Assembly (NCBI RefSeq): GCF_050920415.1
Contig: NZ_CP169309.1
Source: Escherichia coli
Lineage (GTDB): Bacteria > Pseudomonadota > Gammaproteobacteria > Enterobacterales > Enterobacteriaceae
Direction: 5' to 3' (one strand)
DNA length: 64,000 nucleotides
This document shows positions 1 through 64,000 of this stretch, one piece after another. The notes beneath the pieces were generated by a model that was not told the DNA's origin, did not search any database, and saw only the letters and a program-made list of their open reading frames with translations. A program made the position numbers and the translations under genes. How positions within the stretch are numbered: the first letter of the stretch is position 1; each line of letters opens with the position of its first letter.

Positions 1-12482: not shown

Positions 12483-13403
12483 ATGAATATGAAATTGAAA
12501 ACATTATTCGCAGCGGCCTTCGCTGTTGTCGGCTTTTGCAGTACCGCCTCTGCGGTAACTTATCCTCTGCCAACCGACGGGAGTCGCCTGGTTGGTCAGA
12601 ATCAGGTGATCACCATTCCTGAAGGTAACACTCAGCCGCTGGAGTATTTTGCCGCCGAGTACCAGATGGGTCTTTCCAACATGATGGAAGCTAACCCGGG
12701 TGTGGATACCTTCCTGCCGAAAGGCGGTACTGTACTGAACATTCCGCAGCAGCTGATCCTGCCGGATACCGTTCATGAAGGCATTGTCATTAACAGCGCA
12801 GAGATGCGTCTCTATTACTATCCGAAAGGCAGCAACACCGTTATCGTGCTGCCCATCGGCATTGGTCAGTTAGGCAAAGACACGCCTATCAACTGGACCA
12901 CCAAAGTTGAGCGTAAAAAAGCAGGCCCTACCTGGACGCCGACCGCCAAAATGCACGCAGAGTACCGCGCTGCGGGCGAACCGCTTCCGGCTGTCGTTCC
13001 GGCAGGTCCGGATAACCCGATGGGGCTGTATGCACTCTACATCGGTCGCCTGTACGCTATCCATGGCACCAACGCCAACTTCGGTATCGGCCTGCGTGTA
13101 AGTCATGGTTGTGTGCGTCTGCGTAACGAAGACATCAAATTCCTGTTCGAGAAAGTGCCGGTCGGTACTCGCGTACAGTTTATTGATGAGCCGGTAAAAG
13201 CGACCACCGAGCCTGACGGCAGCCGTTATATTGAAGTCCATAACCCGCTGTCTACCACCGAAGCCCAGTTTGAAGGTCAGGAAATTGTGCCAATTACCCT
13301 GACCAAGAGCGTGCAGACAGTAACTGGTCAGCCTGATGTGGATCAGGTCGTGCTGGATGAAGCGATCAAAAATCGTTCCGGGATGCCGGTTCGTCTGAAT
13401 TAA
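12483..13403 (+). CDS. ldtB: L,D-transpeptidase (YkuD domain) with signal peptide
   Basis: 306-aa ORF, N-terminal signal peptide, catalytic SHGCVR motif. Confidence 0.92.
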
Positions 13404-13420
13404 TCTTCAAAACTTAAATT

Positions 13421-13450
13421 AAAAGGCGGACTCATAATCCGCCTTTTTTA
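13421..13450. terminator. Bidirectional rho-independent terminator between ldtB and ybiR
   Basis: aaaggcgga...tccgccttt stem with flanking A and T runs. Confidence 0.7.
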
Positions 13451-13461
13451 TTTGCCAGCAC

Positions 13462-14580
13462 CTAGCTGGCCGGGAACATAACTAACAAAACGTATCCCAC
13501 CAGCGCCGCCCACAACAGCATCGGTATTGAATAGAGATGGAAACGCCACCAGATACGGCGATCGTTTGCCATCCGTAACGCAATCAAATTTGCCAGCGAT
13601 CCGGGTAATAAACCAAAGCCACCCACGTTTACCGCCCATGCCAGTAATAAAGACGGTGGCACATAATTGAGCAGCAAAATCGTGCTCGGCACGTTACTGA
13701 TCACCTGCGATAAACCAATTGCCGTTAACCATAATCCGGGTTCGGATAAATGGCTCACATTGCTCAACACGCCCTGCAAAGCTGGCAGTTGGGTCAGCAA
13801 ATGGACGTCGATAAACATCGCCATAAATACCAGCAGCAGAGTCCAGTCCACGCTGATCACCACGCGACGAGCCAGCAGCGCAAAGCCCGCCGCTACAATC
13901 ACCAGTCCCCACAGCTCTTGTTTTAACTCCAGCGCCGTCAGAAAGACGATATACAGCCCCAGACAACTCCACACCAGCCGCGGTTTCCACTCAGGTGTTT
14001 GCGCCCCCGTATGATATTGCAGCGCCTTTCCAGGGAAACAACACCAGCACAGTAGCAGGAGTGTCAGCATCATTGCGCCAGCCAGCGGTGCCATTTGGGC
14101 AATAAACCCGGCAAACGAAAGACCAGAACGACCCCAGATAAGAATATTTTGCGGGTTGCCAATCGGCGTCAGTAGCGAACCCGCATTGACTGCCAGCGCC
14201 TCAAAAATAATCAGTCGATTAACCGGGATCTCACACAGTCTTTTTAGTGTGATTGTCAGCGGAACAACAATAAACAGCGCGACATCGTTGGTCAGAAATG
14301 TTGAAAGCAACGCCGCCGCCAGCACCATAAACATTGCCAGCCGACGCTCAGTAGCAAAGCGGCGCACCATTTTGCGCCCCAGCACATCAAAATAACCGCT
14401 TAACTCCACACCTTTGGTCAGCAGCATCAGGCCACTGAGGGTGATGATAGTGTGCCAGTCGATAGCAGCAAGCCAGGATTTCGGTGCAAAGGGAACGAAA
14501 AAACTTAATCCGATGCCAACAAGAATTAATAACTGAAAAAAGCGATCGCCTTGTAGCGTGCGTAAAAAAGGCAGGCTCAT
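13462..14580 (-). CDS. ybiR: Inner-membrane transporter, ArsB/NhaD-like permease
   Basis: 372-aa highly hydrophobic ORF; start overlaps mntR stop (operon arrangement). Confidence 0.88.
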
Positions 14581-15044
14581 TTGGCACCGTGTTTCTGGGT
14601 AAACAAACGAAAGGCATCCAGCGTCTCTTCACTGACATGGTGCTCCATGCCTTCCGCGTCGCGACGAGCGATTTCCGGGCTGACGCCCAACACCAACAAG
14701 AAATTTTCGACTATCTGATGTCGCTCGCGGCTTTCCTGCGCCAGTTTCTCTCCTTCTGCCGTTAAAAACACGCCACGCCAGGGGATCATTTCAATCAGCC
14801 CCATGGTTGCCAGTCGTTTGAGCATTTTAGCCACCGTCGGTTGCGAAACGCCCAGACGAGCAGCCATGTCCACCTGACGAGCTTCCCCCACTTCCCTGAT
14901 CAAGTCAGAAATCAGCTCAACGTAATCATCAATAAGCTCGCGCCGGTGTGCCTCTCTGACCTGGCGGAACCCTTCAACGTGCTCTTCCACATTCACTAAC
15001 TGCGTCACTTTTTTTGCTGTTGGCGTACCTGCGCGACGACTCAT
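14577..15044 (-). CDS. mntR: Manganese-responsive transcriptional regulator (DtxR family)
   Basis: 155-aa ORF with N-terminal HTH and DtxR-like metal-binding C-terminus. Confidence 0.93.
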
Positions 15045-15149
15045 TGTGCTTCCTCATTATGGTGACGCATACATAGCGTTCTCATTTCGTGCGCACATTG
15101 TAAACCAGAGTTGCGAAGGTACAAAAAATTAACGTTTTAGCAATAGCTA

Positions 15150-15160
15150 TATAATATAGC
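15150..15160. repeat. Left copy of the 11-bp direct repeat tataatatagc (putative attL core)
   Basis: Exact 11-bp match to 47440..47450; host-like sequence to the left, AT-rich foreign sequence to the right. Confidence 0.6.
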
Positions 15161-15409
15161 TTTGGACCCCAATAAAAACCAAATGAAAACAATTAATTAT
15201 GAAAGAAATATCATTGTAATGTCGCAAGAATGTCGCAGAATTTTGAATTTTACATCAAACAGAAATCTTACATAAGTCGTCGAAAAGGAAAACTACCAAT
15301 ATCTTTTCGGTGTTTCCTTTCCCCAAATGGAATTTTTCCTGTTATGCTAATATTCGTTTTAAGGTGTTGATAACTAACATTACACAAAGCAATTAGAACG
15401 GATACTAAC

Positions 15410-16984
15410 ATGGCTAAAAACGCAAAAAACGAGAAACCAAAAAAGTTAGCTTATAGAATAAAAAGTATTAATATTGAAAAATTAAAAGGTATAAATAACT
15501 GCCCTATTTCCTTCCCAGCAGACAGGTCTGTAACTGCTATAATGGGAATTAATGGTTCAGGTAAATCAACAATATTGCACGCTCTATCATGTGTTTTCAA
15601 ACCCAAAGAAAAATCATCCCAAGAAAATAATAGATTTTCTGACTTCTTTACCCCTCACAATGAAAATAACTGGCAAGATAGTAAATTCTCAGTAAAATTT
15701 CGAGCGGGAGAGATAAAAAACAATGGTAATAAAGTCTTTTTTGAAGAAATAGATAATGAAGAAAAGAAAGATATTGTTTATGGCAAGGATAAAAGGTGGA
15801 AACCAGTTTACGCAAGAAGACTTGAAAGAGAATCTATATATATAGGATTACAAAATCTTGCAACGTTAGCTGACAATACAGGAGCATCAAGATACTCAGA
15901 ATATGAAAGAGTAGATATTTATGATAAAGATATAAAGAATCAAATGATATTAGCTCTGAATAAAATCTTAGATGCAGATTACAACGATTTGTTTGAATGC
16001 CGCACCATTAAGGGAAACAAAAAATTCATAGGCATGGTTAAAAACGGCATTGAGTATACAGAACATACTATGGGTGCTGGAGAAAAGAGAGTCTTTGAGA
16101 TAGTTAAAAATGTTTATAATGGAAAGTTAATGCCCAATGGTTTTCTAATCATTGATGAAATAGATGTTTTGCTACATGAAAGAGCTTTTCATGAATTAAT
16201 TAATTTTCTTATCGAAGAAAGCAAGTCTATGTGTTTTGAGGTTGTTTTCACAACACATAGAGAATCCATAATAAAGTTTAAAAATCAAATCAATATAGTA
16301 AGTATATGGAACATAGGGAATGGAATAGAGGCTTATCCCGGCGTTTCTGCGGATGCTCTTCGACAGATATCCAATGTAGAACCTGATATGGTCAATGTGT
16401 TTGTAGAAGACAACTTAGCAAAAACAGCACTAAATATTTTAGTTGAAAGTGAAGGTATGAATGAACAAGTTGATATCTCGCTTTTTGGTTCGGCTGAGAA
16501 TTCAGCTGTAATTTTGTCAGGACTTAAATTAACTGGCAAACGAATTGATACAAGCCTGGCAATTTTAGACGGTGATTACTATATTACCCTCCCTGAAAAG
16601 ACCAAAATGGTTGATAGAGTGTTATCTGGAACAGATAAAAAAGTAGAAAAAAAAGAAGTCTTATCAAGAATATTCCAATTCAATTTAGATGTGACTGACG
16701 TCAAAGGCTCTCCAGAAAAAAACCATCGTGATTGGTTTGAATCTATAGACGAAAACAATATTTCGGAAAATGATAAGACAATGTTTCTTAACCTGAAAAA
16801 ACATTCTACAAGTATTGGTGCTTTAACTGATTATCATGAATATTATCCAGAGTTAGCTCGAAGGTCAAAATTAGATAATATTGAGTACAAAGTTTTGAAT
16901 TATATTAGTAAGTATAGTAATAAATGGGATTTTTACATAAATGATATTAGAAATGAAATAAAAAAAGCAATTGCAGCGATCTAA
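15410..16984 (+). CDS. ABC-type (AAA_21/AAA_15-like) ATPase fused to a C-terminal Toprim/DUF4435-like domain; OLD-family or fused-PARIS-like candidate defence protein
   Basis: Walker A GINGSGKST, signature-like GAGEKR, Walker B LIIDEIDVLLHE, H-loop TTH; C-terminal half has VFVEDN and ILDGDY resembling Toprim E and DxD; about 30 percent GC; own terminator. Confidence 0.6.
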   Translation: MAKNAKNEKPKKLAYRIKSINIEKLKGINNCPISFPADRSVTAIMGINGSGKSTILHALSCVFKPKEKSSQENNRFSDFFTPHNENNWQDSKFSVKFRAGEIKNNGNKVFFEEIDNEEKKDIVYGKDKRWKPVYARRLERESIYIGLQNLATLADNTGASRYSEYERVDIYDKDIKNQMILALNKILDADYNDLFECRTIKGNKKFIGMVKNGIEYTEHTMGAGEKRVFEIVKNVYNGKLMPNGFLIIDEIDVLLHERAFHELINFLIEESKSMCFEVVFTTHRESIIKFKNQINIVSIWNIGNGIEAYPGVSADALRQISNVEPDMVNVFVEDNLAKTALNILVESEGMNEQVDISLFGSAENSAVILSGLKLTGKRIDTSLAILDGDYYITLPEKTKMVDRVLSGTDKKVEKKEVLSRIFQFNLDVTDVKGSPEKNHRDWFESIDENNISENDKTMFLNLKKHSTSIGALTDYHEYYPELARRSKLDNIEYKVLNYISKYSNKWDFYINDIRNEIKKAIAAI

Positions 16985-16991
16985 ACCTCAT

Positions 16992-17020
16992 AAAAGGCGT
17001 AATTTATACGCCTTTTTTTA
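16992..17020. terminator. Rho-independent terminator after the ATPase gene
   Basis: aaaggcgta...tacgccttt stem followed by a run of T. Confidence 0.75.
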
Positions 17021-17181
17021 AGGTTTAAATTATAGTTGCTAATTTCTACTCTTTGTTCCCTCTGTTCGTGCACGTTTCAGGTAGTAAGCTCTCCATCGAA
17101 CCATAGAGATTGAACGCTTTGATTTTTTTTTACATACTGTCTGAAGCTCATTTACTAAGTATTGATAGTCAGGATGACAAC

Positions 17182-17808
17182 ATGACCTCCTACGATGAAC
17201 TTAAAGAATGCATCCGCCTTGAAGTCATTGGCCATGACAAATCCTTTTCATGGCGTAAAGCGTTACTTCGTACCCGACGCAACCAGAAGAAGCACTTCCT
17301 GTTCTGGTGGCGTATCGCTTCATGGCTCTATGGCCAGAATAGTAAGTTCAAAAAGCGCATTGCCCGCAGAATTGAAAACCGCCTCAAGTACCTGCATAGC
17401 GTTGATATTTCGCTGTCATGCAAAATCGGCAAGGGTTTAAACATTGCTCATCTGAACGGTATTGTCATTACTGACAATTGCGTGATTGGTGATTTCGCCG
17501 ACCTGAAGCAAGGCATCACCATAGGGTTACGCACCGACAGTGCCGACGCGATGATAGTCATTGGTGATCATGTTGATATTGGCTGTAATTCGTCCATTCT
17601 GGGCGGCAAGGTTACGATCGGAAACAATGTCACCATTGGGGCGCATTCACTGGTACTTCAGAACATCCCCAGCGACACCGTTTATAAAAACAAGATCACG
17701 CCGGTGTATACATCCAAACTACCGCAGCAGGAATATCAGGAAAATCGGCCTTTTGTCACTGGCAAGGCGATAAAAGAAGCGTCCCGTTCCGCAGAAGCGG
17801 TGCTGTAA
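17182..17808 (+). CDS. Hexapeptide-repeat (left-handed beta-helix) acetyltransferase, serine/sugar O-acetyltransferase-like
   Basis: Tandem hexapeptide repeats (GIVITDNCVIGD, VIGDHVDIGCNSSILGGKVTIGNNVTIGAHSLV); start chosen at ATG 17182 with AGGA RBS, alternative start at 17110; AT-rich. Confidence 0.65.
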   Translation: MTSYDELKECIRLEVIGHDKSFSWRKALLRTRRNQKKHFLFWWRIASWLYGQNSKFKKRIARRIENRLKYLHSVDISLSCKIGKGLNIAHLNGIVITDNCVIGDFADLKQGITIGLRTDSADAMIVIGDHVDIGCNSSILGGKVTIGNNVTIGAHSLVLQNIPSDTVYKNKITPVYTSKLPQQEYQENRPFVTGKAIKEASRSAEAVL

Positions 17809-18186
17809 TTTCGCTGAACAAATTTCAGTTATGAAGATTGCATAAATTTACGTGCAGCCCGCGCCAGCTCTTACAAGCGGGCTAATCTCTATAATGTCTG
17901 GCTTATCTCCCAACGATCCACGAACACCGCCTAAAATATAATTTTCCCTTTATTATCTGTGCGTTATGATTTTACACCGATCCTTAACAGATCCTCTTTA
18001 CTGAAAAAAATGAAATTTCTTTCAATCATTTCAGTTCCTGTTCTCCGCAAAGCCGCCAGTAATGGTGCGGTCTGGCGCTCTGGTTTGTAGAAAAATAAAA
18101 CTGAAAAAATTTCCAGATCCAGAAACCGCAGGCGGGTGCGGTGTAGCGCCGTTTTTGTCTGCGAAAGATTTATTTTGTCGGCGCAT

Positions 18187-18230
18187 CGCAGCGCCAGCGC
18201 AGCGCCAGCGCAGCGCCAGCGCAGCGCCAT
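18187..18230. repeat. Four tandem copies of an 11-bp GC-rich unit (cgcagcgccag)
   Basis: Read directly: cgcagcgccag x3 then cgcagcgccat, in a noncoding spacer between the cargo and the last phage gene. Confidence 0.8.
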
Positions 18231-18352
18231 GCGCACGATCTTTTATGTGTGTTGCGTTGGGTTAATTTGTTGCCTGAAGTGCTGAGGGCGCGTTCTGCTG
18301 CGTCTGAGGAAGGGTATGAAAAAGCCCGCATTATGCGGGCGTGTTGTCATGG

Positions 18353-20056
18353 TCAGGCAATTATATTCTGGTACTTGCTCCGGGTCTGCCCTGCTTTCGT
18401 CGCCGTCTGTACGAACGCGTCAGCATTGGTTGGCGTCCCAACAGTGGGGTGTGAATGGTTCGCGCATTGCTGCGCCAGCTCTGCCAGTAAATCAATGGTA
18501 TCCAGCATCATGGTCAGGGCGTTGATACTCTCGCTGCCAATATGGACAGTTGCCCCCATGACCTGCTGACCGCCAGCGGCCACTGATTTACGCAGTGCGG
18601 CAATCTTCTCTGTCAGGCTTTCGCCAACCTCCACGGCTACAGCACCGCCCACTTTAGTGGACTGCTGTCCTGCTATGTCCGTTTCTTCGTTTCCTTCAAT
18701 ACTGGCCAGCCTGTTTCCTTTCACCGCCTGGCTATAATCACCGGCGCTTACCTGCTGGATGGCTCCGGCCAGCAGTGTGGCGGTTCCCAGTACCGTGGTT
18801 TTATCCGTGGCTTTCACCGTGGTTTCACGGCTGACCAGTTCGCGCTGTTCCGTATCGGCTTTTACGGTTCGCGCCATCGATGTTTCGCTGATGGTCTGAT
18901 CGGTCTGCCTTACCCAGTCGCCCGCCTGAGTCACCCTCTGGGATACTTCTTCCCGCTGCTGCTGCAACTGTTCACCGGGTTTAACGTCCGGCAGACTGGT
19001 GCCATCCGGTAGCGTCTGCCTGATAAAAGGTTTATCCGGTCTGCCTCCCGTGAATGCAACCTCAACCAGCGTCCCTTCTGGCGGAAACTGAAACATACCT
19101 GAATCATTCCCGGCCATTGGTACCGGCAGCGGCACCGCTGAATAAACAGGCGTCTGATTGTCCGGGTTTCCGTCTGCGTCAAGCAGCTGCACGTCCACGG
19201 CGTAACGTGGCCGGAAGGGATCGGCAAAGTTACCGCTTTTTACCGGCTCTGAATGCGCCACAACTCTGGCCATCTTTGGCAAATGAAGCCCGGATGCCAG
19301 TTCCGGGTAATGGCTTTCAATCTGCCGTTGCGCCGGTGTTTTCTGCAAAGGTTTACCCGTTGCGCGGTTTCTCGGCGTCCATGTGATCGCCATCGCGTCA
19401 TTAGTCAGGTGAACTTTAGTCACGCGTTCACCGTTCATCTCCACCCCTGGCCGCATAGTCTGGATCACTGGTAATGTCACAGAGTTACCGCCAGCAGCCC
19501 CCTGGCTGAACTCTGACGGGATTTCTACGGGGCGACCGGCAAATAATGACTTTTCTGCGCCGCCGACGTAAAGCGAACCATCAGGCAACTGGTACCAGAT
19601 GTAATCCTGGATACTGAACGCCCTTCCCAGATTGTTCAGCAACTGATAACCAGTACCGTTATGGGTAAAATGTGGGATGGGGGTATCGCTGTACTGTGCA
19701 TCAGGCACACTGACCGTGATCCCGCTGTTTTCTTCCAGCCAGCTGGCAACCTCGCGTAAAGTTGGATGTTGAAATGAGCACGGCCACATCCTTTCAAATA
19801 CACCTGCCAGCTCACGAATGAACAGACGCTGAAAACCGTTTTCAGCGGGCTGCGATCGCTCCACATACCCCGTAAACCAGCGCAAAAGCAGATCGGTATA
19901 CCCCACATCCAGCCGCACCAGTTTTCCGGTGTAATCGGTTGTTGTCTCTGCGGTGATGAAGCCCCGGCCGCAGCTGTTCAGCTCCAGTACCAGGCTGGCA
20001 TCCACCAGGTGAACTTCATCAGTTGAAAGGTAAAGGCGTTTTACTGGTTTCATCAT
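18353..20056 (-). CDS. Phage protein, last gene of the tail operon; possibly baseplate hub / late-control-D-like (uncertain)
   Basis: 567-aa ORF translationally coupled to the upstream gene, phage-like GC content; function inferred from position only. Confidence 0.35.
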   Translation of the reverse strand: MMKPVKRLYLSTDEVHLVDASLVLELNSCGRGFITAETTTDYTGKLVRLDVGYTDLLLRWFTGYVERSQPAENGFQRLFIRELAGVFERMWPCSFQHPTLREVASWLEENSGITVSVPDAQYSDTPIPHFTHNGTGYQLLNNLGRAFSIQDYIWYQLPDGSLYVGGAEKSLFAGRPVEIPSEFSQGAAGGNSVTLPVIQTMRPGVEMNGERVTKVHLTNDAMAITWTPRNRATGKPLQKTPAQRQIESHYPELASGLHLPKMARVVAHSEPVKSGNFADPFRPRYAVDVQLLDADGNPDNQTPVYSAVPLPVPMAGNDSGMFQFPPEGTLVEVAFTGGRPDKPFIRQTLPDGTSLPDVKPGEQLQQQREEVSQRVTQAGDWVRQTDQTISETSMARTVKADTEQRELVSRETTVKATDKTTVLGTATLLAGAIQQVSAGDYSQAVKGNRLASIEGNEETDIAGQQSTKVGGAVAVEVGESLTEKIAALRKSVAAGGQQVMGATVHIGSESINALTMMLDTIDLLAELAQQCANHSHPTVGTPTNADAFVQTATKAGQTRSKYQNIIA

Positions 20057-20601
20057 TAACCCAAAGCATCATTGACGGGCTTCAGCACCTTGCGTTCAAA
20101 CCACGTCAGTTTTTCTTCATCTTCTCCGGCAGACTGGCCACCGGACTGTCCCGCACTGCCGGTAGTCTGTTTTTTTGCGGTCGTCTTACCTGTTGCCCTG
20201 GCCTCTCGCTTTTCCTGCACGCTGATATGTTCCGCCAGTGTGAATGTCACCAGCCAGGCCATTTTCCCGTCCTGCTGGGGTGCATCCAGCATTCCGCTGA
20301 ACGTTGCTTCACGAAAATTAACAGCACGGGCAACTTCATGCGCCACGCGGTACTTCTGACGATTACCACTGGCATCGGTAGCACTGGCCAGCTCAAAAAT
20401 ACGCTTCAGTATTTCAGGCTGTTTAAAAGGTATTTCACCGCTGATCCGCAGTTCCTTTCCCTTTGCTCCCTGCTCTGATTTTGTTGTGGCGCTGGTCTGG
20501 CCGGACTGATCTTTATCCTGAAATTGCTGTGAAACAGTCACCCGCATGTTTTTCAGCTGGATGGCCTCGCCATTAAGCGCCAGTGTCGGGATCGAAGTCA
20601 T
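20056..20601 (-). CDS. Phage protein of unknown function (tail operon)
   Basis: 181-aa ORF with overlapping start and stop to its neighbours; no motif recognised. Confidence 0.4.
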   Translation of the reverse strand: MTSIPTLALNGEAIQLKNMRVTVSQQFQDKDQSGQTSATTKSEQGAKGKELRISGEIPFKQPEILKRIFELASATDASGNRQKYRVAHEVARAVNFREATFSGMLDAPQQDGKMAWLVTFTLAEHISVQEKREARATGKTTAKKQTTGSAGQSGGQSAGEDEEKLTWFERKVLKPVNDALG

Positions 20602-21298
20602 GAATCATTCCCTTTATTCCATCAAGATTATCGCCAACCAGCATCATGGCAGCGGTGTAAACGGCAGACTGCTGCGGAATGTCCTTCACCAGTTCCAGTA
20701 ACGTGGTGCCGGTGTCTCCGCTGGCAGTAAAAACCCACACTCTGGCACTCTTTCCCTGTAAATCATTCAGGCCGCTGGCTACATCACTGATAAGCTGGTC
20801 ACGCAGCTGCGTGAACTCGCCCAGCTGTTTTTTCAGCCCTTCGATATCAAACCCGGCATCCGCCGCCTTTTGTGCCTGGCTGATTGCCGTAGCAGATAAA
20901 GCTGCCCTGCTGGTTGGTACAGACAGCGGAATGGACGCAGGTAACGCTGCGGCGGTTTTCGCAGGGATCTGCATCTTTTCAATAGCCAGCGCTGCGGCGG
21001 ATTGCGCCAGTCGTTTGACCTGCGTGAATGCCGGGGCGGGGAAAATCCCGACCAGGTTATTCAGGCTGGCCATAAAGTTTTCCTGTGTCTGTCCGGTGAC
21101 CATCATAATCACCACGTCCGCATTCCCCCCAGTTCCGGCCAGGCGTTCAGCAAGATAGCGAACGGCATTAACCGGGCTGAGATATGCCCCGTTCGCAGTC
21201 TGCTGTCCCAGCCCATAAATCCACGGATGCGCAGGAACGATCGAACAGTTCAGCGCAGCAACAGAATCCGTGAAGGCCAGACGTGCTTCACGCCACAT
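20573..21298 (-). CDS. Phage protein of unknown function (tail operon)
   Basis: ORF downstream of the tail fibre assembly gene; start uncertain (21298 or 21334). Confidence 0.4.
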   Translation of the reverse strand: MWREARLAFTDSVAALNCSIVPAHPWIYGLGQQTANGAYLSPVNAVRYLAERLAGTGGNADVVIMMVTGQTQENFMASLNNLVGIFPAPAFTQVKRLAQSAAALAIEKMQIPAKTAAALPASIPLSVPTSRAALSATAISQAQKAADAGFDIEGLKKQLGEFTQLRDQLISDVASGLNDLQGKSARVWVFTASGDTGTTLLELVKDIPQQSAVYTAAMMLVGDNLDGIKGMIHDFDPDTGA

Positions 21299-21875
21299 TT
21301 CCAGGCACCTCCGGCCACACAATTTCCGGCGCATCTTCCGGTTGAATACGGTTCAGTAAAACGCGGTATTTTTTCCAGGCGGTAAGCAGCAGTGCTTCTT
21401 CTTCAGTCGCCATGTCTAAATCAACGGCATCCTGCAATGTGGCAATGGCGTCATTGGCCTGTTTAAGCAGTCTTTTCTTTTCGGCGTCTGCCTCGCTGAC
21501 TAATGCAATTCGCATGGCCTCCGCATCATCCACCCACGCCTTACCATTCCATTTTTGCCAGGCATTAGCCGGTGCAGACGTGGTTGTCCCTTCCGGGTAA
21601 GCGCCTGGCTCGGTGATCACCAGTTCATTACCGTTTTCTGTATCAAACACCACCTCACCACGATGATCCTCACGGGAAATCCATCTTTGCTTCTCTGAAT
21701 CAAAAATTGCCACAAACCCCGCTTTGATTACCGGTGGTTTTATTGTGGTGCAGTTAGCTGGTAGTCCGGTATGCGCAGGTATAAAAGCGTCACCCGAACC
21801 AATAAATTCATTCGTGTCGGAACGCAGGTTATAAACAGTAACTATTTGATCGGTTTCACTCATTTTAAAAGTCAT
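21288..21875 (-). CDS. Tail fibre assembly chaperone (gpG/Tfa-like)
   Basis: 195-aa ORF immediately after the tail fibre gene with the typical acidic, helical Tfa C-terminus. Confidence 0.65.
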   Translation of the reverse strand: MTFKMSETDQIVTVYNLRSDTNEFIGSGDAFIPAHTGLPANCTTIKPPVIKAGFVAIFDSEKQRWISREDHRGEVVFDTENGNELVITEPGAYPEGTTTSAPANAWQKWNGKAWVDDAEAMRIALVSEADAEKKRLLKQANDAIATLQDAVDLDMATEEEALLLTAWKKYRVLLNRIQPEDAPEIVWPEVPGNVA

Positions 21876-31870: not shown

Positions 31871-32319
31871 ACTTTTTTCACCGTTGCTCGTTTCAACCCT
31901 TTCATACGGCGGATAACCACCGATGCTTCTGCCAGTAACCCGGCGCGGGTTTCCATGCTTTCCTGTCCCGGATGGGTATCACGCCGCCCGATGGTGGCGA
32001 ACTCACCCAGCAGATCCGCTTTTGCCCTGGCAAAAACGGCCTTCATATACTGGGCACACAGGCTGTTCAGTCCGCCCATTTTTACGCCTGGTACCTCTGC
32101 CGCCAGCGTGTGGCCTTTCGCTTTCCATCTGACCTCCACGTTTTCCAGCTCCGCATTCACCTCCGCCACTGCCGCAAGTAGCGCCTGGCTGATGGTGTCA
32201 GCGTCAATATCTGGCGGTAGTGACCGCTGCGCCTGAAAATCCTTCAGATTCAGGTCTGGCCAGAATCCGTTATTGGTCAGCGGTTCATCCTGATAATCCA
32301 GCGGCTTTCCGCTAAACAT
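31867..32319 (-). CDS. Head completion/stabilisation protein (gpL-like)
   Basis: About 150-aa product from MFSGKPLDYQ, following the small terminase gene as in P2. Confidence 0.6.
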   Translation of the reverse strand: MFSGKPLDYQDEPLTNNGFWPDLNLKDFQAQRSLPPDIDADTISQALLAAVAEVNAELENVEVRWKAKGHTLAAEVPGVKMGGLNSLCAQYMKAVFARAKADLLGEFATIGRRDTHPGQESMETRAGLLAEASVVIRRMKGLKRATVKKV

Positions 32320-32524
32320 AAATCCCCCGAAAAAGGCGGACTGGCCGGTTTCCACGGCGCAGTTACACACAATGTGTTCTGCCCTCCACCGCGTCCGCCT
32401 GGCTTGCGGTAGTCGTTTACTGCTCAGTATTAAAAGTGTGCGTATGTACACCACTCAGAGAATGGCTATGTGCACCCACGGTATGGGTATGAGCGCCTTG
32501 TAAATGGCTTTCTTTCATTTGTTG

Positions 32525-33229
32525 TTATCCTTGTGTTGTCAATTTTCGGATGCGAGCGGCAATCGTCTGCCGTGCCGTTCTGACGCCAATTTTTGAGTAG
32601 TGCTTTTCTGCAATAGCCAGCAATTGATCGGCCTTTTCCAGCGTTTCAATATCATCCACGCCCGCCGCCGTTTTCTGGCCATCGTCATTGCGTAGTAACT
32701 CCTGACCGGCAAACTTGAACCATTTGGCCGTCACTTGCTCATGCAGTCGCCAGGTGTTTGCCACCCGCTCAAACGTGCGGGTGAAATAAGGCTCCACACT
32801 TTCCCCGCGCCCTGCGGTTTCCTGCGCCCATGCCAGCATCGTATCCGCCACGAAAGTGGGAAAATTGCTGCGTAACCGATCCGGGGTTGCCTGCTGCTGG
32901 CTGATAGCAATGTCAGCCCAGTCCAGCGCCTTATCCAGATCGCCCACGTCAAACAGCCAGATAACACACCAGGCGAAAACCGGATTTGCATACACCTGGC
33001 CACTCTCCAGATAGGCTTCCACAGTGGGAACCCAGCGCGGCAACAGCACATCGCGTTTATACCCGGCGCGATCGGCGATGGTAGGCAGACTTCGAACATG
33101 TTCCACATCCGTTTCCAGCGCCCTGATCAGCAGGTGCATACTTTCCGTGGTTTCCAGTGCCTTGCTGCGTTTCAGCTTTTGTTCCATCGCAATGCGCTGG
33201 CTGTGACGCTGCGCGGGGGAAAGTGCCAT
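32525..33229 (-). CDS. Terminase small/endonuclease subunit (gpM-like)
   Basis: 234-aa ORF after the major capsid gene, as in the P2 O-N-M-L operon. Confidence 0.65.
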   Translation of the reverse strand: MALSPAQRHSQRIAMEQKLKRSKALETTESMHLLIRALETDVEHVRSLPTIADRAGYKRDVLLPRWVPTVEAYLESGQVYANPVFAWCVIWLFDVGDLDKALDWADIAISQQQATPDRLRSNFPTFVADTMLAWAQETAGRGESVEPYFTRTFERVANTWRLHEQVTAKWFKFAGQELLRNDDGQKTAAGVDDIETLEKADQLLAIAEKHYSKIGVRTARQTIAARIRKLTTQG

Positions 33230-33232
33230 TTA

Positions 33233-34270
33233 TCAGCCCTCCACCGGTTCGGAGACTTTGCCGATCGTCACTGCGGATTCATCAATGGCCGCATACAGCT
33301 CCGGCACTTCCACCGCGTAACCTTCATTGCGCAGGTATTTGTTTTCGAACTGCTTACGATCTTCAACAAACTCCGCCTTACGCATACGGGTATTGCGCTG
33401 GGTGTAGATGTGCAGGTTAGAAAGCGGCGTAACCACCATGCGTTTACCCGGCATAAACGGCGGGATAATAGCCGGACGGCCAGCAATGGTACTTCCCAGC
33501 ATCTGCGCCGCGATTTTTTCAGTCGGACGGTCTGCTGCCTGATACAGTCGGTATTGTTCAGCAGCGACCAGATCGGCACCAACCAGGACAACCAGACGCG
33601 GGTCATTACGGAACTGTGCCGGGATTTTGGCGTTAATCAGATCGGACGCCATTGCATCCAGTGATTTGTAATCCCCGGCCTCATCAAGCACCACGGCATC
33701 CGTCATAATCTGATTGCCGCCCAGCAGCGTTTTCATACGCTCATGCCAGCCAACGTTCACATCCTCGCCGTTCGGGTTAGTTTCCGGATCAGTGGTTTTC
33801 GCGCGACTTTTACCGTTAAAACCAATGCGCAACATATCCAGTGCAAAAGCCTGCGTGGTGAATGCCTGCACCAGGTTGTAAAACTCGTTTTCGTCCTTAC
33901 CGGCGTTTGCCCAGACAGAAAGCAGATCCCAGCGCAACGCGGCACAACTGTCTGTTTCAACTAGGGAATAGTCATTACCATCAACGCCTACCTGACGAAT
34001 GAAACGGCCATTTTCGCTGCGGCCGGTATGCAGCACAGAGGAACCGACAGAGATCACCTGGCCACTCAGCTGGTCAACATCCAGACAGGTGATCATGTTC
34101 AGGAACTCGACGGACTCCAGCAGCGCAAGACGCAGCGCATTTTCCTGCGGGTCATTCAGGGAAAAATATCGACTGGTATCACGCGCACCAAACTGCTGCG
34201 CCATCCCCGCCGAATATTTATCCAGTAAATCCCGCGCACGATTATTAAGGTGCATAAAACTCCCTCGCAA
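33233..34270 (-). CDS. Major capsid protein (gpN-like)
   Basis: 345-aa ORF with GFNGKSRAKTTDPETNP and VGWHERM segments resembling P2 gpN as recalled. Confidence 0.75.
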   Translation of the reverse strand: MRGSFMHLNNRARDLLDKYSAGMAQQFGARDTSRYFSLNDPQENALRLALLESVEFLNMITCLDVDQLSGQVISVGSSVLHTGRSENGRFIRQVGVDGNDYSLVETDSCAALRWDLLSVWANAGKDENEFYNLVQAFTTQAFALDMLRIGFNGKSRAKTTDPETNPNGEDVNVGWHERMKTLLGGNQIMTDAVVLDEAGDYKSLDAMASDLINAKIPAQFRNDPRLVVLVGADLVAAEQYRLYQAADRPTEKIAAQMLGSTIAGRPAIIPPFMPGKRMVVTPLSNLHIYTQRNTRMRKAEFVEDRKQFENKYLRNEGYAVEVPELYAAIDESAVTIGKVSEPVEG

Positions 34271-34317
34271 TTAAGCGATTTAAAAATATGTTCTGGACTA
34301 ATCAGCAATAAAGCGAA

Positions 34318-35121
34318 TTACAGGAAATTAAATTTCCCAGCTTTATCTTTAATAGTACGCCCCGGTGTACGGGTGTTTTTATTACCCAGATCGTTAAAGC
34401 GGGTTACGATTTCTTTTGCATTATCGCGAATTGCCGCGAATTCCTGCGTATCCACCACTTCAGCGATTGTGTCAACATCCCCCTGAACGTCATTCAGTTG
34501 AGTTTCAATTTTCGCCACTCGCGCTTCCAGATCGTTCACCACATTGGCAAGCGCCTGTAATTTATCTTCATCCGGGGCAGGATTATCCTGCGGCGTTTCA
34601 TCTTCAAACTTTGGCTTAATACCAAACAGTTTCTGCCAGTTCTTCATTCTTGCTTCCTGTTTAATTTTTCCGTCACGGGAAATTACACAACTGTAATATC
34701 CCTGCTTTGTTAATTTATTGCGCCGACTACTAAAGCGCAGCCGTGTGGTGCCAACGCTGGCAGGTGTATCTGTTACCGCCAGCCCTTTCAGGTAAGTACG
34801 CCCGCTACCGCGCCAGTTTTCTTCCGGCTCAATGGAGAAGAACAAAAGCTGATCTTCATGATTTGCGAAAATCAGACGCATATTCGGGCAAAGGCTGACA
34901 TATAACCGTGCCAGTCCATCTTTACCATCATTCCAGGTGGCTTCCAGCACTTCACCAAAATTCCCGCAATCATCCTCATGTTCTGGCCAGATTAAAGCGA
35001 CATAGTGGCTATAGTCATAGGTTTCCCCCATATCAATGATCCACTGCCGTTTAATTACCCTGCCGTCAACGGTATCCCCTTCAGTAGCAACACACAGCCA
35101 GTCAGTTTTTAAATGTGACAT
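34318..35121 (-). CDS. Capsid scaffolding protein (gpO-like)
   Basis: LKGLAVTDTPAS segment resembling P2 gpO; coiled-coil C-terminus; divergent from the terminase gene. Confidence 0.7.
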   Translation of the reverse strand: MSHLKTDWLCVATEGDTVDGRVIKRQWIIDMGETYDYSHYVALIWPEHEDDCGNFGEVLEATWNDGKDGLARLYVSLCPNMRLIFANHEDQLLFFSIEPEENWRGSGRTYLKGLAVTDTPASVGTTRLRFSSRRNKLTKQGYYSCVISRDGKIKQEARMKNWQKLFGIKPKFEDETPQDNPAPDEDKLQALANVVNDLEARVAKIETQLNDVQGDVDTIAEVVDTQEFAAIRDNAKEIVTRFNDLGNKNTRTPGRTIKDKAGKFNFL

Positions 35122-35282
35122 ATCCCCCCTGTTCCACTCCCTGACGCTGCAAATCAATTATTGCCAAATAAAACCGCCACCGCATTACGCTTTATTCTGA
35201 ACAGTTCGGTTATAACGCTTTACCGAACAGACACGAATTAACACCACCGTTTTTTCATCACAGCCACGGCATAATTATCCGC

Positions 35283-37058
35283 ATGGCTAAATACTCTGAA
35301 GAATTAAAAGGCGTTGTTCGCGCACTTTATCTGCGCCGCTATACGCCAAAGGAAATCGCATCTGAATTAAATCTGCCGAATGCGCGGATCGTTTACTACT
35401 GGGCGGAGAAATATAGCTGGGCGGATTTGCTCAGTTTTGAAAGCACAGAGGAAGCGATTGAACGCCGTTACCAGTTGCTGGCCAGCCGCGATAACAAAAC
35501 CGATCTCGACCTGAAAGAAATGGACATGCTCATTGCTCATGCCACGAAACTGCGTGCGCAGAGTAATAAACATAAAGAGAAAATGGCCAGCGGTCAGAGT
35601 TCCGGGCAAGCAGCTGCGCGGGACAACAATGACGACGAACCGCGCAGCAAACGGAAGTACAAGAAAAACGATATTACCTCGCTGACGCAGGAGGACTTTG
35701 ACGCATGGGCTGAGGAACATCTTTTTGAATATCAGAAACACCTGCGCAATAACATTGGCCAGCTTGTCAGGAACATCCTGAAAAGCCGCCAGATCGGTGC
35801 GACCTGGTATTTTGCGTTTGAAGCGTTTGAAAACGCGGTGATGACCGGCGATCCGCAAATCTTTCTGTCAGCGTCAAAGGCTCAGGCTGAAGTGTTCCGG
35901 TCTTACATCGTGAATATTGCAGAGCAGTATTTCGGTATTACGCTGACCGGTAACCCGATCCGCTTAAGCAACGGCGCAGAACTGCGTTTTCTCTCCACCA
36001 ACAAAAACACCGCCCAGTCCTACAGTGGCCACCTGTACTGTGACGAATATTTCTGGGTACCAAACTTTGCAAAACTTAACGAAGTGGCCAGCGCAATGGC
36101 CACGCATGACAAGTGGCGTACCACCTATTTTTCAACGCCATCGGCAAAAACGCACCAGGCGTACCCGTTCTGGACGGGCGATGAGTGGAAACAGGGCAGT
36201 AAAAAACGTGCGGCCATTAAGTTTCCTTCCTTTAACGAAATGCGTGACGGCGGGCGACTCTGCCCGGATGGGCAATGGCGCTACGTCATTACGATGGAAG
36301 ATGCCATTGCGGGCGGTTTCAACCTGGCGAACATCGAGAAACTTCGCAACCGCTACAACGACGCCACTTTTAACATGCTCTATATGTGCGTGTTCGTTGA
36401 CAGCAAAGATTCCGTTTTCAGCTTTTCCGACCTGGAAGCCTGCGGCGTTGAAATCGACACCTGGCAGGATCACAACCCTGATGCAGCGCGGCCATTCGGT
36501 GACAGACCAGTTTGGGGCGGCTTTGACCCGGCTCGCAGCGGTGATTTGTCCTGTTTTGTCATCATCGCCCCGCCGATGCTCGCCGTGGAGAAGTTCCGCG
36601 TTCTGAAGGTGATTTACTGGAAAGGCATGAACTTCCGGTACCAGGCAAAACAGATCGAGCAGTTGTTTAAAAAATATAACTTCACTTATCTGGGTGTGGA
36701 CGTTACCGGCATTGGCCAGGGTGTTTTTGACAACATTCAGCATTTTGCCATGCGCGTGGCCGTCCCTATTCGTTATGACCTGAACACCAAAAATAAGCTG
36801 GTACTGAAAGCGGTGGACGTGGTGGAAAGCCAGCGTATTGAATGGGATAAAAACCTGAAAGAGATCGCTGCCAGCTTTATGTCTGTGCGCCGAACCACGA
36901 CACAAAGCGGCAACGCCATGACGTTTGTCGCTGACCGTAGCCAGGATACCGGCCATGCGGAGGCATTCTGGGCGATTACCCACGGTCTACATAACGAACC
37001 CCTTAACTATGAAAACAAACCGAAATCCCGCTGGGGTGTAAGGAAAGAGGCAGCATGA
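35283..37058 (+). CDS. Terminase large (ATPase) subunit (gpP-like)
   Basis: 591-aa ORF, same size as P2 gpP; divergent from the O-N-M-L operon. Confidence 0.75.
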   Translation: MAKYSEELKGVVRALYLRRYTPKEIASELNLPNARIVYYWAEKYSWADLLSFESTEEAIERRYQLLASRDNKTDLDLKEMDMLIAHATKLRAQSNKHKEKMASGQSSGQAAARDNNDDEPRSKRKYKKNDITSLTQEDFDAWAEEHLFEYQKHLRNNIGQLVRNILKSRQIGATWYFAFEAFENAVMTGDPQIFLSASKAQAEVFRSYIVNIAEQYFGITLTGNPIRLSNGAELRFLSTNKNTAQSYSGHLYCDEYFWVPNFAKLNEVASAMATHDKWRTTYFSTPSAKTHQAYPFWTGDEWKQGSKKRAAIKFPSFNEMRDGGRLCPDGQWRYVITMEDAIAGGFNLANIEKLRNRYNDATFNMLYMCVFVDSKDSVFSFSDLEACGVEIDTWQDHNPDAARPFGDRPVWGGFDPARSGDLSCFVIIAPPMLAVEKFRVLKVIYWKGMNFRYQAKQIEQLFKKYNFTYLGVDVTGIGQGVFDNIQHFAMRVAVPIRYDLNTKNKLVLKAVDVVESQRIEWDKNLKEIAASFMSVRRTTTQSGNAMTFVADRSQDTGHAEAFWAITHGLHNEPLNYENKPKSRWGVRKEAA

Positions 37059-38116
37059 GTAAAAAGAAACGCTTTGTTAAGCGCGACCAGCGCGGCGACA
37101 AATCAAAAAAGATGAGCATCATCACATTCGGCAAACCTGAACCGGTTCTGACTACTGGCACAGATTACCGTGATATCTGGTACGACAATGCCGCCGATCA
37201 CTTCACCCAGCCGATTGACCGGCTGGCACTCGCGCAACTGATTAATCTTAACGGTCAGCACGGCGGCATCATTCACGCCCGTAAAAACATGATTGTTTCA
37301 GACTATCAGGGGGGCGGGCTTATTCACGACCAGCTGGAAGCGGCAGCGTTTGACTATATAACCTTTGGGGATATTGCGATTGCCAAAATTCGTAACGGCT
37401 GGGGCGACGTGATCGCACTTGAACCCTTGCCCGGCCTGTATATTCGCCGCCGTAAAGTCAGAGATAACGCGCTGGATAAGCCCGGTGACTACGTGGTGTT
37501 ACAGGAAGGGGAACCACAGGTATGGCCAGAAGAAGATATTATCTTCATCAAAATGTATGACCCGCAACAGCATATCTACGGACTGCCGGACTACATCGGC
37601 GGCGTGCATTCCGCGTTACTTAACAGTGAAGCGGTCATTTTCCGACGCCGCTATTACCACAACGGTGCGCACACTGGCGGTATTCTTTATACCCGCGATC
37701 CCAGCATGACGGACGAAATGGAAGAAGAAATTGAACAGCAGCTGCGTGACAGTAAAGGGATCGGTAACTTCTCCACCATCCTGGTAAACATTCCTGGTGG
37801 AGACGGTGACGCCATCAAATTCATTGAAATGGGGGATATTTCCGCGAAGGATGAATTTGCCAACATCAAAAACATCAGCGCCCAGGACATTCTGAACGCG
37901 CACCGTTTCCCTGCTGGCCTCGCCGGTATTGTCCCGCAGAACACTGCCGGACTGGGGGATGTTGAAAAGGCTGAACGCATTTACAAGAAAAGCGAAATTG
38001 CCCCCATCCAGCGCCGTTTCATGATGGCCGTTAACAACGATCCTGAAGTACCAGAAAGGTTGCACCTTAACTTTGATTTAAGTTACACAGAATCAACGGA
38101 TAAGGGTGCGGCATGA
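37055..38116 (+). CDS. Portal protein (gpQ-like)
   Basis: 353-aa ORF translationally coupled to terminase; P2 P then Q order. Confidence 0.75.
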   Translation: MSKKKRFVKRDQRGDKSKKMSIITFGKPEPVLTTGTDYRDIWYDNAADHFTQPIDRLALAQLINLNGQHGGIIHARKNMIVSDYQGGGLIHDQLEAAAFDYITFGDIAIAKIRNGWGDVIALEPLPGLYIRRRKVRDNALDKPGDYVVLQEGEPQVWPEEDIIFIKMYDPQQHIYGLPDYIGGVHSALLNSEAVIFRRRYYHNGAHTGGILYTRDPSMTDEMEEEIEQQLRDSKGIGNFSTILVNIPGGDGDAIKFIEMGDISAKDEFANIKNISAQDILNAHRFPAGLAGIVPQNTAGLGDVEKAERIYKKSEIAPIQRRFMMAVNNDPEVPERLHLNFDLSYTESTDKGAA

Positions 38117-38166
38117 GGCGAAACAGGCTAAAATCCAGGCATCATTTAACAGCTGGAGCATGGAAT

Positions 38167-38436
38167 ATGCGAGTTCTGAAAATCGAATGCCCGGAATGCG
38201 GCTCAAAGGCTGTTATTCGTAAAACAAACAGGAAGCACCGGCAGATTGCTGATATTTACTGCGCCTGTTCAGATGTTGAGTGTGGCCACACGTTTGTTAT
38301 GAATCTGACGTTCTCCCACACTCTCAGCCCCAGCGCTAAAACGGGTGATGCGATGGTGCAAAAAATACTGAATGCACTTTCACCCGATCAGCGCCAGATG
38401 GCATTAGACCTACTGAAAGCGACTCCCGCCGCCTGA
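38167..38436 (+). CDS. Ogr/Delta/B-family zinc-finger late-gene activator
   Basis: CPECG ... CACSDVECGH four-cysteine zinc finger near the N-terminus, start MRVLKIECPECG. Confidence 0.65.
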   Translation: MRVLKIECPECGSKAVIRKTNRKHRQIADIYCACSDVECGHTFVMNLTFSHTLSPSAKTGDAMVQKILNALSPDQRQMALDLLKATPAA

Positions 38437-38735
38437 AATGCCCCCATTCTGGGGGCGTTGCCCTTCCTTTTTAACCATTTCGCGAACCTCTCCCGCAAGC
38501 TCTCCAATCCAGGCCAAAGCAATTGTTTTTTCTCTCTGGTTACTTTCGTAAACATGGGCAATTTTGGCCAATAATTCAATGCGTTCCAGCTGTGCCGACG
38601 CCTCCAAAAGATCCATTTAGCCCCCACAAGCAATAAATAACTGGATATATATACAGTACACCTTAAAGCACGAATTGTGAAACTTAATTTCCTGCCATCT
38701 ACTGACAAATGAATGTGTTACACACACATGCACAC

Positions 38736-40757
38736 CTATAACCACCCCGGCCATAGCTCCTGCAATGGTTCGTTTCGTGTTTCCTTCAACCGCCCATTGC
38801 GGTAAATCAGCGCCCCCTGACCAAATATCAAACCACTACCCCGCAGGAGAATGGCTATTTCTTCATCGGAACCCTCAAAACCCCGACTGCGTAATTCCAG
38901 TTTTAACCGTCTGCGGGTTCCTCCCTCCGTACAGTTATTGACAGAACTCCAAGGGGCGGCGTTGCCGCCAGAAAAACCCGCCTCCGCTGTCGCTTCGGCC
39001 AACTTCGCAACCTTTTGCCACTTAACAAGACGGGTGCAAACTTCTGAATCAGGAACCAAAGGAGAATAAACACCCTGTACGCGCTGCACGTCCTCCGCGT
39101 ATTCGTTGCCCTGTTCCGTAATTTCATAGGCCAGACGAACAACCAGATCACGGCGGGCAACCAGTGCACCGCCCTGCGCCTGGGTATATGCAGCCCAGTC
39201 CCCGACATCAGCAGCGGCCAGAACCGCATCCATTCTGCGATCTGTCAGTACCTGATCCCTCAACCGACGCAGCTCACGCCAGACGGTTACCGGCGCGCCA
39301 CCAATCTGCTGAAACTGGCGAATACGCCAGCGTGAAGCCCACGCGGAAACGGACTTAGCCATATCACGCAGGTTTTCGCCGGTTTCTTCATCCTGTTCAC
39401 CATCCAGCGCAAAACCATCAATATTTTTTGAAATGTATTTCGCGATGTAGCCCGTGGCCGAACCTTTGGCGGGATCGATAGCTTCAACATGAAAACGCGC
39501 CTTCAGCGCCTTTTCAGATTGCAGTTCTTCAGAATCAGTAATTCTGGCGTGATAACAAAGAATATCGCGTACCGTGTCCACGTCCTGCGGACGCATAAAA
39601 AGCAACATATGCCAGTGCGGTGTCCCGTCATGGTGAGGCTCAACAACCCGAAACCCAAAGACATGAATACCCGCACGCGAGATCGCTGCGCGTGCTTTTG
39701 CCCATACGCCACATAAATAGCGCTGAGTATCCTGTGGTGTACTTCCATCCCACTGTGAAACAAAGCCCCCTTTGCTGTGCACCGCATGGAATCGCGATGG
39801 CGCGGTGATGGTGTAAAACTCACCGGCCAGCCCTTCTTCATTGGCCATATCTTCAAATCCTCTCATTCTTACCATTAGTTCACAGCGACGGATCGCCGGA
39901 TTTGCAACGCTGCGGTGCACCATGCTGTCCAGTGCAATGCGCAGCCCTTCATCATTCAGCAGATCAAACTTTTTGAAGAACTCCAGATTCCGCTTTTTCT
40001 GTTCTATCCATTCCTCTAGGGTTTTACGGGATACATAAGCACTGGCCGCTTTTTGTACCTGCCCCACCGCGATGGCCATATGTTCGCGCTGCGTATCACG
40101 CGCACGTTTAAGACGCAGGTACCACCATTCCGGCGCCATCATGCGCAGTATCCCGGATTCCGCCTTACGCGTTTCCAGTTGACCTTCATTGGCCTCATGA
40201 TCAGCCCAGTACGGCGGCTGGTTATTCAACATCAGGCAACACGCACAAAGATGGCGGTATGATTCCAGGGTTCGGCGGTGCAGTTCTCTGGCGTCGTCAG
40301 TGCCGGATTCAAACTGTTCGGTGAAGTCATAAAGTGACTGGGAAATCCAGCCAGATACCTGACCAGCCAGTTTTTTAAGATCAAGACGGTCTAATGACGG
40401 CAAGCGCTCCAGCGACTTACCAAAAGGAAGATCAGCAGCATCAGCGGCCAGAGAGTAACGCGCAGCCACTTTTCGCAGACGAGGCAATACATTCTCGCCA
40501 ATAGTTTTACGCAAGAATGTATTGGCTCGGCGACGCCCGTCACGGCCAGAAAAAAGCTTTTCGTAACGACGGCCAAAATACCCGGCTAACCAGTCGGGTA
40601 TCTCATGAAGGTACTTTGAGCGCCATTCGTAATCCTGCGGGTTAACAGCCCACAGGCGGCGTTCTGTGATAGTCGCGTCTGCCGGTGTGCCTGGTGCGAA
40701 AGTTTCCCGCCTCCAGGCATCAACGGTATAGCATTGTTCATTTATTGCCAGCGTCAT
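38736..40757 (-). CDS. Rolling-circle replication initiator / nickase (P2 gpA-like, HUH endonuclease)
   Basis: 673-aa ORF with HUH motif PHWHMLLF and downstream catalytic tyrosine region (GYIAKYISK). Confidence 0.8.
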   Translation of the reverse strand: MTLAINEQCYTVDAWRRETFAPGTPADATITERRLWAVNPQDYEWRSKYLHEIPDWLAGYFGRRYEKLFSGRDGRRRANTFLRKTIGENVLPRLRKVAARYSLAADAADLPFGKSLERLPSLDRLDLKKLAGQVSGWISQSLYDFTEQFESGTDDARELHRRTLESYRHLCACCLMLNNQPPYWADHEANEGQLETRKAESGILRMMAPEWWYLRLKRARDTQREHMAIAVGQVQKAASAYVSRKTLEEWIEQKKRNLEFFKKFDLLNDEGLRIALDSMVHRSVANPAIRRCELMVRMRGFEDMANEEGLAGEFYTITAPSRFHAVHSKGGFVSQWDGSTPQDTQRYLCGVWAKARAAISRAGIHVFGFRVVEPHHDGTPHWHMLLFMRPQDVDTVRDILCYHARITDSEELQSEKALKARFHVEAIDPAKGSATGYIAKYISKNIDGFALDGEQDEETGENLRDMAKSVSAWASRWRIRQFQQIGGAPVTVWRELRRLRDQVLTDRRMDAVLAAADVGDWAAYTQAQGGALVARRDLVVRLAYEITEQGNEYAEDVQRVQGVYSPLVPDSEVCTRLVKWQKVAKLAEATAEAGFSGGNAAPWSSVNNCTEGGTRRRLKLELRSRGFEGSDEEIAILLRGSGLIFGQGALIYRNGRLKETRNEPLQELWPGWL

Positions 40758-41614
40758 GCGCTGGCCTCAGAAGTCGCCGGTAAAGGCCATTTAAGAATCA
40801 GCTCTGCCGCCGTTTTCGGGCTTGCAGCTGCCGCACCGACACTACGCGGCGCATTAACCTTTACGGCGTCAAACCCTGCATACAGGTAATGCACCATTTC
40901 CAGATCGCTGTTTGACGCGACAACGGGAATCCCACGTTCAGCCAGTCGGCGCAGTTTACGCGCCAGCCGCCCCTGATCCATGTGCGAAAAACCGCGCTCA
41001 TGGTAAGCGGTGAAATTGTCGGCATCAGTCAGATAAGGCGGATCACAGTAAACAACGTCACTCCCGCCCCGAACCAAATCGAGCGTTTCTGAATAGTGGG
41101 CAGTAATGAACGTTGCGCGTTTTGCTTTTTCAGCAAAGGCGCGGATTTCATCAGCGGGGAAATAAGGCTTTTTGTACTTACCGAACGGGACGTTGAACTG
41201 GCCTCGTCGATTGTATCGGCACAGACCATTGAAGCAGTGCCGGTTTAGGTAAAGGAAACGCGCAGCAGCTTCAACGGATTCAGAACCAAAGGATTTACCT
41301 GACTGATTGAAAGCATCACGTACCGCGTAATAGAAAATTGCGCGGCTTTCTTCACCACCTAATGAACCGGCTGTAAACAGGCTCTCCAGTTCATTCAGCA
41401 GCGCATCAGAGTGATACGCCATCGCCTTATAAAGATTAACCAGATCAGGATTCACATCTGCGATCAGATATTCATCATATTCCGTATTCATCATGACGGC
41501 GCAGGAACCTGCGAACGGTTCAACCAGGCGCTTTCCTTCCGGCAAATGGGGACGCAACTGCGGCATAAGGCGGGCTTTGCTGCCCACCCATTTAAGCGGT
41601 GTTTTTATTGCCAT
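40754..41614 (-). CDS. DNA adenine methyltransferase (Dam-like, N6-adenine, DPPY motif)
   Basis: LKWVGSK N-terminal SAM-binding region and DPPY catalytic motif. Confidence 0.85.
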   Translation of the reverse strand: MAIKTPLKWVGSKARLMPQLRPHLPEGKRLVEPFAGSCAVMMNTEYDEYLIADVNPDLVNLYKAMAYHSDALLNELESLFTAGSLGGEESRAIFYYAVRDAFNQSGKSFGSESVEAAARFLYLNRHCFNGLCRYNRRGQFNVPFGKYKKPYFPADEIRAFAEKAKRATFITAHYSETLDLVRGGSDVVYCDPPYLTDADNFTAYHERGFSHMDQGRLARKLRRLAERGIPVVASNSDLEMVHYLYAGFDAVKVNAPRSVGAAAASPKTAAELILKWPLPATSEASA

Positions 41615-41838
41615 GCCGCGCCCCCTTTGCTGCAAATCGCTGCGGCTTCTTCGCGGATTAACTCAACGATTTCCGCTGCGCTTAGACCTTCATTGGCCGC
41701 ATGAGTGGCCAACTTATCCAGACGGGTGGAACACAGATCAGCAGCTGCGGCTTTACCTTCCTGCGTGGCTTTGGTGAGCATGGCCAGCAGGTCAGTGCCT
41801 GATTTTGTTGCGGGTAAATTCTGACGTGTCATGTGCAT
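41605..41838 (-). CDS. Hypothetical phage protein
   Basis: 77-aa ORF coupled to the methylase gene. Confidence 0.4.
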   Translation of the reverse strand: MHMTRQNLPATKSGTDLLAMLTKATQEGKAAAADLCSTRLDKLATHAANEGLSAAEIVELIREEAAAICSKGGAAWQ

Positions 41839-41905
41839 TTTGGTTTCCTTTAGGCAAAAGAATCCCCGGCCACTTGAACCGTGACCAAAAAATTCAGACT
41901 GTTAA

Positions 41906-42307
41906 TTAGTGAAAAGTGGGTTGTGCTGTGGCGGCTGAATAGTTCGGTGCCGGAATCAGGTGCAACTCATAGGTTGTTCGCCACCACTCCTGGATCAGCG
42001 CTTTTATTTCGCCGACACCAAGCGCTCCAGATGTATAGAAAATCGCACGAATCCCCGCCAGCGCTTCTATCTGGGCTTCTTTGCTTTCCGCTTCGCGATA
42101 GACGCAGCACCAGAAGGCGGCATTTGTCGCCAGCCAGTGACGCGGATTCGTCATGTGCTCGGTGTCATTGAAGAAGAACGGATGCAAAGCAATACGGCCA
42201 TCTTTACTGGCGTTTTTCGCTGCAAACGCTACAGCGTAATTATGCGGTACACCCCATGCTGCCAGTTCAGCCCCTAGTGATTTACCTTCAACCGAAATGA
42301 TGGACAT
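41906..42307 (-). CDS. Hypothetical phage protein (early region)
   Basis: 133-aa ORF, co-directional with the early operon. Confidence 0.45.
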   Translation of the reverse strand: MSIISVEGKSLGAELAAWGVPHNYAVAFAAKNASKDGRIALHPFFFNDTEHMTNPRHWLATNAAFWCCVYREAESKEAQIEALAGIRAIFYTSGALGVGEIKALIQEWWRTTYELHLIPAPNYSAATAQPTFH

Positions 42308-52340: not shown

Positions 52341-52459
52341 GCACCAGTTTGGTGCCCCAGAATGGTGCATCTTCAGGGTATTGCCCTATAAATCGTGCAT
52401 CACGTTTTTACCGCATCTCGATAAATCAATGAGTTGCAAAACTGGCACGATTTTTTCAT
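52341..52459. promoter_or_regulatory. glnH sigma54 promoter (TGGCAC-N5-TTTCA at 52444..52459) with upstream NtrC-like site (gcaccagtttggtgc at 52341..52355)
   Basis: -24/-12 element with GG and GC dinucleotides correctly spaced; upstream inverted repeat resembles the NtrC consensus. Confidence 0.65.
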
Positions 52460-52497
52460 ATATGTGAATGTCACGCAGGGGATCGTCCCGTGGATAG

Positions 52498-53259
<762 letters not shown>

Positions 53260-53397
53260 TAATGCTACGCCTGTAAAGCGCACTGGCAGTTCCCTCTCCC
53301 CTCTGGGGAGAGGATTAGGGTGAGGGGCGCAAACCCGCTCCGGGGCCGTTAATTACCCTGAATTTGATTATTTACACCACGGTAACAGGAACAACAT

Positions 53398-54057
53398 ATG
53401 CAGTTTGACTGGAGTGCCATCTGGCCTGCCATTCCGCTTCTGATTGAAGGTGCCAAAATGACCCTGTGGATTTCGGTCCTCGGTCTGGCTGGCGGCCTGG
53501 TGATCGGATTGCTGGCAGGTTTTGCACGCACCTTCGGTGGTTGGATAGCCAACCACGTCGCGCTGGTCTTTATTGAAGTGATCCGCGGCACACCTATCGT
53601 CGTCCAGGTGATGTTTATCTATTTCGCCCTGCCGATGGCGTTTAACGACTTACGCATCGACCCATTTACTGCGGCGGTGGTCACCATCATGATCAACTCC
53701 GGCGCGTACATTGCGGAAATCACGCGTGGTGCGGTGCTGTCTATCCACAAAGGTTTCCGTGAAGCAGGACTGGCGCTCGGTCTTTCACGTTGGGAAACCA
53801 TTCGCTACGTCATTTTACCGCTGGCACTGCGTCGTATGCTGCCGCCGCTGGGTAACCAGTGGATCATCAGCATTAAAGACACCTCGCTGTTTATTGTTAT
53901 CGGCGTGGCGGAACTGACCCGTCAGGGGCAAGAAATTATTGCCGGTAACTTCCGCGCCCTTGAGATCTGGAGCGCCGTGGCGGTGTTCTATCTGATTATT
54001 ACCCTGGTGCTGAGCTTTATTCTGCGTCGTCTGGAAAGAAGGATGAAAATCCTGTGA
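53398..54057 (+). CDS. glnP: Glutamine ABC transporter permease
   Basis: 219-aa hydrophobic ORF. Confidence 0.93.
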
Positions 54058-54776
54058 TTGAATTTAAAAACGTCTCCAAGCATTTTGGTCCAACCCAGGT
54101 GCTGCACAATATCGATTTGAACATTGCCCAGGGCGAAGTCGTGGTGATTATCGGGCCGTCCGGTTCCGGTAAATCTACCCTGCTGCGTTGCATCAACAAA
54201 CTGGAAGAAATCACCTCCGGCGATCTGATTGTCGATGGCCTGAAGGTTAACGATCCGAAAGTTGACGAGCGCCTGATTCGCCAGGAAGCAGGTATGGTGT
54301 TCCAGCAGTTTTACCTCTTCCCGCATCTGACGGCGCTGGAAAACGTCATGTTTGGTCCGCTACGCGTGCGTGGCGCGAACAAAGAAGAGGCGGAAAAACT
54401 GGCGCGTGAGCTGCTGGCGAAAGTCGGTCTGGCAGAACGTGCACATCACTACCCTTCCGAACTTTCTGGTGGTCAACAGCAGCGTGTGGCGATCGCCCGC
54501 GCGCTGGCGGTAAAACCGAAAATGATGCTGTTCGATGAACCGACTTCCGCTCTTGACCCGGAACTGCGCCATGAAGTGCTGAAGGTTATGCAGGACCTGG
54601 CTGAAGAAGGGATGACGATGGTGATCGTGACCCACGAAATCGGTTTTGCCGAGAAAGTAGCTTCGCGCCTTATCTTTATCGACAAAGGCCGGATTGCGGA
54701 AGATGGCGATCCGCAGGTGTTGATCAAGAACCCACCGAGCCAGCGCTTGCAGGAATTTTTGCAGCACGTCTCTTAA
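54054..54776 (+). CDS. glnQ: Glutamine ABC transporter ATP-binding protein
   Basis: Walker [10 protein letters not shown], signature LSGGQQQR; start overlaps glnP stop. Confidence 0.95.
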
Positions 54777-54892
54777 CTTCTCAGCCTCCCTTTCACCCGA
54801 AAGGGAGGAACACCAGATTCCTCTCATTTAAAATCGCCCCTCCTCCAGCATCTATACTTATCTTTTTGCTCTGTTTTCTCACTGGAGGAGTC

Positions 54893-57118
54893 ATGCGGTG
54901 GATCCTGTTCATCCTCTTCTGCCTGCTGGGCGCACCTGCCCATGCGGTATCCATACCCGGCGTTACAACCACAACGACAACGGACTCAACGACTGAACCG
55001 GCCCCGGAACCGGATATCGAACAAAAAAAAGCGGCCTATGGCGCACTGGCGGATGTGCTGGATAATGACACCTCGCGTAAAGAGTTGATCGACCAGTTGC
55101 GCACCGTCGCCGCTACGCCTCCTGCGGAACCCGTACCGAAGATCGTGCCGCCGACGCTGGTTGAAGAGCAAACCGTGCTGCAAAAAGTCACCGAAGTCAG
55201 CCGCCATTATGGTGAAGCCCTTTCCGCCCGCTTCGGACAGCTTTATCGCAATATCACCGGCTCCCCGCATAAGCCGTTTAATCCACAAACCTTCAGCAAT
55301 GCGTTGACCCATTTTTCAATGTTAGTGGTATTAGTGTTTGGTTTTTACTGGCTGATTCGCCTGTGCGCACTTCCGCTGTATCGCAAAATGGGCCAGTGGG
55401 CGCGACAAAAAAATCGTGAGCGCAGTAACTGGTTGCAGCTTCCGGCGATGATTATCGGGGCGTTTATTATCGACCTGCTGTTACTGGCACTGACATTATT
55501 TGTCGGCCAGGTCTTAAGCGACAACCTGAATGCGGGCAGTCGCACCATCGCTTTCCAACAAAGTTTGTTTCTCAACGCCTTTGCCCTGATTGAATTTTTC
55601 AAAGCCGTATTACGCCTGATTTTTTGCCCCAACGTGGCGGAGCTGCGCCCGTTCACGATTCATGACGAGACCGCCCGTTACTGGAGCCGTCGCCTGAGCT
55701 GGTTAAGCAGCCTGATTGGCTATGGCCTGATTGTGGCCGTGCCGATTATCTCTAATCAGGTGAATGTACAGATAGGTGCGCTGGCGAACGTCATCATTAT
55801 GCTGTGCATGACGGTCTGGGCGTTGTACCTGATCTTTCGTAATAAAAAAGAGATTACCCAGCATTTGCTCAACTTCGCGGAGCATTCGCTGGCCTTTTTC
55901 AGCCTGTTTATCCGCGCCTTTGCGCTGGTGTGGCACTGGCTGGCAAGCGCCTATTTTATCGTGCTGTTTTTCTTTTCGTTGTTCGATCCGGGCAACAGCC
56001 TGAAATTTATGATGGGTGCAACGGTACGCAGCCTGGCGATTATTGGTATCGCCGCGTTTGTTTCCGGTATGTTTTCCCGCTGGCTGGCGAAAACCATCAC
56101 TCTCTCGCCACATACTCAGCGTAATTATCCGGAACTGCAAAAACGGCTGAACGGCTGGCTGTCGGCGGCACTGAAAACGGCGCGTATTCTGACAGTCTGC
56201 GTGGCGGTAATGCTGCTGTTGAGCGCATGGGGATTGTTCGATTTCTGGAACTGGCTGCAAAACGGTGCGGGGCAGAAAACCGTAGATATCCTGATCCGTA
56301 TCGCACTCATTCTTTTCTTCTCGGCGGTTGGCTGGACGGTGCTCGCCAGTTTGATCGAAAACCGGCTGGCTTCGGATATTCATGGCCGCCCGCTACCCAG
56401 CGCCCGTACGCGTACCCTGCTGACGCTGTTCCGTAACGCGCTGGCGGTGATTATCAGTACCATCACCATCATGATTGTGTTGTCGGAAATCGGCGTTAAT
56501 ATCGCGCCATTGCTGGCAGGTGCCGGTGCATTGGGGCTGGCTATCTCTTTTGGTTCGCAAACGCTGGTGAAAGATATCATCACCGGCGTGTTTATACAGT
56601 TTGAAAACGGCATGAACACTGGAGATTTGGTGACTATCGGGCCGCTGACCGGCACTGTGGAACGGATGTCGATTCGCTCCGTGGGAGTGCGTCAGGATAC
56701 CGGGGCGTATCACATCATTCCGTGGTCTTCGATTACCACCTTTGCTAACTTTGTCCGCGGCATTGGTTCGGTAGTGGCAAATTACGATGTTGATCGCCAT
56801 GAAGATGCTGATAAAGCCAATCAGGCACTGAAAGAGGCGGTAGCGGAATTAATGGAAAACGAAGAAATTCGCGGGTTGATTATCGGTGAACCGAACTTTG
56901 CCGGGATTGTCGGCTTAAGCAATACCGCGTTTACACTGCGTGTTTCATTCACCACGCTGCCTCTCAAACAGTGGACGGTCCGCTTTGCCCTCGACAGCCA
57001 GGTGAAAAAGCATTTCGACCTGGCTGGTGTTCGCGCGCCGGTACAGACTTATCAGGTGCTGCCCGCTCCGGGCGCGGCCCCGGCTGAACCGCTGCCACCG
57101 GGAGAACCAACGCTTTAA
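54893..57118 (+). CDS. ybiO: Mechanosensitive channel, MscS family (YbiO)
   Basis: 741-aa product from MRWILF with signal peptide, multiple TM helices and MscS-like C-terminal domain; GGAGG RBS. Confidence 0.9.
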
Positions 57119-58041
57119 CGCTGGCGATTGACAAAACGACGGCGTTGCTCGTCGTTCATAAAGGTCCAGGCAATAAAGCGACTCTGCTTTTGCCCCTGGG
57201 CCATCTCTTTTTTAACCACTTTCACCGCGCCCACGTCCGTCAGAGCACGATACAACGGCGGCAAGTTTTCGCCACGAGATACCAGCGAGGTAAACCACAT
57301 AACCTGCTTCGCGAAGCCTTTGCTCTCTTCAATCATCTTTTTGATAAAAGCGACTTCACCGCCTTCACACCACAACTCCTGTTGCTGACCACCAAAGTTC
57401 AGTGCATCGTCTTTGTTCAGCCCCAGGTTACGGCGTTTACGTTCACTACCTGCCCGTGCCGCAGCGGCGGAATCGTGGAATGGCGGGTTACACAAGGTCG
57501 CGTCGTATTGCTCGTTTTTGTGGATAATACCGTTAAAAATCGCCCCGCTCTCTTTCTGCCGACGCAGACGAATGGCGCGGTTAAGCCCCGGATTAGCACT
57601 GATGATCGCCTGCGCGCTGCTTAACGCCTGGCTGCTGGTTTCACTACCGGTAAAACGCCAGCCATATTCGTGTACGCCAATCAGCGGATAAATACAGTTC
57701 GCACCAACGCCGATATCCAGAATGCTGGCATTAGCTGGAATTGATCCTGTTGCTTCTGCCAGTAAATCGGCAAGGTGATGAATATAATCCGCCCGGCCCG
57801 GTACTGGCGGGCAGAGAAAACCGTCCGGGATATCCCAGTTCGCTACGGCGTAAAAATGGGCCAGCAACGCCTTATTGAGCGCCTTCACCGCCAGCGGATT
57901 GGCAAAGTCTACGCTTTGCTCCCCGGCGGGTGTAAGCGTGAGGAATTGCCTGAGTTCAGGATTCACCTGACAAAGCGTGGCGAGATCGTAGCGGCTGTGA
58001 TGACGGTTGCGCGGATGCAACCCCGGTTTCTGGGCGGACAT
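57115..58041 (-). CDS. rlmF: 23S rRNA m6A1618 methyltransferase
   Basis: 308-aa product from [15 protein letters not shown]; NPPF motif. Confidence 0.9.
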
Positions 58042-58316
58042 AGCATTCTCCTTTAAGCAGCGGCGTAAGATACCCGCATAACGCGACAGGGTAAATATCT
58101 GGCGTCGTGTATCATGCGCAAAATATGCCACTTATCTTGTTACCCCATCAATTCATCATAAAAATCAGCATCATGCATGTCATTGATTTGTCTTATTTGG
58201 TAAAAATATATCGTTCAAAAAATAAGCGCATCTCTGTCAATTTTTTGCGTCATTTTCATCGCCCAGGCGACCTACACTTATCAGGCACTACCCGTTGTAT
58301 TTATGAGGATGTCATT

Positions 58317-58577
58317 ATGAAAAAGTGCCTCACACTACTGATTGCCACCGTCCTGAGTGGAATCTCTCTCACGGCTTATGCCGCGCAACCGATGAGTAAC
58401 CTGGACAGCGGTCAGCTACGGCCCGCCGGTACCGTTTCGGCAACTGGCGCATCAAACCTAAGCGATCTGGAGGGTAAACTGGCAGAAAAAGCGCGCGAGC
58501 AAGGCGCGAAAGGTTATGTCATTAATTCCGCAGGCGGAAATGACCAGATGTTCGGTACTGCAACCATCTACAAATAA
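58317..58577 (+). CDS. mcbA: DUF1471-family periplasmic protein McbA/YbiM
   Basis: 86-aa product with signal peptide; paralogous in sequence to YbiJ in this window. Confidence 0.85.
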   Translation: MKKCLTLLIATVLSGISLTAYAAQPMSNLDSGQLRPAGTVSATGASNLSDLEGKLAEKAREQGAKGYVINSAGGNDQMFGTATIYK

Positions 58578-58589
58578 CCCCACCAACGT

Positions 58590-58625
58590 AACTGCATTCG
58601 CCTCTGGATGCAGTTTTCGCCTGTT
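58590..58625. terminator. Rho-independent terminator-like hairpin after mcbA
   Basis: ctgcat...atgcag stem followed by a T run. Confidence 0.5.
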
Positions 58626-58712
58626 TTGTAATCAAAAAACATCAAATATGAACGCAATGTAAATAAATGTATTTCTTTTTCGCGCAATGGGTGATAGAAA
58701 ATCGCGCCAAGT

Positions 58713-58737
58713 GATAATGCTTATCAAAATTATTATC
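58713..58737. promoter_or_regulatory. Fur box upstream of fiu
   Basis: gataatgcttatcaaaattattatc closely matches the Fur consensus GATAATGATAATCATTATC. Confidence 0.8.
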
Positions 58738-58841
58738 ACTTGCACGAACACTATCACGGGATTAACAGTGGCATCGCATCCGAAGAGAGGCTTTCTCGTG
58801 ACAGTGAAAATTTCAACATATAAGAAAAAGTCACCTGCAAA

Positions 58842-61124
58842 ATGGAAAACAATCGCAATTTCCCTGCCAGACAATTTCATTCGCTCACGTTCTTTGCCGG
58901 TCTTTGTATTGGTATTACGCCTGTGGCACAGGCACTCGCCGCCGAAGGGCAAACTAACGCGGATGACACGCTGGTTGTCGAAGCATCAACGCCTTCGCTT
59001 TATGCACCACAACAATCTGCCGATCCGAAATTCTCGCGTCCGGTAGCGGATACGACCCGCACGATGACGGTGATTTCTGAACAAGTGATTAAAGATCAGG
59101 GTGCAACCAACCTTACCGACGCGCTCAAAAACGTCCCCGGCGTGGGTGCGTTTTTTGCGGGTGAGAACGGTAACTCCACCACTGGCGACGCCATTTATAT
59201 GCGTGGTGCCGATACCTCTAACAGTATTTATATTGATGGCATTCGCGATATCGGCAGCGTCTCGCGCGACACCTTCAATACCGAGCAGGTCGAAGTGATT
59301 AAAGGGCCGTCCGGCACCGACTACGGGCGCAGCGCACCGACGGGCTCGATCAATATGATCAGCAAGCAGCCGCGCAATGATTCGGGCATTGACGCCTCCG
59401 CCAGTATTGGCAGCGCCTGGTTCCGCCGCGGCACGCTGGACGTCAATCAGGTCATTGGTGATACCACCGCGGTGCGCCTGAATGTAATGGGTGAAAAAAC
59501 GCACGATGCCGGACGCGACAAAGTTAAAAATGAGCGTTACGGCGTCGCCCCTTCTGTCGCTTTTGGCCTTGGCACAGCGAATCGTTTGTATCTTAATTAT
59601 CTGCATGTCACCCAGCACAACACGCCAGACGGCGGCATTCCGACCATCGGTTTGCCGGGCTATTCTGCCCCATCGGCGGGAACGGCGGCCCTGAATCATT
59701 CCGGAAAAGTTGATACGCATAATTTTTATGGCACGGATTCCGATTACGATGATTCGACCACCGACACCGCTACCATGCGTTTTGAGCACGACATTAGCGA
59801 GAACACCACTATTCGCAACACTACGCGTTGGTCGCGCGTGAAGCAGGATTACCTGATGACGGCGATTATGGGCGGGGCATCAAATATTACCCAGCCCACC
59901 AGCAATGTGGATAGCTGGACCTGGTCCCGTATTGCGAATACTAAAGATGTGAGTAATAAAATTCTCACCAACCAGACCAACCTGACCTCGACGTTCTATA
60001 CCGGCTCTATCGGTCATGATGTCAGTACCGGCGTGGAATTTACCCGTGAAACACAAACCAACTACGGCGTTAATCCGCTGACGTTACCCGCGGTGAATAT
60101 TTATCATCCTGGCAGCAGCATTCATCCTGGCGGCCTGACGCGCAACGGCGCAAACGCCAATGGTCAGACGGACACCTTCGCAATTTATGCTTTCGATACG
60201 CTGCAAATCACCCGTGATTTTGAGTTGAACGGCGGGATCCGTCTGGATAATTATCATACTGAATATGACAGTGCCACCGCCTGCGGCGGCAGTGGCCGAG
60301 GTGCCGTTACCTGCCCAGCTGGCGTGGCGAAAGGTTCTCCGGTCACCACTGTTGACACCGCCAAGTCTGGCAATCTGGTGAACTGGAAAGCCGGGGCGCT
60401 GTATCACCTGACGGAAAACGGCAATGTCTATATTAACTATGCCGTTTCCCAGCAGCCGCCGGGTGGCAACAACTTCGCCCTTGCGCAGTCTGGCAGCGGT
60501 AACAGTGCCAACCGCACCGATTTTAAACCGCAAAAAGCCAACACCAGCGAGATTGGCACCAAATGGCAGGTTCTGGATAAACGCCTGTTGCTTACCGCCG
60601 CGCTGTTCCGTACTGATATCGAAAATGAAGTTGAGCAAAATGACGACGGAACTTACTCGCAATACGGTAAGAAACGCGTCGAAGGCTATGAGATATCCGT
60701 GGCCGGGAATATCACTCCCGCGTGGCAGGTGATTGGCGGCTATACCCAGCAAAAAGCAACCATCAAAAACGGCAAAGATGTTGCCCAGGATGGTTCCTCA
60801 TCGCTGCCCTATACGCCTGAGCACGCCTTCACGTTATGGAGCCAGTATCAGGCAACCGATGATATTTCCGTTGGTGCGGGCGCACGCTATATCGGCAGTA
60901 TGCATAAAGGTTCTGACGGCGCGGTGGGAACGCCAGCGTTTACCGAAGGTTATTGGGTCGCCGACGCTAAACTGGGGTATCGGGTTAATCGCAATCTCGA
61001 CTTCCAGCTAAACGTCTACAACCTATTTGATACCGATTACGTCGCCTCAATCAACAAGAGCGGCTACCGTTATCACCCGGGCGAGCCAAGAACCTTCCTG
61101 CTCACGGCCAATATGCATTTCTGA
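58842..61124 (+). CDS. fiu: TonB-dependent catecholate siderophore receptor Fiu
   Basis: 760-aa ORF with signal peptide, plug domain and C-terminal aromatic residue. Confidence 0.95.
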
Positions 61125-61129
61125 TTCAG

Positions 61130-61155
61130 ATGTGGGGCGCAGGCCCCACTTTTTG
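61130..61155. terminator. Rho-independent terminator after fiu
   Basis: gtggggc-gcag-gccccac hairpin followed by ttttt. Confidence 0.75.
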
Positions 61156-61165
61156 GAGAACTTGT

Positions 61166-61843
61166 ATGATGTACCACATTCCCGGCGTGCTATCGCCAAA
61201 GGACGTCGCCCGGTTTCGCGAACAACTGGAACAAGCCGAATGGGTGGATGGACGCGTCACCACCGGCGCACAAGGCGCGCAAGTTAAGAACAATCAACAG
61301 GTAGACACCCGCAGCACGTTATACGCCGCCCTGCAAAATGAGGTGCTGAACGCGGTTAACCAACATGCTTTGTTCTTTGCCGCGGCCTTGCCGCGTACCC
61401 TTTCCACGCCGCTGTTTAATCGCTATCAGAACAATGAAACCTATGGTTTCCATGTGGATGGCGCAGTACGCAGCCATCCACAAAACGGCTGGATGCGTAC
61501 TGACCTTTCTGCCACACTGTTTTTAAGCGATCCACAAAGCTACGACGGCGGCGAACTGGTCGTTAATGACACCTTCGGACAACATCGGGTAAAACTCCCG
61601 GCAGGCGATCTGGTGTTGTATCCCTCCAGCAGCCTGCACTGCGTGACCCCCGTAACCCGTGGCGTACGGGTGGCATCATTTATGTGGATCCAGTCGATGA
61701 TCCGCGATGATAAAAAGCGCGCCATGCTGTTCGAACTGGACACCAATATTCAGTCGCTGAAAAGCCGCCATGGCGAAAGTGAAGAGATCCTGTCGCTGCT
61801 CAATCTTTATCATAATCTGCTGCGGGAATGGTCGGAGATCTGA
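61166..61843 (+). CDS. ybiX: Fe(II)/2-oxoglutarate-dependent PKHD-type hydroxylase YbiX
   Basis: 225-aa product from [10 protein letters not shown] with HxD...H iron-binding pattern. Confidence 0.9.
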
Positions 61844-61916
61844 CGCTTGAACTGCCCGAGTTCGTCCCTATATTAGCTACACTTAACTGTACAAGCATTG
61901 ATATGGGGAGGACGAT

Positions 61917-62183
61917 ATGGCATCCGGTTGGGCTAACGATGACGCCGTCAACGAACAGATCAACAGTACAATTGAAGATGCGATTGCTCGTGCCCGGGGT
62001 GAAATTCCGCGTGGCGAGAGCCTGTATGAATGTGAAGAGTGCGGCGCCCCCATCCCGCAGGCCCGTCGGGAAGCCATTCCTGGCGTGCGCTTATGCATTC
62101 ATTGTCAGCAGGAGAAAGATTTACAAAAACCAGATTATACAGGATATAATCGCAGAGGTTCGAAAGACAGCCAGTTACGTTAA
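61917..62183 (+). CDS. ybiI: DksA/TraR-family C4 zinc-finger protein YbiI
   Basis: 88-aa ORF with CxxC-N17-CxxC zinc finger (CEECG ... CIHC). Confidence 0.9.
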   Translation: MASGWANDDAVNEQINSTIEDAIARARGEIPRGESLYECEECGAPIPQARREAIPGVRLCIHCQQEKDLQKPDYTGYNRRGSKDSQLR

Positions 62184-62447
62184 CTACAACTGGCGGGATG
62201 TATAGCGAGTATAATTTGTATTTTGCGTGGCATTCCGTGCCTTTAACGCTGTCGTGACTGCCACGCTGCATAAAACAAGTCCATAAGTTCAACAAATAAA
62301 TGGATTATCAGTATGTTAGATATCAATCAATTTATTTGAACAAGGCGGTCAATTCTCTTCGATTTTATCTCTCGAAAAAAAACGTGATACTCATCACATC
62401 GACGAAACAACGTCACTTATACAAAAATCACCTGCGAGAGATTAATT

Positions 62448-62708
62448 ATGAAAACTATCAATACTGTTGTTGCTGCTATGGCTCTTTCAACTCTGTCATT
62501 TGGCGTGTTCGCGGCGGAACCGGTAACGGCATCCCAGGCACAGAACATGAATAAAATCGGCGTGGTTTCTGCTGATGGCGCATCCACCCTCGATGCCCTG
62601 GAAGCGAAACTGGCTGAGAAAGCTGCGGCAGCTGGGGCGAGTGGATACAGCATCACTTCCGCCACCAACAACAATAAATTAAGCGGTACTGCGGTAATTT
62701 ATAAGTAA
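62448..62708 (+). CDS. ybiJ: DUF1471-family periplasmic protein YbiJ
   Basis: 86-aa ORF with signal peptide; paralogous to McbA. Confidence 0.9.
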   Translation: MKTINTVVAAMALSTLSFGVFAAEPVTASQAQNMNKIGVVSADGASTLDALEAKLAEKAAAAGASGYSITSATNNNKLSGTAVIYK

Positions 62709-62710
62709 TT

Positions 62711-62746
62711 CGTAGGCCGGATAAGGCGTTTACGCTACGTCCAGCA
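62711..62746. repeat. REP element
   Basis: taggccggataaggcgtttacgc REP-like palindrome immediately after ybiJ. Confidence 0.55.
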
Positions 62747-62847
62747 CAAGTATTTCCCTGTCTGTTTGCCGACAGACGCATATGCTCTAACCCTCATTGA
62801 TCCTATGTTACCCTTGTTTGCCCGTCCGTCACTGGACGGGCTTTTTT

Positions 62848-63934
<1,087 letters not shown>

Positions 63935-63942
63935 ATTAACTC

Positions 63943-64000
<58 letters not shown>

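What the first reader, a model, noticed from the sequence alone, without database searches (positions are those of the whole stretch)
15410..16984. AT-rich cargo gene: ABC-ATPase fused to a Toprim-like domain, a candidate OLD/PARIS-like anti-phage protein
The 524-aa product has a full ABC/SMC-type ATPase motif set (Walker A GINGSGKST, GAGEKR, Walker B LIIDEIDVLLHE, TTH) and a C-terminal region with VFVEDN and ILDGDY, which resemble the Toprim glutamate and DxD of OLD nucleases and of the DUF4435 domain of PARIS AriB. The gene is about 30 percent GC against about 52 percent for the host, has its own terminator, and sits at the attL-proximal end of a P2/186-like prophage. P2-like prophage ends are known hotspots for defence cargo. 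At 524 aa it is shorter than P2 Old (586 aa), so it may be a compact or new variant.
Basis: partly seen in the sequence, partly recalled or inferred. Interest (0 to 1): 0.85.

Follow-up and report, generated by a model that had tools for sequence, protein, structure and literature searches.

The report
HEC-04/IbfA-like ATPase-Toprim prophage defence gene
An AT-rich gene at one end of a P2-family prophage in E. coli encodes a one-protein ATPase-plus-nuclease of a recently described anti-phage family (HEC-04/IbfA), so it is a credible but not new kind of phage-defence gene.

Summary
Window 15410..16984 (+) is an intact 524-aa ORF with 31.5% GC against about 50-53% around it. All the quoted motifs are present, and a strong terminator hairpin follows the stop codon. 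The gene lies just inside the left junction of a Peduoviridae (Quadragintavirus, ESSI2_ev015-like) prophage inserted between mntR and mntS.

Neighbouring genes differ between homologous loci, so it is a single-gene system. The slot it occupies is a variable cargo site in related prophages. Only 1 of 5,426 complete E. coli genomes carries the gene.

Verdict: a new, divergent, prophage-borne member of a known family. Trigger and substrate are unknown.

The parts
15150..15160 (.). Left copy of the 11-bp att core TATAATATAGC (right copy at 47440-47450); marks the left prophage junction next to mntR
   Evidence: Longest exact repeat between the two junctions. E. coli core homology ends at about 15163. 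The core is conserved in the Enterobacter locus.
15219..15237 (+). Two copies of ATGTCGCA spaced 11 bp apart; a matching pair lies at 47325-47343 at the integrase end. Probable integrase arm-type sites of attP (inference)
   Evidence: Read directly from the sequence; conserved in the AHB29 prophage.
15300..15409 (+). Upstream block that travels with the gene (promoter and 5' leader presumed). Includes the invariant CTGTTATGCTAAT (possible extended -10, TGcTAATAT at 15345-15353) and AAGCAATTAGAAyGGATmCTAAC before the ATG
   Evidence: Conserved between the window, E. coli AHB29 and the Enterobacter homologue locus, while the DNA further upstream diverges. No consensus sigma-70 site scored at least 9/12 here, so the promoter is inferred, not shown.
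15410..16984 (+). CDS for the 524-aa ABC-ATPase-Toprim protein (HEC-04/IbfA family)
   Evidence: ORF; PADLOC HEC-04 E 3.1e-33; phrog_3940 E 3.6e-47, full length; 488 homologues; AF2 model with mean pLDDT 87.6.
15449..16309 (+). ABC/SMC-type ATPase head (about residues 14-300): Walker A 15545-15571 (K52), signature-like MGAGEKR 16073-16090, Walker B/D-loop 16145-16180 (D249, E250), H-loop 16250-16258 (H283)
   Evidence: Pfam SMC_N 2.1e-14, AAA_15, AAA_23, AAA_21. Foldseek top hits are Rad50, retron PtuA, T. scotoductus OLD and SMC heads. The motif residues are invariant.
16385..16588 (+). Toprim-like core (about residues 326-393): beta-alpha-beta-alpha-beta with VED 16403-16411 (E333) and DGD 16568-16576 (D387, D389), plus invariant G360 and N364
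16589..16981 (+). C-terminal helical domain (residues 394-524) with invariant G407, P435-E436, H476 and W506; role unknown, possibly completing the active site or binding substrate (inference)
16992..17019 (+). Intrinsic terminator: 10-bp stem, 5-nt loop, U run
   Evidence: RNA fold -12 kcal/mol, z -5.35, 0 of 200 shuffles as stable.

Best explanation
The gene encodes a stand-alone anti-phage protein of the HEC-04/IbfA family, a branch of the wider OLD-like ABC-ATPase-Toprim nucleases. It was acquired as an AT-rich moron in the attP-adjacent cargo slot of a Quadragintavirus (P2-family) prophage. The proposed mechanism is as follows. The lysogen expresses the protein from its own promoter. The N-terminal ABC ATPase head binds ATP and holds the protein in an inactive state. 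An infection cue, either a phage protein or an aberrant nucleic-acid structure, changes its nucleotide or oligomer state. That exposes the C-terminal Toprim metal site (E333, D387, D389). The Toprim site then cuts nucleic acid, stopping the infecting phage and probably also arresting the cell (abortive infection), which protects the lysogen population and the prophage. Shown here: the domain architecture, family membership, conservation of the catalytic residues, single-gene organisation and cargo status. Inferred from relatives: anti-phage activity, dependence on ATP binding and the Toprim site, and the abortive outcome. Unknown: the trigger, and whether the substrate is DNA or tRNA.
Confidence: 0.78

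Rival explanations
1. It is an orthologue, or a compact variant, of P2 Old (Class 1 OLD nuclease), acting as P2 Old does.
Against: The PADLOC Old match is a much weaker hit (41 bits against 113 for HEC-04); its best stretch covers residues 15-72, and a second stretch is not located in the output. The family profile against P2 Old aligns only 91 columns of the ATPase C-lobe, probability 89%, with nothing in the Toprim region. The gene is not at the P2 old/tin locus. HEC-04 and phrog_3940 match far better and over the full length.
Confidence: 0.05
2. It is a fused PARIS system (AriA-AriB in one protein) that releases a tRNA-cleaving Toprim when triggered by anti-restriction proteins such as Ocr.
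Against: There is no DUF4435 (PF14491) hit in the query or in 28 relatives. The fused AriAB model does not appear among the best 25 PADLOC matches for this protein, while HEC-04 scores 113 bits. Foldseek gives the PARIS complex only probability 0.18 (rank 25).
Confidence: 0.04
3. It is an orphaned effector of a type I-B retron (Class 3 OLD) that needs a reverse transcriptase and msDNA to be controlled.
For: The PADLOC ATPase-Toprim_I-B model matches almost end to end (residues 19-464 against profile positions 4-424 of 443, E 1.3e-20). Reading 'I-B' as the retron type is my own knowledge of the retron classification and was not checked here.
Against: No reverse transcriptase gene adjoins it. 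mntR is upstream, and an acetyltransferase lies downstream beyond a terminator. Rfam finds no retron RNA in the window. None of the homologue loci inspected has an RT neighbour. The HEC-04 score is higher.
Confidence: 0.03
4. It is not a defence gene. It could be an SMC/RecF-like ATPase-nuclease used by the prophage or host for DNA repair, replication or partition, or a selfish addiction-type module.
For: Pfam sees only SMC_N/AAA-type ATPase domains. NCBI annotation is simply 'AAA family ATPase'. The IbfA authors raise the possibility of host-beneficial roles other than defence.
Against: The gene is dispensable for the phage: it is absent from ESSI2_ev015 and from all 50,697 phage records. It occurs in 1 of 5,426 E. 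coli genomes. It occupies a slot that otherwise holds unrelated accessory genes, such as a PIN-domain protein. Relatives sit among toxin-antitoxin and KAP NTPase genes and on conjugative plasmids. Two relatives have measured anti-phage activity.
Confidence: 0.08

Closest known systems
HEC-04 (Hma-embedded candidate 04; WP_044502283.1 of E. coli MOD1-EC5853; bioRxiv 10.1101/2024.01.29.577857)
   Same: Both are single polypeptides with an ABC ATPase followed by a Toprim domain. They share the motif set (GxNGSGKS, GAGE, DE-x-D/E...LH, TTH, FVED, DGD, PE). HEC-04 is the best PADLOC model for this protein (E 3e-33). The residues mutated in HEC-04 (K62, E319, D375, D377) align with K52, E333, D387 and D389.
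   Different: Identity is only about 25% over 379 columns. This protein is 524 aa against 490 aa, with a longer insert between Walker A and the signature motif. HEC-04 was found embedded in an Hma system on a chromosome, whereas this gene lies in a prophage cargo slot. The PADLOC alignment stops at residue 410, so the helical tail is not covered.
IbfA of IncI1 plasmids R64/pUA1135 (PMC12111858)
   Same: It has the same architecture and a similar length (518 aa). It is 32% identical over 415 residues including the VED and DGD motifs. It hits the HEC-04 model at a similar level. It is a single gene on a mobile element and causes abortive infection.
   Different: IbfA is carried on plasmids next to a ProQ/FinO-family gene rather than on a prophage. 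The two sequences diverge after about residue 426. The protein compared here is an IbfA-type protein from an IncF plasmid, identified as such by its length and ProQ neighbour and not by accession. The phage range of the window protein is unknown.
OLD family nucleases, Classes 1 and 2 (P2 Old; T. scotoductus OLD 6p74; B. pseudomallei OLD 6nk8; GajA)
   Different: There is no sequence-level match through the Toprim region. No GajB-like helicase partner is present. TM-scores to the OLD hits are below 0.5 (0.31-0.47).
Retron type I-B effector (Class 3 OLD ATPase-Toprim)
   Same: It is the second-best PADLOC model, and the match runs nearly full length, including the Toprim region.
   Different: No reverse transcriptase or msr/msd RNA lies nearby.
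PARIS (AriA ABC ATPase + AriB DUF4435 Toprim)
   Different: PARIS normally has two genes. DUF4435 is not detected in this protein, and AriA/AriAB models score far below HEC-04.

Membership tests
HEC-04/IbfA ATPase-Toprim defence proteins | Significant match to the family profile (PADLOC PDLC04149), better than to any other defence family | tested here: met
   E 3.1e-33, 113 bits, residues 9-410 against profile positions 17-394 of 494; best of 72 families. IbfA scores 141.7 bits on the same model.
HEC-04/IbfA ATPase-Toprim defence proteins | N-terminal ABC-type ATPase with an intact Walker A lysine (HEC-04 K62) | tested here: met
   GINGSGKST 46-54. K52 is invariant and aligns with K62. The fold matches Rad50, SMC, PtuA and OLD heads.
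HEC-04/IbfA ATPase-Toprim defence proteins | C-terminal Toprim metal site E...DxD (HEC-04 E319, D375, D377), required for defence | tested here: met
   E333, D387 and D389 are invariant in 91 sequences and align with the HEC-04 residues. The beta-alpha-beta core is modelled at pLDDT above 90.
HEC-04/IbfA ATPase-Toprim defence proteins | Single-gene system with no conserved partner | tested here: met
   Neighbours differ in the E. coli, Enterobacter, Klebsiella and plasmid loci. A terminator follows the gene.
HEC-04/IbfA ATPase-Toprim defence proteins | Reduces phage plating when expressed | not testable with these tools
   Shown only for HEC-04 and IbfA.
OLD family, Class 1 (P2 Old type) | ATPase and Toprim domains in one polypeptide, single gene | tested here: met
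OLD family, Class 1 (P2 Old type) | Sequence homology to Old through the Toprim region (Pfam Toprim_Old, PADLOC Old, alignment to P2 Old) | tested here: not met
   No Toprim family appears in Pfam results. The PADLOC Old match scores only 41 bits, with its best stretch at residues 15-72. hhalign against P2 Old covers only 91 ATPase columns.
OLD family (fold level) | C-terminal domain adopts the OLD-type Toprim plus helical fold | tested here: met
PARIS (AriA/AriB or fused AriAB) | DUF4435 (PF14491) Toprim effector | tested here: not met
Retron type I-B | Adjacent reverse transcriptase and msr/msd RNA | tested here: not met
   The flanking genes are mntR and an acetyltransferase. Rfam finds no retron RNA.
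Gabija (Class 2 OLD) | GajB UvrD-like helicase gene immediately downstream | tested here: not met
   The downstream gene is a 208-aa hexapeptide serine O-acetyltransferase. GajA models match only the N-terminal region.

The most novel reading that the evidence does not exclude
The HEC-04/IbfA-like clade to which this gene belongs numbers about 470 clusters at 50% identity. It has its own Toprim plus helical module (invariant VED, G-x3-N, DGD, TG, PE, H, W) that no Pfam model recognises. This clade may be a mechanistically distinct class of OLD-like effector. One possibility is a tRNA- or RNA-cleaving abortive nuclease, as now reported for P2 Old and AriB, with activation gated by DNA sensing. 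That last idea is suggested by a subclade fused to a catalytically dead C5-cytosine-methyltransferase-like domain. If so, the prophage copy would be a compact and tractable E. coli model for how a one-protein ABC-Toprim sensor couples recognition to cleavage.
Probability: 0.2. Interest if true: 0.55.

Novelty: new member of a known kind. Interest (0 to 1): 0.3.

Why it matters
The result adds a prophage-borne, divergent member (25-32% identity to the two tested proteins) to a defence family whose trigger and substrate are still unknown. It also shows that the family travels as a self-contained module of about 1.7 kb (leader, gene and terminator) into an attP-adjacent cargo slot of Quadragintavirus prophages in both E. 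coli and Enterobacter.

For genome annotation, proteins now labelled 'AAA family ATPase' at this position can be called HEC-04/IbfA-like defence candidates. For phage therapy and typing, such prophage cargo can change the phage sensitivity of rare lineages.

It does not open a new category of system.

Tried and rejected
- **Pfam, whole protein.** Only ATPase families were found.
- **Pfam, C-terminal alignment.** None of the 28 members gave a match, so Pfam cannot settle the Toprim question.
- **C-terminal profile against PDB sequences.** Only chance-level hits, the best being penicillin acylase at E 0.02.
- **NCBIfam.** Only sub-threshold P-loop matches; no named family.
- **Foldseek with the full model.** ATPase heads dominated the hits, so the C-terminal domain was modelled separately.
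- **tblastn against 50,697 phage records.** No full-length homologue. Only ATPase-level hits at 24-26% identity in Streptococcus phages and Citrobacter phiNP.
- **P2 Old orthology.** Rejected.
- **An operon or functional pair with the downstream acetyltransferase.** Rejected. A terminator lies between the two genes, the acetyltransferase occurs without the ATPase gene in ev015 and strain EH09-18-41, and the ATPase gene occurs without it in Enterobacter.
- **A retron context.** Rejected.
- **Consensus promoter scan.** Nothing found upstream of the gene. A conserved TGcTAATAT was seen only by eye and by alignment.

Full report
**Observation.** The ORF is at 15410..16984 on the + strand, starts with ATG and encodes 524 aa. 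The gene has 31.5% GC. The host DNA to its left has 52.8% and the rest of the prophage 50.4%. The other five frames across the gene contain 19-72 stops each, so the open frame is not chance. A search of 5.8 billion proteins returned 488 homologues, many of them full length. The hairpin after the stop codon (16992-17016) folds at -12 kcal/mol with z = -5.35 and is followed by a U run. The simple scanner missed it because A-U pairs extend the stem into the T run.

**Setting.** The genes to the left are E. coli ldtB, ybiR and mntR. Homology to the E. coli core ends at about 15163 in 5,420 of 5,421 matching genomes. An 11-bp core, TATAATATAGC, occurs at 15150 and again at 47440, just before mntS. 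An integrase gene lies at 46312..47352. The segment 18353-40757 is 96% identical to Escherichia phage ESSI2_ev015 (Peduoviridae, genus Quadragintavirus). The element is therefore a P2-family prophage, but it is not P2/186 itself.

In ESSI2_ev015 the integrase is followed by attP and then directly by a serine acetyltransferase gene. In the window, the ATPase gene lies between the att junction and that acetyltransferase. It is thus an extra module next to attP. tblastn finds no full-length homologue in 50,697 phage records. Only one of 5,426 complete E. coli genomes carries the gene: AHB29, at 96% identity and at the same locus.

Fifty E. coli genomes carry the neighbouring baseplate gene. In the loci I opened, the slot between mntR and that gene holds different content:
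- the acetyltransferase alone;
- a 411-aa hypothetical protein;
- six small genes, including one for a DUF6338 protein;
- a 470-aa PIN-domain protein.

In the Enterobacter cloacae complex, an 85%-identical homologue sits in the same place, next to mntR and ahead of phage tail genes, without the acetyltransferase. About 110 bp upstream of the ATG is conserved between the E. coli and Enterobacter loci, while DNA further upstream diverges. The mobile unit is therefore roughly 15300-17020. This is a variable cargo slot, and the gene is a self-contained moron.

**What the protein is: the ATPase half.** Pfam recognises only ATPase families: SMC_N at 2e-14, plus AAA_15, AAA_23, AAA_29 and AAA_21. An AlphaFold model built on 91 sequences has mean pLDDT 87.6. 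Its best Foldseek matches in the PDB are Rad50 heads, retron and Septu PtuA, T. scotoductus OLD and SMC heads. The ATPase is therefore of the ABC/SMC type.

**Family assignment.** Against PADLOC-DB, the best of 72 matching families is HEC-04 (E 3.1e-33, residues 9-410). The next is ATPase-Toprim_I-B (E 1.3e-20, residues 19-464 against profile positions 4-424 of 443). Old, GajA, AriA and PtuA models match only the P-loop region or score far lower. PHROGs places the protein full length in phrog_3940, which has no assigned function (E 3.6e-47).

[quoted passage not shown] It reduces plating of several coliphages. Its K62A and E319A/D375A/D377A mutants lose defence, and its Toprim domain superposes on B. 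pseudomallei OLD. I took the first 399 residues of the tested protein from the paper's Table S2. BLASTP against the window protein gives E 4e-21 and 25% identity. hhalign of the family profile gives 99.9% probability and E 3e-31 over 356 columns. In these alignments, IFVEDEFAK pairs with VFVEDNLAK and IIDGD pairs with ILDGD. K52, E333, D387 and D389 therefore correspond to the residues that were mutated.

IbfA of IncI1 plasmids was reported as a HEC-04 homologue that aborts infection by a P22-like phage (PMC12111858). A 518-aa IbfA-type protein, encoded next to a ProQ/FinO-family gene on an IncF plasmid, is 32% identical to the window protein over 415 residues. It hits the HEC-04 model at 6.5e-42.

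**The C-terminal half.** Pfam finds nothing there in the query or in any of 28 diverse relatives. A profile of residues 296-524 finds no solved structure by sequence. Conservation, however, is striking. In 91 sequences reaching down to 27% identity, these residues are invariant: V332-E333-D334, G360, N364, D387-G388-D389, G407, P435, H476 and W506.

Taken together, the domain is an OLD/DUF4435-type Toprim with a helical extension that is too divergent for Pfam. The same profile run against 1.84 billion representative proteins finds only 471 clusters (323 at E no higher than 1e-10). Most are 450-550 aa, and a second group is about 800-860 aa. This is a compact, distinct clade and does not merge into the large OLD or PARIS families.

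**How it probably works.** Steps shown here:
- the architecture;
- intact ATP-binding and Toprim metal-site residues;
- single-gene organisation;
- cargo status.

Steps inferred from HEC-04 and IbfA:
- anti-phage activity that needs both the Walker A lysine and the E/DxD site;
- toxicity when over-expressed;
- an abortive outcome.

The substrate is open. Class 1 OLD of Vibrio nicks DNA (PMC12392090, title seen). PARIS AriB is reported to cleave tRNA (titles and abstracts), and a July 2026 preprint reports the same for P2 Old (abstract). I therefore commit to an infection-triggered, ATP-gated Toprim nuclease that causes abortive infection. I put DNA against tRNA at roughly even odds.

**Rivals considered.**
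- *P2 Old orthology* fails, because the family profile aligns to P2 Old only over 91 ATPase columns.
- *Fused PARIS* fails on DUF4435 and on model scores.
- *An orphan retron effector* fails for lack of an RT gene or retron RNA.
- *A pair with the acetyltransferase* fails on the terminator and on the independent occurrence of the two genes.
- *A non-defence role* is unlikely given dispensability, rarity, the cargo slot and the tested relatives.

**Novelty and score.** This is a new, divergent, prophage-borne member of a family that is already described and validated. It is not a new kind of system and not a compact P2 Old. A specialist would find it expected: an ATPase-Toprim defence gene in a P2-family prophage cargo slot. 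Its value is as an annotation and as a possible E. coli model for a family whose trigger and substrate are unknown. Interest 0.3.

Noticed in passing
window 44461-46265 (+): A second AT-rich cargo gene (GC 0.30) lies between the prophage repressor (43819..44403) and the integrase (46312..47352). A 497-aa ORF at 44772..46265 matches the PADLOC candidate system PDC-S49 (E 3e-106, profile positions 122-614 of 624) and phrog_4740. The missing N-terminal part, with a KAP-like P-loop (GKWGTGKT), is an 80-aa ORF at 44461..44703 in a different frame, so the gene looks split by a frameshift. In ESSI2_ev015 the repressor is followed directly by the integrase.
   Followed up: partly
window 15164-18352; loci L001, L005, L014-L017: The slot between the left att junction (next to mntR) and the baseplate gene is a variable cargo site in related prophages. 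It holds the acetyltransferase alone, a 411-aa hypothetical protein, six small genes including one for a DUF6338 protein, a 470-aa PIN-domain protein, or the ATPase-Toprim gene with or without the acetyltransferase.
   Followed up: partly
proteins P0080, P0089, P0090, P0097, P0112, P0115 and 12 further proteins of 750-864 aa (locus L013 for P0097): A subclade of homologues carries an N-terminal C5-cytosine DNA-methylase-like domain (PF00145 is recorded on six of them). All 19 proteins of 750 aa or more lack the catalytic PC dipeptide and the ENV motif in their first 330 residues, and all keep VED and DGD. One of the 19 (P0208) instead carries a C-terminal extension, leaving 18 with extra N-terminal sequence. 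This suggests an inactive methyltransferase domain used as a DNA sensor or binder.
   Followed up: partly
window 15219-15237 and 47325-47343: Paired ATGTCGCA/ATGTCGCG repeats spaced 11 bp apart occur near both prophage ends. The right-hand pair lies inside the 3' end of the integrase gene. They are probably integrase arm-type binding sites. The 11-bp att core TATAATATAGC lies in the palindromic AATAGCTATATAATATAGC upstream of mntS, so the prophage separates mntS from part of its upstream regulatory region.
   Followed up: no
window 17182-17808 (+): A hexapeptide-repeat serine O-acetyltransferase-like gene (208 aa from the ATG at 17182; NCBIfam EpsC/CysE-like, below cut-off; phrog_2154) is a conserved accessory gene of this phage group. 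It may be a lysogenic-conversion acetyltransferase. Its GC is 0.48, unlike the ATPase gene.
   Followed up: partly
window 18188-18230: A short tandem repeat (CAGCGCCAG-type unit, about four copies) lies in the non-coding stretch between the acetyltransferase and the baseplate gene. In E. coli AHB29 the repeat is absent from the corresponding stretch, and an extra module of about 430 bp encoding a 110-aa protein lies a little further downstream, just before the baseplate gene.
   Followed up: no
window 40754-41635 (-): The prophage carries a methyltransferase gene (PADLOC orphan/Type II MTase models, E 6.5e-92) next to the replication gene. ESSI2_ev015 has it too, so it is a core phage gene and not linked to the ATPase-Toprim gene.
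   Followed up: no
window 3755-3832 (-): The only Rfam match at gathering threshold in the window is naRNA4 (RF02564, 73.7 bits) in the host region. It is unrelated to the finding.
   Followed up: no

Follow-up and report, generated by a model that had tools for sequence, protein, structure and literature searches.

The slot between the left attachment site of a prophage and the phage tail genes in Escherichia coli holds two neighbouring genes, one for a protein with an ATPase head and a Toprim domain and one for a hexapeptide-repeat acetyltransferase. Do these genes form one defence system, or are they separate items of prophage cargo? The initial annotation described them as a two-gene AT-rich cassette and could not place the pairing in any named system. 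We analysed the window, that is the whole 64,000-nucleotide stretch of E. coli DNA, and conclude, with a probability of about 0.82, that the slot holds two independent modules juxtaposed by recombination: a single-gene defence ATPase of the HEC-04/IbfA type and a phage acetyltransferase.

The prophage and its cargo slot

The window carries a P2-family (Peduoviridae, Quadragintavirus-like) prophage of about 32 kb, inserted between mntR and mntS. Chromosomal homology to other E. coli genomes stops at about 15163 (blastn). An exact-repeat search for the att sites found nothing beyond a chance 13-mer, and an imperfect 15-bp core, GCT[A/T]TATAATATAGC, emerged from local alignment of the two junctions. 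The attL core (AGCTATATAATATAGC region, unstranded) lies at 15146..15160 and its partner, the attR core, at 47436-47450; the two are identical at 14 of 15 positions. Both open reading frames of the initial annotation were recovered on the plus strand, one at 15410-16984 (524 amino acids) and one in frame and ending at 17808, and they lie where it had placed them, with mntR/attL on one side and the prophage tail genes on the other.

A tandem pair, AATGTCGCAAG-AATGTCGCAGA, is present at 15218..15241 (plus strand), where Tandem Repeats Finder reports 2.3 copies of an 11-nt period. We infer that these are probably integrase arm-type sites. A TGTCGCA-like pair stands at a constant distance from the core in all mntR-side prophage junctions examined, irrespective of the cargo, with one base differing in some of the junction copies. 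The variable cargo slot starts immediately past the tandem TGTCGCA repeats, inside attL. Its right-hand conserved anchor lies at 17979..18204 (unstranded; blastn) and is common to related prophages regardless of their cargo. Homology to the compared loci L001, L003-L007, L009 and L010 picks up again at 17912-18000 (blastn).

The slot is a defence hotspot inside attL where defence genes swap, and the locus overall is an ordinary prophage cargo hotspot. Rousset and colleagues reportedly described, in 2022, defence hotspots in P2-like phages and P4-like satellites. The present slot resembles these in having a fixed P2-family position at which unrelated genes interchange, here a HEC-04-like ATPase and in related prophages a retron-type reverse transcriptase, PDC-S64 or genes without assignment. 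It differs from the P2 old/tin and Z/fun sites in its place inside attL, beyond the putative arm-type repeats of a Quadragintavirus-like genome.

Composition and the junction between the genes

The ATPase gene has a GC content of 31.5% (GC3 24.8%), whereas the acetyltransferase gene has 47.7% (GC3 56%), near the 50.8% of the remaining prophage. The two genes are therefore 16 points apart and do not share the low GC that had been ascribed to both. The AT-rich tract, 15045-17181, consists of the ATPase gene and its own flanks and leaves the acetyltransferase gene outside.

Nucleotide comparisons divide the slot into two modules, both on the plus strand. The ATPase module (15242..17080, blastn boundaries) is about 32% GC and has its own upstream region and terminator; the Enterobacter locus L010 aligns to window positions 14905-17017, with its next match from 17912. 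The acetyltransferase module (17081..17941), which includes flanking sequence of its own on both sides of the gene, is 92.6% identical in nucleotides to phage ESSI2_ev015 over 861 bp, and this homology begins at 17081 (blastn). The supposed cassette thus dissolves into modules of unlike GC that are each found alone in the same slot.

The most likely start codon of the acetyltransferase is ATG 17182, which has AGGA 8 nt upstream and gives 208 amino acids. RefSeq gives a 627-nt gene in the closest genome, and close homologues begin MTSY. With this start the intergenic gap is 197 bp; the earlier figure of 125 bp holds only with TTG 17110.

A hairpin with a U-run, resembling an intrinsic terminator, lies 3' of the ATPase gene at 16992..17019 (plus strand). 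It has the form AAAAGGCGUA-AUUUA-UACGCCUUUU and folds at -19.7 kcal/mol (z = -7.4), a value equalled by none of 200 shuffles. A consensus terminator scan made no call for the hairpin behind the ATPase gene, and direct folding found it. The terminator noted in the initial annotation, along with its caution about separate transcription, is borne out. The terminator may be bidirectional in action, because an A-run stands ahead of the hairpin. A promoter scan of the region returned 12 sites against 10.5 in shuffled sequence, which is no excess. A candidate promoter, TTGAAC-N17-CATACT, was read by eye alone upstream of the acetyltransferase gene. The difference in GC and the terminator between the genes argue for their independence.

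The acetyltransferase and its family

The second gene (17182..17808, plus strand) encodes a CysE/WcaB-clade hexapeptide O-acetyltransferase of 208 amino acids, as assigned by NCBIfam, Pfam, PHROGs and PDB profiles. The protein is predicted to be a cytoplasmic, trimeric beta-helix enzyme, and its gene is a common phage gene. A four-helix N-terminal domain occupies residues 1-71, and D75 and H90 are the putative catalytic residues. Hexapeptide repeats together with this Asp-His dyad place the protein in the hexapeptide-repeat acyltransferase superfamily. Pfam matches Hexapep (9e-4), and a profile search of the PDB matches more than 100 beta-helix acyltransferases, with CysE the best; both agree with the left-handed beta-helix named in the initial annotation. 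The structure model has a mean pLDDT of 68.8, with low confidence in the beta-helix part, and Foldseek searches with it gave weak CysE matches (best E 0.035) that add nothing beyond the sequence. PHROGs assigns the protein to phrog_2154 (1.4e-55), with the function label 'unknown function'. PADLOC has no model for it, and the literature yielded nothing relevant on hexapeptide acetyltransferases acting in defence.

The gene is found in several settings. A similar gene is present in 12 of 5426 complete E. coli genomes. It occurs alone directly behind mntR/att in E. coli on at least 24 contigs, and most E. coli carriers are without the ATPase. In phage ESSI2_ev015 it follows int-attP directly, again with no ATPase, and in one genome it adjoins a retron-type reverse transcriptase rather than the ATPase. 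Among 80 viral loci, 46 have the gene convergent to a tail-fibre assembly gene, 10-60 bp from the 3' end of that gene; others adjoin a baseplate gene or an integrase, and for 50 of the 80 a contig end is no more than 3 kb away. In some phages it stands directly 3' of genes for the tape measure and tail proteins and is co-directional with them.

Its recurrence beside tail-fibre genes or integrases suggests an O-acetyltransferase of lysogenic conversion. Expressed from the prophage, the enzyme would O-acetylate a sugar or a cell-envelope glycan precursor, and the altered surface receptors would lead to lysogenic conversion or superinfection exclusion. We put this proposal, which is drawn by analogy, at slightly short of even odds. 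An unrelated lysogenic-conversion gene was rightly among the options of the initial annotation, the role itself being a prediction. As a family, phrog_2154 may tentatively be seen as a widespread class of prophage O-acetyltransferases that are linked to tail fibres and act by remodelling the receptors of phages.

The analogy is with NeuO, the polysialic-acid O-acetyltransferase of prophage CUS-3, which acts on the K1 capsule and sets the precedent of a prophage enzyme able to alter a surface glycan and phage sensitivity (PMC3046976, PMC13001214). Both are prophage-borne, cytoplasmic hexapeptide-repeat O-acetyltransferase morons, and the likeness is one of function only. NeuO probably belongs to another beta-helix subfamily, as the window protein matches CysE-type enzymes best; NeuO is absent among the 60 best of its 110 PDB profile matches, a list headed by CysE enzymes. 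Unlike neuO, the window gene has no phase-variable heptanucleotide repeats at its 5' end.

A doubtful but still serious alternative is that the family acts away from the host surface, on a small molecule or xenobiotic, on a protein of the phage or of the host, or, in the lineage that has lost the dyad, in a non-enzymatic role linked to the tail fibre. Of the 80 viral copies, 44 retain the acid-His dyad, and one large lineage (36 of 80 loci) has T75/Y90 in place of both residues. This lineage is widely maintained, and its loss of the dyad fits poorly with the view that phrog_2154 acts as an enzyme only. The gene was not seen within a polysaccharide cluster in the contexts examined, its sites being prophage edges or isolated chromosomal positions. 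The tight juxtaposition to tail-fibre assembly genes, and the same-strand copies behind tail genes, would also suit an action off the surface. However, most loci have the gene convergent to tfa, and like a moron it sits at the edges of prophages; the families nearest to it O-acetylate serine or sugars, and all 44 copies outside the single lineage retain the dyad.

Database annotations imply another role, that of a true serine O-acetyltransferase raising cysteine synthesis in the lysogen as an auxiliary metabolic gene. RefSeq gives the protein this name, and its top PDB and NCBIfam matches are CysE enzymes. The catalytic beta-helix domain does stand behind helices as in CysE, WcaB and EpsC, with the dyad positions kept. 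In CysE structures an Asp before the catalytic His and an Arg-His pair bind the substrate serine. In the window protein the DH motif and the GDRHP loop of CysE are aligned to AH and DAM, so that the equivalents of D157, R192 and H193 are Ala, Ala and Met, and both the Asp and the Arg-His pair are missing. Pfam finds no SATase_N domain, only Hexapep, and the gene does not lie in a cys locus. TIGR01172 has a cut-off of 210.65 bits, of which the protein reaches 82, and a second CysE score is 60.9 against 397. A serine O-acetyltransferase is therefore improbable. True CysE was rejected for this protein, the score, domain and residue tests all standing against it. The label 'serine acetyltransferase', used everywhere for phrog_2154, is probably a misnomer; published papers leave the phage 'serine acetyltransferase' unexplained.

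The NCBIfam matches are EpsC (3.5e-25), CysE (4.6e-23) and WcaB (3.6e-18), all under their cut-offs. The protein does not qualify as EpsC (88.7 bits against 150) or WcaB (65.6 against 194.65), and its gene does not lie in a polysaccharide locus. A grouping with surface-polysaccharide enzymes, which the initial annotation had named as a point against a joint system, is thus seen weakly, in the identity of the best families and not in their thresholds.

The ATPase-Toprim gene

The first gene (15410..16984, plus strand) encodes an ABC ATPase-Toprim protein of 524 amino acids, assigned to the HEC-04/IbfA family from PADLOC, Pfam, alignment, AlphaFold and Foldseek. Its motifs and predicted fold indicate a full-length fusion of an ABC-type ATPase head, similar to SMC and Rad50, with a Toprim nuclease domain, the catalytic motifs being intact. 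The head has Walker A at G46-S53 (Lys52), the signature at M221/A223-E225, Walker B at D249-E250 and the H-loop at T282-E285; the Toprim motifs are E333 and D387-G388-D389. Walker A, Walker B, E333 and D387/D389 are invariant across 29 homologues, down to 29% identity. Pfam matches SMC_N and AAA_15 at residues 17-294 and detects no Toprim family in the protein, OLD-like_TOPRIM included. The AlphaFold model (pLDDT 81.8) contains a beta-alpha-beta-alpha-beta unit at 328-404, with E333 behind strand 1 and D387xD389 behind strand 3. Foldseek matches the model to Rad50, SMC, PtuA, OLD and GajA, with retron PtuA/Eco8 among the structural neighbours. These matches have high probability and low TM, because the protein is multi-domain; they back an ABC fold and an OLD/GajA-like architecture and do not rank the families. 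The OLD/PARIS-like ATPase-Toprim call of the initial annotation was therefore sound as to architecture. PHROGs assigns the protein to phrog_3940.

The best PADLOC match is HEC-04 (E 3.1e-33). Residues 9-410 align to profile positions 17-394 of 494, which leaves the C-terminal 110 amino acids outside the match. HEC-04, Hma-embedded candidate 04, is a validated single-gene defence and an IbfA homologue; its defence requires the Walker A lysine (K62A) and the Toprim triad (E319A/D375A/D377A), and it is toxic when over-expressed (Payne et al., bioRxiv 10.1101/2024.01.29.577857). IbfA of IncI plasmids behaves as an abortive infection protein (PMC12111858). Like them, the window ATPase is a single polypeptide of about 520 amino acids, with an ABC ATPase head at the N terminus and a Toprim domain at the C terminus, and its gene travels by itself on mobile elements. 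It also has the Walker A lysine (K52) and a Toprim triad, E333/D387/D389, corresponding to E319/D375/D377 of HEC-04. It differs in lying in a P2-family prophage, neither Hma-embedded nor on an IncI plasmid, and in its last 110 or so residues. BLASTP against a 518-residue IbfA-type protein of an IncI plasmid gives 28% identity (17-522 against 14-503, E 1e-49); the plasmid protein was called IbfA from its length (1557 bp) and its ProQ/FinO neighbour, as described in PMC12111858.

The architecture that had seemed to fall outside any named system can thus be placed: the ATPase is, by its sequence, a new member of the known single-gene HEC-04/IbfA anti-phage family, with a predicted role in defence. 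In the proposed mechanism, the ATPase head would sense a phage cue and license the Toprim domain for cutting of nucleic acid, which would result in abortive infection.

The protein also resembles OLD (P2 Old, Class 1) and GajA in joining an ABC ATPase to a Toprim domain, with 6p74 and 8sm3 as structural neighbours, and like P2 old it is cargo of a P2-family phage. The PADLOC Old and GajA profiles, however, match just the first 60-100 or so residues of the ATPase. The best Old stretch is 15-72 (E 2.5e-11), so the protein does not match the OLD Class 1 profile over its full length.

The homologues are spread over many taxa and mobile elements and are solitary, of constant length and with all motifs invariant. 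In complete E. coli genomes the gene is present in 1 of 5426, and that genome also has the pair. Without the acetyltransferase, the ATPase occupies the same slot in a 90%-identical E. coli relative and, on at least 24 contigs, in Enterobacter (85.7% amino acid identity). A mobilisable plasmid of 5.4 kb has one homologue as its only cargo, another is present in a P4-like satellite, and others lie in plasmid defence islands. Gene neighbourhoods are entirely different from one homologue to another, with no conserved partner gene. Members of the family pass singly between prophages, P4-like satellites and small plasmids.

It is very unlikely that the ATPase is instead a non-functional orphan, left without its partner, from a multi-gene system (retron type I-B, PARIS AriA/AriB, Gabija GajA or Septu PtuA): the secondary PADLOC matches to ATPase-Toprim_I-B (E 1.3e-20), AriA, PtuA and GajA and the structural likeness to retron PtuA/Eco8, OLD and GajA would allow it, but the top match is a single-gene system, the module has no second open reading frame, and the homologues are solitary, with a constant length and invariant motifs. 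A search for a retron-type reverse transcriptase over the whole window (tblastn) gave no match better than E 1.2, and Rfam found nothing above gathering scores in the region. The AriA profiles match in part (2.2e-11), there is no second open reading frame in the module for AriB, and AriAB is absent among the 25 best PADLOC matches of the ATPase. No helicase open reading frame of the GajB kind lies between 15045 and 18352. The retron type I-B effector, PARIS, Gabija and Septu were rejected for the ATPase by these partner-gene tests.

One system or two modules

The co-occurrence of the two families bears most directly on the question. None of 79 ATPase-family loci from species-representative genomes has a phrog_2154 acetyltransferase within 7 kb; two of the 79 have weak generic hexapeptide matches, 3-4 kb off. 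Conversely, none of the 80 viral acetyltransferase loci has the ATPase. The 79-locus genome-contig set and the 80-locus viral-contig set were gathered with alignment queries, since a single-sequence ATPase query of genome contigs returned nothing useful and a single-sequence acetyltransferase query of viral contigs found one locus. The homologues are thus unlinked elsewhere, an outcome that the initial annotation had named as fatal to a joint system. The pair itself is shared by a trio of close relatives, namely the window, H1 (a RefSeq genome) and P0001. The adjacency is real, yet rare.

That the two genes are one new two-gene defence system, with the acetyltransferase as effector, modifier or immunity partner, has very little left in its favour. 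The genes stand side by side and point the same way in the window, in H1 and in a single draft genome, and their slot is a defence hotspot. Against this, either gene is also found alone in the same slot, the GC contents are unlike, a strong terminator stands between the genes, and HEC-04 and IbfA function as single genes. The counts of 0/79 and 0/80 largely refute a two-gene system. Because each module is found alone in the same slot and the families do not co-occur, we regard the genes as two modules and not as a system.

Since the pair recurs in these relatives, it is conceivable that modules of separate origin have become functionally coupled in this E. coli lineage, as a two-component variant of the HEC-04 type. 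The target modified by the acetyltransferase could then be, for instance, a metabolite, a nucleic-acid-linked group or the ATPase-Toprim protein, whose activity would in this way be tuned or restrained. We give such coupling only a slim chance, and consider the receptor-remodelling class proposed above for phrog_2154 to be the likelier.

Two independent modules brought together by recombination remain our reading of the slot. This removes a false lead: adjacency inside a prophage cargo hotspot is no evidence of a system. The locus documents a gene of the HEC-04/IbfA type as cargo of a P2-family prophage, and defines a cargo slot, inside attL and past conserved putative arm-type repeats, in which defence genes interchange. 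As phrog_2154 is common in temperate phages and repeatedly found next to tail-fibre genes, its possible role in lysogenic conversion would be cheap to test.

Two unlinked genes in a prophage cargo slot

The ATPase-Toprim gene (15410-16984, plus strand, 524 aa) and the hexapeptide-repeat acetyltransferase gene that follows it occupy a variable cargo slot as separate modules, as blastn boundaries, GC content and co-occurrence all indicate. The initial annotation had treated them as an AT-rich cassette at 15410-17808. Both ORFs exist, they are co-oriented, and the terminator described between them is present as a hairpin with a U-run at 16992-17019 (-19.7 kcal/mol, z = -7.4); the cassette itself is unsupported. 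The low GC is not shared, being 31.5% (GC3 24.8%) in the ATPase gene versus 47.7% (GC3 56%) in the acetyltransferase gene, and the remaining prophage has 50.8%. The acetyltransferase most likely starts at the ATG at 17182, which gives 208 aa, because the RefSeq gene in the closest genome is 627 nt long, close homologues open with MTSY and an AGGA lies 8 nt upstream. The intergenic gap is therefore 197 bp and not 125 bp.

Linkage was examined by HMM searches over all six-frame ORFs of fetched loci, with query alignments of 29 ATPase and 24 acetyltransferase homologues. For the ATPase the sample was 79 loci in species-representative genomes, for the acetyltransferase 80 loci on viral contigs; flanks of up to 7 kb were included. 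The ATPase family was absent from all 80 viral loci within this flank. Two of the 79 ATPase loci, both from Bacteroidales, contained a generic hexapeptide protein 3-4 kb away, matched weakly (26-30 bits). In the set of 5426 complete E. coli genomes there is a single occurrence of the ATPase gene, against 12 of similar acetyltransferase genes. The two genes are not linked.

The prophage and its insertion site

The chromosomal part of the window carries ybiT, ldtB, ybiR and mntR (14577-15044, minus strand), and the prophage comes next. Local alignment identifies an imperfect 15-bp att core, GCT[A/T]TATAATATAGC, at 15146-15160 and again at 47436-47450, the latter copy adjoining the integrase gene (46312-47352); this spacing gives a prophage length of about 32.3 kb. 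The closest complete genome, NZ_OZ547246 (95.6% identity over the region), has a prophage that spans mntR to mntS and carries P2-family genes for integrase, CI, CII, Fil, replication endonuclease, portal, terminase and a P2-type capsid and tail. The related free phage ESSI2_ev015 is classed in Peduoviridae, Quadragintavirus; it has a different attP, which includes a tRNA-3'-end-like sequence.

Chromosomal sequence is common to all mntR-side junctions up to about 15163. Some 60-75 bp inward of the att core and shared chromosome is a tandem TGTCGCA-like pair (15218-15241), kept at every mntR-side junction whatever the cargo (also in loci L001-L007, L010, L176 and L187). The repeats, which are probably arm-type sites of the integrase, form the boundary at which the variable slot begins.

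Beyond the repeats, slot content differs from genome to genome. The ATPase and acetyltransferase genes occur together in the window and one RefSeq genome (H1); the acetyltransferase is the only occupant in nine RefSeq genomes, as well as in at least 24 other contigs. Another genome (H2) has the acetyltransferase with an opposite-strand retron-type reverse transcriptase; others have three small genes of no known kind (H15), a PDC-S64 candidate (H18) or another unknown gene (H20). By blastn, an Enterobacter locus matches the window at 14905-17017 and then jumps to 17912, and so carries the ATPase (85.7% amino acid identity) without the acetyltransferase, an arrangement found in at least 24 contigs. 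ESSI2_ev015 matches 17081-17941 only, with the acetyltransferase directly after int-attP and no ATPase. An E. coli read assembly has a 90%-identical ATPase with the baseplate gene directly downstream of it.

The slot in NZ_AP031375 (L002, 6046-7920) is occupied by an opposite-strand gene for a 254-aa retron-type reverse transcriptase (PADLOC RT_VI, 4.8e-18), together with a tRNA-3'-end-like fragment and a second TGTCGCA repeat pair; of the prophage that follows, only a deleted remnant is left. The commonest arrangement in E. coli contigs with the acetyltransferase alone (L187-L192, 5764-6432) has an opposite-strand DUF4760 gene after it. This gene is not present downstream of the acetyltransferase in the window, so that region is also variable; in the window, the intergenic region before the baseplate gene contains 4.4 copies of an 11-nt tandem repeat, CGCAGCGCCAG (18187-18235, 97% matches). 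A 497-aa ORF (44772-46265, plus strand) between the CI gene (43819-44403) and the integrase gene matches the PADLOC candidate PDC-S49 (3.4e-106) and phrog_4740. It is missing from the otherwise similar NZ_OZ547246 prophage, so the window prophage has a second cargo slot here.

The ATPase belongs with HEC-04 and IbfA

The ATPase has an SMC/RecF-type ABC head (Pfam). PADLOC ranks HEC-04 best (3.1e-33), then the retron I-B 'ATPase-Toprim' profile (1.3e-20), with partial matches to AriA, PtuA, Old and GajA. In the 29-homologue alignment the Walker A (G46-S53), Walker B (D249-E250), signature-like (M221/A223-E225) and H-loop (T282-E285) motifs are invariant down to 29% identity, as are E333 and D387-G388-D389. 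The AlphaFold model (pLDDT 81.8) contains a beta-alpha-beta-alpha-beta unit at 328-404, with E333 after strand 1 and the DxD after strand 3; as modelled, this is the Toprim arrangement. Foldseek matches are Rad50, SMC, PtuA, OLD (6p74) and GajA.

HEC-04 needs no partner gene to protect E. coli, requires its Walker A lysine and an E319/D375/D377 triad, and is toxic on induction (bioRxiv 10.1101/2024.01.29.577857). Its homologue IbfA acts against a P22-like phage by abortive infection (PMC12111858). The window ATPase aligns end to end with a 518-aa IncI-plasmid protein encoded beside ProQ/FinO (28% identity, E 1e-49); the plasmid gene is consistent with ibfA as published (PMC12111858). Because the ATPase module in the window contains no reverse transcriptase, helicase, second ORF or Rfam RNA, we assign the protein to the HEC-04/IbfA family, to which it is a new addition. 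By analogy with these relatives, an ATPase-gated Toprim nuclease would abort infection.

Relatives are carried alone in plasmid defence islands, a P4-like satellite and a small mobilisable plasmid. In the last (5464-bp Logan contigs, L184-L186) a 62%-identical homologue is the sole gene outside a backbone of relaxase, MobC, replicase and RelB/ParE. The satellite, from Kosakonia (L180-L181; Ash, DUF5375 and D5-type primase genes), carries an 84%-identical homologue, which in one contig adjoins a Gabija-like pair of OLD-Toprim ATPase and UvrD helicase. Homologues of about 810 aa (P0080, P0089, P0090, P0097, P0112, P0115) have an extra C5-cytosine DNA methyltransferase domain (PF00145), so the family may include a variant in which modification and nuclease functions are fused.

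The acetyltransferase

The acetyltransferase matches phrog_2154, 'unknown function', over its full length (1.4e-55), and PADLOC has no match for it. EpsC, CysE and WcaB rank highest in NCBIfam, each far under cut-off, and CysE enzymes lead the PDB profile search (about 1e-22). In CysE, serine is bound by the Asp ahead of the catalytic His and by an Arg-His pair in the GDRHP loop. The alignments show that the window protein retains the catalytic His (H90) and the acidic residue upstream of it (D75) and has Ala, Ala and Met in place of the three serine-binding residues; 'serine acetyltransferase' is therefore probably an over-annotation. The SATase_N domain was not found in the protein.

The acid-His dyad is kept in 44 of the 80 viral copies. 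In the other 36 (L097-L131 and L139, within the set L095-L174), one near-clonal lineage, D/E75 is changed to T and H90 to Y, which may reflect either different chemistry or a non-enzymatic role. This lineage is widespread, with intact genes that adjoin tail-fibre assembly genes.

In 46 of the 80 viral loci the 3' end of the acetyltransferase gene faces that of a convergent tail-fibre assembly gene across 10-60 bp; in others the acetyltransferase gene abuts the integrase gene or a 567-aa baseplate gene, as it does in the window. It lies less than 3 kb from a contig end in 50 of the 80. Two loci examined have it between a tape-measure/tail-protein operon and a convergent tail-fibre operon. Citrobacter phage phiNP carries it between hicAB and a tail-fibre assembly gene, a P1-like phage-plasmid has it within an exchanged tail-fibre region, and some bacterial copies are isolated chromosomal genes. 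Published papers treat the phage gene as a 'fitness' gene or leave it unexplained. Going by analogy and genomic context, the best-supported guess, at slightly under even odds, is that the enzyme O-acetylates a sugar or envelope-glycan acceptor and serves lysogenic conversion. NeuO of prophage CUS-3, which O-acetylates the K1 capsule and affects phage resistance (PMC3046976, PMC13001214), would be an analogue.

The locus is thus an ordinary prophage cargo hotspot, in which a single-gene defence of a known kind lies beside a common, uncharacterised phage acetyltransferase. The novelty that remains is the function of phrog_2154, not the gene pairing.

Follow-up and report, generated by a model that had tools for sequence, protein, structure and literature searches.

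A gene near one end of an Escherichia coli prophage carries the label serine O-acetyltransferase, both in RefSeq and in the records of related phages, and it raises three questions: where the gene starts, whether the label is correct, and what such an enzyme would do for a temperate phage. We addressed these questions in a 64,000-nucleotide stretch of E. coli DNA (contig NZ_CP169309.1), referred to here as the window, for which the original prediction had pointed to a hexapeptide acetyltransferase with an ambiguous start and an N-terminal domain outside the left-handed beta-helix (LbH). The gene is an object of an ordinary kind, a prophage moron with an LbH acetyltransferase whose database name is probably wrong.

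The window carries the E. coli gene order ybiT-ldtB-ybiR-mntR ... mntS-opgE, interrupted by a P2-like prophage (Peduoviridae, Quadragintavirus-like) of about 32 kb in the mntR-mntS intergenic region. Its extent follows from 11-bp repeats at 15150 and 47440 and from the end of chromosomal similarity, given that similarity to E. coli genomes with other cargo at the site stops at 15158-15163. The features that frame the prophage and separate the acetyltransferase gene from its upstream neighbor are as follows.

15150..15160, no strand: left attachment core TATAATATAGC, 11 bp, an exact repeat at the prophage boundary
47440..47450, no strand: right attachment core TATAATATAGC, the exact repeat, just past the integrase gene
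15218 and 15229: paired AATGTCGC repeats of the left end, inside the left att
47324 and 47335: paired AATGTCGC repeats of the right end, inside the right att
16993..17019, + strand: intrinsic terminator of the upstream ATPase gene, a 10-bp hairpin followed by U7 (-15.7 kcal/mol, z = -5.3)

No 12-bp att repeat was found, and the core is 11 bp. The AATGTCGC repeats are probably arm-type sites of the integrase. The flank from the integrase to mntS matches E. coli 160-11H1 (locus L002, NZ_AP031375), and the prophage genes match Quadragintavirus phages, e.g., Escherichia phage ESSI2_ev015. The acetyltransferase gene lies 2 kb inside the left prophage end, between att and the end of the tail/baseplate operon, whose last gene (18353-20056, phrog_2258 "baseplate protein") is convergent with it. 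Because the terminator after the ATPase gene insulates it, the acetyltransferase gene is its own transcription unit. It therefore has the placement of a lysogenic-conversion gene (within a prophage, near att and tail fibers, in its own transcription unit) and is a self-contained accessory gene, or moron, carried as cargo of the P2-like prophage. The spacer between the acetyltransferase and baseplate genes holds a tandem 11-mer, CGCAGCGCCAG, at 18187-18235 (4.4 copies, 97% matches), near whose position a hypothetical gene of 333 nt (WP_000787654.1), missing from the window, is present in the relatives H1 and H4.

The start of the gene had been considered ambiguous, with a preference for an ATG at 17182 over the beginning of the mechanical open reading frame. 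That frame runs from 17110 to 17808 on the + strand (232 amino acids, TTG start), and both the in-frame ATG and the AGGA upstream of it (17171-17174) are present as described, apart from a trivial difference in the spacer, which is 7 nt rather than 9 nt. The annotation that results from our analysis is the following.

17182..17808, + strand: acetyltransferase coding sequence, 208 amino acids plus stop (PGAP, homologue starts, phrog_2154 match, dN/dS)
17171..17174, + strand: ribosome-binding site AGGA, 7 nt before the ATG, inside the block GTCAGGATGAC
17110..17181, + strand: non-coding leader, wrongly included in the mechanical open reading frame

The PGAP annotation of NZ_OZ547246, the E. coli genome closest to the window, has this same coding sequence of 627 nt, which corresponds to the ATG at 17182. 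Most homologues in an alignment of 20 proteins (19 homologues, down to 37% identity) start at the same Met, and the 24-residue N-terminal extension of the mechanical frame has a counterpart in none of the 19. The block GTCAGGATGAC that contains the AGGA is invariant in four relatives, and the sequence further upstream diverges; within the 72 nt upstream of the ATG, relative H1 has a frame-breaking 1-nt deletion and relative H2 is unrelated. A start at the TTG at 17110 is ruled out by the unconserved extension and the broken frame in H1. Given the homologue starts, the invariant AGGA block, and the indels that break the extension in relatives, the start is the ATG at 17182, as had been preferred, and the ambiguity is resolved with this as the only supported start. 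The leader contains TTGAAC (17110-17115), a T9 run (17123-17131), and CATACT (17133-17138). By inspection, the two hexamers agree with 8 of 12 promoter positions, which is under the threshold of the promoter scan, and the TTG at 17110 may be part of this weak -35-like TTGAAC. The T9 run, between the -35-like and -10-like hexamers, is TTTTGTTT in H1 and T7 in ESSI2_ev015; it could tune or switch expression, although it is short for slipped-strand variation and merely suggestive.

The AlphaFold2 model of the protein, built on a 52-sequence alignment, has a mean pLDDT of 89 and divides the chain into three parts, listed here with the codons of the two catalytic residues.

17182..17397, + strand: N-terminal helical domain, residues 1-72 (AlphaFold2 helices; family profile against CysE)
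17398..17694, + strand: LbH catalytic domain, residues 73-171 (Pfam Hexapep, AlphaFold2 strands)
17695..17805, + strand: C-terminal 37-residue tail (low pLDDT, dN/dS of about 1, absent from shorter homologues)
17404-17406, + strand: Asp75 codon (alignment to CysE catalytic positions)
17449-17451, + strand: catalytic His90 codon (alignment to CysE catalytic positions)

Helices are predicted at residues 4-16, 24-33, 35-50, and 55-71, and the beta-helix strands begin at residue 73, where hexapeptide repeats (Pfam PF00132) assign the protein to the LbH acyltransferase superfamily. The description of roughly 80 helical and basic N-terminal residues ahead of the beta-helix holds, given that the model places four helices between residues 4 and 71 and that the first 72 residues carry a net +13 (pI 10.8), compared with a family median charge of +12; the peptide quoted in support, KALLRTRRNQKKHFLFWWRIASWLYGQ, is residues 26-52 counted from the ATG. 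The suggestion of a new, separate substrate-recognition domain does not hold. Positions 5-179 of the family profile align with CysE structures from about residue 73 of the H. influenzae serine acetyltransferase (SAT), and by this alignment the N-domain is a homologue of the latter half of the helical domain with which CysE begins; the ~70 residues that come first in CysE are without counterpart. At the other end, the last 30 residues have a pLDDT of 52-67, the tail is missing from ~180-residue homologues in other genera, and it is predicted to be disordered and evolves without constraint. Compared with three relatives (23-32 nucleotide differences), dN/dS is about 0.07-0.11 over residues 1-171, about 1 or higher over residues 172-208, and 0.16-0.22 for the whole gene. 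The purifying selection over residues 1-171 indicates that the gene is not a chance open reading frame. There is no predicted membrane segment. Taken from sequence and model, the product is a soluble predicted acetyltransferase with a CysE fold that combines half of the CysE helical domain, an LbH, and a dispensable tail and that keeps His90 and Asp75.

The likeness to CysE (EC 2.3.1.30; TIGR01172, Pfam SATase_N plus Hexapep) lies in the helical N-domain packed on an LbH and in the catalytic His/Asp, and it makes the annotated function worth weighing. If the label were right, the product would be a serine O-acetyltransferase in the true sense, insensitive to feedback, and the gene would serve the lysogen as an auxiliary metabolic gene by increasing its supply of O-acetylserine and cysteine. 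Beyond the RefSeq and phage annotations, this reading has in its favor that the protein finds its best matches, in sequence and in structure, among CysE enzymes and that the catalytic pair is intact, with E. coli H158/D143 corresponding to His90/Asp75 here and the catalytic His and its Asp/Glu partner found in 45/52 and 40/52 family members, respectively. The acceptor side of the active site argues the other way. In published CysE structures, D92, D157, R192, and H193 of the E. coli enzyme bind serine. When the family was aligned with H. influenzae and N. gonorrhoeae SAT segments, the window protein had S, A, A, and M at the equivalent positions, and only 0-3 of the 52 family members kept the CysE residues there. 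The motif test discriminates, given that true CysE proteins further down the same hit list retain RDPA, DH, and KRHP, one of them also ending in the CysK-binding Ile. The CysK-binding tail of CysE ends in Ile, whereas the window protein ends in a neutrally evolving AVL, and the full eight-helix N-domain that provides the CysE hexamer interface is incomplete here, the hexamerization helices being missing. An equation of RTRRN with the CysE RTRDP is ruled out, as the profile alignment sets the CysE Asp-Pro opposite the Ser-Phe of FSW. The protein scores 82.5 bits against a cut-off of 210.65 for CysE TIGR01172 and 61.3 against 397 for PRK11132. Full-length orthology to a housekeeping serine acetyltransferase, which the original prediction had set against itself, is ruled out by these scores and the missing serine-binding residues, and we consider a true serine acetyltransferase carried as prophage cargo improbable. 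The loss of the serine-binding residues makes a non-serine acceptor most likely, in keeping with the earlier alternative of an uncharacterized enzyme with another substrate, and the database name is, on these alignments, probably wrong for this gene.

A CysE- or WcaB-type layout had also been proposed, and the CysE fold and CysE-homologous N-domain bear this out, with scores under the cut-offs of every named subfamily. WcaB of colanic acid synthesis (TIGR04016) and EpsC (NF041874) resemble the window protein in being short (~160-190 residues), with a small helical N terminus and an LbH; both are without the serine-binding motif and acetylate glycans. Among the NCBIfam models, EpsC scores highest (89.1 bits versus a cut-off of 150), whereas WcaB reaches 65.9 bits (cut-off 194.65). 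The window protein differs from both in its own conserved motif, LKEC..EV.G...FSW...FWWR, in a much more basic N-domain, and in lying outside colanic acid and EPS clusters, with no wca or eps genes around it and prophage genes as its neighbors. Its full-length match is to phrog_2154 (E 1.4e-55; residues 4-175 against profile positions 6-177 of 185), which PHROGs lists as "unknown function," and it is 93-96% identical to ESSI2 phage proteins. The phrog_2154 genes of ESSI2_ev015/ev129, phiNP, and the P1-like phage-plasmid JL22 belong to the same family, occupy the same position near att or tail fibers, and show no structural difference. The literature on a characterized function of the gene yielded annotations and statements of unknown role and nothing else: the phiNP gene is listed merely as a "fitness" gene (PMC6456863), and the reason for its presence in JL22 is given as unknown (PMC9603915).

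The company that the gene keeps in other genomes offers a clue to the acceptor. Relatives turn up on at least 243 contigs of IMG/VR, and the best 80 of these, reduced to 33 clusters at 90% identity, were used to analyze context by neighbor clustering and PHROG annotation. A tail-fiber, fiber-assembly, or baseplate gene is the immediate neighbor in 16/33 clusters and lies within three genes in 22/33, the clusters not being phylogenetically independent. For a random gene, adjacency to tail-fiber or baseplate genes of ~10-15% would be expected, a rough estimate rather than a computed one. The same gene adjoins int/attP in ESSI2_ev015 and a tail-fiber assembly gene in phiNP, and the fiber-adjacent position recurs in P2-like phages, phiNP, P1-like phage-plasmids, and a Salmonella remnant. 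Published accounts place the gene in the same position in P1-like phage-plasmids (PMC9603915) and a more distant homologue after the receptor-binding genes of S. thermophilus 987 phages (PMC6213268). This adjacency may reflect insertion opportunity rather than function, with att- and fiber-proximal slots serving as general cargo hotspots.

Three kinds of locus bring the family together with lipopolysaccharide (LPS) enzymes. In a Photorhabdus prophage (L078, with three loci like it), the next gene after the homologue, 36 nt away on the same strand, is of the WaaZ family (TIGR04437, E 5.9e-22; Pfam PF27901), and the chromosomal waa core clusters of Xenorhabdus, Buttiauxella, and others contain relatives of this WaaZ-like gene; a search of the phage collection for the gene did not find it. 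One chromosomal homologue has yejM/lapC on one side and a WaaI-like GT8 gene on the other, with dinI alongside, and in the Salmonella prophage remnant a GtrC-like gene (PF19528) is near the homologue. An LPS target is thus suggested through guilt by association in 3 loci out of dozens (WaaZ-like, WaaI-like, and GtrC-like). At L078 itself (4944-6484, IMG/VR), the homologue pairs with the captured LPS-core gene of the WaaZ family in what appears to be a cassette of two genes, divergent from the tail-fiber genes.

We hypothesize that the gene is a prophage moron for lysogenic conversion, encoding an O-acetyltransferase for an LPS core sugar or another envelope glycan, and we give this reading about an even chance. 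The enzyme would form a trimer and use acetyl-CoA to O-acetylate a non-serine acceptor, most probably an LPS core sugar or other envelope glycan, during glycan assembly at the cytoplasmic face of the inner membrane. Given that it is predicted to be soluble, it would act only on core or O-unit intermediates at that face, and its very basic, aromatic-rich N-domain could dock on the anionic, lipid-linked acceptor. The outcome would be lysogenic conversion in which an altered surface receptor excludes phages whose fibers bind LPS, an exclusion that can be likened to that of the NeuO, Oac, and Gtr modules. The LPS core is the receptor used by P1 and P2. In temperate phages, the gtrABC and Oac (Sf6/D3) genes lie close to att, and their expression in the lysogen alters the LPS receptor; the GtrC-like gene near the Salmonella homologue is a point of likeness. 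The enzymes of these systems are integral membrane proteins acting in the periplasm, whereas the window protein is predicted to be soluble and would act on cytoplasmic intermediates. NeuO, the polysialic-acid O-acetyltransferase of E. coli K1 prophage CUS-3 (PDB 3JQY), belongs to a different LbH subfamily (NodL/LacA-like), with no sequence match to the acetyltransferase at E<=0.001, and its gene has phase-variable heptanucleotide repeats, whereas TRF found no such repeats in the acetyltransferase gene.

The glycan reading has to be weighed against proposals that draw on the cargo around the gene. The closest of these neighbors is an ATPase gene at 15410-16984 (+, 524 amino acids) that matches PADLOC HEC-04 (3.1e-33), ATPase-Toprim_I-B, and phrog_3940 and is a candidate defense gene. 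In both the window and NZ_OZ547246 the two genes are same-strand neighbors, which might suggest that ATPase and acetyltransferase are the first and second parts of one system. This pair occurs in 1 of 5,426 complete E. coli genomes, and the acetyltransferase is also found without the ATPase (ESSI2_ev015, H2, H3, H4, phiNP, and P1-like elements). The PADLOC models that the ATPase matches are single-protein models, with none for the acetyltransferase. The strong terminator between the genes, the gap in GC content (31.5% for the ATPase gene versus 47.7%), and the start of similarity to ESSI2_ev015 only at 17081, which makes the ATPase a separate insertion in the slot between att and the acetyltransferase, together rule out an operon with the ATPase, and we leave a joint system no more than a very slight probability.

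A more serious alternative is that the acetyltransferase modifies something inside the cell other than a glycan (a protein of phage or host, a nucleotide-like signal, or a xenobiotic) and acts in anti-phage defense or counter-defense from within a hotspot. The slot on the att side does hold defense candidates, which also counts against the glycan reading: the HEC-04/ATPase-Toprim gene here, a reverse-transcriptase-domain gene in H2, and HicAB in phiNP. A PDC-S49 candidate lies at the other prophage end, and nucleic acid or nucleotides would be equally plausible ligands for the very basic N-domain. A further point against a glycan acceptor is that homologues as close as 82-87% identity are also orphan chromosomal genes in Citrobacter and related genera, e.g., between copA and cueR. 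Set against an intracellular target, the PADLOC-DB 2.0 defense models gave no match to the acetyltransferase at E<=0.01, which rules out a known defense protein, and the paper on P2 hotspots makes no mention of the acetyltransferase. Its closest sequence relatives are polysaccharide or serine O-acetyltransferases, and the three loci described above pair it with LPS enzymes rather than defense genes. We regard an intracellular target as unlikely, though well short of negligible, and continue to favor lysogenic conversion by glycan O-acetylation.

Two further observations concern this cargo. In E. coli 160-11H1 (L002, 6453-7217), a reverse-transcriptase-domain gene on the opposite strand takes the ATPase slot, next to the same acetyltransferase allele; the prophage there has decayed, and its portal and replication genes are truncated. 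In the window, a 497-residue gene between the cI repressor and the integrase (44772-46265, +) matches PADLOC PDC-S49 (3.4e-106); it is a second cargo insertion in the prophage, given that int directly follows cI in ESSI2_ev015.

A broader proposal, which we put forward more tentatively and hold at somewhat less than an even chance, is that phrog_2154 and its relatives are an unrecognized, soluble, CysE-derived class of lysogenic-conversion enzymes that temperate phages (P2-like, P1-like, and others) encode beside their genes for receptor binding. Working on the cytoplasmic side, members of such a class would add O-acetyl groups to the LPS core or to some other conserved envelope glycan, which would keep LPS-binding phages from superinfecting the lysogen, and the phage label "serine acetyltransferase" would be systematically wrong. 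The family is common in temperate phages of enterobacteria, including P1-like phage-plasmids and P2-like prophages, where it is routinely labeled serine acetyltransferase and discussed as a metabolic "fitness" gene; the lost serine-binding residues and the company of receptor-binding and, sometimes, LPS-core genes argue against this. If our proposal is correct, a soluble route acting in the cytoplasm would be added to the known routes of phage seroconversion by membrane enzymes, which would matter both for predicting the host range of phages and for phage therapy directed at lysogens. If the proposed role is wrong, the gene is an ordinary uncharacterized moron.

The gene also varies in ways that bear on its history. 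The exact allele is present in 3/5,426 complete E. coli genomes, and part of it is common to a second, divergent allele.

17617..17808, + strand: 3' segment common to the second, divergent allele (breakpoint near 17617; L003 and L004 matches)

E. coli strains EH09-18-41 (L003) and 1919D3 (L004) match the window only from 17617 on, together with the downstream DNA, and the 5' two-thirds of their gene encodes a P0025-type protein ~48% identical to the window protein. On this comparison, the acetyltransferase gene is a mosaic with a recombination breakpoint near 17617. The second allele (L003 5241-6014, L004 5241-5945) has a longer, different N terminus and is annotated at 234-257 amino acids. 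Allele and fiber do not covary, given that the two alleles, ~48% identical, occur with tail genes that are ~94% identical. Outside phages, Enterobacteriaceae bacterium BIT-l23 (L009, 6001-7697) carries three consecutive CysE-like hexapeptide paralogues of 181, 193, and 195 amino acids in a non-phage chromosomal context.

Follow-up and report, generated by a model that had tools for sequence, protein, structure and literature searches.

The stretch of DNA analysed here, called the window in the following, comprises 64,000 nt of an Escherichia coli chromosome and carries a prophage of about 32.3 kb between the genes mntR and mntS. To the right of the prophage, the host sequence is 100% identical to that of strain MFDS1022581, in which mntR and mntS are adjacent and the site is empty (NZ_CP169399.1, 3343000–3353500). 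The sequence of this empty site follows the window up to position 15160 and resumes at 47440, where the two parts overlap by 11 bp, TATAATATAGC; therefore, the prophage occupies positions 15150–47450. Upstream of mntS, the 11-bp att core is embedded in a palindromic, AT-rich stretch. Both the genes of this prophage and their order agree with those of the ESSI-2-like Peduoviridae (genera Quadragintavirus, Seongnamvirus and Evevirus), which makes it an ESSI-2-like member of this family, of the Quadragintavirus type. From left to right it consists of attL, the cargo genes, a 544-bp spacer (17809–18352), the baseplate, tail and head genes on the minus strand, the large terminase and portal genes on the plus strand and, further to the right, replication and Dam methylase genes, CII, CI, the integrase gene and attR. 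Terminase subunits and portal are of the P2 type (PF05944 for the small subunit, PF03237/PF17289/PF06056 for the large one, PF04860 for the portal). The product of the last gene in the tail operon has weak Phage_base_V and Gp5_C matches and corresponds to gp01 in the records of ESSI-2-type phages; the terminator of this operon has a fold z-score of -4.0 and is conserved in relatives. All features are listed in Table 1.

Repeats are found at other places of the prophage, too. Tandem AATGTCGCA repeats were detected by TRF just inside both prophage ends (15218–15241 and 47322–47346), and by their sequence they look like arm-type binding sites of the integrase. Furthermore, a tandem repeat with a period of 27 bp (3.2 copies, 71% matches) lies at 21953–22039 within the tail-fibre gene, where it encodes His-rich repeats.

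Table 1. Features of the prophage, its cohesive-end region and the tandem array (positions refer to the window).
Feature	Position	Strand	Remarks
attL core TATAATATAGC	15150–15160		left prophage boundary adjoining mntR; from empty-site comparison
SMC_N/AAA_15/AAA_21 ATPase, cargo	15410–16984	+	about 30% GC; Pfam/PHROG
hexapeptide acetyltransferase, cargo	17110–17808	+	Pfam/PHROG
cos left arm (right end of virion DNA)	17997–18131	none	strongly conserved; repeated CTGAAA motifs
inferred cosN GCGGGTGCGGTGTAG	18132–18146	none	from record ends, breaks in virion assemblies and sharing with satellites
proximal cos right arm, CGCCGTTTTTGTC ... TTTATTTTGTC	18147–18179		satellite homology stops within, at about 18177
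predicted hairpin	18177–18239	+	outer stem GUCGGCGCAU / AUGCGCACGAU, then CUUUUAUGUGU
GC-rich element between TTTATTTTGTC and the conserved GATC	18180–18236		57 bp in the window
tandem array	18187–18230	none	two extra units correspond to the gap 18187–18208 in the alignment to contig L013
displaced family-conserved GATC	18237–18240		at +91 in the window versus +69
Rho-independent terminator of the tail/baseplate operon	18324–18340	-	GCCCGCATAATGCGGGC, then TTTTTC
last tail-operon gene, baseplate hub/spike-type protein	18353–20056	-	phrog_2258, E = 5.6e-276
Dam gene, D12-class methylase	40754–41635	-	
integrase gene	46312–47352	+	just inside attR
attR core TATAATATAGC	47440–47450		right prophage boundary upstream of mntS; from empty-site comparison

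The array itself is located in the 544-bp spacer and reads CGCAGCGCCAG three times, followed by CGCAGCGCCAT. These three exact units and the variant fourth one, which were the core of the original prediction, are also what TRF reports (18187–18235, period 11, 4.4 copies, 97% matches, score 89), and a repeat search of the window gave four in-register copies, head to tail at a spacing of 11 nt. If one mismatch is allowed, the unit occurs seven times in the window, four of these within the array, where 2.18 ± 1.49 occurrences are expected; none of 100 shuffles gave seven. The over-representation of the unit in the window is thus due solely to the array, and four adjacent copies are far beyond chance. 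The units abut without any unique spacers between them, which excludes a CRISPR array, as had been stated before. The surroundings had been described as an otherwise AT-rich spacer. This holds for the left side (GC content 0.40 at 17800–18099) but not for the right side (0.55 at 18100–18399). Open reading frames of 43–106 aa overlap the array on both strands; we rejected these as coding sequences because their products are just the repeat translated into low-complexity sequence and because the 22-bp length difference described below would shift their frame. A scan of positions 15000–19000 against Rfam (E up to 10) yielded best scores of 17–23 bits, compared to thresholds of 35–100.

The array begins 41 bp to the right of the inferred cohesive-end site of the phage. 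Three observations converge on the sequence GCAGGCGGGTGCGGTGTAGCGCC at positions 18128–18150. The record of Cronobacter phage ESSI-2 ends with ...GCAGGCGGGTGCGGTGTAG and starts with GCGGGTGCGGTGTAG. The resulting terminal overlap of 15 nt is what filled-in cohesive ends produce, which points to GCGGGTGCGGTGTAG as cos. The second observation comes from ev129, ev015, ev239 and ev040, virion-derived assemblies of E. coli phages from another laboratory (PMC6969025). All four break inside the same 23-bp stretch, and in four out of four records a Nextera adapter abuts the break, the right end of ev015 being free of adapter. The third is sharing with satellites. Among 5,426 complete E. coli genomes, 481 match the region 18100–18360, but about 430 of these do so only over approximately 39 bp centred on the cos core. 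The three core-only matches that we inspected (in strains SK1144, LS4 and H105) all belong to P4-like satellites with the order DUF927 primase, Ogr/Delta-like protein, cos match, sce7726/sce7725 cargo and integrase, and their homology to the phage is confined to positions ~18000–18177 of the window. When the satellite of SK1144 was searched for a P2-type cos, none was found. The wider spacer of 551 bp is matched by only about 50 complete E. coli genomes. Satellites with the ESSI-2-type cos would hence be much more common than candidate helpers, if the remaining core-only matches are satellites as well. A shared cos is the sole homology between P2 and P4 (PMC9122126), and our own comparison of P2 with P4 gave the same one-sided sharing around their cos.

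From the terminal overlap of ESSI-2, the breaks in the virion assemblies and the sharing with satellites we infer that cosN lies at approximately 18132–18146; this evidence is indirect, from the termini and adapter junctions of database records. A position beside the portal gene, where P2 has its cos, was considered and rejected, since a P2-type cos has no match anywhere in the window and the single core of the ESSI-2 type is the one at 18128–18146. A search of the literature for this cos sequence, or for the cos of ESSI-2-type phages, returned nothing relevant. The original prediction had placed the array at the boundary between the cargo and the last tail-operon gene; this is right in outline, but the cos site within this spacer had been missed.

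The public records of the four virion assemblies deserve a comment in this context. The RefSeq/ENA entries of ESSI2_ev129, ev015, ev239 and ev040 retain Nextera adapter sequence, terminally or, in ev040, internally. Adapter is present at 1–43 and 30879–30927 in ev129 (NC_049394.1), at 1–48 in ev015 (NC_049395.1) and at ~29625–29666 in ev040 (NC_049393.1), whilst adapter or chimeric sequence makes up 1–116 and 29127–29203 in ev239 (NC_049392.1). The ev239 record opens with these ~116 nt of unrelated, apparently chimeric sequence, and an annotated 'hypothetical protein' of ev129 (30741–30926) overlaps adapter sequence.

With the cos core as anchor we collected unique flanking sequences, 125 from the right side and 121 from the left. 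Over the latter, most positions of the left arm from -150 to -1 contain 1–2 bits of information, and this arm is also common to the P4-like satellites. On the right arm the information peaks at +2 to +13 and at +24 to +31, followed by a poorly conserved segment from +33 to +66 (0.1–0.6 bit) with a weak CCAGCG motif at +48 to +53. Homology to several relatives and to the satellites stops at positions 18177–18183 of the window, just left of the array. Behind the poorly conserved segment comes a GATC at a rather fixed place. It is found at +68, +69 or +70 in 82 of the 110 phage-type unique flanks, which we define by a following homologue of the baseplate gene (49–97% aa identity to that of the window). 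It is absent in 26, most of which apparently represent a distinct subtype; in one flank (the IMG/VR contig L037) it is at +66, and at +91 in the window alone. Judged from these alignments, the length of the spacer between cut site and GATC looks constrained, with the window as the single outlier, by 22 bp. Altogether, four GATC sites around cosN are conserved in position throughout the family, at -168/-167, -157/-156, -30 and +69; their counterparts in the window start at 17979, 17990, 18116 (18116–18119, at -30) and 18237. We found no description of these conserved sites or of the +69 spacing in the literature searched. The satellites of the SK1144 type have neither the GC-rich element nor the GATC at +69. 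Provided that, as P4-like elements would be expected to be, they are packaged via this cos, the segment beyond approximately +32 would not be essential for packaging.

On its left side the cos region is bordered by cargo that varies among the relatives. In two of the E. coli chromosomes compared and in ev015, ev239 and ev040, the slot between attL and cos has other contents, such as a reverse transcriptase, a DUF6338 protein, an abortive-infection protein or acetyltransferases. This comparison identifies the segment from attP to cos as a hotspot for cargo, in parallel to the defence hotspots that adjoin cos in both P2 and P4 (PMC9122126). A conserved hairpin at 17856–17885, AGCCCGCGCC...GCGGGCT, follows just downstream of the cargo and is retained in relatives with other cargo (Combat13F7, L010); it is probably either a terminator on the cargo side or the border of the conserved cos module. 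There is also a second variable slot, between cos and the baseplate gene, which contains a 110-aa gene in three relatives (L006–L008, ~3550–3885) and an acetyltransferase gene in ev040 (29969–30523); the window has no gene there.

How the array came about can be read from its relatives. The right-flank allele of the array has eleven other carriers: three E. coli chromosomes, the phages ev129 and ev015, three IMG/VR contigs (L009, L010 and L037), one Citrobacter MAG (L011) and two metagenome contigs (L012 and L013). The distance from TTTATTTTGTC to GATCTTTTAT, which is 57 bp in the window, is 35 bp in ten of these eleven, corresponding to two units. In L037 the element is 32 bp long, that is, a 3-bp deletion of the two-unit form. 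Most commonly, the two-unit form is a quasi-palindrome, GGCGCAT-CGCTGCGC-CA-GCGCAGCG-CC-ATGCGC. L009 and L013 have a T-to-A variant of it, CGCAGCGCCAG CGCAGCGCCAT, whose tandem units form a direct repeat that is perfect over 10 bp (10 of 11 bases identical). L013 is at the same time nearly identical to the window: over positions 15106–22796 the alignment of 7,691 columns shows one mismatch (at 20163) and one gap of 22 nt (18187–18208), exactly two units. Therefore, the array is most likely a very recent slipped-strand expansion from two to four units (+22 bp), and what has been expanded is a GC-rich, lineage-specific spacer element on the right side of the cos of this prophage. An assembly error is unlikely, because the precise gain of two units is shorter than a read.

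Expanded alleles were not found elsewhere. An exact scan of IMG/VR gave no array of at least three units, a right-flank scan of genome and metagenome contigs gave three loci, all with two units, and the three carriers among the complete E. coli genomes have two units as well. Nor do approximately 124 other unique cos flanks contain any other tandem array. A slipped-strand variable tract, one of the possibilities named beforehand, is thus appropriate as a description of the event, with four units against two and a difference to L013 of exactly 22 bp, but not in the sense of a hypervariable locus, as alleles with one, three or more than four units are missing. The same copy number in all relatives, together with the lack of any junction or regulatory signal, had been named as the outcome that would speak against a meaning of the repeat. 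The relatives indeed share one copy number, to which the window itself is the exception, but a cos junction and terminator-like signals are present.

The expansion probably proceeded in two steps. A T-to-A change would have converted the ancestral palindrome CGCTGCGC-CA-GCGCAGCG into the perfect direct repeat, and replication slippage, probably aided by formation of the GC-rich hairpin, would then have added two units. The main consequence would be one of geometry, the family-conserved GATC and T-tract being moved from 69 to 91 bp off the cut site. Since 22 bp correspond to about 2.1 helical turns, the rotational phase is roughly kept, and the outer stem of the hairpin as well as the CCAGCG motif at +48 to +53 are retained. 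With the geometry shifted but phase, stem and motif kept, the mutation is probably neutral or mildly deleterious for packaging. The conserved spacing between cosN and GATC, which suggests constraint, sits uneasily with a neutral expansion. As for the array, we infer that it has no dedicated function of its own, whereas the ancestral hairpin, whose stability ranks near the top of the family, could be a candidate for one.

Such a function might be transcriptional. The predicted hairpin has a stem of up to approximately 20 pairs, followed by CUUUUAU. Folded as RNA it reaches -37.4 kcal/mol in the window, compared to -26.1 for the two-unit T form and -21.0 for the A form; the respective values for DNA are -24.7, -17.8 and -14.1 kcal/mol. 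Only on the plus strand does it have the shape of a terminator, so that folding predicts a possible intrinsic terminator there; a role on the minus strand was rejected because the run downstream of it is A-rich, not U-rich. The GC-rich hairpin could accordingly act as a plus-strand Rho-independent terminator or insulator, stopping lysogenic transcripts from the cargo or integrase side that cross cos and would run antisense into the tail operon, and the expansion would merely lengthen its stem. That the stem-loop is stable and stands directly before CUUUUAUGUGU, that outer stem and T-run are retained in the window and in nearly all two-unit relatives, and that cargo genes lie upstream on the same strand agrees with such a role. 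A consensus scan also flags 18219–18234 as terminator-like, but this is only a sub-hairpin of five pairs with the T-run 6 nt off. Furthermore, 370 nt separate the hairpin from the closest upstream stop codon on the plus strand, and further hairpin/T-run sites (17856–17885 and 18133–18157) occur within this distance. The fold z-scores of the hairpin are modest (-1.4 to -2.2), the stems of ev129 and Combat13F7 are weakened without compensatory changes, and RNAalifold found no consensus structure for 60 family members. The fixed distance to cosN is not explained by a terminator either. We therefore regard this role as a minor rival to slippage, rather unlikely although the two do not exclude each other. 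The hairpin is confined to the lineage of the window and not typical of the family. A family-wide hairpin or dyad in the segment from +33 to +66 was likewise rejected: RNAalifold gave no structure, and the best inverted repeats are scattered and barely longer than in shuffled controls.

Other readings give the repeat a role of its own or a different origin. A protein-binding array, as suggested by the original prediction, would offer one site per helical turn to the small terminase subunit or to a host factor, each additional unit adding a site. The period of 11 bp is close to one helical turn, the array lies within the cos right arm, and the unit contains the CCAGCG that is weakly conserved at +48 to +53 in the family. 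The relatives, however, have just two units, which form a quasi-palindrome and not an array; an iteron-like series of at least three units is not conserved, and other lineages and the satellites have no units at all. The inspected P4-like satellites, assumed to be packaged via the shared cos, are entirely without the element, the spacer sequence is poorly conserved across the family, and the strongly conserved candidate recognition motifs are situated on the opposite, left arm of cos. This suggestion was thus not borne out, and we consider it very unlikely. That an exchange of cargo or tail modules left a recombination scar or a module junction here appears quite improbable to us. Some observations would fit it: homology to many relatives ends at 18179–18183, just left of the array; on the way from cos to the baseplate gene some relatives possess an additional gene; and the cargo on the other side of cos differs strongly from one relative to the next, in line with the hotspots of P2 and P4 (PMC9122126). 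Diverged relatives nevertheless keep the length and the order of motifs (CAGCG near +49, GATC at +69), which marks the segment as homologous sequence that has diverged and not as a junction. The only difference of L013 at the array is a whole number of units, the signature of slippage and not of module recombination. What stands of the proposed junction is that the array is 41 bp from the virion ends and close to the stop of homology at 18177–18183; the segment itself is homologous filler in a cos arm of conserved length and not a scar.

Two further possibilities take the geometry of cos as their starting point. The array might be a phase-variable contingency switch that tunes packaging competence via this geometry. 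A repeat array within a spacer whose length otherwise varies by no more than ±1 bp would suit a switch, as would the other indel (-3 bp) of L037 in the same element. Contingency loci have many copy-number alleles among close relatives, but the twelve element carriers comprise ten two-unit alleles, one 3-bp deletion and the four units of the window, that is, a single expanded allele and no intermediate or larger ones; besides, four units of an 11-mer are a short tract for frequent slippage. Such a switch is therefore exceedingly unlikely. More speculatively, the cos right arm could be a molecular ruler that holds the GATC and T-tract at 69 ± 1 bp from the cut, with this GATC as one of four sites read or marked by the phage Dam methylase. 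The array of the window, longer by 22 bp, would then be a spacing mutant or a slippage switch that alters packaging competence or the exploitation by P4-like satellites. We hold this to be a long shot. The preferred reading remains a recent slippage event in a spacer element.

As such, the array is an ordinary slipped-strand duplication, a familiar type of mutation. With minisatellite or VNTR-type polymorphisms it has in common the short head-to-tail units, the allele differences by whole units and a pre-existing perfect direct repeat as substrate. It differs from such loci in not being hypervariable, as there is one expanded allele, in a spacer that is otherwise conserved in length.

Known packaging sites offer several parallels to the site next to it. 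The cos of phage lambda has a cosQ-cosN-cosB architecture, in which position-specific elements flank the cut site. The ESSI-2-type site is alike in that both arms beside the cut contain elements of defined position, which makes their spacing important, but there is no sequence similarity, and equivalents of the R sites or the IHF site were not identified. At the pac site of phage P1, Dam methylation of clustered GATC motifs controls cleavage. Here, too, GATC sites of conserved position flank the packaging cut and the phage encodes a Dam-type methylase; on the other hand, ESSI-2-type phages are cos phages and do not package by the headful, and the four GATC sites are dispersed. The conserved sites and the phage methylase together raise the possibility of a methylation-sensitive packaging as at P1 pac.

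The closest comparison is to P2. The cos sites of the P2/186 phages and their P4 satellites (Ziermann and Calendar 1990, cited in PMC9122126 and PMC9594776) have a cohesive-end sequence of 19 nt, GGCGAGGCGGGGAAAGCAC. Both types of site share a GC-rich cohesive end and go together with P2-type small and large terminase subunits and portal. Phage and satellite have cos alone in common, mainly one side of it, and a cargo hotspot adjoins in both cases. They differ in sequence and length, GCGGGTGCGGTGTAG with its 15-nt record overlap versus the 19 nt of GGCGAGGCGGGGAAAGCAC, and in position: the P2 cos adjoins the portal gene Q, whereas that of the ESSI-2 type has the attP-proximal cargo on one side and the baseplate gene on the other, and about 19 kb separate it from the portal gene. 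Thus, the ESSI-2-type site works like the cos of P2 but is a different sequence class.

The repeat itself, a private and recent indel, matters little. Of more use are two results obtained along the way, the mapping of cos and the conserved spacing. The cohesive-end site of ESSI-2-like Peduoviridae, for which we found no description in the literature searched, has now been located, and unlike that of P2 it is not beside the portal gene. A type of P4-like satellite (three out of three inspected of about 430 core-only matches in E. coli) carries this ESSI-2-type cos and not the cos of P2. Finally, the allele of the window breaks the conserved spacing between cosN and GATC; if this spacing is functional, the allele would be a natural test case.

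Follow-up and report, generated by a model that had tools for sequence, protein, structure and literature searches.

Where in a P2-family prophage should one look for the cos site, and what fills the stretch in which the late head operon runs up against the end of the early operon? The earlier note on this DNA had observed that an Ogr-like gene faces replication gene A and, reasoning by analogy with P2, had placed cos in the gap between the two. The window, i.e. the whole 64,000-nt stretch of Escherichia coli DNA analysed here, contains a prophage bounded by attL at 15150 and attR at 47440, and this prophage belongs to the HP1/K139/phiO18P branch of Peduoviridae and is Quadragintavirus/ESSI-2-like. 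The segment in question is very probably the junction of the late head operon with the end of the early operon in a P2-family prophage of the ESSI-2/Quadragintavirus-like kind (Table 1). Judged by sequence features, their conservation and homologies, the junction most plausibly consists of three working parts (an ogr-like gene, a hairpin terminator, and an SOS promoter with its Tum-like gene) and holds no cos; there is a high probability that the positions of ogr and cos are swapped in this prophage relative to P2 and 186.

Table 1. Coordinates of the junction, the predicted cos site and associated prophage genes in the window.
Feature	Position	Strand	Details
Conserved cos region	~17949-18175		3' of the D-like tail gene
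Predicted cohesive-end sequence (cos core)	18131-18146		GGCGGGTGCGGTGTAG; homologue of the phiO18P/PV94 16-nt cohesive end
D-like tail gene	18353-20056	-	
Large terminase gene	35283-37058		Upstream of the portal gene
Portal gene (P2 Q homologue)	37055-38116	+	PF04860, E 1e-17; portal annotation in ev040 and ESSI-2
Ogr/Delta-like C4 zinc-finger late activator gene (predicted)	38113-38436	+	107 aa; PF04606, phrog_603
Intrinsic-terminator-like hairpin	38437-38472	+	Stems 38437-38446 and 38450-38459; T-run 38468-38472
Tum-like gene, predicted SOS-induced anti-repressor	38616 to 38410	-	68 aa; phrog_698, phrog_8554
Shine-Dalgarno-like GGGGG	38621-38625	-	4 nt upstream of ATG 38616; read from the sequence
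LexA (SOS) box (predicted)	38639-38658		+ strand reads AACTGGATATATATACAGTA; core CTG-N10-CAG at 38641-38656
-10 hexamer TACTGT	38658 to 38653	-	Overlapped by the LexA box
-35 hexamer TTCACA	38676-38681	-	17 nt upstream of TACTGT
Replication gene A (rolling-circle initiator)	40757 to 38736	-	PF05840, E 4e-106
186-type CI immunity repressor gene	43819-44403	+	PF07022 and PF16452; predicted target of the Tum-like protein

The portal gene is the penultimate gene of a terminase-portal-ogr late operon, and the zinc-finger activator that the earlier note had seen right after it is borne out by profile searches. Its 107-aa product matches Pfam Ogr_Delta along the whole profile (70.8 bits against a cut-off of 26.3; E 9e-20; positions 1-47 of 47) as well as the PHROG 'transcriptional regulator' family phrog_603 (E 2e-40), and PGAP labels close homologues in E. 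coli genomes as ogr/Delta-like. The cysteine spacing read off the translation, CX2C-X22-CX4C (C8, C11, C34 and C39 in the 89-aa form), is that of P2 Ogr, 186 B and P4 Delta, which have the same PF04606 zinc finger; a role as activator of the late operon is presumed. The long-form ATG overlaps the portal stop codon (ATGA), and an in-frame ATG is kept at the portal stop in all seven relatives examined; the start of the ogr-like gene is probably translationally coupled to that stop codon. An alternative start, ATG 38167 with GGAG in front of it, would yield a protein of 89 aa.

The position of the gene had been presented as a departure from P2, and within this branch it is not unusual. An Ogr homologue lies just 3' of the portal gene in K139 (orf13), HP1/HP2, phiO18P, PV94, F108, the Yersinia phage YenM_324, the Salmonella phage SI7, ESSI-2 and the ev phages, and ogr after portal is the normal placement in the HP1/K139/phiO18P branch. 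By analogy with P2 Ogr and 186 B, the protein would activate late promoters. P2-type Ogr late promoters carry a TGT-N12-ACA dyad near -55. The window contains ten exact matches to this dyad, none of which falls in the late intergenic regions, the head-gene promoter region included, and in this respect the head promoters of the prophage are unlike P2-type Ogr targets. The divergent promoter region of the head genes, at 35158-35282, has instead a conserved dyad, TTCGG-N13-CCGAA, that occurs once in the window, and the Ogr binding site may differ from the P2 type in the HP1/K139/phiO18P branch.

Just past the ogr-like stop codon lies a conserved GC hairpin at which the terminase-portal-ogr transcript very likely ends, as predicted from its fold and conservation. 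The hairpin at 38437-38459 has a folding energy of -17.1 kcal/mol (z -2.4) on the plus strand and is not significant on the minus strand. In an alignment of six phages (A1) the C5/G5 stem is conserved while the loops vary, and the stem is directly followed by a T-run in ev040, ESSI-2 and S.Kent. Terminator-like sites were also flagged here by a generic scan; an Rfam scan of 37800-39000 returned a single match at chance level. The hairpin falls within the 3' codons of a small ORF on the opposite strand.

This ORF, recorded in the earlier note as a 68-aa minus-strand frame overlapping the 3' end of the activator gene, overlaps the ogr-like gene by 27 nt and starts 120 nt past the stop codon of gene A on the same strand. 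The gap of about 300 bp described there likewise holds up, measuring 299 bp (38437-38735). The 68-aa protein matches PHROG 698 along its full length (E 2e-22) and phrog_8554 (E 4e-11), and PHROGs 698, 8554 and 1993 are common to it and to Tum of phage 186. BLASTP aligns it with residues 5-42 of 186 Tum (E 1e-5), and in hhalign the family alignment (A2) matches Tum with a probability of 95% (E 1.7e-8), residues 5-43 falling on residues 5-43. In Yersinia phage YenM_06.16-2, the gene product annotated 'tum protein' is 41% identical to it. At the protein level, residues D2, R12, I13, L15, A33, L34, W36 and E39 are invariant. A search of the PDB with the Tum-like family profile returned no solved relative. 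A longer, 106-aa minus-strand ORF in another frame (38708 to 38388) was rejected as spurious, as its family match is unconvincing (E 0.014) and it covers both the LexA box and the Shine-Dalgarno sequence.

Could the minus-strand ORF be untranslated, with the SOS promoter making an antisense RNA across the 3' end of ogr and its terminator that regulates the late activator? Any SOS transcript must indeed cross, in antisense, the terminator and then the final 27 nt of ogr, the hairpin works poorly as a terminator when transcribed in the minus direction, and PGAP leaves the ORF uncalled in 7 of 12 E. coli genomes listed. Yet the protein is conserved where the DNA is not: the residue pattern persists between the window and ev040, the DNA of which has diverged past BLAST detection. 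Moreover, all relatives examined (five related phages from four genera) keep an uninterrupted ORF together with its start codon and Shine-Dalgarno sequence, the G-rich block is conserved at the Shine-Dalgarno position in alignment A1, and the PHROG profile match is strong. We consider an untranslated ORF very improbable and treat the 68-aa frame as a gene.

Upstream of this gene, we are confident that a LexA-controlled promoter of the 186 p95 type, predicted from its motifs, drives the Tum-like ORF. The LexA box has two mismatches to the 20-nt consensus and is the only such site in the 64 kb, where none is expected (sites of this quality are absent from shuffled sequence). One mismatch lies in the core, the second half reading CCAG rather than ACAG. 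TACTGT-N8-ACAGT is kept in S.Kent, ev040, ev015, ESSI-2 and YenM_324 with the inner 8 nt varying, so that neither CTGT nor ACAG changes across five other phage records, drawn from about four genera, in an intergenic region that is otherwise 44-69% identical; the TTCACA -35 hexamer is conserved in S.Kent and ev040. From this conservation we infer LexA binding. A generic sigma-70 scan of 37900-39000 called no promoter; the SOS promoter was missed because its -10 hexamer matches the consensus at only three of six positions, and it was recognised solely by comparison with 186 p95. The latter, an SOS-dependent promoter, reads TTCACA-17-TACTGT, i.e. has identical hexamers and spacing, and carries an annotated LexA site with the box starting at the -10. 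The 299-bp gap is thus wholly explained by the terminator hairpin, the Tum-like gene and its predicted LexA-controlled promoter.

The prophage repressor is a 186-type CI, 45% identical to 186 CI over 177 aa (E 1e-46), and the arrangement suggests an induction switch. In the lysogen, LexA would keep the p95-like promoter shut; upon DNA damage, RecA-mediated cleavage of LexA would allow transcription of the small gene, the product of which would bind the 186-type CI and free it from its operators, inducing the prophage. Tum joins an anti-repressor half and a DinI half in one protein (PMC3121763), and the region of homology lies within the half to which the literature assigns the anti-repressor activity. 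Read from its sequence, the 68-aa protein is a short Tum-N-domain protein that lacks the DinI-like half, not a full-length Tum. Induction of a P2-like prophage of E. coli HS needs tum, and evidence from lexA(Ind-) supports its dependence on LexA (PMC11195241).

Inactivation of CI by the Tum-like protein, which we infer from these homologies, has a competitor in which the small ORF is SOS-regulated without being an anti-repressor: a moron that serves lysogenic conversion or modulates the SOS response (acting like DinI, or as a toxin or inhibitor), induction proceeding by another route. The anti-repressor function is deduced from only about 40 homologous residues of about 31% identity, and all 66 Enterobacteriaceae database homologues of the protein are named 'hypothetical'. 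In other relatives, cargo that varies fills the space between gene A and ogr (orf10-12 in K139, orf10-14 in HP1, methyltransferases in SI7). In addition, one Tum-like allele is found with two different CI alleles: when we considered co-variation of the two proteins, ev015 turned out to have the Tum-like allele of ev040/ev129 and a clearly different CI, a case that offers no support for specific Tum-CI pairing and is mild evidence against strict pairing. Against the moron reading, however, the homologous part of Tum is the anti-repressor half and not the DinI half; the prophage has a repressor of a type for which induction by way of an anti-repressor has been described; the gene's location and the layout of its promoter copy the 186 SOS operon; and searches of the protein against Pfam and NCBIfam gave no match, to DinI or toxin families or otherwise. 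On balance a moron without anti-repressor activity appears unlikely, and a predicted SOS-induced anti-repressor remains our preferred reading of the gene.

The Tum-like gene always ends antisense within the 3' end of ogr, reading through the ogr terminator hairpin, and one may ask whether this convergent overlap is itself regulatory, transcriptional interference or an RNA duplex timing the hand-over from Tum to Ogr. Were that so, SOS transcription would enter ogr in antisense and late-operon transcription would enter tum, linking two P2-family switches that in P2 and 186 lie physically apart. We regard this as a rather improbable elaboration of the predicted SOS switch.

What, then, of cos? 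The proposal that the 299-bp gap holds it, as P2 cos lies just beyond portal gene Q, has the P2 and 186 maps on its side, in both of which about 190 bp at most separate cos from the 3' end of the portal gene; the gap is, furthermore, the only stretch adjoining the portal gene that belongs neither to gene A nor to the late genes. However, it is filled with a conserved gene, promoter and terminator. As the earlier note had itself remarked, a P2 cos sequence is not recognisable: the P2 cos 19-mer (GGCGAGGCGGGGAAAGCAC) has no match at up to three mismatches anywhere in the window, and the gap contains neither the P2 nor the 186 form. Aligning the gap with the cos sites of P2, 186 and relatives gave no significant similarity; there was no significant alignment of 38400-38760 or 38050-38200 with the P2/186 cos regions, and when 38400-38760 and the portal-ogr junction were compared by blastn-short with five cos regions (P2, 186, HP1, phiO18P and PV94), nothing beyond words expected by chance turned up. 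The best E value against cos regions was 0.11 for 38400-38760, compared with 0.002-0.008 for the region on the D side.

It is on the D side that relatives with the same gene order have cos mapped or annotated, after the D-like gene. In HP1, phiO18P and PV94 the cohesive ends lie past the D-like tail gene, beside attP/int: HP1 cosL is beside attP, after orf35, phiO18P cosL/cosR are also on the D-like-gene, attP/int side, and the 16-nt 5' overhang of PV94 was determined by run-off sequencing (PMC3986222). The ends of the PV94 record are homologous to window 18131-18146 and its flanks. This 16-mer, the only exact match to the core in the window, is identical to the annotated 16-nt phiO18P cos at 12 of 16 positions, and the flanking boxes CCCGCC/TGCGG (the slash marking the junction), TTTTTTCAGTTTT (the T6CAGTTTT box) and CCAGACCGCGCCA are shared with phiO18P and PV94. 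It lies between the D-like gene and attL, an order found in HP1, phiO18P and PV94 too.

Virion-derived records point to the same place. The 15-nt terminal repeat of ESSI-2 corresponds to window 18132-18146, and the genome records of ev015, ev129, ev239 and ev040 have adapter junctions inside the 16-mer, so that five close relatives break or carry adapters there. By proxy, virion ends thus map away from the gap, the outcome that the earlier note had named as speaking against its proposal. Nucleotide 1 of the ev records was set 'relative to reference genomes', so where these records begin is not in itself evidence independent of ESSI-2, whereas the adapter remnants are. The junctions follow 18134 or 18139 and precede 18141 or 18143, and do not fix the exact nick positions. 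The SI7 record was opened arbitrarily within the portal gene and is uninformative for cos, and the papers on ESSI-2-like coliphages and on Yersinia phages hold no information on cos or tum. Taken together, there is a strong case that the prophage cos, predicted by homology, sits near 18131-18146, 20 kb from the gap, with the D-like tail gene on one side and the cargo genes next to attL on the other, and a cos site in the gap is extremely unlikely.

The P2 map thus gave a plausible but wrong inference for cos, which is now corrected: with ogr and cos exchanged in the HP1/K139/ESSI-2 branch, the place to look for cos is beyond the D-like tail gene. Our understanding of P2-family biology is not altered by this, and the finding is an ordinary one apart from the assignment of a function to a 'hypothetical protein'. 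PHROG 698, a family called 'hypothetical' or missed in prophages of Escherichia, Salmonella, Citrobacter, Cronobacter and Yersinia, gains a predicted function as an SOS-induced Tum-type anti-repressor. If this assignment is true, DNA damage would induce PHROG 698-bearing prophages via LexA, which bears on the spread of their defence genes and acetyltransferase cargo.

Several known systems can be set beside this locus. The predicted cos has the core homology, junction CCCGCC/TGCG, boxes and location of those of phiO18P and PV94; the stretch from cos to the D terminator includes, in the window, 4.4 copies of an 11-nt tandem repeat that the relatives lack. In P2 and 186 the ogr/B gene follows tail gene D, next to att, and has its own promoter, whereas in the prophage it closes the terminase-portal operon as its final cistron. 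K139 orf13, an unannotated ORF in HP1/HP2, phiO18P gp19 and PV94 gp21 are zinc-finger homologues of 37-61% identity, and the same order (terminase, portal, in some cases a small ORF, then the zinc-finger gene facing a convergent small gene from the rep side) recurs in K139, HP1/HP2, phiO18P and PV94. K139 and PV94 have an extra small gene between portal and zinc-finger gene (orf14 and gp22, respectively) that the prophage lacks, and the convergent partner gene of these phages is unrelated, K139 orf12 belonging to phrog_5581 and orf14 of HP1/HP2 being HicB-like.

The closest parallel for the early side of the junction is the SOS operon of 186 (p95, LexA site and tum), which occupies the same place downstream of gene A on the same strand; in the prophage, no further large gene of the early operon comes after gene A, and the SOS promoter lies downstream of it. 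Homology between the 68-aa protein and 186 Tum extends over the first 43 residues, whereas Tum as a whole has 146 aa with a DinI-like C-terminal half that the prophage protein does not have. In addition, 186 has an orf97 that is missing from the prophage, and its tum ends before cos, while the prophage gene ends antisense within the ogr gene and terminator. In PSP3 and Fels-2 the halves of Tum are split between two genes, of which the upstream one has anti-repressor activity (PMC3121763). There a dinI-like gene follows, whereas none does in the prophage; by description, the split tum of these phages is, like the prophage gene, a stand-alone short N-terminal Tum module (PMC3121763).

A P2-family prophage spans ~15.15 to 47.45 kb of the window. 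By megablast it belongs with the ESSI-2-like coliphages: the Quadragintavirus phages ESSI2_ev040, ev015 and ev129 give matches of ~94%, and Cronobacter phage ESSI-2 is more remote. ORF mapping and Pfam searches recovered, at the coordinates that the earlier note had given, an Ogr-like gene after the portal gene, a gap between it and replication gene A, and a convergent 68-aa minus-strand ORF; the overlap of this ORF with the Ogr-like gene is 27 nt.

Features of the prophage and its flanks, in window positions
Feature	Position	Strand	Remarks
mntR	14577-15044		flanks prophage
attL	15150-15160		11-bp core TATAATATAGC
SMC_N/AAA ATPase gene	15410-16984		between attL and cos; PADLOC HEC-04, E 3e-33; ATPase-Toprim/OLD-like
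Hexapeptide acetyltransferase gene	17110-17808		adjoins predicted cos
Predicted cos core	about 18131-18146		GGCGGGTGCGGTGTAG
11-nt tandem repeat	18187-18235		CGCAGCGCCAG; 4.4 copies, 97% matches
D-like tail gene	18353-20056	-	
Small terminase, capsid, scaffold genes	32525-35157	-	ORF map
Inverted repeat	35205-35227		TTCGGTTATAACGCTTTACCGAA
Large terminase	35283-37058	+	ORF map; Pfam Terminase_6N/6C
Portal	37055-38116	+	ORF map; Pfam Phage_portal
Ogr-like gene	38113-38436	+	ORF map; Pfam Ogr_Delta PF04606
Portal stop to internal Ogr ATG	38117-38166		50 nt; holds AGGCTAAAATCCAGGC
Hairpin stems	38437-38446 + 38450-38459	+	-17.1 kcal/mol, z -2.4; T-run at 38468-38472
ogr-to-A gap	38437-38735		299 bp
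Tum-like 68-aa ORF	38616->38410	-	ORF map
LexA-like box	38639-38658		AACTGGATATATATACAGTA
Replication gene A	40757->38736	-	ORF map; Pfam Phage_GPA
CI-like repressor	43819-44403		
497-aa protein	44772-46265		between CI and int; PADLOC candidate PDC-S49, E 3e-106; no Pfam domain
attR	47440-47450		11-bp core TATAATATAGC
mntS (small gene)	47520-47648		flanks prophage; insertion in mntS upstream region

The 68-aa ORF is a genuine gene: PHROG 698 matches it over its full length (E 2e-22), and S.Kent 1-2-1, ev040, ev015, ev129, ESSI-2 and Yersinia phage vB_YenM_324 (YenM_324) all keep it unbroken, Shine-Dalgarno sequence and start codon included, its DNA having diverged so far that BLAST returns no window-ev040 alignment within the ORF body. 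All 66 database homologues, from Escherichia, Salmonella, Citrobacter, Pluralibacter, Raoultella and Cronobacter, are named 'hypothetical', and tblastn gives a weak match to a Yersinia phage vB_YenM_06.16-2 gene that bears the annotation 'tum protein'. Residues 5-42 of Tum, the SOS-induced anti-repressor of coliphage 186, align with the ORF (E 1e-5), the same three PHROGs are matched by both proteins, and a 15-member family profile matches residues 5-43 of Tum (probability 95%, E 1.7e-8); the homology extends over ~40 residues only. According to Lemire et al. (PMC3121763), Tum consists of a DinI-like half fused to an anti-repressor half, and in PSP3 and Fels-2 the halves are two genes, with anti-repressor activity in the upstream one. 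Unlike 186 Tum, the 68-aa protein corresponds to the N-terminal module only, with no DinI-like sequence after it.

The LexA-like box lies twenty-five bases upstream of the ATG of this ORF, has 2 mismatches to the 20-nt LexA consensus and is the sole such site in 64 kb (0 in 100 shuffles). In a six-phage alignment of the A-to-ogr interval, TACTGT-N8-ACAGT is kept in the other five phages; the inner eight bases vary, the flanking sequence is poorly conserved, and the second half of the window box reads CCAG. Upstream of the ORF the minus strand reads TTCACA-17 nt-TACTGT, the same hexamers and spacing as in p95, the promoter of 186 annotated as SOS-dependent, where the LexA site also begins at the -10. 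The prophage repressor is 45% identical to 186 CI (E 1e-46), with both CI domains present. The best reading of the small ORF makes it a predicted short Tum-type anti-repressor under LexA control. Phage ev015 carries the same Tum-like allele as ev040 and ev129 with a different CI, and the alleles of the two genes therefore do not co-vary strictly. Perhaps the protein recognises a part of the CI surface that is conserved, or perhaps its assigned function is incomplete.

Sequence and comparison establish the gene identities, the architecture and conservation of the promoter and LexA box, the terminator, and the Tum and CI homologies; the mechanism that we propose goes beyond these. In the lysogen, LexA would occupy the box over the -10 hexamer; upon DNA damage LexA would be removed and the 68-aa protein made, which would inactivate CI and derepress the early operon (cox...A). 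The phage would then replicate, and the Ogr-like protein would switch on the late genes; encoded by the final cistron of a late operon, this protein would boost its own synthesis. Induction of a P2-like prophage of E. coli HS needs tum and cleavable LexA (preprint, PMC11195241).

The earlier note took the position of the Ogr-like gene as a departure from P2. The gene scores 70.8 bits against PF04606 (cut-off 26.3), and the zinc-finger spacing of its product, CX2C-X22-CX4C, is that of P2 Ogr. By tblastn, homologues lie directly 3' of the portal gene in ESSI-2, ev239, YenM_324 and Salmonella phage SI7, and likewise in Vibrio K139 (orf13, annotated as a zinc-finger protein), PV94, Aeromonas phiO18P, Pasteurella F108 and HP1/HP2 (an ORF without annotation). 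Across the HP1/K139 branch of Peduoviridae, then, ogr normally comes after the portal gene, and its location here is typical of the lineage, not an oddity. The Ogr assignment is correct, yet already standard: PGAP uses the ogr/Delta-like name in 28 of 5,426 complete E. coli genomes. In the classic HP1 and HP2 records no CDS is annotated between orf14 and the portal gene; HP2 (AY027935) has an Ogr-like ORF at 9290-9553, minus strand (tblastn E 1e-13), under the annotated T14 terminator, the equivalent HP1 gap being 10420-10756.

All seven relatives examined have an ATG that overlaps or abuts the portal stop and from which the zinc-finger ORF can be extended in frame, which makes a start at 38113 and translational coupling to the portal gene plausible; the alternative, ATG 38167, is preceded by GGAG and is the start used in the ev040 annotation. 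The DNA between portal stop and internal ATG holds a block, AGGCTAAAATCCAGGC, kept across genera (AGGTTAAAATCCAGGC in ESSI-2, AGGCTAAAATATAGGC in ev239, ACGTTAAAATTCCAGA in YenM_324), which may be coding (N-terminal extension 'RLKSRH') or may regulate the expression of ogr. The P2 Ogr dyad TGT-N12-ACA was not found in the late intergenic regions of the window. An inverted repeat, TTCGGTTATAACGCTTTACCGAA, occurs once in the window, in the divergent scaffold/terminase promoter region, and is kept as TTCGG-N13/14-CCGAA in ev040, ev239 and YenM_324, SI7 retaining the TTCGG half only; the Ogr-like activator may bind here, this repeat being a candidate substitute for the P2 dyad.

Downstream of ogr, a C5/G5 stem with variable loops is kept in all six aligned phages, and T-runs directly follow the hairpin, in the ogr direction, in ev040, ESSI-2 and S.Kent. 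Given this conservation and the T-runs, the hairpin is the predicted terminator of the terminase-portal-ogr transcript. In every relative the Tum-like ORF runs antisense through it, with its stop codon within ogr.

The suggestion that the ogr-to-A gap contains cos, the cohesive-end packaging site, did not hold up. The P2 cos 19-mer is absent from the whole window, and the cos regions of P2, 186, HP1, phiO18P and PV94 gave only chance-level words against 38400-38760 and 38050-38200. Same-order relatives have cos mapped or annotated after the D-like gene. In HP1, cosL is nucleotide 1, ~250 bp from attP and int, and cosR follows orf35 (the D-like gene); phiO18P has annotated 16-nt cosL and cosR in the same position; in PV94 a 16-nt 5' overhang was found by heat and ligase restriction tests and run-off sequencing (PMC3986222), and the ends of the record lie between the D-like genes and int. 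In the orientation of the D-like gene, with a slash at the cohesive-end junction, the window (...AAACGGCGCTACACCGCACCCGCC/TGCGGTTTCTGGATCTGGAAATTTTTTCAGTTTTATTTTTCT...) aligns with the ends of PV94 (...CTCTTCCTCACCCGCC/TGCGCGC...TTTTTTTCAGTTTTTATTTTCT) and phiO18P (...CTCATCCGCTCCCGCC/TGCGGGC...AAATTTTTTGCAAAAG...CCCAGACCGCGCCAG). The 16-nt core GGCGGGTGCGGTGTAG has a single exact match in the window, and the 15-nt terminal direct repeat of the ESSI-2 record, GCGGGTGCGGTGTAG, equals 18132-18146.

Untrimmed adapter points to the same place. In ev040 (NC_049393/LR597638) 42 nt of adapter are inserted within the core (...GGCGGGTGC[adapter]GTGTAGCGCC...; 29623-29664, internal to the record), and Nextera-type adapter at the record ends of ev015, ev129 and ev239 (NC_049395 1-48; NC_049394 both ends; NC_049392 last 77 nt) abuts phage sequence inside the 16-mer. 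In these four public records every adapter junction coincides with the cos core. Nucleotide 1 was chosen by the authors 'relative to reference genomes', which means that the start position by itself depends on ESSI-2; the adapter left at a single site in four libraries indicates, as independent evidence, that physical DNA ends lie there, the junctions not defining nick positions. On the alignments, the ESSI-2 repeat and the adapter junctions, we place the predicted cos at about 18131-18146, inside the prophage, and the cos-in-gap hypothesis is unsupported and, through the relatives as proxies, effectively refuted.

A 'hypothetical' CDS of ev129 (30741-30926) runs into the record end holding adapter sequence. 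Between the predicted core and the D-like terminator lies the tandem repeat CGCAGCGCCAG, with ~1-2 copies in ev015 and ev129 and none in ESSI-2, which could serve as a cosB-like array that binds terminase or could have arisen by simple slippage. SAT-like genes adjoin cos in the ev phages, as the acetyltransferase gene does here. Two cargo genes carry defence signatures, those of the ATPase and the 497-aa protein. The attachment sites share their core between mntR and mntS, and integration may have cut mntS off from some of its regulatory DNA.

P2 and 186 have ogr (or B) behind D, beside att, and cos behind the portal gene, whereas in the prophage cos is predicted after D and ogr follows the portal gene; judged by sequence comparison, the two have exchanged places. 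The small ORF and its promoter are laid out as in 186, where p95 is found downstream of A and transcribes tum. The Tum-type call offers a useful function for a family labelled hypothetical until now.

Follow-up and report, generated by a model that had tools for sequence, protein, structure and literature searches.

Members of the DUF1471 (YhcN/BhsA/McbA) family are stress-induced proteins of the cell envelope. They are small, single-domain and roughly 90 residues long, and carry a signal sequence at the N-terminus (PMC4092069). BhsA (YcfR), a multiple-stress-resistance protein reported to be located in the outer membrane and induced by many stresses, has the same 85-86-residue architecture as McbA and YbiJ and is a close paralog of both (41% and 46% identity, respectively); unlike mcbA and ybiJ, its gene lies in another locus, comR-bhsA-ldtC. 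Fur-repressed genes for a TonB-dependent receptor and a 2OG/Fe(II) dioxygenase form a further described system (fiu-ybiX, piuA-piuC, cciT-cciO); pairs of the fiu/ybiX type are co-conserved across Proteobacteria (bioRxiv 10.1101/2024.10.16.618771). At the locus studied here, one such pair lies between mcbA and ybiJ, the DUF1471 genes being no part of it. The paralogy of mcbA and ybiJ and the Fur control of fiu, ybiX and ybiI have already been published (PMC4092069; bioRxiv 10.1101/2025.02.11.637708; PMC10164565), bearing out a first-pass annotation that had presented the arrangement as known biology; the finding is correct but ordinary.

The segment lies on the Escherichia coli chromosome, within the 64-kb stretch of DNA analysed (the window), in the order rlmF / mcbA-fiu-ybiX-ybiI-ybiJ / hcxB. 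It is found with identical gene names in 5,416 of 5,426 complete E. coli genomes and is part of the core chromosome, yet only one of the 5,426 matches it at 99% identity or better, which identifies the present version as a divergent allele. K-12 has the same two DUF1471 genes (mcbA, b0806; ybiJ, b0802) in the same order and orientation, with the same domain, size, signal peptide and fold. YbiJ is 100% identical to its K-12 counterpart, McbA departs from it at one residue (D53G) and the DNA of the locus is 96.4% identical. There is no difference of substance, the REP-containing stretch 3' of ybiJ being shorter here. In all likelihood, the locus consists of two old DUF1471 paralogs, expressed as units of their own, around a Fur-controlled and repeatedly lost fiu-ybiX pair, with ybiI served by a sigma-S promoter.

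Two DUF1471 proteins of common architecture

The mcbA gene (ybiM; 58317..58577, plus strand) and the ybiJ gene (62448..62708, plus strand) each encode an 86-residue DUF1471 periplasmic protein precursor. Open reading frames, RefSeq coding sequences (at the same places in the 100%-identical record NZ_CP169399.1) and matches to PF07338 all agree with the first-pass assignment. The Pfam match extends over residues 34-86 in both proteins, scoring 66.5 bits in McbA and 64.8 bits in YbiJ (cut-off 27). When compared with the NCBIfam models, each protein scored best with its own model and above the curated cut-off of 110: McbA gave 172.5 bits with NF040473 and YbiJ 173.1 bits with NF007611, the second-best model being that of BhsA in both cases (100.2 and 116.2 bits). 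Thus, the proteins are named by their own models rather than BhsA's, even though both exceed the BhsA cut-off of 90 bits.

The two proteins had been described as paralogs of near-identical architecture. A BLASTP alignment showed 40 of 86 residues to be identical (47%) with no gaps (E 7e-16), a likeness that, judged from the sequences, lies far above chance. Residues 1-22 are hydrophobic (GRAVY 1.31 in McbA and 1.35 in YbiJ), start with a Lys and finish in an AxA-like end (AYA|AQ and VFA|AE, respectively), so that, by inspection, both proteins are predicted to be precursors with a 22-residue signal peptide and a mature part of 64 residues. The RefSeq product name for McbA includes the word "periplasmic". 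The C-terminal TAxIYK was read in both (TATIYK and TAVIYK). A second motif attributed to the pair, LDxLEAKLAEKA, is matched exactly in YbiJ (LDALEAKLAEKA) but not in McbA, which in this strain has LSDLEGKLAEKA and differs at two positions. The restriction of the DUF1471 family to Enterobacteriaceae/Enterobacterales holds for both proteins: named relatives of McbA occur only in Escherichia, Shigella, Citrobacter, Leclercia or Huaxiibacter; all loci positive for ybiJ or mcbA are from Enterobacteriaceae, except for one metagenome-assembled genome (MAG) labelled "Proteobacteria bacterium" (L077); and neither gene was found at the ybiI loci of Pseudomonas.

An AlphaFold2 model of McbA, with pLDDT of at least 90 over residues 34-86, shows a strand-helix-strand-strand arrangement spanning residues 36-85. 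The top PDB matches of this model in Foldseek were 2jna, 4evu, 2ma8, 2y1b and 2noc. The predicted domain superposes on Salmonella SrfN (2jna/2ma8), YdgH-C (4evu), YahO (2ma4) and RcsF (2y1b), with a TM score of 0.68 on 4evu and rmsd values of 2.4-3.2 Å over 57-69 columns, at sequence identities of 13-36%. RcsF, unlike McbA, is a lipoprotein with disulfides and stands outside the DUF1471 family. McbA is thereby modelled with the mixed alpha+beta fold common to SrfN, YahO and the YdgH domains, a likeness reported earlier for the family (PMC4092069) and, for YbiJ, in a study presenting a model of that protein (bioRxiv 10.1101/2025.02.11.637708). Each protein would be exported by the Sec route via its signal peptide, to yield a 64-residue alpha+beta domain in the periplasm.

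The Fur-controlled module and the probable separate transcription units

Between the DUF1471 genes, all on the same strand, lie fiu, ybiX and ybiI, in keeping with the description of an iron-regulated fiu-ybiX unit bracketed by mcbA and ybiJ. The fiu gene (58842..61124, plus strand) encodes a TonB-dependent catecholate siderophore receptor with plug and barrel domains (NF007349, 1497 bits; annotation), and ybiX (61166..61843, plus strand) its partner, a PKHD-type 2OG/Fe(II) hydroxylase (Pfam; NF003972, 514.8 bits). Candidate Fur sites overlapping a promoter were scored against the 19-bp consensus GATAATGATAATCATTATC or as 7-1-7 units (TGATAATnATTATCA). The window's best match to the 19-mer (15/19) is at 58713-58731, upstream of fiu, inside a Fur box at 58712..58738 made of two overlapping 7-1-7 sites, TGATAATgCTTATCA and TCAAAATtATTATCA, that score 13/14 and 12/14; the box previously placed at 58713..58737 is thus recovered to within one base at each end. 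A consensus scan also detected a promoter-like site, GTGATA-16-GATAAT (9/12), at 58691..58718 on the plus strand. Its -10 hexamer falls within the Fur box, and because of this overlap the site is a candidate for the fiu promoter. Fe(2+)-Fur bound to the double box would repress the module by occluding its promoter. In other species, each of the 20 loci that carry fiu has a Fur site scoring 12-13/14 ahead of this gene, and no Fur-like site above 10/14 was found upstream of ybiI in loci devoid of fiu; the Fur box goes along with fiu-ybiX. ChIP-exo and expression data place fiu in the core Fur regulon, and the Fur-1 iModulon includes fiu, ybiX and ybiI (PMC10164565), as the suggested check of regulon annotations had anticipated. 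Serum induces the same three genes (PMC4145685).

The fiu/ybiX spacer contains a stem-loop, GTGGGGC-loop-GCCCCAC (61132..61149, plus strand). The stem is kept in 16 of 18 distinct spacers aligned (with a G-U wobble at one pair in locus L012), the other two having a different G+C-rich hairpin. The T-run that follows is not conserved, suggesting that the structure is probably not a plain terminator. The stability of this hairpin counts against read-through from fiu into ybiI.

The adjacency of the five genes on one strand, together with the position of ybiJ next to Fur-regulated fhuF in a ranking of genes induced at pH 4.4 (PMC10746267), could be taken to mean that the DUF1471 proteins are functional accessories of Fiu-YbiX iron uptake, for example iron-co-regulated periplasmic partners, and flank the module for that reason. 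Regulation argues against this: the 64-kb scan found a single strong Fur-like site, that upstream of fiu, and none before mcbA or ybiJ, and the Fur-1 iModulon table that holds fiu, ybiX and ybiI lists neither DUF1471 gene (PMC10164565). Terminators and distinct conserved upstream regions at the DUF1471 genes point the same way. Upstream of mcbA, a -10-like element, CCTACACTTAT (58271..58281, plus strand), contains a CTAYRCTTA core of the sigma-S type. The core, as CTA(C/A)ACTTA, is conserved in all 11 genera aligned, which makes the element a putative promoter, CTAYRCTTA occurring six times in the window against about two expected from composition. Downstream, the sequence folds into a terminator hairpin, CTGCAT..ATGCAG followed by TTTT (58592..58617, plus strand), and a AACTGCAT...ATGCAGTT hairpin occupies this place in most other genera. 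McbR/YncC controls mcbA according to work cited in PMC4092069. A highly conserved block ahead of ybiJ (62348..62413, plus strand), near-invariant in 14 genera and including the palindrome GTGATACTCATCAC (62383-62397 region), may represent the promoter or operator of this gene, whose induction has been found to be acid-specific (PMC10746267).

The third gene of the interval, ybiI (61917..62183, plus strand), encodes a DksA/TraR-family C4 zinc-finger protein (PF01258; NF008243, 160 bits). The -10 consensus for sigma-S is KCTAYRCTTAA, and the element GCTACACTTAA at 61876..61886 (plus strand) matches it perfectly. This element is conserved in Escherichia, Salmonella, the C. freundii group and Kosakonia, with or without fiu-ybiX. 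Dependence of the ybiI promoter on sigma-S holoenzyme has been shown experimentally (PMC4447067), and an RpoS SELEX peak maps to the ybiX/ybiI spacer (PMC5493296). A sigma-S promoter thus serves ybiI directly, and the gene is more than a last cistron of the fiu operon; transcription reading through from fiu probably reaches it as well.

Each of mcbA, ybiI and ybiJ is preceded by a conserved upstream region of its own. A single operon running from mcbA to ybiJ was considered and rejected in view of the terminator after mcbA, the conserved promoter-like blocks before fiu, ybiI and ybiJ, and the absence of fiu-ybiX from 29 (+3) genomes in which the other genes are retained. With the promoters assigned as above, mcbA and ybiJ would be separate transcription units, each transcribed from its own upstream region to its own terminator, outside the iron-uptake module.

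Synteny and loss of fiu-ybiX in Enterobacteriaceae

A search with YbiI gave 80 genomes, whose gene order was compared. The most frequent order, with 29 loci, is mcbA-ybiI-ybiJ without fiu-ybiX; 20 loci have the five-gene form of E. coli and 12 have ybiI-ybiJ only. In those 29 genomes, ybiI is the sole gene between the two DUF1471 genes. Two genomes retain traces of the missing genes. E. albertii has kept, in this order, the mcbA terminator hairpin, 39 bp from the 5' part of the fiu coding sequence and the final 17 bases of ybiX; three further E. albertii assemblies have the same gene order. In Citrobacter sp. Awk 4, fiu is reduced to its final 42 codons and ybiX is split over two reading frames. 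These remnants imply loss in both organisms, not primary absence. Across Enterobacteriaceae, mcbA-ybiI-ybiJ forms the conserved neighbourhood; the two genes fiu and ybiX, along with their Fur box, make up a dispensable module placed between mcbA and ybiI.

These observations bear heavily on the idea that the DUF1471 proteins assist Fiu-YbiX. The mcbA/ybiJ pair exists without fiu-ybiX in 29 (+3) genomes, E. albertii having deleted the module and kept the pair, and Fiu/YbiX-type pairs occur across Proteobacteria without DUF1471 genes (bioRxiv 10.1101/2024.10.16.618771; PMC4092069). The idea is already largely refuted by synteny, and we give it hardly any credence. The first-pass statement that mcbA and ybiJ flank fiu-ybiX is correct as to position but does not extend to a functional linkage: the bracketing makes no functional unit, and what is conserved is mcbA-ybiI-ybiJ.

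On a different reading of the same distribution, fiu-ybiX would not be an old module that other lineages have lost; E. coli would have gained it recently by horizontal transfer, into an mcbA-ybiI-ybiJ cluster of ancestral origin. The pair is patchy among genera, and the mcbA|ybiI junction has received other cargo: 7.6-8.2 kb in Pseudescherichia vulneris, with ORFs whose translations suggest an amidohydrolase-like protein, a Liv-type ABC transporter and a LysR regulator, and a recombinase-like ORF in a Leclercia MAG. Recent insertion is nevertheless improbable, since the fiu fragments in E. albertii and Citrobacter sp. Awk 4 prove loss and the Fur box and intercistronic hairpin are conserved in place. 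Furthermore, in Citrobacter, Leclercia, Silvania and others, Fiu and YbiX are 83-90% and 80-88% identical to the E. coli proteins, values in step with those of the neighbouring YbiO, RlmF and YbiB, which fits vertical descent. The preferred account has DUF1471 - ybiI - DUF1471 as the conserved core and fiu-ybiX as a cassette accessory to it, placed at the mcbA|ybiI junction; the cassette would have been present in the Escherichia ancestor and repeatedly deleted in other lineages. Taken alone, presence and absence fit both fiu-ybiX at this site in the deepest ancestor and a single acquisition.

Origin of the pair and its relation to BhsA

By sequence, mcbA and ybiJ are old paralogs within the DUF1471 (YhcN/BhsA/McbA) family: their DNA is 50% identical, third codon positions only 30%, with no run of identity exceeding 9 bases. 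The pair may have arisen by local duplication, an origin that the phylogeny does not establish. Alternatively, one gene, most likely mcbA, could derive from a bhsA-like gene elsewhere and have landed beside ybiI, the present proximity being secondary. In the NCBIfam profiles, BhsA is nearer to McbA (100 vs 74.5 bits) and to YbiJ (116 vs 80.6 bits) than these are to each other. In Salmonella, the sequence nearest to McbA is that of YcfR/BhsA, with 47% (PMC4092069). The 3'UTRs of ybiJ and bhsA contain apparently homologous small RNAs, which mcbA lacks. Against these points, McbA-YbiJ shows the highest pairwise identity among the E. coli paralogs (47%, vs 41% for McbA-BhsA and 46% for YbiJ-BhsA), and a neighbour-joining tree unites the two at 71% bootstrap. 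McbA also changes more rapidly: between E. coli and C. koseri its identity is 72% and that of YbiJ 87%, a difference in rate that can distort profile scores. In C. koseri, mcbA and ybiJ are 747 bp apart with ybiI as the sole gene between them. Other DUF1471 paralogs adjoin each other too, for example yjfN-bsmA, and side-by-side paralogs are the usual signature of tandem duplication. On balance, a secondary proximity seems rather unlikely, though a serious contender, and local duplication is preferred. McbA and YbiJ may be each other's closest paralogs, but BhsA is about equally close.

The region 3' of ybiJ contains a REP-like element (62716..62745), recognised by alignment to K-12 and by a weak match to naRNA4 (REP-derived; 62715-62778) below the gathering score; the REP-containing stretch of K-12 is longer by about 89 bp. 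Next to it lies the equivalent of ZbiJ, the ybiJ 3'UTR small RNA (PMC8175672), at 62753..62849 on the plus strand: 96 of 97 bases are those of K-12 zbiJ (b4814), the covariance model matches 62782-62849 with 86.6 bits, and a terminator spans 62820-62849. ZbiJ resembles BhsB, the small RNA of the bhsA 3'UTR, and the two appear to be homologous, sharing the core AACCCUCAUU(G/A)A; no statement of this homology was found in the searchable papers. The chances seem evenly balanced that mcbA-ybiI-ybiJ is an ancestral stress cassette with a variable cargo site and that ZbiJ and BhsB are paralogous small RNAs duplicated together with their host genes. The cassette may consist of a DUF1471 protein, a sigma-S-driven TraR/DksA-like zinc finger and a second DUF1471 protein, and its cargo at the mcbA|ybiI junction may vary: some genera have fiu-ybiX there, Pseudescherichia has an ABC-transporter cluster and most have nothing. 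If this is true, the common core would predict overlapping targets for ZbiJ and BhsB, both Hfq-associated 3'UTR small RNAs, and their paralogous pairing would aid target prediction.

In itself, the bracketing by mcbA and ybiJ says no more than the existing annotation of this core E. coli locus and matters little. The position of the DUF1471 pair outside the iron module is a warning against reading adjacency as function. Fiu is an entry route for catecholate siderophores and for the antibiotic cefiderocol (bioRxiv 10.1101/2024.10.16.618771), and its gene is naturally missing from this locus in many Enterobacteriaceae, among them E. albertii, the Enterobacter cloacae group and several Citrobacter species, with the deletion scar visible in two cases.

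The mcbA-ybiJ interval and its proteins

In the ORF listing, mcbA (58317-58577) and ybiJ (62448-62708) lie on the + strand as 86-codon ORFs, exactly the positions and size claimed for them in the first-pass annotation. Three ORFs lie between them, all on the + strand like the pair, so that the two genes bracket fiu-ybiX-ybiI as had been described: fiu (58842-61124; 760 amino acids), encoding a TonB-dependent catecholate siderophore receptor, ybiX (61166-61843; 225 amino acids), for a PKHD-type hydroxylase, and ybiI (61917-62183; 88 amino acids), for a DksA/TraR-family zinc-finger protein. The segment from 58100 to 62900 matches E. coli NZ_CP169399.1 at 100% identity, and there RefSeq annotates mcbA, fiu, ybiX, ybiI and ybiJ at the matching positions, with rlmF and hcxB outside. 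Of 5,426 complete E. coli genomes, 5,416 carry 80% or more of this segment; K-12 is about 96.4% identical to the window at this locus, in reversed orientation. The genes from mcbA to ybiJ are ordinary, universally present and annotated, and the original observation is correct, as is its interpretation, both being known biology. Elsewhere in the window, at approximately 12000-44000, the ybiT side is separated from the opgE side by a P2-like prophage some 32 kb long, with genes for tail, baseplate, portal, terminase and replication endonuclease. NZ_CP169399.1 is the sole genome with 100% identity in the prophage flanks, which are 17.8 kb apart there instead of the 50.1 kb seen in the window; it therefore lacks a P2-like prophage at that site.

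Pairwise alignment of McbA and YbiJ, end to end and gap-free, gives 47% identity (E 7e-16), in agreement with the proposed paralogy, which is also stated outright in bioRxiv 10.1101/2025.02.11.637708. Residues 34-86 of both proteins match PF07338 (YdgH/BhsA/McbA-like, formerly DUF1471) far over the gathering score, and each protein exceeds the cut-off of its own NCBIfam model. The expected signal-peptide architecture is recognizable as a hydrophobic, putative 22-residue leader ending AYA/AQ or VFA/AE, followed by a predicted mature part of 64 residues; TAxIYK ends both proteins. The motif LDxLEAKLAEKA, attributed to the two alike, is exact in YbiJ (LDALEAKLAEKA) but not in McbA, which here reads LSDLEGKLAEKA, a motif residue being G in the window strain and D in K-12. 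The AlphaFold2 model of McbA is confident across residues 34-86; in the PDB it best matches the DUF1471 domains solved for SrfN, YdgH-C and YahO, as well as RcsF. Both PMC4092069 and the published model of YbiJ (bioRxiv 10.1101/2025.02.11.637708) are consistent with this fold.

Among the E. coli paralogs, the highest identity to McbA is that of YbiJ (47%), with BhsA (41%) next; YbiJ itself shows roughly equal similarity to McbA, BhsA and YhcN. A neighbor-joining tree joins McbA and YbiJ with 71% bootstrap support and then adds BhsA (66%), in conflict with profile scores that place BhsA nearer to McbA and to YbiJ than these two are to each other. Adjacency favours a local duplication as the probable origin of the pair, because ybiI alone separates mcbA from ybiJ in many genomes and yjfN-bsmA, another DUF1471 pair, also lies side by side. 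The two genes are 50% identical in DNA and 30% identical at third positions, with a longest identical run of 9 bases; these values rule out recent gene conversion, and the third-position figure marks the duplication as old.

Fur control and transcription units

All 19-mers and all 7-1-7 15-mers were scored against the Fur consensus on both strands of the 64 kb. The single best 19-mer match in the window (15/19) falls within 58712-58738, where a Fur box had been proposed (58713-58737). The interval holds two overlapping 7-1-7 sites (13/14 and 12/14) and overlaps the -10 element of a promoter-like site at 58691-58718, from which we infer a classical layout for repression by promoter occlusion. 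By published data, fiu belongs to the core Fur regulon, fiu, ybiX and ybiI are found together in the Fur-1 iModulon (PMC10164565), and serum induces all three (PMC4145685). Neither the Fur-1 iModulon (PMC10164565) nor the serum-induced list (PMC4145685) contains mcbA or ybiJ. In comparison loci from other genomes, a Fur site of 12-13/14 is present upstream of fiu wherever fiu is carried, and no site above 10/14 precedes ybiI in loci devoid of fiu. The Fur box thus belongs to the fiu-ybiX module, and intrinsic Fur control of ybiI was dropped as an explanation on account of the low upstream scores in fiu-less genomes. One other strong Fur-like 7-1-7 site, TGATAATAATCATCA at 8939-8953, ties with the fiu site at 13/14; the annotation there is DUF1479 protein (ybiU)/ybiV/ybiW.

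The mcbA gene is controlled by McbR/YncC (PMC4092069). A conserved CCTACACTTAT lies upstream of the gene at 58271-58281, and a hairpin with a T-run follows it at 58592-58617, as it does 3' of mcbA in most other genera. A G+C-rich stem-loop, GTGGGGC-loop-GCCCCAC (61132-61149, +), separates the fiu stop codon from the ybiX ribosome-binding site; it is kept in 16 of 18 distinct aligned spacers and replaced at the same place by a different hairpin in the other two. A terminator was rejected since the stem is conserved and the T-run is not; candidate roles are those of an attenuator, an RNA stabiliser or a processing barrier. Upstream of ybiI, GCTACACTTAA (61876-61886), which fits the sigma-S -10 consensus at every position, is conserved with or without fiu-ybiX upstream. 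Peano et al. showed the ybiI promoter to be rpoS-dependent and to prefer the sigma-S holoenzyme (PMC4447067), and genomic SELEX located an RpoS peak within the ybiX/ybiI spacer (PMC5493296). The 66 bp upstream of ybiJ at 62348-62413 (+) are almost invariant in 14 genera and contain a palindrome, GTGAT-ACTC-ATCAC, over the -10-like GATACT; it looks like an operator for some regulator. Induction of ybiJ is reported to be specific to acid (PMC10746267).

Synteny and loss of fiu-ybiX

One genome per species was scanned with a YbiI alignment, and the 80 loci obtained were classified by tblastn. The order mcbA-ybiI-ybiJ was found at 29 loci (plus 3 partly resolved), the Enterobacter cloacae group among them, and the full mcbA-fiu-ybiX-ybiI-ybiJ order at 20. 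Twelve loci (plus 2 partly resolved) hold ybiI-ybiJ only (Salmonella arizonae/diarizonae, Kosakonia, Phytobacter), ybiI stands alone in unrelated context at 11 (Pseudomonas and others), and three are single cases (L057, L064 and L085). Beyond Escherichia, McbA orthologs are present in Citrobacter, Leclercia and Huaxiibacter. The gene order of C. koseri and of Huaxiibacter is rlmF/mcbA-ybiI-ybiJ/ybiB, without fiu-ybiX. The seven Pseudomonas loci L078, L079, L082, L084, L086, L088 and L091 encode YbiI homologs 72-75% identical to that of E. coli, with none of the enterobacterial neighbours present. Such identity between orders is unusually high for an 88-amino-acid protein of uncharacterised function.

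Remnants show that fiu-ybiX was lost by deletion in two lineages. In E. albertii (L013, 6777-6999), 39 bp of fiu 5' coding sequence persist between the mcbA terminator and the final 17 bases of ybiX, and the gene order of this locus recurs in three more assemblies of the species. In Citrobacter sp. Awk 4 (L057, 8068-8915), fiu is reduced to its last 42 codons and ybiX is split over two reading frames. Since the identities of Fiu and YbiX to their E. coli counterparts track those of the flanking proteins, sequence comparison argues for probable vertical descent of fiu-ybiX followed by loss. A fiu/ybiX-type pair is a co-conserved two-gene unit throughout Proteobacteria (bioRxiv 10.1101/2024.10.16.618771). 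The mcbA/ybiI junction holds other material elsewhere: in Pseudescherichia vulneris and a relative (L069 and L070, 1359-9000), a cluster of 7.6-8.2 kb whose ORFs suggest an amidohydrolase, a Liv-type ABC transporter and a LysR regulator, and in a Leclercia MAG (L061, 4893-5919), a serine-recombinase-like ORF, all functions being guessed from ORF translations. The survey shows that the bracketing by mcbA and ybiJ is an accident of synteny around a dispensable, Fur-controlled cassette.

The ybiJ 3' region

The equivalent of ZbiJ, the sRNA from the ybiJ 3'UTR, lies at 62753-62849 (+) and is identical to K-12 at 96 of 97 bases, its 3' 70 nt being strongly conserved across Enterobacteriaceae. The small ORF ybiE (62653-62781, -), antisense to ZbiJ and 19 amino acids long in K-12, has lost its stop codon because the REP-containing stretch is shorter in the window strain than in K-12; the frame stays open over 42 codons, reaching into the ybiJ 3' end. 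A search of 56500-64000 by Rfam E-value gave no curated Rfam family covering ZbiJ and nothing beyond three matches below threshold, all located 3' of ybiJ (one naRNA4/REP-like and two others).

A covariance model trained on ybiJ 3'UTRs only matched full-length BhsB, the sRNA from the bhsA 3'UTR, in K-12 (L003 5330-5403, +) with 36.6 bits (E about 4e-7). The highest background score in 1.35 Mb from other loci, leaving aside matches downstream of ybiJ, was 22.7 bits, and the mcbA 3' region gave no match. A ZbiJ-like match at the ybiJ-less locus of Intestinirhabdus (L064) was discarded as evidence for an independent sRNA: it keeps the terminator part alone and has lost the core motif. ZbiJ and BhsB have in common the core AACCCUCAUU(G/A)A, and their resemblance suggests that they may be paralogous 3'UTR sRNAs. 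No mention of it was found in the searched papers, of which PMC8175672 alone names both sRNAs. This apparent homology is one small lead beyond the known biology of the locus.
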